A program made the position numbers and the translations under genes. This document shows, in pieces, positions 1 through 64,000 of a stretch of DNA of 64,000 bases. The first letter of the stretch is position 1; each line of letters begins with the position of its first letter. This stretch comes from Octopus vulgaris (Eukaryota): NCBI GenBank assembly GCA_951406725.2, contig OX597819.1:86056001-86120000 (forward strand), written 5' to 3'. The notes under the pieces were generated by a model. The model saw only the letters and a program-made list of their open reading frames with translations, was not told the origin of the DNA and did no database searches.

Positions 1-1455
1 TAAATATTACATTTGAAAATGTGGAGGCGGAAAAGAAGAATGACCAAGTGATAGAAGGAAATAGTTGGACTCTCATTCCCGACAAACCAGGAAAAAAGTT
101 GGGGAAAATTAGAGTTGGAAGAATCCCACCCATAATAGAGCCCGAATGGGTAATAGTGGGAATCTTCGGAGAGAACTTGAAGAAAAGAAGTACAAAGTTA
201 AACGTTCTAACAGTGAGTAAATCACAATGTTTGAATTTTTGAGGTTATGAAATTGAAGCAATTTGCGCTATAACCGAAGAATACTATCAGGAAATACCGG
301 AAACGGTAGAATTACCGACTGGTGAAAAGTTGGTGATTGTGCTACAGGGAAGACCCCCAAAATGCTACTTGTGTGGCATAAGGGAGCATATGCGAAGGAA
401 ATGCCCGAATACAGAAGTAGAAAAAAGGTTGGAAACAACAGTGGAAGAAAAAGCAGCCGATGAATAGAAGATGGAGAACAATAATAGAACGAATATGGTG
501 AAGAGAAGGAAGAGAAAACGTAAAAAGTCGCCAACTTTGGAAGAAGCTAAAAAGAGTAAAGGAGCGGCAGAGAATTTAACTTTTCAGAACGGTAACCCCG
601 AGGAGCCAACTATGGAAGAGAGAGAGAGATGAAACTGCAAAACGAAGATGAAACAGCGAGAAAATTTAGAGTTATGTGAGCCAAAAGATAGATAACAGAT
701 GGGAGAGACGCATTTGAAAAAGTCACCAACTTTAGAAGAAACGGAAAAAAAGTAGTGGAATGGCAGAGAATATAACAGACCAGGACGGTAACACTGAAAG
801 AATATATATGGACGATATGTTGAGAGCGATGAACCTGCAACGCGAAGAAGTGTGGCAGTGGTTTAGGCTCAAAGAAAAAGAACATGGAAGAGAGGTATTT
901 GCAGTCGGGAGAAAATTCAGATTACACAAACGGAGACGATCGAAGCAGTGGTCTCGAGAAGAGAAACACAAGAAAAGAAAGAGAACGAGGGGGAAAGAGA
1001 AATGTAACAATAATAAATGTGGAACAAAAACGTAGACGGTAAGTATAATTATGAGAGTAACGCAACTAATTGTTAAAAAAAATATATATAAATTGAACTG
1101 CAAATGAACTGAGAATTGAACTTGTGTTGTTTGTCTGTGAAATTTAATATGTAAAAAAAAAGGAAAATGTAAAGCTGGAAAAAAAGATAAAATAGAAAAG
1201 GAAAATACAAAGGCTAATGTGAACAATTAATGATAAAGTTTACGATATTGATAAAGGAGACCATCGCGGTTTCGCCTCACAGTGAGACCCGATGGTATTG
1301 AGAATTAATGAAAAAATTCTCTGTTCGTTTCACAGCTTCATTCCCATCAATTATTAATCACTCCATCAATCATACATCATTTGTTTTATGTTCCCGTTTT
1401 GTCTTGTTTTGTCCCCTCTATGTAATCAGGCCATTGTGTCTATAATAAAGAGAAA
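1..1455 (+). mobile_element. Degenerate non-LTR retrotransposon ORF1 (L1/Tx1-like) with CCHC knuckle and 3' tail
   Basis: The frame of ORF 21-242 continues past TGA into ...LQGRPPKCYLCGIREHMRRKCP (CX2CX4HX4C at 363-404), then an E/K-rich tail and a T-rich 3' region ending AATAAAGAGAAA. Confidence 0.65.
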
Positions 1456-1467
1456 CGGATACGCTAC

Positions 1468-1513
1468 CCTGAACTGATGATGGGCAATACCCAGAATCAT
1501 GCATGTATTCAGG
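1468..1513 (+). ncRNA. Minimal hammerhead motif with a core mutation (GAAT instead of GAAA)
   Basis: CCTGAA-CTGATGA-TGGG/CCCA stem II-GAAT-CATGCATG-TA-TTCAGG. Stem I is a perfect 6 bp. Confidence 0.7.
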
Positions 1514-1733
1514 TTGCTGTTCCTAGCTGGTGGGGACGCTTGCCTCCACTTTGCGAATATAAGGACACAGAAAATGTGTCAAAGCCGACAGGAAGCGTCG
1601 ATGCTTCCTAGGGCTATATAGCGTTGTTGTAATTCCCTCTACGGGACTGTCACGTTTTGTTGACTTTATACAACCACTTTATCGCTCCACCACCGCTCAT
1701 GTCTCGTTCAGACACTTAGAAATTCATTATTTC

Positions 1734-1908
<175 letters not shown>

Positions 1909-2932
1909 GACTATAATAATAGTGTATATTTATCTCTGCATAGATTTCATCGCCTCAAATTACCTGTCAGTATGAGCTGCCAGGAAAGTCTCTACGTTAT
2001 TGTCTATCCACTAGATGTAACACCCACATTTTTCTCAACGTATTCTCTGTGATATTTGTAGCTGAATTATTTTAAAAACATACCTCTGCATCATAACTCA
2101 GTCCATTTGATGTTGATATGTAGCTTCTTTTCAAAGACGAATCAATGTGAAAATTTTGTTATGGATTTTGTGTTATTCTACAGATTTAATTTCGTTCCTT
2201 TCCCCGTATGGCACACATGTCTTAATTTAGTGGAGGTTAGATGTAAGTCATTTACCTTACGTTACACTAAAACCAATTTTACAATAAAAAAAAAGTTTCT
2301 TGGAAACCAATCTTTGTACCGAGTTCAATGAAAATAAGGAAACGTGATAGTGATATCACCTGCTTTATCAACTCTATCAATTTGTATATAATTGTGAGAA
2401 AACTTTATCAATCAATGCATGTATACTGAATTCTCTCACAGTAGGGGTGTTATAGCAAAGTTAAGATATTTCTTCATCTAAGGTATGTTTGAAATGATAA
2501 CACGTTACACTAAGCTAAATAGCTAGCGACGATGTTGTCAAAATTGCATTTCTGGCAAAGAATTAAATATATGCTATGCAGGTATTTTACGAATTGTAGA
2601 GAACATGATTTGCGTTCCTTTGGATATTTAACTCAATCTTCAAATGTAAATCCATTATGAATTAGTGACAGTTAACGGAAGTGAATAAATGCAAAAATTA
2701 ACCATCGTAAAATTTAATAAACGTCCTTTTTATAATAGCTTAGTTTTTTGTATATTATCCTTTAGCGCCGGATAGCATCTTCGAAATGGAGTTAAAAATA
2801 AAATATATTTCTACAGTAATTTACGGAAAAAAAAGAAAAGAAATCCAACACGTGAATGCCTAAGTGGATACTGGTGTAAACTATCATGCCTGTTGAGATA
2901 CTCTGTAGGCGCAAGAAGACTGCACTTGGGGA

Positions 2933-2933
<1 letters not shown>

Positions 2934-3004
<71 letters not shown>
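2934..3004. repeat. (ATT)n microsatellite, the Dong tail or target
   Basis: Perfect trinucleotide run. Confidence 0.95.
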
Positions 3005-3006
<2 letters not shown>

Positions 3007-4030
3007 TATGTTTGACTTTTGCTTTATATTTGTACAAGTTGGCTCCAAGTCTCACCCAGAGACCTCAAGAGACAACAGGCTGGAAGTTCATGTTGTTGTT
3101 ATGCCTAGTGCGCCATATATTTGGAGTTTTTTTGGCGTTGTACTAGTGAATGTCTAAAAAAAACGAAAATTGTTTGTTTTAACGCACAGTATCCAATATC
3201 GTGATGTTGTTGATTGATTGAAGATGTTGCATGTGCTAGGAGTTTGTATTGTCTGTCAAGTAACAACAAGAACCTCAGACAGGCAGTACTTTATGCAATA
3301 TGCGTGCAGTTCCAAGTGTTGACGATTTTTGCAATACAACTCGATTGTAGGGTATTTCTAAAGTTACCAGTGGTTTCTTCATGTTGGGTGTTATTGAACC
3401 AAATGCTCCGATGCCAATAGGGACAAACTTTATGTTTAACTCTCGTAGCTGCCACATCTTAGCGATCTGAATTCTCAGGTTTCCAAATTTATCAACATTT
3501 TCTCTTTCTTTCATGTTAACATGTTCATCTCCTGGCTCTGCCATTTCGATTATTAGGCACTCTTGTTTTCTCCTCCTAATGGTTACCATATCCGGCCTTC
3601 GGTGCTCTAACACCTTGTTTGTATGGAAGTAAAAATTCCAGAGGATTTTTGCCTTCCCTTTTTCGTCCATTACCCTTTCCGGTATATGTTGGTACCATGC
3701 ATCCGTTATCACGTATCTATACTTCCGGCATAGAAACCAGTGAACAGTCTGCGCTAACTTATCGTGTCTGCGCTTGTACTCTTTCTGCGCAAGCACTAAG
3801 AATATGAGTCACGCTTTCGACCCTCTTCCCACACATTCCGCAGAGGTTCGTTGCACTTGTGTAGTATATATTCCTTTTCCTTATGTTAGTGTTCAACGCC
3901 TGATCCTAGGGAGCAAGATGTTTTTCCAGTGTTTTTTTTTTCTTATGCTACCCTTGCTGAGTCACATCTTTTTGTTCATGAAGCATTTCGTTGTTTTTGT
4001 CTCGGTACTGGATTGCTTGGCATCAAGCGT
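3005..4030 (-). mobile_element. 5'-truncated R4/Dong-clade LINE (CCHC plus restriction-like endonuclease)
   Basis: CGMCGKRVESVTHILSAC, then a frameshift, then YKRRHD...ILWNF...RRPDMV...LIIEM...VPIGIGAFG...LGTARIL. The 3' end abuts (TAA)n at 2934-3004. Confidence 0.85.
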
Positions 4031-5616
4031 CACCACCCAAATTTAGGCAACTCACACATTCTTGTTTTGTAAAGCAAACATGGTTGCTGTAGGGCCACAA
4101 ATTTCACCTTGAAACCCAACATATTTAATAATCCTTTCAATGTTCCCTTTAGAACTGCAAAAACGACGATTTTACAGCAATTTCCAGTTCTTTGAAGTTC
4201 GCATTTTAGGTTCTACTTTTTCTTTCATATTTTCCCAATTTGTTTAACACTCTTTTCTACTAAAACTGCAAGCAAAATCGACAAAGCAACACAGTCTTTT
4301 ACTTTTGATGAGTACAGTATATGAGTGATAATATTCTATTTGTCTTCTAGTTTGAGTTTTATATTCCATTGTACCTTTACATTCTGGTTTTTTTACAGCG
4401 ATAACAACTTTGCAGGTTCTTGAAACCAAATTTTATACAAATTCGCCAATGTGCGATTTCAGCAACTTTTATGTCTCCAGTTCTTGCAATCACATCTCTG
4501 CAATCGGTTAACGTTCAAAGACAGCATATATGGCTGTGTTTAGTTTTTCATTACACATTCTATATTCTTCCGTTGTGTCATATCAATATGCTTCGTTCAT
4601 ATTGCTTGATTCTGCACATCTACGATCAAATCCCATGTCACTTTCTTCAAAATTCATTTATTTCCCAATTGAAATTACTTCCCATTTCAATGTCTTTCAG
4701 CAGTCTAGCCAAATCTGTGTAAATTTTTTTGTTCGTACTTTTGCTTTCTAGCTACGAAAACTTCGTATATTTTCCTTACAGCTAAAATCCCTCCTTTTCG
4801 GCTCTCAAAAACACTTCATCACTAACAGTAGCATACTTTCTCAAATTCTATAACTCTACTTGTGTAGCCTTCTACGCTTATTATTCTACTTCATGCATGT
4901 TTTCTATAGAAATTCAATCTGTCAGCATCTTTTAAATGTATGGTTTTAAACTGATTTTGAAGCACTTAATTAAATCTTTAAAATCCAATTCTTTAAATCA
5001 AATTTAAACCAGTAACTTTAAATAAATTTAACTGGAATTAATTGATTAAATGACATTTAAGCATTTGATTTTAAAACAAAGAAATGTATCTAAATTAAAT
5101 AAATCAATTAATATTGTTTTATTCAAATTAATCGATATTAATTTGCACAATTTACGTTATTTTAAATTGATCTACATAATTTCGATTTATTTGAATTTAA
5201 TTTGTTTTCAACGACCAAATTAATTTTTCCCTTAAATTTAGTCTGAATAGCAATGAAGTCAATTTAGTGGTTTTAAATTGTAGTAGTAGTAGGGGCAAGC
5301 GCCGGAAGAGCGCGTCGCTGTACCTACAATTTGTTGGTGATTCCCTACTACACATGGCGGATGAGCTTCCAACCCATTAGTCTGTTTGGGTAGTCGTTGC
5401 TGATGGGGATTTTATAATAGCAGAGTGAAAAACCCTATCTCAATCTCATTTAGTGGCCTCTTATAACATGCAGATGAAACGTTGGGTCTAGGTTTTGACA
5501 TGCTGGTCGCCACAGAACAGTGAGTTTAAAGAAATTTTGAAATGTTTATGAATATATAAAACGTACACATATTTATTGTTTATTAGATGTTCACAATAAA
5601 ACCGGAAGTGTATATA

Positions 5617-5991
5617 CCCTTTTACTGGTTTCGGTCATTTGAAACAAGTAGCACCGCCTTTAGTGTATCAAATCGACCCCAGGTCTTATTCTTTGTAAGC
5701 CTAGTACTTTTTCTATCGGTCTCTCTTACCGAACCGCTAAGTGACGGGGACGTTAATACACCAGCATCGGTTGTCAAGCGATGTTGGGGAAAAACACAGA
5801 GACACAAACATATACACACACATAGACATACATATATACAGCGGGCTTCTTTCAGTTTCCGTCTAACAAATCCACTTACAAGGATTTGGTCGGACTGAGG
5901 CTATAGTAGAAGACACTTGCTCAAGGTGCCACTGAACCCGGAATCATGTTGGTGGTAAGCAAGCTAATTACCACACAGCCACTCCTGCGCC
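5617..5991 (-). mobile_element. tRNA-derived SINE, family 1 (head GGCGCAGGAGTGGCTGTGTGGT)
   Basis: A/B-box-like head. Shares its body (GACGGAAACTGAAAGAAGCCCG, CTTGACAACCGATGCTGGTG) with copies at 31488, 45867 and 56109. Confidence 0.85.
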
Positions 5992-7325
5992 TTTATAATT
6001 CTTTATCGAGGGTTATAAATATATGTATAAATATGTGAAATCTATGTTGATATTTATGTTTTATATAAACAATGTGATATTTATGTTTTATGAACACCTA
6101 GACTTCTGGTATATCATAATCTCTTTATTTCACAGTAATTTACTGCGTATAAACCTGTTCATCTCTAGTATGTCATATATTCGTAAACTGTTAAATCAGT
6201 TGCCAGGTGCTGTGCAAAACCGTTGTGCATTCATGTGGATCCAACTCGCTGCATGTCCGAGCTTTCATTATACATCTTTTAATGAAATTTGTTTCACATT
6301 CATCATGATTTCCCATGTGTCCATCAGCTTTTGTGGGGAAAAAGATTTTAAATTGATTTTTATGCTTGAACTTTTTTTCTTCTTAGGTCTTTTGATTGAC
6401 CATAAACTTTCAATGAAAATATTTCATCAACAGTCTCTCTTAATTCCTTACATTTTCGCAGACATCCAGTTACTGAATTAAGTTAATAAAAAGTACATTG
6501 TAGTTATAAATAATACAATTCAGTCGACCTAAACAATTTTATTTCTGGAATCACCAAAGAAGTCAATTTTTAATATTGGTTTCAAATTTTGGCACAAGGC
6601 CAGCGATTTTTGCGGGAAACGGTTAGGTCGATTACATCGATCCCAGTATTCAAATGGTATTATTTTATCGAACCTGAAACAATGAAAGGCGAAGATGACA
6701 TCGCCGGAGTTTGAACGCAACGTAGATAAAGAAGTGCCGCTAAACATTTTGGCCGGTATTCTATAGTTTCTGCCAGTTGGTTGCCTTAATTCAGTTTTTG
6801 ATATTAATAATATAATTGAATTATAATATAATTTGGGGGAAAATGAAATTAGTTTCGAAGACATTTTAAGTTCGAGAGTTTTTATTAGGATTTGATAAAA
6901 TTATCAGTTGATATCTTAACCTTTAGAAAATGAAATTTATATGTCCACACAAATATAGGCAGAATAAATATTACTTTATTGAAATGAAATTTTAGATAAT
7001 TACTTTTAAAATGTATAACAACGACAAAATGAGCAAAATTGTTCTCTTTATTGAGAGAAATAGATTTTCCAGGGACGTTTGTGGCAGAAATGAGTTATTA
7101 AATAATCTGAAAGCAATTACATCTTGAATAAGCATAGAATTTAACGCTCTGAAGATGGCAAAAATTGCGTCAATTCTGTTTGTGTTACTAACTCAAATTC
7201 TGTTCATTTATGATCCCAAACATATAACCGCAACTATATAGAAAGATTGAGGATTTGGATATATAATTCTCAAAATCAGTAACTGATAATTTATCTACTT
7301 CTCTACTAGCTTGCCAATCACTTAC

Positions 7326-7446
7326 GTTCATTCGTCGGGACTGCGATAACCGTCCTAGAGATCATTGGTGACTTGCACGATAACTTCATTGTGGACGAGG
7401 CATTTCGCGATTGACATGGTACAGGTCTTGTTATTCCTTTTTCCAT
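7326..7446 (-). other. Candidate first coding exon of an unidentified downstream gene
   Basis: ATG at 7446, then MEKGITRPVPCQSRNASSTMKLSCKSPMISRTVIAVPTNE and a consensus C|GTAAGT donor, within an approximately 900-bp non-repeat island. No recognisable domain. Confidence 0.25.
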
Positions 7447-8416
7447 GCATGGTACGGGTGATTGCTGTTGATGTTGTTGGTACTGTTGCTCCCGTGCCCA
7501 ACCAATTTTTTTTTAGATTTCGTGCACTTGGAGAAGAATTATCTTGTTTTCTATGCCAGTCACCAGATAAGAGATGTTCAATTCTGGTGTGCCTCTTGTA
7601 CCTTTATGTTAATCAATTCTTCCCTTCTGAAGGTTGTTGTTGCACTTTCTTTGGTCCTTCAGTTGTGTATCTCACTCCAAATGTGCAATAGTTTTTATCC
7701 CACAGAGAGGCCCTTGGCATTTTTCGATCTGATCCTTGACTCGATCCAGTCTTCTGCTTTTTGTTTGTTTGTTGAAATACATTTGTATATACTAATTCGT
7801 TTTTGGGTGTGTTTAGAAATACGATTCTGCCAATCTTTATAAAGTGTGCTCTGCTGTCACCAAACATTTTTCTGACTTGTCGACTATTTCCATTCTTCGA
7901 TTCACCTGCGCTTAGCCGTTTCCACATTGTTAGGAAAGAAGAGCGACCGTGTTTTCGTTGTATTAATGTTTGTGATGGTGTTGGGGTGGTGGTGGTAGAT
8001 ATCATACTTGTGTCATTTTCAAATTTATCCTGGTCATTACTGATGCTGCCGCTTCTGCTGCTGTTGTTGCTCTTGTTGTTGTTGCTGCTTGTTGTTGTGT
8101 ACGATGTGTCTCTCGACCAGATCAAGATATGATGACAAAGTTATGTCATAATGGCTGTTCCAACAGTTATCATTTCCCTCAATTTGAGAAGTCATATTTT
8201 TTTGCTTTGAAAAATTAATTATGTATACATAATTCGACCTCAATTAATAGACCTTTCGCCAAACCGGTTCACAGTAAGCAAAGGGAGCTGGTTTATCTAG
8301 TAAAGAGTCCAACAAAAATCCGAATACCAAATGATAAAACAACTTTTAAAGAAAACTTACGGGCCACGAACAAACATTCTCTCTTTCCAAACACAAATAA
8401 TAATAATGATGTTGTT

Positions 8417-9780
<1,364 letters not shown>

Positions 9781-9782
9781 AA

Positions 9783-10624
9783 TATATGAAAGAATGGAGT
9801 TGAACGACGAATTAACAAAATTCCTTTATTTTCGACATATGTTTCGAAGGCTGCATATTCTTAATTGCGAAGGAATAAGGAGTATATTATGCCGCTTTCT
9901 CATGAGGAAAAGCAAGGAACTTATGTCAACATCAAGATGCACAAAAATCTTTTAGATGACTGCTCACACGGAGCCCATAGTGATAATGAGTGTCTCTTTA
10001 AAAAAATTTCTTTATAAGGAGTGACGTCAAAATGGTTGGATGTAGAAGATTCTAGAATGTTCTAAAGGTTCAAGGGTTCAAACGAAGTAGGAGAAGAGAG
10101 GCATAAGAATGGGAAGGTGAAAGGGTGCAGTTCAAATGAACGGTGAATTTTCTTTTGTGAATGAGTGTCTGTGTGTGTGACTATATATAACGGCATTAAT
10201 GTGTGTGTGTGTGTATATGTGTGTGCGTGATTGTGTTTGTGGATGGGTGGGTGTCAGAAAAGAGACAGTGGTGAGGTGAACGGTTTGTGTCTGTGTGTAT
10301 GATTGTGCTTACTATAGATAGAGGGAAAGAGAGAGAAAAAGAGATAGAAAGAGGAGGTCGAGGTATAGGGACAAAAGTAACACATACCTCACTGGCTTGG
10401 GTAGTAGTTCTTTGAAAGTAAAAAGAATGAACCCTTGAGCATTCATCTAAAAGTTCTTTGTGCATCTTGATGTTGACATAAGTTCCTTGTTTTCCTGATG
10501 AGAAAGCGGCATAATATACTCCTTATTCCTTCGCAATTAGGAATATGCAGCCTTCGAAACATATGTCGAAAATAAAGTAATTTTGTTAATTCGTCGTTCA
10601 ACTCCATTCTTTCATATATTTATA
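9783..10624. mobile_element. Penelope-derived element with inverted arms of about 185 bp
   Basis: 9783-9966 is the reverse complement of 10436-10624 with a few mismatches. Both arms carry the hammerhead; the left-arm core is mutated to CTCATGA. Confidence 0.75.
10490..10572 (+). ncRNA. Type I hammerhead motif with intact core (Penelope pLTR-like)
   Basis: TTTTC-CTGATGA-GAAAGCGGCATA...TATGCAGCCTTC-GAAA-CATATG-TC-GAAAA. Palindromic stem III ACATATGT and GUC triplet. Confidence 0.8.
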
Positions 10625-10756
10625 TTTAAAAAAACATTCAAATTTCCACACGAAAGCTCGTAACTTCAAACGTGTCTTTTCTGATGTGAATTTGCTACCC
10701 AGATATCGGTTAACCGAATTATCCTTAACAAGATAATTCATTCAACTACTCAAATA

Positions 10757-10784
10757 TTCATATATATATATATGTGTGTATATA

Positions 10785-10851
<67 letters not shown>

Positions 10852-11230
10852 GTATATATATATATGTATATATATATGTATATATATATATGTATATATA
10901 TATGTATATATATATATGTATATATATGTATGTATATATATATATGTATATATATGTATATATATATATGTATATATATGTATATATATATATATGTATA
11001 TATATGTATGTATATATATATGTATATATATGTATATATATATATGTATACATATATATACATATGTATATATATATATATATGTATATATATATGTATA
11101 TATATATATGTATATATATATATGTGTATATATATATATGTATATATACATATGTATATATATGTATATATGTATGTATATATATATATGTATATATGTA
11201 TATGCATATATATATATGTATATATACATG
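10757..11230. repeat. (TA)n-type microsatellite
   Basis: Directly visible. Confidence 0.97.
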
Positions 11231-12149
11231 TAGAGGTAGGTACGTACATATATGTACGTATATATGCATATGTTTTATTTATTTATTAATTTATTATATG
11301 ACGGAACGCACGCATCCATTTCCAATCAAGATTGTTCTTAATATTAATAATGATGCGCACTCTTAACCTTTTTCTCCCTCTCCCTTTCTCAGCCTTCATT
11401 CTTTTGGCTTTCCTTTTCTTCTACCTTACTGCCTCTCCCTCTCTCTCTCTCTCATTCTTCATTCTTTTCTCTACAACCATTCCCTTTTTTTCTCTCCCTT
11501 TCTCTTACTCCTCCTCCTCCCTCCCGTCGTTGACCCGCGACGAGAACTCTGCTACTGTCTTTCTTCTCCTGGCCACCTTCAAGTAGAGACGGCACATCTG
11601 TTGCTTCCTCACCGTTCTCAAAAAATAGCGTTCGTAAAAAATTTGATCTCGTTTAGCTTAACAGCCCTTCTTGTTTGTATTGCTGTTATTCTCCTTGTCC
11701 TTTCTTTTACTGTTTATATTTTGTACTGTCGTTACTTTCCTGTTTTTGTTAGCATTTTTACCCCTCCGCCAAAAAACCTCAAATTTTATTTAATTTGATT
11801 TTCGCGGGAAGGATTGTTTCATTAAAGTCATGTATCACCTTGTCCTTCGCAATGTGGAGTAGATGAAACAGAGACGACTGAAGAAGGGGAATTTTCCTTG
11901 TTTTGTATGTCTTGTACTCTATTTTTTCGTTGTTTAAGAAAAATGTCCATTTCCATGGTTTTGTGTTTATGTTTTCGTTTCTCATTGTGTTCGACATTTT
12001 TTTTTTGGTGTCCTGTACCCATATATGCATGTATATATACATGTAGAGGTAGGTACGTACATATATGTATGTATATATACATGTCGAGGTAGATACGTAC
12101 ATATATGTATGTATATATGCATGCTTTATTTATTTATTAATTTATTAAT

Positions 12150-12150
<1 letters not shown>
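11225..12150 (+). mobile_element. Non-autonomous repeat (probably Penelope-derived) with direct terminal repeats
   Basis: CATGTAGAGGTAGGTACGTACATATATG...TTTATTTATTAAT at both ends. An inverted relative lies at about 43300-43655. Confidence 0.55.
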
Positions 12151-13035
<885 letters not shown>

Positions 13036-14188
13036 TGCATTTGTAAAAAACCTTTTCGTCCACTGGACTATTTAAGTTCCATAATTTCCAGTTTCTAATA
13101 GCATATTAGTTTTTAGATCATTGGATAGTGTCAACCAACTGGTGTTGCGCGCTGAGCGCAGAGAGAATGTTTTATTCAAATCTATGCAGGAGCATAACAA
13201 TATTGAATTTATTCAGTGAAATTCATGTATGTAGCAAGAGAAGTAACACAGTTAAATATTCTGTATGAATTTTATCTCATATGGAGTATAGGCCTACTAA
13301 ATTATGGAAATTAATAGAACGTTCAGAAAGATGTGTTCTAAATAAACATTTACAGTTCGAAAGTAAATATTAAATACATATTTACTCTTTGACATGATAA
13401 TCTATCAAACGTTAAAGGTGTTGCAAGGTTAGCAAGATACAGTCTGAGAAATTACAGCATTATATAAATCATATGCATTTATGGAGGCCCAAACGTCGCT
13501 CTCCCTCAGAGTGCAAGCTTAGATTCAAGGCAACTGTACTTTCTGACGTGAAATATATTTATTCAGAGCAAATAAAATGCCAATTTTAACTAGTTCAAAA
13601 TTGTTGGATATTGTCCATCATCCCCAAAACATTATTACTCGATATAATTCTGGAAAAATTATAACAGCGTAGAGAGAAATGTTACAGAGGTTATAATGTG
13701 TGCTAGGAAGAGTAGTATATTAAGATATGAAATGGTAGCATTTCAGTACATCTGAGAAGTAATATATTCACACACACGTTCCTGAGAATACTAAGTAAAA
13801 TACGCGCATTCATTGATATATACAGAGAAATATATACGACAATATATCAAGTTGATAGAGAGCCACATTTGAACATACATATCAACTTTTAATTACATAT
13901 ATGCGCGCACACACACACACGCACACACACACATACACGCACATGGATGTGTGTGTGTGCCTGTATGTCTATCCGCCTATAGGAAGAAAATCTACAGCGT
14001 TGATATAAAACCTAAAAGCTACTTTTTGTGTAAAATTTCACGACAAAGACAACTTATTAATCATTCAGGCCTTATTGCACCTACACTCGCACATGCGCAC
14101 GCGCACACACACGCACAGAAACACGCGCGCGCGCACACACAATTGCACTCAGACACAAACAGAGACACACATAGAGATACACACACAA

Positions 14189-14253
<65 letters not shown>

Positions 14254-15290
14254 TATATTAAAATTTTCCTGGCGGCAACAGTACAACTCGCAAAAGTTAA
14301 TAATGTGCTCACAGTGCAGAATGTTGACCTGACGATTTTTTGTTAGTTAATTTTTTTTAATAATAAATAAAGCAGTCGTCATATACAAACGAGTGACTTG
14401 ACAATATCTACCATGTGTTCGCAAATTGTGTTGATGTAATTGCGTACAGACTTAGACACTCTCTCAAGCTTGACGTACCGGAACATTTAGAATGTGACAA
14501 CTGCAGGAAGAGAGAGTTGCACCAACAGTTGAATAGATAGGATCAACGTGGCGTGATGTTTTTTTTTTCTCAGAGATACAACTCTCCTCCTTCCTGGAAT
14601 TGAACTCATGACCTCATGATCATGTACCAATGTATTAGATGCTATTCCATGCTCATCCAGAAACAAAAATTTCTTACAAAGAGGTCTTGATTTGTTTTAT
14701 TTTAATAAGATTGTCGGAAAGTTAATAGGAAGGTGAACAGAAATATATAGTGTTGAGTGACTTGGGACGAAATTGCAATTGGAGTAGAACGTAGAATAGG
14801 GAATTAGAATAAATCAAGTTAATGATGGTGGAAATTGGTTGGCTGAAAAAGTTTCTAGATGCTGAAATTATGCGGCTTTTAAAAAGTTGGTTCAATGTTT
14901 GCTCATAGGGGAATAGGATGTTCTAGCTCTGTGTAACTCACAAATCACACTTTTCTCTTTACCGATATATAAGATCTGGCTATACTGTTCAGATTTATTT
15001 TTCAAATCTTACTTCTAGCTGGTTAATGACGTTTGATTTATTGTATTTCTGTCCATTGGTGAGTGTGTATACAAAATATACCGAAGTTTAAAGCGTTTAT
15101 ACCTAATTCCAGGATTGGAATTATAAATATTGGTGGACTATGGCTTTAATTATATATTTGGAGCCTTGGGGAAAGTGTTATGTTAACGGAGTCCCTTGGG
15201 TTTCTGTATGCATTTATATTAACATTATTTATACTTTAGGAGGCCAGGTTCTAATCTAATTGGGGGAGCAAAGAACTTGTGAGTTTGATG

Positions 15291-15334
<44 letters not shown>

Positions 15335-15899
15335 CTGAACGGTGTGACGTGCAATCTAGGTGTGTCTTCATCTTATGAGACTTTTCCATAAGACTGTTAA
15401 TATTGAAAGAAATCTATGAAGATTTTCTCGTTCGCAGAAATTTAGCACTGCCTGTGATATATGTTTTTATTTAGTCATTTTGGATTTTCCTCGTGTGGAT
15501 GAAAGATTACGAACGAAATTTAACCATCCTTCTGATTTATGGTAAGACAAGTATAAAAGTTGAGGAATTAATCCTAAGTTATTTACATTTTTAATCCTAC
15601 GTTATTTCTCTCTATATATATAAAACTGAGGAATATGTGTCTGTCGCTCTGTCTGTGTGTCTGTATGTGTGCATCACTAAAACTCGAGAACTACCCAACC
15701 GATTTCATTCAAATTTTACACATTCACCACCCTTATACTCGTAGTTTTTTCTTGTATTTATACTGGCATGGCACCCCTACAGAGCGAATACCATTACGAA
15801 CATACTGCCATTCTATACATCTCTCACATAATACTAAGCTGGATTATAATCTCTGAAATAATCTATTTTTATATATATTAAAATACACATTCTGTATAA

Positions 15900-18600
<2,701 letters not shown>

Positions 18601-19931
18601 ATTAATCAATAAATAGGATAACGTTCGGATATTTGTTTCATAGGGAAACTGCTTACAAGTACCGGTTAAGATTGATTTTAAAACATTGGTAGACAGCAAT
18701 GAAGACAGTAAATTTGGAAGTATAAAGTACGGAGGAAGCATGCAAACAAAGAGACAAAGTGATTAAAAAAATAACCATTTTAAAATCGTGATATATAAAA
18801 CAGATATAAAAAGTGACCTATCAAATAAGTGTTGGATGATCAAACAAAACAAAGAGGAGGGGAATGTATCTTGGAATAGTTAAAGAAGTTGAGTCATAAT
18901 GAGCATGGTTTGTATTAGACGTTTTCTGAACCATAAAAGATGTAACTTAAGGATTCTAGGAAATCTTTCGTACAGAGAAGTTTGGGTTAATGATATATAA
19001 ACAAGGAAGAAGTAACGAAATAATTATATAAAGTATATTAATTGATAGATGAAAAAAGTGAATTTGACAACTTCACTTAACATTGGTTTATCTTTTTATC
19101 CAGTTACTAGCCGTAAGGAACACAGTCAACGAGGGGCACAGAAAAGGAATAAACTTATACATAGCAAACACGAATAAACCTCTCTCATCCACTACTCCAT
19201 ATTTATCTTTCAAATACTATATTCCAAACTTTTATTAAACATTAATCTAAATAAATTACAAGCCAGTTCATACTCGACTGAATTATTTCGGAAGTTAGGA
19301 AGAAATCTCTCGCATCCATCTGACCTGGGAAATAACACAGTTGTATTCTACTGGTTCAAAAGATATACTTAATAAGAATACACAAAATATAAGAGATGTA
19401 CAAAGATTGTGTAAAATATAAAGAACGCGAAGATACAAGATGAAAAGAAATAGGCGAGAGAAAGTTAAAGAAAAGGAGAAATGGAAGGGAAAACCAGAAT
19501 TGGATGAAATATGATGAAGAAAGACAAAAAGTTGAATATAGATACATACTATCAAGTAAAGTTCTTAGAAAGGTAAATTCTTTCACAATAGGTGAATGTA
19601 TGGCCTTTAGACGAGTGAAGCCATTGAAATTCTCTTTACCAAAGATATTTTACGGCAAAAAATTAATTCTCTGCATCGACAAAATCTTAAAAACATTGCA
19701 TGTATTTAGAATCAGCATGTGTTATCCTTACTATTATTTAGTGCTTTAACTTTCCACTGGAATTAATAGATGCCTTCAGAAATTTGGCCGTAGCTTATAA
19801 ACTTGCGTTCTATAGTTCTTATACATTTTCATTTGATGAAAATGACCTCGCATTTTCTATGATTTGCTTTCCTAAAACCATACCTCCTTTGCGGTCAATA
19901 TTATCAAATCTTTTGAATTAGTGCGTCTTCC

Positions 19932-20035
<104 letters not shown>

Positions 20036-21212
20036 TCACACATGCGCGCGTGCACAGGTATATATATATACACTATGACACTGTATTTGACTCTAGATAT
20101 TAATTGGTTTTCTTTCTGATCGACCTGGTATAAGAAATGTGCTTTTTCATTTTAAATCTGAATTTTCTGTTGTAATCTTTAGATTGTATACCTTATTCTA
20201 CTCTTTAAGCAATCTCAGTAACACACTTATTTACGCATAAAATTTTAAGTTTTCTTAGGAATATTTTATATAATCGAGCCATGACTTATTTCTTGCTGCT
20301 ACTATAGTATATTTAAAACATTCTAGATGAGAAAGTGTTTTAGAAAATCTCAACTTTATGTAAAACAAGCAAATTTTTAAAGTTAATTTTGCTTATTGTA
20401 ATCAAGCATTTAAAAAATCAGATTTCAGACAGAAAGTTTAATATATTGAATTTATCCAGAGACCAGCCTGTAAAAATAGGGAATAGAACAAATGTTAGTT
20501 CAATTTAGCCAATGATCTGGAAGTAGGCTTAGATATAATTACATTTTCTTCCTTTACCTAAAGAACACTTTCCAACACGACGCTTCCTCTAACCTCATAA
20601 GCTAGCCACATAAAACCCTACTATTGCAAATAGTTGTAGCCGTATAGTTTTTCATTATACCCTTTGTACTTTAACACCGGGACTTAAGATAAGTGCAAGC
20701 ACAATGCAAAAGCAGATAATTGTACTAAAGCACATCACACATTTCTCTGATAATCCTATTAAAATTGGTGCGCTTCAATACTTTCTTTAAGTAACTCTAC
20801 ATCTATTTAAATGTTGGATCTAAATCACAAAAATATACCGTACAAACTTTATTAGAATTATGTAGCAAGGGCACATATATCTACAAGTCATTCAAAACCT
20901 AATGACCTTGAACGGTTTAATCGGGCAAATCGACGCCAGTAACTTTGCCGAAACGGTTGTTGAACAGTGTTGCAAAACCAGCACAAACATGGACAAACAG
21001 ACAGGCACGCGCGAGCGCACACACACACGTACACACGTGCACACACGCACAGACACATACCGAGTTTCCAGACACATGTAGATGCTATGCATGCACATGG
21101 CTAAGAAATCCTCAGTCTCTTACACAGTATTGGGAAATACTGTATGTACTTCATAATAAAGAAAATCTGAAAGCTCTTGGGCGCAAAACACATATCAACG
21201 CCTCCACTATGC

Positions 21213-21253
<41 letters not shown>

Positions 21254-21256
<3 letters not shown>

Positions 21257-22140
21257 GGTGCGGCGAATAAACTGTCGTGTAAATTACGCAAAAATGAAAT
21301 TAATATCGACATCTCATTTTAACAAATATATTTACTAAAATTACATAAAAAATATCTTGAAATACAAAAGAATAAATTTATCCAATAAAATCCCCACTGA
21401 CTTCAACCTCGGCCTCCAGAGGTTACGGAATCTCCTGAAACTCTTCTGGGCGGTCTCCTTGTTTAAGTTGTTAAATGCTGCGATAATCATTGCCTTCAGT
21501 TCATTTTCGTTGTGACAAGTAGTTTCGTTGGTCTCTCACTCAACTGCGTCCCACACATAACATTCAATGGGATTGAAGTTTAGGGAGTTAGGTGACCAGA
21601 TGTTAGGGGTAATGAGGTCGCAAAAATTGTCTGACAGCCATAACTGGGTTTTCCTGCTTGTGTGGCATGGTGCAGAGTCCTGTTGCCAGATATAGGGTTT
21701 CCAGCAGACACCCATTTGACACAGGGCATCACTACCTCTTCCAGGCAATTCATGTAGGCCTTTGTGTGGAGTCTGATGCCGTGTAGGAAGATGAATGGAG
21801 GCATAACGTTGCCATTACTAGTGATCACTCCAAACACCATGATGTTGATTGGATGTACGATTTTTATCACTCTCGATACATGTTTTGGGGACAAGGAAAA
21901 CCTTCAGATTGACATCCGAACACTCTGAAATGTTCATATTGAAGCTTCCGGCACGAATGCCAAGCAGTACAGTATGCCTTTTCCAAAGTTCTGGCAGAGT
22001 TAATTGCGTTATGATGCTGTTTATCTCACGAACGGTGCCAAACCGACCCTACTATACTGTGTAGTCGACAAATTCAAAAACAAACAATGTTCATGTGCGA
22101 AATTAAAAATGTAAGATTGCGATAATTTACCTATAGCATC

Positions 22141-22143
<3 letters not shown>
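21254..22143 (-). mobile_element. Internally deleted Tc1/mariner-superfamily (maT/DD37D-like) transposon
   Basis: Imperfect TIRs CAGGGTGCGGCG/CAGGATGCTATA within TA flanks. Motifs MVFGVITSNG and WQQDSAPCH...37 aa...NPIECYVW. Confidence 0.85.
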
Positions 22144-22197
<54 letters not shown>

Positions 22198-22613
22198 AAA
22201 TAGGACTAGAACGCAAAAGATCCAGATAGACAATACAAAGAAAACAAGGACGGGTCATTCGAAGTTTTTTTTCCTCAGTCGAGTTCCATATTCTCTTTGT
22301 AATTCCGGTTGGTTATACTCGAGATTGCTCCAATCTGGCCAGCCCCAAGGAAAAACTAAGCTAAGAGCATTAGATTCCTTGGAAGAAAGCAGCGAATGTA
22401 TACGTAAACAAGGACAGAAAAACAGAGAAAGTTACACAAATACAAATAACAGGACATAACAACAGGTGTCTTTCGACTAAGGAAGAATTAAATTAAGCTG
22501 GCGTGTGTGGAAGTAAAGACTTACGGCAGGGATACAAGATTTCAGAGGCACAGGGAAGAATATAGATGTTGCACGAACAACAGCCGAACCAAGAAAGAAA
22601 GGTCAGTCTTGGC

Positions 22614-22649
<36 letters not shown>

Positions 22650-22870
22650 TCAATATAGGGTGGCAAAAAAAATTTTGTAGAATTCTTTTGCCACCAGCGG
22701 CCTAGTAGGAAAAAATTAAATAGTCATAGACCATTTTCAAGTTCAACATCAACAATCAAGGAACGGCCATAATAGGCCATTCACCCACTAGAAATAACAG
22801 CCAAAGCTTCAACCGCAAATAAAAGTTAATTCTGTAAACCAGGAGAAAATTTAAAAACATTTACCCTGTA

Positions 22871-22977
22871 ATTTCTTATACGATATACCGTTTCATCTGC
22901 TGATTAATGGTAAACTAACCTGATTAAATTAAATCAAGCCAATCTTCCACAGGCCCTCAGATTCTTCAGTAAGAAAT
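22871..22977 (-). ncRNA. Type I hammerhead ribozyme motif (inverted array unit)
   Basis: Reverse complement of the motif at 23257-23363. Confidence 0.85.
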
Positions 22978-23256
22978 AGCCCAAGACGGAACAGATATTT
23001 TCACGAGGCATTCCCGACCTTGCCAAGTTTATATCTGACCTAAAATTTTCAAATCGTCGCACTCGCGCCAAATTTATCGGCAGCAAATAAATATAAGCCG
23101 TCGATTCCATTACGGAATTAGCCAGAAAATTCATAATTAATCAATATAGGGTGGCAAAAATAGGGTCGCGAGTGCGACGATTTGAAAATTTTAGGTCAGA
23201 TATAAACTTGGCAAGGTCGGGAATGCCTCGTGAAAATATCTGTTCCGTCTTGGGCT

Positions 23257-23363
23257 ATTTCTTACTGAAGAATCTGAGGGCCTGTGGAAGATTGGCTTGA
23301 TTTAATTTAATCAGGTTAGTTTACCATTAATCAGCAGATGAAACGGTATATCGTATAAGAAAT
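23257..23363 (+). ncRNA. Type I hammerhead ribozyme motif (array unit 1)
   Basis: Stem I ATTTCTTA/TAAGAAAT; core CTGAAGA; stem II ATCTG/CAGAT with a 58-nt structured insert; GAAA; near-palindromic stem III ACGGTATATCGT; GUA cleavage triplet at 23353-23355. Confidence 0.85.
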
Positions 23364-23749
23364 TACAGGGTAAATGTTTTTTAAATTTTCTCCTGGTTTA
23401 CAGAATTAACTTTTATTTGCGGTTGAAGCTTTGGCTGTTATTTCTAGTGGGTGAATGGCCTATTATGGCCGTTCCTTGATTGTTGATGTTGAACTTAAAA
23501 ATGGTCTATGACTATTTAATTTTTTCCTACTAGGCCGCTGGTGGCAAAAGAATTCTACAAAATTTTTTTTTGCCACCCTATATTGATTAATTATGAATTT
23601 TCTGGTTAATTCCGTAATGGAATCGACGGCTTATATTTATTTGCTGCCGATAAATTTGGCGCGAGTGCGACGATTTGAAAATTTTAGGTCAGATATAAAC
23701 TTGGCAAGGTCGGGAATGCCTCGTGAAAATATCTGTTCCGTCTTGGGCT

Positions 23750-23856
23750 ATTTCTTACTGAAGAATCTGAGGGCCTGTGGAAGATTGGCTTGATTTAATT
23801 TAATCAGGTTAGTTTACCATTAATCAGCAGATGAAACGGTATATCGTATAAGAAAT
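23750..23856 (+). ncRNA. Type I hammerhead ribozyme motif (array unit 2)
   Basis: Same sequence as 23257-23363. GUA at 23846-23848. Confidence 0.85.
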
Positions 23857-24241
23857 TACAGGGTAAATGTTTTTTAAATTTTCTCCTGGTTTACAGAATT
23901 AACTTTTATTTGCGGTTGAAGCTTTGGCTGTTATTTCTAGTGGGTGAATGGCCTATTATGGCCGTTCCTTGATTGTTGATGTTGAACTTAAAAATGGTCT
24001 ATGACTATTTAATTTTTTCCTACTAGGCCGCTGGTGGCAAAAGAATTCTACAAAATTTTTTTTGCCACCCTATATTGATTAATTATGAATTTTCTGGTTA
24101 ATTCCGTAATGGAATCGACGGCTTATATTTATTTGCTGCCGATAAATTTGGCGCGAGTGCGACGATTTGAAAATTTTAGGTCAGATATAAACTTGGCAAG
24201 GTCGGGAATGCCTCGTGAAAATATCTGTTCCGTCTTGGGCT

Positions 24242-24348
24242 ATTTCTTACTGAAGAATCTGAGGGCCTGTGGAAGATTGGCTTGATTTAATTTAATCAGG
24301 TTAGTTTACCATTAATCAGCAGATGAAACGGTATATCGTATAAGAAAT
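24242..24348 (+). ncRNA. Type I hammerhead ribozyme motif (array unit 3)
   Basis: Same sequence as 23257-23363. GUA at 24338-24340. Confidence 0.85.
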
Positions 24349-24471
24349 TACAGGGTAAATGTTTTTTAAATTTTCTCCTGGTTTACAGAATTAACTTTTA
24401 TTTGCGGTTGAAGCTTTGGCTGTTATTTCTAGTGGGTGAATGGCCTATTATGGCCGTTCCTTGATTGTTGA

Positions 24472-24504
<33 letters not shown>

Positions 24505-24505
<1 letters not shown>

Positions 24506-26285
24506 CCTTCCTTCTCACGTCCGTGACACCAACCATACTATTCGTTTGTTCAACTCTTTCTCCTTTCCCTCGCCCCTCTAAAATTTTCTTCATTTTTGAC
24601 ATCAAGAATGACGTGCACTCCAACATTTCCTTGACCTTCGTCCCAATCCCCAACCTGACACATCCACACACCTTCGTCTGGCCGAACTTGTCCTCTCACA
24701 AAACTGTTTCTCGTTCTCGGGTGCTTTTTAACAGCAGTTGGGAGTGGCCATGGGAACGAGAATGGGCCCCAAATATGAGAACCTGTTCGGTAGCTAAGTT
24801 GAAGCCTAAATATTCTCAAGTTTCACTGGTCCCACTCCCGAACTATAGGTCGTTATATTGATGACTGTGTTGGTATGACATCGCTCTCCCGCGAACAACT
24901 AGACTCCTTTCTCGCTTTTGTCAAATCTTTCTGTCCTGCCTTCTACTTCTGTACTCTTTCCGACACTTCAGTCGCTTTTCTGGACATTTCGGTCAGCATT
25001 CATCACTCCACTCTCATCACCTCTGTCCACTACAAACACACAGATTCATGATCATACCTCAACTTCTCCCCCTCAACCCAAGCACCCTATCTCTCCAGCG
25101 CACCATTCTCCGAGCCTTCCGGCAACTCCAGTCCGATCCCCTCCATTTTGCACATCTTCCCTAACCTACCCCTCCCCTCCTTCAAACGAGCTCACAACCT
25201 ACGAGACCTCTTAGTCCACAGCTTCTTCCCTAACCCAAACCGGCTCCTTCCCCTGCTCCCGCCCACGCTGCCCTTACCCCTCCAACACCACTCTCCATAC
25301 AGGCACCCCTCATCGACACTATCATATCACTGACTCCTTCACCTGTACTTCTAGCAGCGTCATGTACTGCATCTCCTGCTCTCTCTGTCCTTCTCTATAC
25401 ATTAGTCAAAACGGGACACCACTTGGTTGACTGGTTCGCGGTACACCTCCGATACATCAGACTCGGTAATGACACCCCGGTCTCGCGCCATTTCCGCTCT
25501 ACCGGTCATTCTTTACAACAACTGTCTGTATTCCGATTGTTGTTGCACAGGGGCTATCCGGTCCTCGCCGTGAATAATGCTTAATCTTCTTCTCTTCGCT
25601 CCTTTGCCCCACATGGGCTCAACTCTCCTCCCTTCTTCATCTAACCCTACTCCTCTCTCCTCTCTTCCTCTCACACCTACTTTCTCCCACCCACCTTTCC
25701 TCTCTTGCTCTACTATCTACTTCCTCTCTTCACTCCTACCCATCTCCCTTCCACTTTCTTCCTTCATCGTCACCCCCTTGTTATTCCATCCTTACACATT
25801 CTAACCCCAACATCCCTATACATTCCTCCCCACCCCATCCCTTACACCCACTCTTACTTCCCTCACCTCGCCTCCCCCACACTCCAACACCATCACATCA
25901 CATCATATCACCCCGCGCACAGTAGCACTGACCACTTCCCAGCACCCACACCGTCATTCACACACGTATATATGCATACACTCACACGCCAAGGTGACCA
26001 GCCACCTCCCATACGCACATACATACTCTCACATACACACGCACGCGCACTTTCGTTTTGGGATCACCACTACTTTATTATTTCCCCTTCTTCCCAGCTC
26101 TCTTGTGTGACCCCTCTGTCCAGCATTTGCCATGATAGATCGCTAGCTACTAAACCTTTTTTTTCTCTCCCTGTTTATTTCTGTGTTCCTTTTCGAAACG
26201 TAAAAGACTTTCTCCCTTTCCGAGCGTTAAACTAATACATCTGTTTGCTGTTTACACACCCGTCTACGTCTTTTATTTTTTTAAT
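24505..26285 (+). mobile_element. Degenerate Penelope-like element (RT plus GIY-YIG) with C-rich 3' region
   Basis: Across frameshifts: PSHVRDTNH, LAELVL..NCFSF, GVAMGTRMGP, RYIDDC, AFLDISV, NLRDLLVHS, FTCTSSSVMYCISCSLCPSLYI and VSRHF. Confidence 0.82.
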
Positions 26286-27496
26286 GCTCAATATACATAT
26301 ATATATATGTGTGTTTATGTGAGCATTTGTATATGCTTTAATTATAATACATAATATATACATATTTTCCCTCCACCACACATATACACATGTGTATACT
26401 GTACCATTCAAATATGTGTAAACATTATTTAATATAAATTCTTTGTTCTTCCAGCATTTTGAAACGTAGTTTTTTTTTATGTTATAATTAAATAAATTGC
26501 CTCTTCATACCAAGCTAAAGAAATTGTGCAATTTATCTTTAAAAGTGAGTAGAAACTTTGAAACTATCAGAATGTTACCAAATGTCTAGAGGTAAATTTA
26601 TTCATATATGAATTATTAAAATATAACCTGGCATTATTGCTGATTACGATTGTTTTCTGATGACGACATACTCGTCGTGATTTTCATTATTTAATTTTTA
26701 GTATTTCTCTAAATTACTAAAATTACAGTCATTAATCATTATAATTAATCAATGTCATTTTTACTGTTATTTTTATTTCATTTAGACATTACCAGTAAAA
26801 AATATTTAAACTCTGTTAATAAGGTTGATTACTTTCTAATTCGCCATAAAACATTTTAAACTAAAGGCCGTTATTCTGGATATGACGTTCAGATATTTCC
26901 AAAACGACCTGTATGTTTTCATATGGAGATGAAAACCGTGTATCGTACCCGACTCACCAGCAGCATTTTTGTGTCATGATGTGCGACTAACCACAATTTT
27001 AGTTTTGTCTTAGTAGCTTACTTGGACGCAGGTTGTTGCGAGTCGGCCTGCTACCTAAGGCGTTATTCACAGCCCTGGGTCACTGATATTTCTGATGGCA
27101 GGTTACCACCGGAATACCATTTTCACCTTTAACATCTAATACTGGTAGTATGAAAAGGATGGTGCACTGCAAGAATCATTGTATCTATATAGAAGCCTGG
27201 CCCAATTGCGGGTAGTGGTGTAAATCCTTTGAAACTTACCAAGTAATTTTGGTGCTAATGGTGGTGGAGTTACACCAGCTGATGGATTAAGTCACACGTG
27301 CTTAGTGGCGCCGCCTATATTCATAACAATACAACGAGGTCATTCGACCTTCTAAGTTTCAATACTAAGAGTACATTAATCAATGTAGCTTCTACTGTAC
27401 AATAAACGGATTGGTCAAGTCTAAAATGTATATGTTCTCAAAATCTACTCACTCAAAGCTGATTTGGGACAACGACGAAAACACAATAGGAAATAT

Positions 27497-27882
27497 CTTT
27501 TCTACTCTAGGCACAAGGCTCAAAATTTTGAGGGTGGGGACCAGTCGATTAGATCTCTCTCCGTACGCAACTGGTACTTAATTTACCGACTCCAAAAAGA
27601 TGAAAAGCAAAGTCGACCTCGGCGGAATTTGAACTCAGACCGACGGAATACCTATTTCTTTATTACCCACAGGGGCTAAACATAGAGGGAACAAACAAGG
27701 ACAGACATAGGTATTAAGTCGATTACATCAACCCCAGTGCGTAAATGGTACTTAATTTATCGACCCCGAAAAGATGAAATGCAAAGTCGACCTCGGCGGA
27801 ATTTGAACTCACAACGTAACGGCAGACGAAATACGGCTACGAATTTCGCCCGGCGCGCTAACGTTTCTGCCAGCTCGCCGCC
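27497..27882 (-). mobile_element. tRNA-derived SINE, family 2 (central GCCTTTCATCCTTTCGGGGTCGAT-type domain), two partial tandem copies
   Basis: Head GGCGGCGAGCTGGCAGAAACGTTAGC and B-box GAGTTCAAATTCC. Related degenerate copies near 6580-6790, 28650-28755, 31000-31180, 33890-34090, 47205-47290 and 59785-59968. Confidence 0.8.
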
Positions 27883-28222
27883 ATCACAGCAGGAAAAATG
27901 CCATTATTGTTACTTATTAGATGTCTTTTATTTCTATAGAAATTTTCATTCAATTTTCAGTAACCGTTAAGAATAATAGAGGACAAAGATACATGTAGGG
28001 GAAAATACGAATTATTTCTAAAATTTTGTTGTTCTTCATAATTTTGAAATTTGACGCATAGTAAACATTTTGATTTTAAGTAGAATATAATAAATATATG
28101 AAATCAACTGTAAAAAAATATATACTTTATTTTGAATTTAGCATTTTCGATAAAATGTGTTGCATATTGAAATTTCTAAAAAGTATTTCATTCCTTATAT
28201 TTATTTTCTTCATTTTGACTTT

Positions 28223-28353
28223 TCAAGTAAATAAATTGTTAAGGGAGTAGACTGTTATGACATTTAAGATTAAAATTATTCTATAATTTGCTTGAATCAA
28301 GTTTGAAATCGCCAAGACTTCAAAATCGTGCGGATTATATTTAACCTGACTAC
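28223..28353 (-). CDS. CNTN: Contactin-like terminal exon A (distal duplicate), GPI-anchor signal
   Basis: Acceptor tttctttcaaatattttccag. Phase-1 reading GSQVKYNPHDFEVLAISNLIQANYRIILILNVITVYSLNNLFT*. Same 131-nt length as exon B, 30/43 aa identical, no indel or internal stop. AATAAA at 28131-28126. Confidence 0.72.
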
Positions 28354-31300
28354 CTGGAAAATATTTGAAAGAAACGATTTGTAAAATTTTGATTTTGTTA
28401 AATCATTCCACTGATGATTGTTTTCACATTAGCATATATTGATAAGGAATCAAATTATGATCACTATCATTAGATATGTAAACACGAATTAACAACAGAA
28501 CAAATCCATTTTCTTTTTTTTTTTTGCAATTTTCATAGATACATTATTTGGTTTGGTAACAGTGACGAAATGCAAATCAATATAAATTCTCTTAAATTTG
28601 GGGATAAAAATAATTATCTTTATTATTGGATATGTAAACAAGATAAATGCGGTAGAGGAGTCGCTTGCACGCTGGGAAAGGTGCTCAGCGGCATTTCGTT
28701 TGTCTTTACGTTCTGAGTTCACAGTCTGTTGATGTCAACTTTTGCCGTTCAACTCCTCTTTGTTATATACTTTTCGCTTCTACCACGAGAAATGTTATGT
28801 ATCGTTTTTATATTTACGTCATAACTGAACACCCTTTAGAAAGAGTTTCAAACGATGACTGTTTATGAGGAAATTTGGGCTTGCTTATGAATAAGGCAAA
28901 TTTCTCAGTTGTTTATCCTTGAAGATTGCTTAATATTATTCTAAATCTACTCTCTGTAAAACAAAAGGATAATTGCAATCGTCTCTGCAGACTATGATGC
29001 CTGAAATTAAAATCCTGGATTAAACTGCGAATTATTATTAACTGCATTGACTTCACGTATCGTGTAGATTGGAATTCGAAGATATAATACTGATATAATA
29101 TTACTCAGCTACGCTGGTAAAGGTTTAATAAATTTTAATACGCTCTACTATATACTTATTTTATATCAGAAAGATTATGTGACTAAGCTTTGACCCACAG
29201 CTGCAGCAGCGCCACTGCTGTTGGTGAACGAAGTACATTTGCGGCTCTACTGAGCTGTTGGTCATATAACGTTTTAATTACATATGAATCACACTTAATC
29301 GTTTATAATCCTATTATAAATGTTATGTTTATTACAGATTGTGTCTCCGTTATTGCTTCATAATTTAACGAAAACTATTACTCTGGTGTGTATAATAATG
29401 TCCTCGATGTCATTCCATAATTAATATATTGCTTTTTAAAGCATTACTGTAGCGAAATATTACAGATAACAATCAGCTATAACCTTCTTCGAGAAGTTTA
29501 TAACTTGGAACTATATTTACTCTGTGGTTAGTGAATGTTAGAGTAAAAGAAGTAAATTAGTGACGGATACGGACCGCTAACCTCTTTCGCTTTTTGAGTA
29601 ATTCAATTATTATACGCAAGTTCATTTAGCCGACTAATGTCTAACAAAGAAACAAGATTAGCAAATTCAGTCGTGAAGTAAGGGGAATTATAGAGAACAA
29701 GTTGGATTGCCAAAGTTATCCTTGATTGAGCTGAACTATGATAACTCTCCCTCATATTTAGGAATGTCTAGGAATATATAATGTAATTTGTCCCTCATAT
29801 CTTAAGACGGCGGATATAGTATGAGAGAGATTTAGCTGCTGTTTTTTGTAAGTCGGTTAAATGGTGAAACAAAAGCTTCTTCTGTGTTTTGTAAGGAATC
29901 TTAAATATTGAAATACAGTTTCAGCATTAGATTGGAATAATTTCATTTCACTTATGACTCTAATGCTTTTCTTTCATTGGTCGAACGAAACCATACTGCA
30001 GTGAATTCATCCAAACGTAAAGATACTCCTCTTTAGCCCCTGCTGAAGCGTGGTGCTAATACATTTCAATTTTGCAGTTGGAGTATCCGAGCCAATTCAT
30101 AGAGATGTTGTTGGGCAGTATGATGCCAAACATTTTTGGTATCTAATAATTGGAGGTAACAAACAAGACGATTATTCTCATAATGTTGTCTCTTGTCTTC
30201 GAATTCAACAACTGAAAAAATTTCAACTTTTTTTCTGGCAAAATAGCAAAAAGTAAAATATTTGTATAGCTATTATTTTTGTGAAGTCTTTGGAGATTAT
30301 ATTATTTAAAATGTCTACATATTTTCAGATAAATAATGTTGAGTCGCCAACGTAGAAATCGCTTTTATTATATCTAAAGCTTTCGAACAATCTAGTAGAC
30401 ATTAAGGTCGGGGTAAGGGAAGTGATGTCTTTACATGTGTGCAACGTCATTTCGGAACGGTTTTCTATAGATACAAAATGGAATGCATTAGAAACAAAAG
30501 TGAAATTATTCCAAACCAAAACACAGTTGATATCCGTGTCAAAGTGGAAGCCGAAATCAGGTCATTTGATTAACCTACCAGAAAGTTCAATAAAATATTC
30601 CTCAAATCACTCTATAAATGTGACGACGAAAACCCAAACTGGTTTATAATATTAAGTTTTGTTTCTAACACAGTCACAAAGCTAGAAATTTAGGGAGCGC
30701 ATTAGTCGATTAAATTGATTATAGTTCTTGATATTCGGCGACCAATGAAGGAGGAAAGGTAAATTTGTTAATGGGAAGTTTCATGTTGTTCTTAAATTCT
30801 TGATATGTGGTAAGAATGATAACATAGGGAAGACGATGTATTTGATCGAAATTTCCCTTCAAATGGTTTGTCTGAACTACATACTACTAAGAAATGTACA
30901 TCCAGCTACAAATATTGATTTCGAGAGATGAAAACGTTGGATGTTTGTTCAGATGACCGAAATATATTTCATTTAGATTATTGTTTAAATGATTCTGCCA
31001 GCGCACTGGCAGAATCATTAACCTCTTTTGTGGTTGTTCTTTTCGAATTCAAATTTCGCTGGGTTCAACTTTGCCTTTCATCCTTTCGGAGGTCGATAAG
31101 CTAAGTACTGTTCGAGTACGGGATAGATATAATCGACTTGCCCTTCTCTGAAAATTGCTGACCTTCTGCCAAAAATTAGAAAAAAATTATAATTTACTTT
31201 TTCCATTGAAATCATTTCATCGTGAACAAAGTTTCTTTGCTTTTAAAGTGGTGTATAACGTATGCGGTTTATAATAATAATCTGGATATTTGATCCTCAT

Positions 31301-31439
31301 AAAGAGACTTTAATTAAGTTTCAATTTAACTATAGATAGCTATTTCTATTTTCTTAATCAAAGAAATGCATTGAATTACTATATAAAATTTTATTGCTAT
31401 ATTGATTTTCCTTTGTGCATTACTACACACACACACACA

Positions 31440-31487
<48 letters not shown>

Positions 31488-31490
<3 letters not shown>

Positions 31491-31702
31491 TCTTTTCTCT
31501 CTTTTACTTGTTTCAGTCATTTGACTGTGGCCATGCTGGAGCACCGCATTCAGTCGAGCAAATCGACTCCAGTACTTATTCTTTGGAAGCCTAGTACTTA
31601 TTCTATCGGTCTCTTTTGCCGAACCGTTAAGTTACGGGGACGTAAACACACCAGCATCGGTTGTCAAGAAGTAATGTTGGGGGACAAAGACACACAAACA
31701 TT

Positions 31703-31743
<41 letters not shown>

Positions 31744-31899
31744 GACGGGCTTCTTTCAGTTTCCGTCTACCAAATCCACTCACAAGGCTTTGGTTGGCCC
31801 GAGGCTATAGTAGAAGACAGTTGCCCAAGGTGCCATACAGCGGAATGAACCCGGAACCATGTGGTTGGTAAGCAAGCTACTTACCACACAGCTACACCT

Positions 31900-31903
<4 letters not shown>
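31488..31903 (-). mobile_element. tRNA-derived SINE, family 1
   Basis: Same head and body as 5617-5991, with an internal (TA)n. Confidence 0.88.
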
Positions 31904-31934
<31 letters not shown>

Positions 31935-31937
<3 letters not shown>

Positions 31938-32304
31938 TATCAGTATCGCCCGGCGTTGCTCAGGTTTGTAAGTGAAATAACTATAAAGTATTTTTAGAGA
32001 GTTATAGCCAAAAAATAGCAAAAAAATGGAAAAAAAAAATGATGGTAAATTTTTTTTGAGTTAAAAAAGGTCGAGTTGCGTCCCCTAGACAGGCTGTGGT
32101 TTGTGTTTATGATTCTCGACCCCATGTCGAATTTATCGATTTTTTTCAGAACTGGGGGAACTTTTCAAAATTTTCGCTGCGTTAGTTTTGAATTATGACA
32201 TTGGGCTATGTGTGTGTCAAGTTTCATCAGAATCGGTTGAAAGCTGTGGTCAGGGTGAGGGTACAACCAAACAGACACACAGAAACAGACACAGACAAAC
32301 TGCC

Positions 32305-32310
<6 letters not shown>
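31935..32310 (+). mobile_element. Non-autonomous Helitron/Helentron-like element
   Basis: 5' TACT...GCCCGGCGTTGCTC and 3' AAGTTTCATCAGAATCGG...(ACAG)n...TTTATATA. A similar 3' end lies on the minus strand at about 15610-15725. Confidence 0.55.
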
Positions 32311-32366
<56 letters not shown>

Positions 32367-33472
32367 AATAATGTTGATTAATTGTTGATTAATTGTTGAT
32401 TAATTTTTCGCTAAAAACATTTCAATTCAAATAAAGATTTTTCTCTAGATATGACGTTCGTGCATTTCAAAAAATAAACAATGTTTTCATGTGGAAACGA
32501 AAACCACTTACCACTCAGCATCATTTTGTTGTTTGTTCCATTGGCTCAGCCAGTAGCTTTCAGTTTCCCTCCACAAACTAAGAGACATATTTTTTTTACC
32601 TCACAGGACTTGTTAAATTACGGATTGATACTGTAGGTATTCTGACTCATGATATTGTACTAAGCACAATTTCGGTTTCCTCTAAGTAGCTGACCTCGAC
32701 GTAGGTTGTGGAGAGTGGGCCGGCCAGCAAATAAGGCAGATAACAAAGGCCTTAATCACAGCCCTGGGCCACTGCCATTTCCGTTGGCAGGTCTCCACCG
32801 GAATACCACTTTCCTCTCTATCCTCTAATTATGGTAAACAGCCGGAATCATTGTATCTATATCGAGGCCTGGCCCAATTGCGGGCAGTAGAATGAAACCT
32901 TTGAAACTTCCCGAGTAATGTTGATGGTGGTGCAGTTACACCAATGACGGATTAGATCACATGAGTTTAGTGGCGCCGCATATATTCATAAGAATATAAC
33001 GAATATAACCCAGTTTCAATAAAAAGGATACAAGGGTCAATGTACTTTCTATTATACAAATAAGCGGATTGGTCATAGCTTAAAAGCTGTTTCCTTATAC
33101 GCCTATAAGCTCAAAGCAGATCTTGGGACGACGATAAAAACAACAACAATAATATCATAATTATCATTTATCAGATTTATTTCTAAAGAACTTTTTATTC
33201 AGGTATGAATTAAGACTAAAGAAAATGTTACACTTAGGGGAAAATTCAAATAAATTTTAAAAATTCATTATTATGTTGTTTGTAATTTTGAAAATTGATG
33301 CATAATAGATATTTTGATTATATGTAGAATACAGAAAATATATGAAAATAACTAAAGCTAAAATTTTATTTATATATATATATTTTTTATTTAGCATTTT
33401 CAATCAAACGCGTTGAATGTTGAAGCTTTTAAAATATATTCAAATAAAAGCAAAATTTTGAATTTTGAATTT

Positions 33473-33603
33473 TCATGTAAAAATGTTGTTCGGTGAGTAG
33501 ATAGTTATAATATATAGAATTAAAATTATTCCAAAGTTTGCATGAATCGTGCTTGAAATCGCCAAGACTTCAAAATCTTGCGGATTATATTTCACCAGAC
33601 CAC
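33473..33603 (-). CDS. CNTN: Contactin-like terminal exon B (proximal), GPI-anchor signal
   Basis: Acceptor ctttcctttcaaatattttccag. Phase-1 reading GGLVKYNPQDFEVLAISSTIHANFGIILILYIITIYSPNNIFT*: small-residue omega region, spacer and hydrophobic tail. AATAAA at 33391-33386 and 33370-33365. Confidence 0.82.
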
Positions 33604-34183
33604 CTGGAAAATATTTGAAAGGAAAGATTTGTAAAATTTTGATCTTGTCAAATTATTCAACTGGAGATAATTTTCACATTATCGTACATTGATAAGAAAC
33701 AAAATTATGATCACTATTATTAGAGATGTACACAAGAATTAATAACAGAACAAATCCATTTTTTGGCTATTTCCATGGATACTATATTTGATTTGGTAAC
33801 AAAGATGAAATGCAAACCAATATGAATTTTCTTAAATTTTGGGATAGAAATTATTATCATTATTATTGGATATGTAAACAAGGCAAATGCGGTAGAGGAA
33901 TCACTTGCATGCCAGACAATATGTTTCGCGGCATTTCGTTCTAAGTTCACATTCCGCGGATGTCGATTTTTGCCTTTCAGCCCTTCGGGTTCAATGACAT
34001 TTCAAGCAGTGGAAAACTGGGGGGGGGGGCGTTGTATGCGACTCACCTCTCTCCCAGAATTACTGGCCTCGGGTCAAAATTTGAATCCATTATTAGACAT
34101 GTACACAATAAATCAGAACAGAAGAAGAGCATTTTTGTACTGTATTTGATAATTAACATAGAATTCATAGAAAATATAGATTC

Positions 34184-34688
34184 TTAGTTAGTTAGTTAGT
34201 TAGTTAATTTGGCTCAAAAGCAAATAGCAAGGCCATGTAGGGGGACATGGAGTTAAGTACAGGGTGGTGTTCATGTAAAGAGTTCAGGCCACTTGAGGTC
34301 AAGGGAGGCTTTGAACAAAGCGGTCGTCGGCATCTTCACCATCTCGTCTGGCAGCTTGTTCCACGGATCCGCAACCCGGACGGAGAAAGCTCCTCTCCTT
34401 CGATTGAGATGAAATCGTCGCAGGTAGAGCTTTTCGGAATGACCCCGCAGCCGACGCTCTGGAGCAGGAGTGAAGAACAGCTCTTTCGAGAGGTTACACT
34501 TTCCGCTTATGATGTTGTGGGCGAGAATGAGATCACCACGGCGGCGGCGTTTTTCAAAAGAATAAAGGTCGAGCGTCCTCAGCCTTTCTTCGTAGGACAA
34601 ATTTTTGAGACCATGAACCAGGCGGGTAGCCAGCTTCTGGACTCTTTCGAGATGCTGTATGTCTTTGAGGAGATAAGGAGAAGAGGCT
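34184..34688 (-). mobile_element. 5'-truncated CR1-clade LINE 3' end
   Basis: SPYLLKDIQHLERVQKLATR...SYEERL..LDLYSFEKRRRRGDLI...LRGHS...FSVRV...WNKLP. (TAAC)n tail and a possible TCTTAG TSD. Confidence 0.9.
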
Positions 34689-35685
34689 CTTAGGGTTTTG
34701 GGGACAGAACAGTGTTATGATTGACGTCCAGTTACCCTTCCTTAATCAATAAAGAGTAGCTCTATCCGCGGACGTTCACGGTTATTTTCAAAACTATGAT
34801 TGTTAGAAGTTTCTGGACAACACAAAATTGCATAATTTCTTTTAAAATGGTAGTTTATCTGAAGAAACGTCTCAAGATGGTGTATAGCTCACATAGGTAG
34901 AAGAGAAAAGATAATATTCTTTATTATGTATTTATCACTTCTACCTCGAGAAGTGCTATTTAAAAAAACTTTATATCTACGTCAATAAGGAAATACACTC
35001 TTTAAAAAAAAGAGTTAAGAACGACTCTTTATGAGAAAATAGTGACTCATTTATGAATAAGGCAACGTTCTCAGTTGTTTATCCTTGAAAGTTGCTTAAT
35101 GTTACTCACAATTCTAAATCTACTGGAAATCGATTTCTCTCTAAAACAAAAGGGAAATTGCATTGCTTTCATGTGGAATTAAATTCCTGAATTCTTACTG
35201 TGAATTCTTCCCAACTTATTTCAATTCACGTATCGTGGAGATTAAAAATCGAAGATATAACGTCGGTATAATATCTCCCAGCTACATTCGTAAATATTTA
35301 ATAAATTTAAGTCTGCAATAATGAATACTTATTTATATATCAGTAAAGCACTTCTTACTGGATTTTAACCCATAGTTCTTGTGAATGAAGGAATAGTCTA
35401 ATAATATATGCAATCACACTTAATTTAAGACATTTACTTACTAGTCATTTTTATCTATTTACCTATTTTTTTACGATATATCTATAATGATACCCAGAAA
35501 CTAGGGTCCGTCTGTATTATGTCAGGTTGGAGATAGGAAGGATGGCTTCCCTTTGCAAATAATGATAAGGCACAGAAAGTGTATCGATAGCCAGCTGGAG
35601 TAGATGTCCTCCTGGGGCTACGAGCTACAGTAGCATCCACCCTTAAGGGTTAGCCACACTTAATGTACTTCACAGAGAGTTATGG

Positions 35686-35755
<70 letters not shown>

Positions 35756-35795
35756 TAACAATATAGAATAACCTTCTTTAGCCCTTAATTATAAG

Positions 35796-35829
<34 letters not shown>

Positions 35830-35832
<3 letters not shown>

Positions 35833-36118
35833 CGTGACCGACCAGGCTATCAGATGTTGCTACACATCGTTGGTCACAATGCGCTTCGCATTGTTTTAGC
35901 CTTCAAATGACGCCACCCCAATGGCTAAGCCAACAGAAGAGTGAGAGAAAGTTGTGGCGAAAGAGTACAGCAGGGATCGCCACCACCCCTGAAGGAGCCT
36001 CGTGGAGCTTTAGGTGTTTTCGCTCTATAAACACTCACAACGCCCGGTCTGGGAATCGAAACCGCGATCCTCCGACCGCGAGTCCGCTGCCCTAACCACT
36101 GGGCCATTGCACCTCCAC
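35830..36118 (-). mobile_element. tRNA-derived SINE, family 3
   Basis: Head GTGGAGGTGCAATGGCCCAGTGGTTAGGGCAGCGGACTCGCGG...GGTTTCGATTCCC. Related copy at about 59490-59675. Confidence 0.85.
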
Positions 36119-36665
36119 ATATATATATGTATATATATATATGTGCATATATATATATATATATATATGTATAAATATATATATATATATGTATATATAT
36201 ATTGTATGTATATATATATGTATCTATATGTATATATATATATATATATGTATGTATATATATATGTATCTATATGTATATATTTATATATATATATATA
36301 TATATGTACATATGTGTATATATGTATATATATACATGTATGTGTATATATATGTATGTATATATATATGTATGTATATATATATGTATATATGTATATA
36401 TATATATATATATGTATGTATATATATATGTATCTATATGTATATATTTATATATATATATATATATGTACATATGTGTATATATGTATATATATACATG
36501 TATGTGTATATATATGTATGTATATATATATGTATGTATATATATATGTATATATGTATATATATATATATATGTATGTATATATATATGTATATATGTA
36601 TATATATATATATATGTATGTATATATATATGTATATATGTATATATATATATATGTATATATGC

Positions 36666-36699
<34 letters not shown>

Positions 36700-36793
36700 T
36701 ATATACGTGTATATATGTATGTGTATATGTATGTATATATATATATATATATGTATGTATATATATATTCATGTATATATGTATGTATACATG

Positions 36794-36846
<53 letters not shown>
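36119..36846. repeat. (TA)n/TATG microsatellite with higher-order internal duplication
   Basis: Directly visible. The variant block GTACATATGTGTATATATG recurs at about 36306 and 36468. Confidence 0.97.
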
Positions 36847-36848
<2 letters not shown>

Positions 36849-38336
36849 ACTTATAATAACTTAGAAAGGTTTTGGCCAGTATTGGCCCAGGATATATATA
36901 TATATATACATTACGATGAAAGCTATTATTCCGTTAGTTACTGTTTGTTGATTTGGACTGTATTTTTGTGCTTTAAGAATTTATTTTAGGTTTAGTAGCA
37001 ATGTCTATCGGTTATGTTCTTTGCTCAGTCTATATGTATACAGCTCTATGTTGATAATTCTGTAGCTTATTGTTATTTTCCATTTTAAGTAATGGCAACA
37101 TCTGTTTTCGACTATATTCAATAATTTATTCTGAATATGTATAGTTCTCAAGTGTGTTTTAAGTTCTATGTTTCTTCGTTTGACTATGTCTTTGATTTCT
37201 CTGTTTTCTCTATTTTATGTTATGATTTCTATGCTTCGTTGCTATCAGTATGAAACGATTTGTACTTGAGATTTGATGTTCTTATATATGTGTTGCAGCA
37301 ATAAGCAGGTGTAGACATAATGGACATAGTGCGTTAATGTTTGGCCCATCCTTCTTATTATTTCTCAGGAATTATTTATGGGCTTAATACAGTTGATACC
37401 AAAACATGGAAAGATACTGTCCAGCTATCGAAACCACAATGATTTTCATTAGGCAGCTGAAGATTGGATGTATACATTTCATCTACTTGTTCACTGTGAA
37501 CCTTTATATTATATACACTTTATTGAAAATCTAGATCTTGTAAGGTTAAACTTATTTATGTAGCTCTGATTTCTTGGTTAATGGTATTTTTGCAGTATAT
37601 ATTATACGATACATTGATATTGTGTGATTGACCTTCATTGGGATTCTAATTCTGGTGAGGGTTTATGCTTGTTTAGGGATCTCTTGATTACAGATGTTTT
37701 GTGGTACAAATATACATTTATCTATGCATTTGTATGAAGATGCATGGTCTATTGCCTAAAGTGTTTTGTTCACGATTACAGGGTCGTGTTTTCGATTTCC
37801 GAACTAAGCGGTTCGTAGTGTTCTTGAGCAACAAACTTCATGTCAAGCTGAACCAGTTCAAATTCATTCAGCTGTAAATGAATGCTGTGATCTCGATCAC
37901 TTATATGTCATGGAAACCGAGTAACAGGTTAAATGTGCTCTAAAACTTGAGACTCTGCTTAGTTGCTTACATATACATGTTTGTAGTACCCAGAGGAATG
38001 TCTGATTTCGCTTTATGTAACAAGAAGTGCAACAATTAAAAGAAATAGTAGAGTGCTAAAGGGAATATTTTGAGATACTTTTTATGTCTCTTCATTTTAG
38101 TGTGACCCTTTCAATTCCACCGCAGTAGATTTTACTTTTCATCTTTCTGGATTAAATAAACAAGTATCAAGCAAATGCTGATCATTTTTGATAAGCAACA
38201 TCCTCACTCATAGATAATTTCCATCTTTGTGGCAACCCTAGGAGTCATTATTTATATAGATAAGGTTACTTCCCCCAAGAAGATTTAGCTTAAAAGGCTA
38301 AACTTAAAAATTAAAAAAAGTTTAATTTATACTTAC

Positions 38337-38511
38337 CAAGTGTGAAGTAAGTTAATTCACTTAATTTTCCATCTCCAGCTCCAGTGAAACCACATACTCG
38401 AAGTTTATATAAAACGTTCTTTTTCAGATTAGGGATAATTCCTGAGCTAACAACACCTACTTGAACGCATTTACTATAATCCATCATGTCGGTGACCTGC
38501 CAGGAGCATAG
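38337..38511 (-). CDS. CNTN: Contactin-like gene, exon encoding the second half of the last FN3 domain
   Basis: Acceptor ttccatttccag, 175 nt: LCSWQVTDMMDYSKCVQVGVVSSGIIPNLKKNVLYKLRVCGFTGAGDGKLSELTYFTL-G|GTAAGT (phase 1). The 'Y.LRV......GDG..S....F.LG' ending is typical of contactins. Confidence 0.9.
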
Positions 38512-40971
38512 CTGGAAATGGAACAGCAAAAGTTGAAACTGGTTTATCTCCTGTGCGGAAACATTATTCTGCACATTTTGATTGGCTTGATAAATGCATA
38601 AATTAAAACACTTTCGTCAAATGACATGCTCTCATAAATTCAAAACCAAAGTGTGGGTGAAAATATTATGTTTAGTGACAGTATCCCCGATCACTGTGAA
38701 ATTTGAACGCAAAAATTACTTAGGTGATTACTGAACTGAAACATCAACAGATTATTTACAATGATGCTGAAGATTCGATCTACACACCACTTAGGTAATT
38801 GATATGAAATGAATATTCATCGTTGTCACAGACTCCAATTTATAGAGCAGAATATAGCAGAGTATAGTAATTGTTTTGTTTATCGATCACAAAATGGTAG
38901 AAAGTAATTTGAGCCGACATTAATGTATTTGCTTTACTCAATACGTTACGACAACATTCGCTATAAGTATTACATATCTTTACTATATGGAACCCGAAAA
39001 ATGAAAAATAGATTCGAATTTGACACGATTCGCATTAATAATGTAAAGAGTCAAATTTATATACAGCCACATTTTGTATCCGGCGTTCAACTAATCCCAT
39101 TATTCACAGTCCTTGCAATATATTCTATAAAAACTAAATAGCCTTCCATAGAACGGAGAATAAGCATTGAGCAAAAAGGGAAAATAATATACAAAATCTG
39201 ATACTCTTTATTTTTAGATATACATACACGATGATCTGAATTATTGACTAGCGAAAAACTGTCTAGAATATATATATAATCTATAAATTTCATCGATTTA
39301 TAATTTTTAAATCTGTCTTTCTCTTATCTCTTAAATATTATTTTCATAGACGGTGATCAGATTTTTACTGCAGAAGGTAAACTCCCCACTTCCTTAACAC
39401 TTCTTTGTCAGTGTAGCTTCTAGTAGCTTCTAGAAAGTTTGGAGGAAACTACCTCCTTGTACGTACCAAAACTTACGCTGTAAGGCCAAGTTTTCCACTG
39501 ACATATTTAGATGTACACGTGTGTACAGGAAAATGTACCCGTCTCTTTTCCTGTTTTACACCAATCTTGGGAATATATATATATTTTTGAAATAGCAGTG
39601 ATTCTATTGTCACAGTAAGAATTTTGTTAATCATCTACAATAATAAATTTCAGAATTATAAAAAAAAATTAACTTCAGTATCTTGGTTACTATATGTCGG
39701 ATCATCTGTTTTTTGGATCACCACAAAACTTCTGTGGAATACTAGGAAGTGTATTTTAATATAGTGTTGCTCTGCTGGTAGAATTTTACAAGATCTAATA
39801 TCACGCTAAATGCTATACATATAACACCTATTAGCAATTATTTCTAACATTGGAACAGAACGACATTTATAGTAGTGAGATATTCTTGATCTACCTGATT
39901 TTAGTATACGAGAAATACTTATTTCATCAGCTCCAAATGGTTCAAATGAAAATGAGCATTGGTTTTATCTTAACCAACTATGTAGAGAAACGAATCGAAA
40001 TAGCATAGCCGATTTAACATGCCCAGAAAGACGGGTGTTAAAGTCATCTCTAGTGTAGTCAGAAATGAGACTAATTACTGCCAATAATTTATCAGGTAAT
40101 GTCATTGTTTCATTAATTCTTTACAAAATTGTTTTAATAGAAATATTTATTAATTCCTTCAATGACCCAAGCCTACGAAATCATACAAAAGCAAGGTTGA
40201 CCCTAATATAGTTTGAGTTCATGCAATATATGTACATGACTATATATTGCTATGTATTTTTCCCCAGTGGCGTTACTGTTTAGGCTTTACCAACTGTACT
40301 ATATTATTAATAATATAATATTAATAACAGCAACTAAAATTTGGAAGGCACCTTATCCAACATAGAAATGATGTTAACACTTCAGTTGAGAGCAATATCA
40401 TTTGCATGATTCTTATATATAATAAACATAAATAAAATAAAATAAATCAGCATCAGAAAAACTACATATAACGTTTTAAAACGAATGTTTTTACAAAATG
40501 TCTAAAAATGAATTTAAATTGAACACTAAACTTTCTTATACGAACTTGTAAATATAGATCTATGCAAAACGTACTAATGGCTAAAAGTGACGAATATCTT
40601 TTTTAAATGTCCTGTATTCTTACTAAAAGTGATTTCAGAAAAAACGCAATACTATAATCAGGAACTTCTATTTTATGATGTCTCAGTCGATGTTAAATGA
40701 TTATTTTTATCATCTTGAAATAGAGGAAGTGTAAAGACAGAAATTATCTTCTAAAAATAAACATTATTAAATGACGTATTGATCCATATTATGACATATA
40801 TTCAATAATTAACTTTAGTAACAAAAGGTCAGCGGTGGTGGTATTAAGAAGTTCCCTTTGCAACCGATGGTGCCGTAATTCACTTCACTCTGCAGTACTT
40901 AGTGTTTTCCGCTATAGACTCAGGCCGAGGAATGTGTCGGTGGAAACGGTGGAGAATGACCTGCATTTCAC

Positions 40972-41180
<209 letters not shown>

Positions 41181-41739
41181 ATCTACCTACTGACGTGTTG
41201 TCGCATCGGCTCCACAGGCAATCGTTTTTTTTTTCGATCTTTTATTGCACACATTTTGTTTTAAGGTTTGCACACAAGATGTATGAAGCACCCAACTTTC
41301 GTTTGAGTGTGATTTCAAAGTTGGCCCCTAGGGGCAGTTTTAACCCTATTTAAATTCCTATTTTTCTTCTCGACTTTGAAAAATGTCGTGAAATTTCATA
41401 GTAGAACGCTCGTCAAATTTGTTCATGGACCAACTTTTCCCTACCCTTGAAACGCAAGGAGGAAAAAAAGAATAACTTCTACACGCACACACACTCGAAT
41501 ACAACTATTTTCGGTAATCCATGAAGAAATATCTGTACAAATTAATGTAGAAAATATGTCTTTTAGTTACTTTTAACTTACTGCGTCATTCAGGCAAAAT
41601 ATCAAAATTTCCCCAACGATACTATTACATATCGTATCTTCCCAAAATTGACGAAATTTTCAAAATTTTGTCATCATTGTTTTGATAAATATATGCCTGA
41701 ATATTTTCTAGTAGATTCAAAGCTGAACTCTGACCTGGC

Positions 41740-42700
41740 CATGATATAATTTTCCAGCCATTCTTTGTTGTTTTGTTGCATTGACTTGTAGAAAAAAAAG
41801 ATTTCTATTTCTCCGGTAAATGATTTTTGGCAGCTAGACTTTTAATCTTCCCTCTAACAGTTCAAGGTATTCCAAGGTATTCACATTTTATAAGCTCAAT
41901 AAATGCTTGCTATCAAGCTGTCTCCATACCGTGATTTTACATTTTCTATATTTCTCAATTGTTGAAAAACTCTGTGAGACGAAGCTGACACGATTTCTGC
42001 AAAGATAATCTACTCTGGCATCATAGCAAAGCCAAATATTTATTCATTACACTGAAGGACCTTCTAAAACTCGTTTGAACCATACTTGTCATACTTGACC
42101 AAAAGTTGATTTGTCATCCATGTTTCCCTTGTTTAATTCAGGCTTTCTTGCAAAATATTTGCAGGGTAAAGCCAGCATACACTCTTGTAGTGGTTGTTCT
42201 GAAACCAGTTTCGTAATCAGTTGCTCTAAACTCTCTTGATTCTTTATGTAATATTTTAAACTATGTTATTCCCTGAAAAAACTATTGAGAAATTGCGGAT
42301 GTGGAGGAAGCTTTGCAGCGTTTGTAACAAACATCTATTTGAATTGCAATATAATCTACACGTTAACAAGCTATATTTCCAATAAAATAACAAAACAAAA
42401 TGGATCCCTTTTGGCCAAAGAGTGTGAATACAATTTCCAACCGATGTGACCGTCAATAATGATTTGCATAAAGAGATGCATCCTGAAAATGTTTGTTGTA
42501 TACTTTCTTATGGTATCTTTTCTTTAAGTTAATATTCTAAAATATCTTGAACTTAGAATGTGTTTGATATGGAGGCAAATGCTTGGTTAATGTTTGAAAT
42601 TGAAACGACTGATCAAATATTGTAATTTACAGCCTTTATTTTGACATCTCTGAAAGTAATTATCTGTTGTGACATTCAATATCATTGGACATTTATTTAA
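41740..42700 (-). mobile_element. Possible very old hAT transposase remnant
   Basis: Weak motifs SNINQAF/TKHL, CIHTL and TFWSSM..MV.RVLE in the expected order. Confidence 0.25.
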
Positions 42701-43202
42701 TCTCTTTGGTGAAATAGGAAACTTGCATGTAATTTCTAATTTTAATTTAGTGACAATACCCAACAGAGCAATTTTTTATACTAAAAGCAAAGTATTTCCA
42801 AGTCAGTGAAAGTGGAAAACGATTAAATCCAATCTTTATAAACATGCCATCATGTAGATAGTTACGTTCTGTTATACACAAATTTTTTCAGGTAGACTTT
42901 ACTTTTCATTATAAAAAGCAATTAAAGACTGATTCCGATACAATCCGCTATACGTTATTTATATTATTTACATTGGACGGATATTCCTCATCTCAAAAAT
43001 ATAGAACAGAATCAGCTCTATATTACCCACAAAATTTGTGGCATTGTTTTATCTGTAGTTTAACAGAAAATTTAGAGCTGTTGTGCATTGGTTTCATTTT
43101 TACATTTAAATGCACCTATGTGCATTGAATTTAACACTTGCTTGGCCCGTCGTTGCATTTCGTCTTTTTCAACCAAACCAAGTAAGAATGTATAACATAC
43201 TT

Positions 43203-43768
<566 letters not shown>

Positions 43769-44327
43769 CAGACTGATGGGTCGAAACATATGTTGTACCT
43801 AATAAAAGACTAATACGAAATCCATCTACTATTAATTAATGCTATACATGTGTGTGTGTGCGTATGTATATATATAGAAGTTAGTAAGGGATATCTATCT
43901 TTCTCTTTGTCTATTTATCTATCTCGTTATATAAATATAAGCAATAAGTAAATGGTATTAGCGCAAAAGTTTCTCATTTCCCTCTACTTAGCTGCGGATC
44001 AGTTGTGCCTAGGGCAACCAATGCATTTAATACTTATAATCAATAAAAATGAGGAAGAGAAGCCACATTTACAATAGTATTTCACTTCAAGATTTAAACT
44101 TCTTCGTTTCATATTTGCTGATAATTTTAGTTGTGAATGTTCTTACTGCATCAAGAATGTAATAGTATGGTATATAGTCTTTTAGTGACATAGTCTTTTA
44201 GTGACATAGTCCTTTAGCTGTTTCTTTTACTACAATAAACTTTTAGAAAAGTATTACACACACACGTACATACATATATACATTCATACATAAATGAATA
44301 CATACATACGTGCGTAGACATGCATGT

Positions 44328-44666
44328 AAAGGGTAAAGACCCCCTTCGGTCATGAGTGACCATGGGTTTGCACCTAGAGAGTTACCCTCTGAGGCACAAA
44401 TCTGGGCAAGGTTGTTTTATGGAAGACCAGTAGTCGCCCATGCATACCGGCCTCCCCTCTCCACGCCACCAGTGTTATCCAAGGGAAAGACAAAGGTCGA
44501 TACAGCTTGGCACCAGTGACGTCGCAACTCATTTCTACAGCTGAGTGAACTGGAGCAACGTGAAATAAAGTGCCTTGCTCAAGAACACAACACGCAGGCC
44601 GGTCCGGGATTCGAGCTCACAACCTCACGATCGTAAGCTCGACGCTCTAACCACTGAGCCACATGC
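44328..44666 (-). mobile_element. tRNA-derived SINE, family 4
   Basis: Head TGGCTCAGTGGTTAGAGCGTCGAGCTTACGATCGTGAGG with a B-box-like motif. Body GTGTTCTTGAGCAAGGCAC...GTTGCTCCAGTTCACTCAGCTG. Confidence 0.8.
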
Positions 44667-45866
44667 ATACACACACACATACATATATATATATACATAT
44701 TTATAATATCAAATGAAATTAATATTGAATTTTCCAATTCCTAGTATTAGTATTTCTACTTTCAGAATTTTGAAATAGTAATTTGTTGATGTCATTTCGT
44801 TTAAAGTGTTTTATGACGTGACTAGCAAAAGGTGTCCTATTTATATGTTTATACTATATTATTCAACATATATTCCATCTACTTTTCAAATTATCTTCGA
44901 ATATGGTTTGAGATGATGTATTTTTGTCGATTCAATCAAGTTGTGAACGATTTTCATCTGTATTGCGTAAAATTTTACAGAATTTTCCCTGGAGAAATGC
45001 TTCCTTAAAATTTCTGTAGGTTCGCTGATTTAATCAAAATATTGTATATGCGTCTTGGTTTCTAAATAAACCTAGCGCAAATTTGTAATCAAGTTGTGTA
45101 TGCCAAACTTTGCATTTCGCCCGAATGTAGTTTTAAAATATTCAAAGTACCTTGAATTTCTGGCTACAACGTTACTAAGTATTAAACACTAAACAATCTT
45201 CAAGATCTCAAAAACTAAAAAATAACGATGGATCTCAAATATAGTTACATATCAATTTAAAATCAAATTTAAAAATAACAAACAAACAAATGAAAAGGCA
45301 CAATAACAAATATAATTTTAAAGTACTGATGTTATTAAAACTAATGTAATTTATGAAAGGAAAATTTTCAATAAAAAAATAAATCAATTGTATTTTATGT
45401 TTTGGTAATGAATTTTTCTTCGTTTGGTTACGACTAGATCAGCGACCAGGAAGAGAATTATAGCTGATTGAATGAACATCACTTTGGTTGTGCTTGTTTA
45501 CTGATTCGATAGAGATGAAAGATAAAACAAATTACGCTAAGATTTTAACTCAAAGTTTACATGGAAGAAAATATTTTGCCTTTGGCATTTCTTCATATAC
45601 GTAATCAATCCTATCACTATCGCCATTTAAATTCATAATGTGACAGTTTTGGAGTATACCAAATCTAGCTGCTCGATATGAAAATTTTTAGTAAAATAAA
45701 TCATTCTTGTCTTATATTATGTTCCGTCTGTTATATCTCATTCAGAATTTAAACACAGATATTAAACTATTTGTTAAATAAACTATACAATACACGCAAA
45801 TTATTTCGAAATTATGTCAATTCTAATGTTAACTGGCGCAGTTACAATGTTACATTCTAATGTATA

Positions 45867-47174
45867 GGCGCAGGAGTGGCTGTGTGGTAAGTAGCTTGCT
45901 TACCTCATTGCGCACGAGCAAGAGAGAATTGTGTTTGACACCGAAGAGGTAGGACGCGCTTTTGAAGCCGTTTTGAATTGAAGACCTTTGAAACTCATCT
46001 GTAAGTTATGACTTCCTATTGTCTAATGAGAGCCTGTTGTATGTCGCAAATTATTTTTACAAACAAGAAGTCTTCACTAGACTCTATTCTGCCTGAGGCT
46101 GAGTAAAAATATTATTCACTTAATTGTGAAAATTATTGGTTTGGTAGGCGTATGCTGGCAAAAAATTCTTTGTTTCAAAATAGTGTTTCAACAATATTGT
46201 TCCTGTCAAGGAATACCTAGAAGAAAATTGGAATGATTTTTTAACTGTTTTACAATTGTGTTAAAATTTTAGCCTGGAGTACCAAGTGGCTTTGCTATGT
46301 TTTGGACTGTTGCTCTCTCTTCTATCTTTTATTAAAAAAAAAACTCTTTATTGAACTGTTAATTTTTTTTTCTCATTTTTGTTTGGACTTTTTCCTCTTC
46401 CTTCTTTTTCTTTAATTATTTTATATTTTAACAACTGTATTTGTGGACTCTTTAAATAAATCATGGCAAATAACAACGAAAAGTTGGTGGAGTGGGAAAT
46501 TACACCACCCAAAAATGGTTAAAAGAACTTGAAAGTAAGACGGTGGTTTTAAGGACCTACTCTAGGACCCTCGACGCTATTGCCGCTTTCAGAAAAGATA
46601 TAATCGAAAGAGAGCTGGCAGAATTTAAGCCAGCGATTAAGTTTATCACTCGGTGGGGGGGGGGGGCAAATACGCAACCGTGTGGTTGCTGTTTGACTCC
46701 CCAGAAGTGACCTGTGAATTTGCAAGTCAGCACCTGGAGAGCAATGAAAAATTGTTTCTTCCCACTTATGGCAAATGTTTATGAAATAAAGTAGCTTGCT
46801 TACCAACTACATGGTTCCAGGTTCAGTCCCACTGTGTAGCACTTTGGGTAAGTGGCTTCTACTACAGCCTCAGGCCGACCAAAGCCTTGTGAGTGGATTT
46901 GGTCGGCGGAAACTGAAAGAAGCCCGTCGTATATATGTATATGTATATATATATAAATATAAACATATATATATGTGTGTGTGTGTGTATTTGTCCCCCA
47001 ACATCGCTTGACAACCGATGCTGGTATGTTGACGTCCCCATCACATAGCGGTTCGACAAAATTGAAAAATAGACCGATAGAATTGCAAAAAATTAGTCTT
47101 GTGGTCGATTTGCTCGACTAAAGGTGGTGCTCCAACATGACCGCAGTCAAATGACTGAAACAAGTAAAAGAGTA
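45867..47174 (+). mobile_element. tRNA-derived SINE, family 1, split by an insertion at 45905-46788
   Basis: The head at 45867-45904 resumes at 46789. AAGTAGCTTGCTTACC is duplicated at the junctions. Confidence 0.88.
45905..46788 (+). mobile_element. 5' part (UTR and ORF1 N-terminus) of an L1-like element flanked by a 14-16-bp TSD
   Basis: Frameshifted MANNNEKLVEWEITPP / KELESKTVVLRTYSRTLDAIAAFRKDIIERELAEFKPAIKFITR / KYATVWLLFDSPEVTCEFASQHLESNEKLFLPTYGK. Ends ATGAAATAAA. Confidence 0.65.
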
Positions 47175-48595
47175 ACTGGTTCATTATAATTAGTATCTTA
47201 AAGATATTTGAACTCACAACGTAACGGCAGATGAAATACCGGTAAGCATTTCGCCCGGCGTGCTAACGATTCAGCCAGCTCACCGCCTTCAATTTGATAG
47301 AATAACGTCAATGTATTGATAAATTGGCCAGAATTTTTTTTAAAAATCTAACAAATGATAGCGTTTTCAGAAATAAAAATATAAATGTAGATTTATATAC
47401 GTAGTTTGTGACGGAATGATATTGAAGTGGGTGATGATCATAATAATACTAATAACATTATGATAAAATTGGGTTGATAATATTTATGACCGTCATGCAG
47501 GCCGAGGTGCGGTCATTGACGGTTTCGTTTTCGTAAGATTCAAATTTACTTTACCGTGATAACAGGAGGAATTTATCCTCAGACTGTGGGCAACCGATTA
47601 TCTTATTGGGAAGTAAATTTAGTGTTGACACTCAGTGACATACACAACACCACATGTAGATCACTCGACGAAGAAAGATGAAAGATCTCGTACTATACAA
47701 CACTTACCGACAGAATCACGTACGTTTTTGATACATCGGTCAGTCAAGATCTATCTCAACTTCAACATGTTTGCTTATTAGGAATTCTCATCCGTAATTT
47801 TTCTTTGTTTACTCCATGCAATGTATTCTCTCTCATTCGTTTTTGTTTATAATAAACTACATATTCTTTTGAATTCCCTAATTCAGTATTATAATGTCTT
47901 ATCTAGTCATTTTGCAGAAAGTACGAAACAGCACTATTTTGCTATTTTCTGTATGGTTTCACAGTCTTTTTTGCTGCATAATCCTGTTTATTTTGATGAC
48001 CCGTATTTATTTATCCTCGCGTACACATATTATGGAAACATGATGTGCTTTTATTTAAAATGCGTATTTCTTTTATCTCGAAAGTTACATTTCTAAAGAT
48101 TGCTTGTTCTATAGGAAATTTGCAATGTTTACAAGGAAGTACTTTTTGAATAACATTAGACATCTTCATTAGTCGGAAAGCTGAAATGGAAGGGTTACTT
48201 TTCTTTTACCGCGCATTATGTTTTGCATGAAACGTAAAAGTACCACGAATAAAGATAGATTTGAAGTATTATAAGATGTACAAGGAAGAAAGATAATTAT
48301 ACATGTTTATGTTGGTAATATAATCACATTACATGCTTTCTTATTTCAAAGAATTTCAGATTAGCGGACTTTCAAGTACTGTTTTCGATATACAGGCAGA
48401 CGTTGTAGTCTTAACTCGTTTCCCGGTTTAATGTGCTCACCTGATCGTAGGTTGGTTTTAGCATGGTTCATTCTGTTGCATGCATTTGGGTTAAGTCCAC
48501 CGTCTCAAAGCAGTCACACACGTCTGGTAGACTCAAAGTACTGCCTAACATCCGCTAACTAAACACTAAAACGTATTATAAATTAAATCTCTTAC

Positions 48596-48711
48596 CTTGT
48601 ACCCTTGGATTGGATCTTCGTTGTTGTTGTAGCCAACTCCACGGAATGTAACTCGAACACTTTCCGGACCGTGAGAATATACGTGTATTTCGATCGGGTA
48701 TTTCAAAGGAG
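48596..48711 (-). CDS. CNTN: Contactin-like gene, exon encoding the first half of the last FN3 domain
   Basis: Acceptor ctttaacag, 116 nt, phase 1 in and phase 0 out: (P)PLKYPIEIHVYSHGPESVRVTFRGVGYNNNEDPIQGYK|GTAAG. Phases match both neighbouring exons. Resembles the invertebrate contactin pattern 'V.VY...P.SVRV.W......EEP..GYK'. Confidence 0.9.
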
Positions 48712-49291
48712 CTGTTAAAGTAACATCGAAGTTGTATTTTACTAGCTAGTTATTCAATTCAACTTTAAGTTACATAAGTTGTCATTACTTTGAAGTAAGT
48801 TACAATATCGTATTTCTATCTGGTTGTATGTTTTACTCTGAAACTTATTGAATAAATTACCTGTATGCATTCAGTGTAAATTATATTCGCAACGAAAGCC
48901 AAACTTCTAGACATTGCAATGAGATTTCAGCAATATAATACGTAAAACGGATTATATTTCTATACGAGAACAATAAGGTAGTAAATGAAAAATTAATGCG
49001 ATTATACTTTTCCAATGATTAAAAGAATATATTATTTCGTACATTTAATATCAGAGAAGTTTTTTATATACTATACTGCCAAATAATTGTATAATCTTAA
49101 TTTCTCCAACATTAATTCACTTGAACGGTTTTTTCGTTCGCTCTTTTTATGTCATGCCTATAGTCATCGGCGATAATAGGTCATACACAATTTTGTACTG
49201 TATGGGGCCACTCTTTCTTAAGCCAGGTGGTAAGAGAGTGTTTCGAGTATCTTCTTTCTTCTGTCAGTCCTGGTATCTTGTTTTCTCATGA

Positions 49292-49317
49292 AATATAATA
49301 TAATATAATATAATATA

Positions 49318-49348
<31 letters not shown>

Positions 49349-49568
49349 GATATATGTATATATACATATATATATATACACACGCACAAACACGCACACA
49401 CACACATATATATACATATATGTATGTATATATGTATATATATATATATATATATCTCTATTTGTATATATATATATGTGTGTATATATATATGTATATA
49501 TATATGTGTATATATATATATATGTATATATATAAATGCATATATATCTATGTGTATATATATGTATT

Positions 49569-49603
<35 letters not shown>

Positions 49604-49616
49604 GTATATATATATG

Positions 49617-49649
<33 letters not shown>

Positions 49650-49915
49650 GTATATATATATGTTTGTATATATATGTATATATATATATGTATGTATATA
49701 TGTATATATATGTATATATATATGTATATATATATGTATATATATGTGTATATATATAAATGTATATATATATATCTATGTGTAGATATGTGTATATTTA
49801 TATATATATATATATATGTGTATATATATATGTATATATATACATGTATACACACACACACACACATATATATACATATATATATATATATGTGTGTGTG
49901 TGTATATGTATATCA
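49292..49915. repeat. (ATAAT)n plus (TA)n-type microsatellite
   Basis: Directly visible. Confidence 0.97.
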
Positions 49916-50569
49916 TAATTGAGAGGAAAATGAGACTTTTCTCTTATTGCTTTATAGTAGATACTATAAGAGAAGGATTAACGGTGGGGAGGTTCGTCAG
50001 CTTTCATACACATTTATCTAGTAAAATTCGTGCTATATCTAGTAAACCATCGACAAAAAGATATTGATAGTAATGTAAAATAAGGAAGATGATTTAATAT
50101 TTTTACTTGCTTCACGACACTCCCAAATTCTACTGAAATTTTAAAAGAACGAAATATTTAAGTGTAAGAGTATTAACCTTCTATTAAGCTTTTTTTATGA
50201 CCGAAGTATTTATTAATTCATCTTGCCGATTTACACACAAACAATGTCGGTTTGCCTTCAACAGGCAGTTTCTCTTGTGTTTAAATGTACACTATTTTAT
50301 ATTGAGAAAATGTTGTCTATTGACTTTTTAGTTATGCTAGGCCATTGGTAGTAAAATTTCTAAAACAAAACTCGCTACCCTATGTACACTATCTTCTAAG
50401 TCTAAGCAACAAAATTTGGGAGGCCACAACGATAAAAGGATGATGATTTTGTTAAAGAAATTTAGACAGGATGAAAAAGTATGGCGCAAGCAAGAAAGAA
50501 CTGAAAACCAATTGTCACTAGCAATGTGCAAGAGCATCCCATAGTCATGTAAACACAGGCGATATATAG

Positions 50570-50622
<53 letters not shown>

Positions 50623-51335
50623 AATTTTTTTTTAGATATATATTTATTTAAAGTGCTACTAATAGTTTCATATGTTGAGAAAACTCAAACATATCCTTCA
50701 GGCGCTAGCCACTTATCATAACGAAGTAAAGAAATTGAATTATAGAAGAAATGCAAAAACATTTACAAGGCAGCATATAGAAAACGCAGACAGTTAACAA
50801 CTGAAAAGAACAATGGAACACGAAAAACAGAAACTAAAATGTAAAAAGTAAAAAGTAAAATTGTAAAAGTACTATCCTCCTTAGACCTTAAATGATAAGA
50901 CTGGAAAGATATCAAGTCAGACAGGAATAAGCAGAATTTTCCAATTCTTCAAAATATATTTATACATATGTATGCAACCACTGAAAATTTCCGACCTGGA
51001 GTTCAATATAGAGCTAGGGATCATAGATCTGAACAGGTTCTGCGCTTTTTCATCCAAACAATTGTCTACATTTATTCGATCCATTCACGTAAGTTATGGA
51101 TTTCTCAATTACTTCCATTTAATCACACGCGGTGTTTCGTTATCTTTCAAAGTCCATACGTGGCTAACCAACTTAGTAGCTTTACCTTTGTCTCTACGTC
51201 TGAAGGACGCTATGTAATTGGCATAGCGATTTTTAAATTCACCTTCACATAATCCACTCTAGGTCTTCTTATGAGTTGCATTATTATTTAGGGTTGCAGT
51301 AACTTCTGCCTCATATACAATAGATTTAGTCATTT

Positions 51336-51379
<44 letters not shown>

Positions 51380-51615
51380 GAGAGAGAGAGGTTATGAGAG
51401 GTAATGGTGTCAATAAGACCCAAAGGTGTCAGGTAATGCTGAGTAAGTGCTATGGATAGACTATAGTTAAGCTCCAGTTTCGGTGATTATGCGAGTAAGG
51501 AGTCCAACGTAGGTCATATATCAGCATGTGTGTATATATATATAACAAAAAAAAATTCAGAATGAGATAAAAATCCAAGGCTGTGAAAGATTGTAGAACA
51601 TTTATAAAAAAGATG

Positions 51616-51663
51616 GTCTTACAGCTGTTTCTGAAATATTTTATATATCCCTTCATCGGAGAC
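51616..51663 (-). ncRNA. Minimal hammerhead motif, CCGAUGA variant
   Basis: GTCT-CCGATGA-AGGGATAT...ATATTTCA-GAAA-CAGCTG-TA-AGAC. Palindromic stem III ACAGCTGT. A partial inverted copy of the flank lies at about 51785-51862. Confidence 0.6.
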
Positions 51664-51962
51664 GGTATGAGAAAATGGTTAAGCAATGGTTATTTTAGAT
51701 ATGATATGAAATAGAGAGTGAAGTGGGGAGTGAAAATAGACGTGAGATATGTAGCGATATTGCATCTATAGATCCATTATTTAAGCAACAACTGTAATAC
51801 CTTCTACTTATAAATGTTCTAAAATCTTTCACACCCTTGGGCTTTTATCTCATTCTGAAAATTTATATATATATATATATAATAATAAATATTAGGGAAT
51901 AAATCCAAAATTACAGGGAAAAATCAGATTTAGGGTTAAATCCAATTTTATAGTAAAATATT

Positions 51963-52259
51963 ATATAATATAATTCGAGACAAAACCACTATTTTAAAAC
52001 CAAACAAGAAAAGACTTAATCAATACATAAAATTTTAATATAAATTAAATAAACCGCCACAACAGTTGTTTCATGTCTGCTACCGACAATCTTCAGGTGG
52101 ATTTTCGATCTTCTAATCAGTATCAAATTTTGAAGTCAAATTTTGTCGGTAGCAGACATGAAACAATTGTTGTGGCGGTTTATTTAATTTATATTAAAAT
52201 TTTATGTATTGATTAAGTCTTTTCTTGTTTGGTTTTAAAATAGTGGTTTTGTCTCGAAT

Positions 52260-52268
<9 letters not shown>
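51963..52268. repeat. Near-perfect inverted repeat of about 127 bp with a spacer of about 53 nt
   Basis: 51963-52089 matches the reverse complement of 52143-52268. One mismatch seen (ACAGTTG vs ACAATTG). Confidence 0.9.
52057..52100 (-). ncRNA. Minimal hammerhead motif
   Basis: CCAC-CTGAAGA-T-TGTC/GACA-T-GAAA-CAACTG-TT-GTGG. GUU triplet; U-U at the base of stem II. Confidence 0.6.
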
Positions 52269-52296
<28 letters not shown>

Positions 52297-52300
<4 letters not shown>

Positions 52301-53590
52301 TTGATAAAAACTTAGATATGTTTCGACCAAAGATTGGTCCAGGCCATATCTAACTTAATAGGACCACCTGATAGGATTATCTAAATCCTTTTTAGTCAAG
52401 TTTTGTTTATGGTCCATTCAAGTAGTGAGTTCTTGTTGAGGGAGTTGTATCCAGGTAAATGTGGCTTATCCGGTATTCCTTGAAGAAATCTGTCCAGGAT
52501 CCGTTTAAAGGTGATGAGATCATTTTCCTCTTTAATCAATTTTGGGACAATGTTAAACAGGGCAGGGCCTGTTGGGGAAAAGAAATTATGTCGCAGTGTA
52601 CCTATATGTTGTGAACCTGAATTGGGCAGGGGATGTATGGTCCGTGGTCCCAGCCTTGAATGAACCTTGAATCTAATGTTCAGGTCGTTTGGGCAATGCT
52701 GGCGGTATATTCTCCATATCGTACAAATGATGTACCGCTCGCGGCGGCGCTGGAGAGAGTAGAGTTTCAAAGCTTTAAGGAGGTCCCAGTAATCGAGATC
52801 AGTCATGCCTTCAATTCGTTTAGTGAGTGCCCTGTAAGGTGATTCAATCCATGAGATGTTTTGTTTTGTATGGGGAGTCCACAAGGGGCAGCAGTATTCA
52901 AGGTGTGGCCGTACAAAGGAGGAGAAAAGTGGAATGATGACACCTTGTTCTCGATCGGAATGTTCTAAAGATCCAGGGGCTCATCCTACGAGCTATATCG
53001 ACCTTATTGTTGATGTGGGCACTTCAACTGAGATTTTTATCAACAATTACACCCAGGTCTCGGATATTATTAGATGCCGTAAGCGGTTCCCCAGAAGGAA
53101 GAGAGTATGGCTGTTTTAGTATAGACCTTCTTCCAAAATGCATCAGCTCAAATTTTCCCTCGTTCAGTTGCATTTTGTTTTTGTCTGCCCATTGACTCAC
53201 AGCATATAGATCAGACTGGAGTTGAGTTCGATCTTCTTCATTGATAATTTTCTGGAGCTTAGTGTCATCAGTAAATATTTTCACTTTGCAGTGATTTATG
53301 ACGCTGGAAAGGTCATTTATGTAAATTATAAAGAGGAGCGGGCCCAAGACAGTCCCCTGAGGGACACCACTGGTGATTTTTGCTGGGCTTGAGTGGACTC
53401 CATCTACCACAACATGTTGCCCTCTATTCGCCAGGAAATACTTAATCCAGTGTAGAGGTTTTCCACGGATTCCAACATCTGCCAATTTTGAGAGTAAGAT
53501 ATTATGGTCAACCCTGTCGAACGCTTTACTGAAGTCAAGATATATGACATCAGAGTTCGAACCTGTTCCCAAGACTTTAAGTATATCTTC
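52297..53590 (-). mobile_element. 5'-truncated CR1/L2-group LINE, RT and C-terminus
   Basis: DVIYLDFSKAFDRVDH, SGVPQGTVLGPLLF, FTDDTK, IRDLGV and LKLYSLQRRRERY, with frameshifts. Confidence 0.92.
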
Positions 53591-53629
53591 AATATGTTTA
53601 TATTTTTGCATTATACATGCATATATATG

Positions 53630-54188
53630 TATAAGTCTAAACTAATGTTTAAGGATTGCCTTAAAAATGCTCTAATACAGACAAGAATTGCAGCTGGTAA
53701 TTGGGAGAGGGGGACAAAAATCCGTGATGGATGGAGGAAGATAGTTTGAGTGGGAGAGAGTGAAGTATGAGAGAATTATGAGGGGGCTTAGAAGGGGGAA
53801 CATGTGGAAAGTGAGTGTTGCTTTTATGTGCGTAGTTTGTGGGCGGAGGTATTTGAGTCGTACAGACCTGTTGAGCCATCAAAATTCTCATAGAAATCGA
53901 CCCATGATAAACAATGATGTGGCTATTAAAATTCATAACAGAACGTGTGTAAAATGTGAAAGGTTGTGCCTCTCAGCTGGAGGTCTAAAAACACATGTTA
54001 AGAGAGTGCATATGGCGACGCCTGTTTCTCCTGCCAGCCAGCACAGTTGTCTACTATGTAATAAAATGTGTAAAAGCTTGGCCGGGCTTATAAGTCATAT
54101 AAGAGCATCACATGGCAACAATCGTGAATCATTTCAGTAAGTCTTCTTGGCAATGGCTTTTCTCGTGTAACGAGGATGCAGTTGTGTG

Positions 54189-54190
<2 letters not shown>
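53630..54190 (+). mobile_element. RTE-clade LINE 3' fragment with three C2H2 zinc fingers
   Basis: KLMFKDCLKNAL...NWE...RDGWRK, followed after a frameshift by CVVC..H...H, CVKC..H....H and CLLC..H....H. Confidence 0.75.
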
Positions 54191-54239
<49 letters not shown>

Positions 54240-54242
<3 letters not shown>

Positions 54243-56016
54243 GGTGTGTAAGATATTTGAGGACAGATTTATGTTTATAAAAAACACAGATATATAATAA
54301 CAGAAAATAACTTTATTTATAAAAAAATGCTATGAGGATAAAAATATACCTTCTTTTCTATAATGTTATTCAAGAAAACCACCTTCACCTTCAACAACTG
54401 CTTCTATATGCGAACTAAATCATGTACATGCTCGAATCAAGTGGTCCCGCTTCATTTTTGACATTATTCTGATTATGGAAGCTTTCATAGAAACTTTAGT
54501 GTTACGGGCGTGTTCATTGACCTTTCTCAACACCGCTCTACATGTAATAGTCCATAGAATGGGATCTGGGAATTAGCAGGCCAAATGTTAGGGGCTATGT
54601 GATCATGAAACTTTTCAGCCATCCATTCCTGTGTTACTAGAGCTATGTGTGGTAGTGGAGGGTCTTACTGAAATACGTATGCCCTTCCATTGCATACACT
54701 GTCTATCCAGGGCTTAACAATGTAGGCGGCGTGGAGGCGCGTGGCTTAGGGGTTAGGGTGTCAGCATCATGATCGTAAGATTGTGGTTTCGATTCCTGGA
54801 CCGGGCGACGCGTTGTGTTCTTGAGCAAAACACTTCATTGCACGTTGCTCCAGTCCACTCAGCTGGCAAAAATGATTAACGCTGCGGAACACATACGCCA
54901 TAGAAACCGGGAAAGCGGGCCCATGAGCCTGGCTTGGCTTTAAAAGGGAGCATTTATTTTGGAGGCACATTTTCTAGTGGTTAGAGCAGCGGACCTGCGG
55001 TCGAGGGATCGCAGATTCGAATCTCAGACCGGGTGATGTGTGTGTGTATGAGCGAAACACCTATGCTCCACACGGCTCCGGCAGAAGGTAATGGCGAACT
55101 TCTGCTGACTCTTTCGCCACAACTTTCTCTCACTCTTTCCTCCTGTATCTTGCAGCTCATCTGCAACAGACCGGCGTCCCGTCCAGGTGGGGGACCTATA
55201 TGCCACGGAAACCGGCCCTTATGAGCCGGGCATGGCTCAAGAAGGAACAAAAGCTAATGTAGGCGGCAGAGTTAACTGTAAGGCCTTGTGGGAAGAAGTA
55301 AGGAGGCATCACAAGTCCTTTATTGTTAACAACCCCTAAAATCATGAGAGTTGCAGAAAATTTTGTATGCATAACACTTGGAAGGGTCAGCACATAACCA
55401 TCTATCATTTCTTCTGCTAACTTTTTGATCTTGGTCGAAGTTTTTCTCGTTTGAGAAAAACCAAATCAAATCATCCTCTGCTGGATTTTTCAATTTGTTT
55501 AAAAGCCTTTTAGATCTGATGAACGTTTTTCTTTTGATTTTTCTGGCAAATTGACCTTTCCACATCATATAAGACTTGCATTTGATGTCTTCGTGGACAA
55601 AATTTCTTACTGTTCTTTCTGACACATGGACATCTTTTGCGATTGACCTTATGGACTTTTCTGGGAGTGTAATCAATAGTCTGTTGAACTTATTGGATAA
55701 ATTCAGGTGTTCTGATGATTTCAGAGCGTTTAGAATGGGTTTTCTGCATTGATACTGGTGATACGTTTCCATCTTCATTCTCCAGTTCCTGACGAAATTT
55801 GTAGACGAAAGATCTGGCAACTTTTAAAACTCGAAATATTTCTAAATCCCCATGTTCAGCCTTTATAACTAAAACGACAACATGCGTCTTCATTTCTTGA
55901 GCAAGCTGAGTAAGGGTCTACCATTAATATTTTCTGAAAAAAGATTATACAGAGTTAACAAAGAATGTAGCAATGACCCAAAAGAGGTATGTCCTCAAAT
56001 TCCTTTATATTTATGT
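54240..56016 (-). mobile_element. Degenerate near-full-length maT/DD37D-like transposon
   Basis: HTH region SIRSIAKDVHVSERTV, then WFFSNEKNFDQDQK, VMPPYFF, VKPWIDSV and WPANS...MDYY with stops and frameshifts. TIR core ATTTGAGGACA at both ends. Confidence 0.85.
54731..55255 (+). mobile_element. Dimeric tRNA-derived SINE inserted into a transposon
   Basis: Two tRNA-like heads (about 54731 and 54961) inside one 12-bp direct repeat AATGTAGGCGGC (54719-54730 and 55256-55267). Confidence 0.85.
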
Positions 56017-56108
56017 ATTATACACACACATGCATATGTATGTATATACATATACATACATATATATACACATTTATATAGATATATGTATATATGTATA
56101 TATTTATA

Positions 56109-56535
56109 GGCGCAGGAGTGGCTATAGGCGCAGGAGTGGCTGTGTGGTAAGAAGCTTGTTTACCAACCACATGGTTCCGGGTTCAGTCCCACTGCGTGGC
56201 ACCTTGGGCAATTGTCTTCTACTATGGCCTCGGGCCGACCAAAGCATTGTGAGTGGATTTGGTAGACGGAAACTGAAAGAAGCCCGTCGTATATATGTAT
56301 GTATATATATGTATGTGTGTGTGTTTGTGTGTCTGTGTTTGTCCCCCTAGCATTGCTTGACAACCGATGCTGGTGTGTTTATGTACCCGTCACTTAGCGG
56401 TTCGGAAAAAAGAGACCGATAGAATAAGTACTGGGCTTACAAAGAACAAGTCTCGGGGTCGATTTGCTCGATTAAAGACGGTGCTCCAGCATGGCCGCAG
56501 TCAAATGACTGAAACAAGTAAAAGGGTAAAAGGGT
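56109..56535 (+). mobile_element. tRNA-derived SINE, family 1, with an 18-bp head duplication
   Basis: TATAGGCGCAGGAGTGGC occurs twice (56105-56140), followed by the full body and tail. Confidence 0.88.
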
Positions 56536-56859
56536 ACAATTAGGTATTATACACACCCATGCATACATACACACACACATGCATACATACATACATACAT
56601 ACATACATACATACATACATACATACACGTATATTGGGTGGCGCAAACTGCATAATTTTTTATAATACAAAAGTAAATAGATTTTATCCTGCATATATAC
56701 TGACTTTGGGTAATTAACTAAACTATTTAAAATGAACATCTGAGATAAATACCTGTACATAAAAAGTTCATTATGCAAATATTCAACTTAGAGTTGTTAC
56801 TTAAAATATGAATACAATATATTACTAAGATTTGTAATAAGTTCAAGATATTCAATGAT

Positions 56860-58790
56860 TTTCTGAGTTAGAAGCAGCTCTGTAATATAAACAATAGCGA
56901 TGTCACATGTTTGTGTGTTCTCAAACGCCTTTTTCTTGCCGTATTTCATCCAGGGAAAGCGCATTTAACAACGTATTGTATGAAAATAAAACCGATATAT
57001 TTCAAAGCTAGGCGAGATGTATCATCTCAGATGTGAAAGACAAATTTCGATATTTCACTGTTATTACAATTCGTTGGTGCTACATACTCGATTCGCCCTC
57101 CAGGGGAATTCAAATCGTCGGCCCGAAGTATAATCAGATAACAGAACAACTACCTGTTGTGTAACAGCACCGCACAAGTAAAACAGAATTTAAGCTTTGA
57201 GCTACAAGCAGCTTTATAATGTAAACATTATCGATGTCACATAATGTGTATTGTTAAAAGCTTTTAAAATTTATCTTAAGGGCGAATCGAGCGTACGGCA
57301 CGCATGAGGTGAAATAACAGCGAGATATCGTTATCTGTTGTCGTACACATCTGGGGGATTCGCGTGTGTGACTTTGAAGTGTACTGTGTTTTGCAAGACA
57401 CTATGTCTTTAAAGGTCTGAAATACCACAGTTAGCAAGCGTTTAACAACACACATATACACTTGTTGTACTTCTGCCTTGTTAGGCATTATCACTGATGT
57501 GTACTCACTGTCGTGTATGCTTAGACAAAATCCGTCTCTACACATATACAGTAAAAAAAATACAGTGAAAGCAGTCATTGATGTTGCAGGTAGCCGTCCG
57601 GCTAAGTAAGTGTACATTATATACATCAACAACAGCATTAGATTAAAATAGCTATTTATGTATCATACTTAATGTAAATACATCGCGATTGGCAAAATTA
57701 GTGTGATTTCGTCCGGAGTTAATATCGTTTAGAATCAGCTTTAATAATGTAAACATTATCGATGTGTTGCAAAACGACCATTGGATTCATCTCGAGGGCG
57801 AATCGAACGTTCGGCACCGATGAATTGAAATAACAGCAAGGTATCAATATTTGTTGTTCTCATTTACATCTGGAGGTGGGGGAGAGGATCCGTTTACTTG
57901 ATTTTTACTCGTACTGTCATTTTCAACACACTACGTATTTAAAGCGATGAAATACAGCAATCCAAAAGCGTTTAACAACGCATATGCATTATATGCATTA
58001 TGTGAAATCGAAAATATTTATAAAATAAAATCTGCCACTGACTCAAAATCTAAATTTTGTTTCACTTGTGAGGTGCTGCTACACATCAGTGGATAGTGTT
58101 TACGTTATCTGTATATATTTTGAATTCGTCTCGAGGGAAAATTCAGCATGCGGCAGCGATGATCTGAAATAGCATACAAATATTGATATCTGTCGTTCAC
58201 GCTCACCTCCGAAGTGATTCGTTTCACCTGGGTTTGAAATATACGTCGTTTTTCAATACACTACTCATTCAACGTACTTTCCCTAGACGAAATACAGTAA
58301 CGAAAAACAGCAACGAAAAACAGCGTTTAACACATATACGTTAAGTATGTGTCATCGGTGATAAATACCTCTCTATGGCCATTTAGGTATCATACTTAAT
58401 GTGAATGCGTCGCGGTGGGGAAAATTTCGATATGTATGTACGTATGCACGTATGTACGCACACACACACACACTCTCACACATACACACACACGCACTCA
58501 CACTCTCACACATACACACACACACACACACACATGTGAGTGTGTGTGTCAGGAGATATGACTCGTAACAGCAGCGATGAATGAAAACGCTTGTTGTATT
58601 TCTGCCTTGTTGGACATTATCGGCAAAATGTATTCACTGGCAAATATGCTTAGACAAAATCCGTCTCCTCACTAAAACAGAATATACTCAACAAAATCAG
58701 CATTAGATTAAAACAGATATTTATGTTTCATACACCATGATAGGCAAACTTTAGTGTGATATTCATTCCAAAATAATATCGTTTAAGCTA
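56860..58790. repeat. Degenerate complex tandem repeat (modules of about 350-520 bp)
   Basis: AGGGCGAATCGA...GAAATAACAGC recurs at about 57279, 57796 and 58134; TATGCTTAGACAAAATCCGTCTC at about 57516 and 58645; ATAATGTAAACATTATCGATGT at about 57217 and 57744. Confidence 0.75.
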
Positions 58791-60993
58791 TCGCGATATA
58801 TTTACATTAAGAACGATACGTAGATAACTATTTTAATCTGATATTGATTCTGTTTCATATAATGGGTAAATACTCTTAAATAATTATGAGTATTATCATT
58901 TCTATATTGGTTTCGAGTAGTCTTAAGACTGAAATAGAAAATGTCACATAAACAGAGGCTATCAGTTATCTTTACGATTCAAAATCTGCAATTTTAATAA
59001 ACAGTGATAACAGAAATTATTCGAAGAATTAGTGAAAATGAGCTAATAATCATAGATAAACTGTTGATAAATTTAGGTCTTGAGTCAATAAATAAAGTAC
59101 CAGTTGATCAACAGACCCCCTTCCCCAACATTTCGGGCCTTGTGCCTAGAGTAGAAAAGAATAATACTTGTATGATGGGTTACACACATACATACATGTG
59201 TGATGCCTGTGTGTATGTACATATAAACTACAGTATTAGATTCGGTTCATTTTTTTGCTAAAACGCAAGTACCTGTATTCAGTTTCGAATATCATAACGT
59301 CGTGAACACCACACTGGCGGTTGCACGAGCGCGAAAGCTACGTTGTTATCCTCATTCCGTAAAAGGTGGCTTTTAACGGGTGGAAAGCTGAACCATCCTG
59401 GGGTACAGAGGATTTGTAATCCAGACTAGTGTCTGAAAGTTTACCACACCATAGTGGGTTACACCATGGTTTCTCTGCTTTGTGGCAGAAGTAGGAAGAA
59501 AGTGAGAGAAAGTTGTGGTGAAAGAGTACAGAGAGGTTCACCCCCACCGACGGAGCCTCGTGGAGCTTAGGTGTTTTTGCTCAATAAACACTCCCAATGC
59601 CCGATCTGGGAATCGAAACCCCGTTCTTACGACCGCGAGTCCGCTGCCTTAACTACTGGGCCATTACGCCTCCACTCCAGCTGTTGTCTCTGCCTAGCAC
59701 GTACACTTTGATGTATCCCGTTCATTTGGGTATCATTTAACCCTCTATGAATTTTTGTTTTTGCATATCTTTTTGATATTAGATGTAAACGCCTGAAGTT
59801 TTGTGGGAGGGGACTGATCGATTACATTGATACCGTGCTCGACAGGTAGTTATATTATCGACACCGAAAGGATGAAAGGCAAACTTAGCATTGGTGGAAT
59901 TTGAACTCAGAACTAAGTCCGGAAGAATAACCGCCAAGCATTTTGTCCGGCGTGCTAACGATGCTGCTAAGCATTTTCTATTAGATAATATAAGATGAAT
60001 CTACAAATACAGACAGTCGTGATCTATTAAACCGAATATGATAAATATTTCCTGCAGACCAATGATGGGATATATTACAATGTCGAAGCAGATTGGCATG
60101 ATTTCAATTCGGTCATTCACGAATGAAATTAATTACTGTTCAACGCATCATCATCTGTACCACTCTACAGAGGCTGATAATAATATCACAATAAATTGCA
60201 TTAAGATAATAGTAAACAATAATAGTTTCGAATTTTGGTGCAAGGTCATTAATTTTAGGCAGTGTGAATTAGTTGTGTGATTGTATATTTTATCATCAAA
60301 ATTAAAGTTTGAATGTCTTCGAAACATCTAAGGAATGGAGTTAAACAAAGTTTCATACTATGTATATTTGAGAAAATGAATAAAGTTTGTTGATTAGTTA
60401 TCGTTCTCCGTATTCTCGTAACTCTTGCAAGAGACAGATCAATTCTATAAATGTTTCCCCAACGCGGCGTAGTAAGTTAGTTGCTTGTAGTTTGGATTGT
60501 AAAATAAAATCAGAACTGAAATAAATATAAATAACAGAAAGCCTTACTGTGGGTGTAATGAGAATGTGAATACAATCTTTCTATGCTATTGATTTGAAAA
60601 TGTCTAGTTGTCATAATTATAAGAACTTCAGACGCAATTGCCATGGTATCATTTATTTCGATTCTTTATGTTCTGAGCTCAGTTTTCTCTTGGATCAACG
60701 TTTTATCTAGCCAAGGCCAATAAATTAAAGTACCACCCAGTCACTGGGACTGATTCTGTTAATTGATCACTTCTCAAAAGTGCTTAGTTTGGCGTATAAA
60801 AAGTTTTAGGCGTGGTTAATTTTGGAAAACACTGACTCGAATGGAAAAATGTGTCGCTCAAGAACTTCAGTTTGAATAATTTTCATGATGTTTCATATTT
60901 ATATGCTTTTATTAAATTCATTCAGTTGTTAAACATAAATAAATCTTGGAATTAAACGGTTTTGATTTACTGTCGAGTGACTTTTGGCCAACC

Positions 60994-61038
<45 letters not shown>

Positions 61039-61229
61039 AGTGTGTGTATGGTAACAAGAGTGTGCGTGTGTGTACGTATTATATAAGTATGCAGTATATA
61101 TGTATGTGTATATATGTATTTCTGTAAACATATATGTGCATGTATACATTACCATCTGTTTTCCTTAATTAATTAATGCTTAGTTAACAATGAAATATTT
61201 GGGCATAGCATGCCTTATCCAAATATTTG

Positions 61230-62200
61230 AGAACCATCATCAATTATCGAATTTTCAAGAAGACAAGAATACGTTCACTTACAGAAGTGAGTAGAATACT
61301 TTACAAATTGAATAAGAACAGCGTAAAGATAATCCACCGTCTTTTGAATGATTGTGAGGGTGAGTTGGAGAAATTGCCTGCTGGATCAGTATTAGAGGTA
61401 CGCAGAAAATATGTAGATTCCGAAGCAAGGAGAGACAAAGATCACCTGTCAGTTTAGTATATTTTCTCTCATCACTGCCAAGAGCAAAATATTTTTGCAG
61501 CATTGTTGCTCGGCAGTACATCGATATTTCGGTTCAGAAACGATATAACCCAAAAGTATCTGGAGCACTTGCATACATCTATCACTTTGATCAGAGAGAT
61601 CCGAGATACTAAAGGAGACCTAGCAGTGTTGAGGATAAATCTTGCGAACATCTACAATTGGTTGAAGGATCTCTGAACAAGCACCATGTCCCAAGAACAT
61701 TCAAATATCTTATTCTGGACTATTACAGAGGATTCGGTCTGAGAATCTCAGCTGCTTGCACAACATCAGAATGGCACAAGTTCGAGAAGGGCAATATCAT
61801 TGGTTGTAACACTTCAGTGAACTTCTGTTTCGCGCTTGCTAGTAGAGTTAATGGACGTGCAGTGTAGACGGCTGCTCAATATGTCTGGAATTCGGCAGCT
61901 CCTTACTAGGGCCTTTACAGATGACCTGCGACAATAACATCAGTCATGAGGAGCAAGAGGAGCGTAAAGAAGCTCGAGGTGGTAAGTACAATCCATCACC
62001 GAGAAACCAATGACGGTCTTGAGAAAGGTGTATAGTATAACAGCAGCCTGAGAGGGACATCATCCACCCATGAACCCCATAAAAACTTGAGGGCCTGGCT
62101 ATACAGAGTGAACGGTAAAATCTTCCTGGGAAGTTTAAGGTCCGGATTTAAATCATGGCACCCTCCCATGGATCATTTTGCATGTGAGATTCCGAATCTA
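61230..62200 (+). mobile_element. Degenerate Hero/R2-superfamily retrotransposon RT remnant
   Basis: IDISVQK, KGDLAVL..NLAN, WHKFEKG.IIGC..SV, GIRQLLTRAFTDDL and LPGKFK. Confidence 0.7.
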
Positions 62201-63396
62201 CAGCGAAAATCTTTCAGAGGTGAATCAGTGGAGTCGTGAAGAAACTTCGTAATTACAGTTCAGCGATATGTATGCGATTTGATGAGTTTCTTGTAAAATC
62301 TCACACGAAACCTTAGTTTTCGTGTAGTATTAAACATTGAACTACTTATTAACTGTTTTGAGTATTAATAAATACATATTACTGGAAACAGTTCCAGAAA
62401 AATAAATAAATAAATAAATACAATGACTGTTATACTTGTTTGGCAAAGGACTTGATTTATAAATGGTTTCTGAAACCACTAATAACAGTTCAATGCATAA
62501 CTAACAATACACCAGTTTGCGGCACTATTCATAGCATCCATTGTGAAAAATATAAAAAACAAAAATACACTAGCAATAATGAAAAACCAGAAAAGCATAT
62601 TTCTCAGATATTTAAGAGAAAAATAAATGAATTAACTGGTTAATTAATTACACCCTACTAACTTATTTACTACTAAATACATTTAAAGTCTACTTCAAAC
62701 GCATTTTAAACCATTAACAGACTACAACGTGAAGTTAATGTTATGTTAATACTCGTTTTTCATTTCCACCAAGATAGTGAAACATGCTAACGTTTGCAAC
62801 AAAATCAGTAAAAAGCTTGATTCATTTTCTTATCAAAGATCATTCGTACAAACCGAAACTTTCACAAAGTAATAAATATAGAAATGACTATATTATCTTG
62901 TGCGTTAGCACGTGAAATAAATCGAGGTCTTGTAGGTCATCGACTGCGTTATGTCATCTGACTCCATTTCATACACTCACTATCTGCATCATTAAAAACA
63001 AACCCATATCCAGCTGATTCCTCCGTCGTTCAATATATTCAGTCAGCAATGGATTACGATAACCACCAACACAAATTCAATAACAGAGAATAAAAAGCAA
63101 ATCCCACGCTGAAAACAAAAAGGAAGAAAATTTAATATAAATGCCAGTTGCACAACAAGGCTGTTTCCAGATGTTGATGTAATAAAACTATAAGCACTAT
63201 TTCTTTCTTTTTCATCCTACACTATACCGGAGAATTTTTTGTATAGGTAGCCTTTCTTGAGAAGCGAGCTGCATAAGATGTGACTCATCATCAGGCGGGC
63301 CGCACTACTAAAAATTCAAGGCGTACCATTTAGATAGTCCCAGGGGCCGCAGTTTGCCCTTGACTGCGGTTCACTTACGACCGACATCTGTTCATA

Positions 63397-63617
63397 TGAG
63401 GGAGTGCTAAAAAGGTCCCGGCTTTAAGGGTATTGTGAAAGGCCTAGTTGGAGGCCCAACCTACTGAGTTCTTTTACAGGTCTTAGAAAAACTGAAGGGC
63501 CACTGTAATAAGTGTGTGAATCTGAGAGGAGAACATGTTGAATAAAAACATAAGTAACTAATCCTCCTGTATATTCTTTTTACTCAAAGCCAGAAACTTT
63601 TCAACACCCCACCCTCG
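63397..63617. mobile_element. Mariner-type MITE
   Basis: Imperfect TIRs of about 28 bp (TGAGGGAGTGCTAAAAAGGTCCCGGCTTT / CGAGGGTGGGGTGTTGAAAAGTTTCTGGCTTT) flanked by TA. Confidence 0.7.
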
Positions 63618-63826
63618 TATAACATTATTAGAAAACTAACATTATCAACAGCATTTAATCCCAAATATAAAACCTTTGGCCCAGATTTTAAATATATTTG
63701 CACATAATTCAACAAGTGTAATTTCTTCAGTCCAAAACTGTTCTGCCAGAACTAATTTGAACGAATAATGTATTTGTGAATTATAAATATGTATTATACA
63801 TGAATATAAATTATAAAAATACTTAC

Positions 63827-64000
63827 GATCACTTCCTGTTTTACCCAAATACTTCTCGCTCAGATCACTAAGTCCTGCTGTATTGAACACTTGCACTGTC
63901 ATCCAATAGTAACCATTTGGCTTTAAACCAATAATCATCGCAGAAGACATTTGACCAAAGAATGACTGGAAGTAGGTCGGTGCGTTTTCTATATCTCTGT
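63827..64000 (-). CDS. CNTN: Contactin-like gene, FN3 exon (probably cut by the window edge)
   Basis: Reads RDIENAPTYFQSFFGQMSSAMIIGLKPNGYYWMTVQVFNTAGLSDLSEKYLGKTGSD, with the FN3 'L.P...Y...V..FN.AG' motif. Phase-1 donor C|GTAAGT at 63826-63821. Confidence 0.88.

Follow-up and report, generated by a model that had tools for sequence, protein, structure and literature searches.

Duplicated terminal exons with predicted GPI signals in an octopus contactin gene

A contactin gene of Octopus vulgaris carries two intact copies of its last coding exon, which raises the question of whether both are used. An earlier note on the window (64,000 nucleotides of contig OX597819.1, positions 86,056,001 to 86,120,000 of the forward strand) had proposed that the two copies are mutually exclusive last exons, both under selection and giving different omega regions. 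The analysis reported here leads to another answer: the distal copy, B, probably stays silent, as the spare product of a local tandem duplication, and the proximal copy, A, is the one found spliced in RNA.

The contactin gene and its two tails

The identification of the gene as a contactin holds, judged by its domain content and its closest relatives. The named matches among 28 protein-search hits are contactin or contactin-like, with the lone exception of one weak FN3 protein (E=1e-4). Pfam detected Ig_3 in six stretches of the protein P0031 and in five of the own-genome model P0002, fn3 in the contactin models (two stretches pass alone) and Lectin_C above the cut-off in P0031 (E=1.3e-05). 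P0031 is the 90%-identity cluster mate of P0002 and its tail is identical to that of copy A; the C-type lectin domain was not detected by Pfam in P0002, a model 173 residues shorter.

Two full-length contactins served as tblastn queries to map contactin exons across 264 kb, made up of the window, the 60 kb downstream of it and the 140 kb upstream. The last FN3-domain exon (38337..38511, minus strand) has a phase-1 GT donor at 38336 and is identical in 57/57 residues to the O. bimaculoides contactin-like protein XP_014777082.1. It is preceded by another FN3 exon at 48593..48709 (minus strand, limits approximate). As the earlier note had stated, no FN3 exon lies between the two terminal copies; the same search found no Ig exon there either, and neither kind of exon past B.

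The paired exons themselves were confirmed. Copy A (33473..33603, minus strand) encodes a linker, a predicted GPI signal and the stop; copy B (28223..28353, minus strand) retains an open frame, an AG acceptor and a TGA. Both are 131 nt long, share an identical 17-nt acceptor, end in TGA and read in frame after the donor at 38336, and thus form two homologous tandem exons that are splice-compatible with one donor. The intron to A measures 4.7 kb vs 10.0 kb to B, which lies 5.1 kb beyond A. Alignment gives 25 nucleotide and 13 amino-acid differences (30/43 residues identical), with zero indels and zero internal stops, and a genome search with the A region matched two places, A and B. Two AATAAA hexamers, candidate poly(A) signals judged from the sequence, are found 82 and 103 nt past the A stop (33365..33391, minus strand) and two others 18 and 92 nt past the B stop (28126..28205, minus strand). 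Chance occurrence of AATAAA, as past the B stop, is common in AT-rich DNA.

Neither tail is matched by a Pfam family. Both resemble GPI signals, as had been suggested, with A-x-S in positions 15-17 followed by a hydrophobic stretch that begins near omega+10, a layout that fits the rule given in the accessible part of 10.1101/838680. The best 13-residue hydropathy of B is 2.42, inside the homologue range of 1.78-3.14. The notion of different omega regions, read from AISS vs AISN, is probably wrong: the best candidate for omega, omega+1 and omega+2, A15-I16-S17, is identical in both copies, and the difference is confined to omega+3, in the part predicted to be cleaved off. Given this shared triplet, the mature proteins made from A and B would likely differ at 3 linker residues, and cleavage would remove the greater part of either tail.

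Splicing of the two copies

The runs compared comprise five of the 14 'RNA?' candidates together with X20, and two of the five large DNA-type candidates; none of the listed runs is recorded as RNA, RNA status was deduced from spliced contigs, and the RNA contigs are shallow. In all six RNA-type runs a spliced contig enters copy A. The contigs of the first set (4/4 runs, from 4 studies) match A with 0-1 other letters, leave the genome exactly at the A acceptor and continue for 333-1457 more letters upstream. In the second set (2/2 RNA-type runs) the loose end of the contig was checked and is the end of the FN3 exon; the exon letters of X11 are of the A type (6/6 of those listed; 8 other letters vs 8 diagnostic places), and those of X20 are so at 11/11 fixed places. 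Three current gene models (P0002, P0031 and, from O. bimaculoides, P0029) finish in an A-type tail. On these contigs, mutually exclusive use of the two exons is not supported.

A contig joining B letters to the FN3 exon was found in none of the six RNA-type runs, where contigs lose rare forms and tissues are unrecorded. Both second-set runs lack a B-type RNA contig, and the bin containing exon B (28198-28396) has depth 0 in 4/4 first-set runs, which is not proof of absence. Small depth was seen in bins 27999-28197 and 28397-28595 of the first-set runs; the latter overlaps 28444-28500, where unrelated short contigs match. A rough Poisson calculation from A-contig depths of 3-14, which ignores assembler pruning, puts the probability that all six runs miss B at no more than 0.004 for a 30% share, 0.01-0.13 for 20% and 0.27-0.69 for 10%. 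Minor use of B may be compatible with the contig data, rare forms being dropped. A search with tail B among longer proteins returned 3 candidates, none at E<=10, and was powerless, as known A-tailed proteins went unscored too.

The order of the exons probably governs this outcome. The mRNA joins the last FN3 exon to A, which encodes the predicted GPI signal; since A comes first, with an equal acceptor and its own AATAAA, transcripts would be spliced and cleaved there before B competes. Trace leaky splicing to B would be possible.

Duplication, gene conversion and persistence of B

Exons A and B sit within a tandem duplication of 2.2-2.7 kb, delimited by self-BLAST blocks of 70-75% identity and by alignment (copy A, 32647..35346; copy B, 26974..29172; both minus strand). 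Segment A is broken by a copy-specific insertion from about 33980 to 34917 and shows a weak self-BLAST extension to about 32395, and segment B contains a copy-specific repeat insertion at about 27484-27885. The downstream flank likewise has just two genomic matches. The earlier contrast between intact exons and indel-rich flanks stands for the flanks overall, with 31 indel events per 1568 aligned nt, but fails beside the exon: the nearby upstream intron has 2 events over 376 nt, and none fall in the 131 nt of intron directly before the exon, where mismatches reach 14.5% vs 19.1% in the exon. Because this adjoining intron is free of indels and has fewer mismatches, the intactness of the exon is not clearly beyond chance.

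A probable gene-conversion tract covers the upstream intron, the acceptor and codons 1-17 of B (28304..28700, minus strand; partner about 33554-33930 in A; boundaries approximate). Fixed A/B differences amount to 5/170 in the tract vs 10/60 in codons 18-37 (Fisher p=0.0008), and A/B mismatches to 56/377 in the tract vs 101/399 outside (p=0.0003). One fixed difference falls in the 50 nt of codons 1-17 and 4/120 in plain intron. As the low fixed divergence reaches plain intron, gene conversion fits and coding selection does not; such a tract would probably account for the identical A/B acceptors. Their identity was considered as a mark of selection and rejected, since the likeness runs on through plain intron.

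The decay of B in related species, which the earlier note had named as a refutation, was not found in the DNA run X19 of a relative: there B is intact and gap-free (16 other letters in 304 nt, 15 of them listed), and A and B form separate contigs. This is one of two related-species DNA runs; the other, X18, shows only an A-type contig at depth 7.5, too low to count as a loss of B. The B of this genome carries Ser at tail position 2, a Gly in 25/25 homologous tails, and, ahead of the hydrophobic stretch, Arg at position 25. Both changes postdate the species split, and the relative's B carries Phe11Leu. Among the 69 hits obtained when the FN3 exon plus tail A was searched against 50%-identity representatives, P0002 alone exceeded 60% identity and no octopod outgroup was present to polarise changes on the A/B stem, and the accessible part of PMC7656900 gives no date for the split.

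Selection on both exons, the other part of the original proposal, is not demonstrable for B. Exon A/B divergence is 0.191; the corresponding figure for all flanks together is 0.209 (p=0.74), and the intron next to the exon has 0.160 (p=0.42). With flanks spanning 16-25% and the exon at 19%, the exon is not better conserved. The A/B dN/dS of 0.31 (Nei-Gojobori; Fisher p=0.014) was rejected as proof of selection on B, because the signal drops to P=0.05-0.11 when transition bias is modelled and the synonymous share of 10-11/25 is consistent with constraint on A alone (P=0.29-0.67). Between species, B differs by 3 synonymous and 3 non-synonymous substitutions (dN/dS 0.26, P=0.20), and codons 1-37 of A by 4 non-synonymous and 1 synonymous; since the expressed A gives no purifying signal either, its lack in B has little power. 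In a neutral simulation, the probability that acceptor, frame, stop and freedom from indels are kept in both species is 0.045-0.22, or 0.05-0.27 under a two-part history, values on which ascertainment bears, the locus having been chosen since it is intact. The lowest simulated values (about 0.05) are borderline.

B is likely a silent remnant of a tandem duplication that copied about 2.5 kb of the contactin 3' end. Its frame would have survived by chance, aided by its short length and by gene conversion, which probably renewed the acceptor and codons 1-17 of B not long before the two species separated.

Considerably less likely is that B serves as a genuine alternative last exon of low or tissue-restricted use. 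A transcript lacking A would then yield a near-same mature chain with another cleaved GPI propeptide and 3' UTR, an exchange that would adjust how efficiently the protein is anchored, or the stability or localisation of the mRNA. The intactness of B in two species, the two dN/dS values below one third, and the retention in B of acceptor, omega triplet, hydrophobic tail and AATAAA favour such a role, as does the enrichment of C-terminal swaps among human tandem-duplicated exon events (77/236) given in the accessible text of PMC9741552. It is set against six spliced contigs out of six bearing A, conservation no better than that of the flanks, the loss of a glycine present in every homologous tail and a neutral survival that is not rare. 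Its specific form, with B tissue-restricted and swapping only the cleaved propeptide and 3' UTR while conversion keeps acceptor and linker A-matched, is marginally more doubtful still.

Improbable is a history in which B saw use under constraint for some time following the duplication and has since begun to decay in both lineages. It would suit the single fixed difference in codons 1-17 and the fall of Gly2Ser and Phe11Leu, at otherwise conserved residues, on tip branches, but the low fixed divergence continues through 120 nt of plain intron, which gene conversion explains. Derivation of B from a separate interleaved contactin paralogue, a possibility raised in the earlier note, or from an assembly artefact was rejected as scarcely credible: the genome does hold several contactin paralogues (4 FN3 matches), but the other three matches lie on other contigs with a tail exon each, the 264 kb hold no other contactin exon, and A and B are 19% apart and both present as separate contigs in another species' DNA.

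If B is silent, as preferred here, the locus is an ordinary partial duplication and a caution: a 131-nt exon copy can remain open past a species split without selection, gene conversion especially favours such survival, so that an intact frame says little, by itself, about use. Were B in use, the gene would offer two natural GPI propeptides and two 3' UTRs on a near-identical mature protein, and a handle on how the cleaved part of the signal determines the efficiency of anchoring for an adhesion molecule of a cephalopod. Tissue-restricted use would mean one mature adhesion protein with two anchoring efficiencies and two mRNA-control programmes.

Comparison with known systems

Drosophila Contactin combines a C-type lectin domain, six Ig and FN3 domains with GPI linkage, according to the accessible part of PMC8006247, and P0031 shares this domain set. 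As in the octopus gene, a short last exon follows an 'FTLG' junction in 25 molluscan homologues; the octopus locus differs from protostome contactins in that its tail exon is present twice. At the other three contactin loci of this genome, one tail exon each lies within the 60-70 kb examined. Open-access literature listings yielded nothing about this locus or about a duplication of GPI exons in any contactin.

Duplicated alternative last exons are a mechanism already known. Human C-terminal tandem duplicated exon substitutions, as far as the accessible texts describe them, place homologous 3' coding exons behind one donor in the same phase (PMC9741552; PMC8373072). The octopus pair is like that class, with a stop and candidate poly(A) signals on each copy. 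For the catalogued human events, splicing to both exons is annotated, and in the same partial source more than 90% are common to teleosts and most are ancient (PMC9741552). The octopus pair differs in showing a single junction, with selection on the second copy not demonstrable, and in having copies of about 80% DNA identity whose flanks can still be aligned.

Alternative last exons of NCAM and acetylcholinesterase give GPI-linked vs transmembrane or secreted isoforms; these exons are non-homologous and switch the anchoring mode. The octopus locus resembles them in that the choice of last exon would set the membrane-anchoring tail, and is unlike them in that its two exons specify signals of one kind, which share the predicted omega triplet.

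Arrangement of the terminal exons and predicted GPI signal

The last FN3 exon of the contactin gene (38511-38337, minus strand) has its phase-1 GT donor at 38336 and is followed on the same strand by two 131-nt exons, the proximal copy A (33603-33473) and the distal copy B (28353-28223), each running in frame to a TGA. Their 17-nt acceptors are identical, and the exons themselves differ by 25 nucleotides, with 13 of the 43 residues changed. The earlier note had described two intact, in-phase exons with no FN3 exon between them, and both points are confirmed: across 264 kb, a tblastn search with two complete contactins placed the contactin exons in order upstream of the copies and found no further contactin exon between A and B or beyond. 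The copies lie in a tandem duplication (A segment 32647-35346, B segment 26974-29172) with blocks aligning at 70-75%, and a genome search returned two matches for the exon region and likewise two for its downstream flank.

A minus-strand open frame of 147 codons (34274-34714) sits inside an insertion specific to copy A; this frame and another of 205 codons (53027-53641) resemble what we take to be fragments of LINE reverse-transcriptase elements. Elsewhere in the window, repeats at 22642-24472 (99.4-100% identical, period about 490 bp, one inverted match included) were either duplicated very recently or are artefacts of the assembly, and a 194-bp inverted repeat, 96% identical, occupies 9773-9966 and 10436-10628.

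The FN3 exon protein is 100% identical to the O. bimaculoides contactin-like XP_014777082.1. P0031, the 90%-identity cluster mate of the own-genome contactin model P0002, has the same tail as A and combines C-type lectin, six Ig and FN3 domains, matching the architecture given for GPI-linked Drosophila Contactin (PMC8006247, available text). At a paralogous contactin locus, beside the GPI form P0041 (tail exon C17:12227305-12227189), the second annotated isoform P0043 has a non-homologous, non-hydrophobic last exon (C17:12224869-12224925), 2.3 kb beyond that tail exon, and is possibly a secreted form.

In GPI signals, omega+2 is mostly G, A or S and the hydrophobic stretch starts from about omega+10 (10.1101/838680, available text). 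Of 25 homologues, 18 have an A-x-[GAS] triplet within tail positions 13-20, and in 16 of those 18 it sits at position 15; A and B alike carry A-I-S at 15-17 and a hydrophobic stretch from residue 26. Ala15 is the probable omega in both copies. The mature proteins would then differ at linker residues 2, 3 and 9 only, and the AISS/AISN difference, previously proposed to distinguish two omega regions, would fall in the cleaved part, so that this proposal is probably wrong. Over their last 20 residues B is slightly more polar than A (mean hydropathy 1.23 vs 1.54), inside the range of homologues.

Splicing to copy A

The FN3 exon is contained in 14 probable RNA runs, none recorded as RNA, and four of these, each from a different study, were aligned to 27800-33750. 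In all four, a contig matches copy A with 0-1 other letters, breaks off from the genome precisely at A's acceptor and runs on upstream for 333-1457 unaligned letters. Two more RNA-type runs, X11 and X20 (a related species), were aligned to copy B alone at 80% likeness; in both, the contig's loose end matches the FN3 exon's end, and the exon letters are A's in 6/6 listed for X11 and at 11/11 fixed places for X20. P0002, P0031 and the newer O. bimaculoides model P0029 also finish with an A-type tail; together with these contigs, this shows the FN3-to-A junction to exist in transcripts. The older O. bimaculoides model P0001 has, unlike P0029 with its normal tail, an odd C-terminus translated from non-coding DNA between A and B (32985-32766, 30143-30069).

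Mutually exclusive use of A and B, as first suggested, is not supported: in all six runs the spliced contigs carry A letters. Probably, transcripts are spliced and cleaved at A before B competes: splicing would use the earlier of two equal acceptors, cleavage would occur at A's AATAAA signals before B, 5.1 kb further on, can compete, and B would drift with trace use at most. That B serves as a minor regulated alternative last exon is unlikely; the contigs, which are shallow, of unspecified tissue and assembled with loss of rare forms, could miss splicing to B that is infrequent or confined to some tissues.

Conservation and probable drift of copy B

The chief result against reading B as a silent spare exon comes from the DNA run X19 (organism E), which contains an A-type contig and also a B-type one; the duplication therefore predates the split from this species, and B is intact in both. 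At positions 3, 9, 23 and 25, the A codons of organism E agree with the O. bimaculoides protein. The B-type contig covers the whole exon without a gap, with 16 other letters over 304 nt, 15 of them listed and creating no stop and the 16th not placeable. A second DNA run, X18 (organism D), yielded an A-type contig alone, at low depth.

Fixed A/B differences, common to both species, number 5/170 nt over the last 120 intronic nt and codons 1-17 vs 10/60 nt over codons 18-37 (p=0.0008), and in this genome alone the mismatches are 56/377 before the codon 17-18 step and 101/399 after it (p=0.0003); the boundary was set after data inspection, so both values are optimistic. Because the low-divergence zone includes plain intron, the simplest inference is a gene-conversion tract, probably 28304-28700 (B) with 33554-33930 (A), ending near codon 17-18 and formed shortly before the species split. 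Such conversion would explain the identical acceptors without selection. A search with the FN3 exon and tail A among 50%-identity representatives found no outgroup to give its direction.

The Nei-Gojobori A/B dN/dS of 0.31 (p=0.014) counts in B's favour. Divergence between the copies is 19.1% in the exon, 16.0% in the adjacent intron, 20.9% over all flanks and 14.5%, with no indel, in the 131 nt of intron directly preceding the exon, which puts the exon within the range of its flanks. When transition bias is modelled, the proportion of synonymous differences gives P=0.05-0.11 under full neutrality and P=0.29-0.67 with constraint on A alone. The B copies of the two species differ by 3 synonymous and 3 non-synonymous changes (P=0.20); since expressed A shows 1 and 4 (codons 1-37), this test has little power in either direction. 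In neutral simulations, the chance that B kept its acceptor, reading frame, stop and length in both species was 0.045-0.27, a range that varies with indel rate and branch lengths estimated from the flanks and applies to a locus picked for being intact.

Among the changes in B are Gly2Ser, where 25/25 homologous tails have Gly, Gly25Arg and, in the relative's B, Phe11Leu. Gly2Ser in this genome also introduces an additional AG, 4 nt inside the exon (28350-28353), a possible out-of-frame rival acceptor. That B is a once-used exon now decaying is improbable. It is scarcely credible that B is a paralogue's exon or an artefact: the FN3 exon has three additional genome matches, all on other contigs, and each of these paralogous loci carries a single tail exon (60-70 kb examined).

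Relation to known duplicated exons

No report of this locus was found in the open-access literature searched. Alternatively used duplicated C-terminal exons are a known class, comprising 77/236 human events in the available text of PMC9741552. The human pairs described there are used alternatively; octopus A and B are structurally another case of this class, and a putative one as a working pair.
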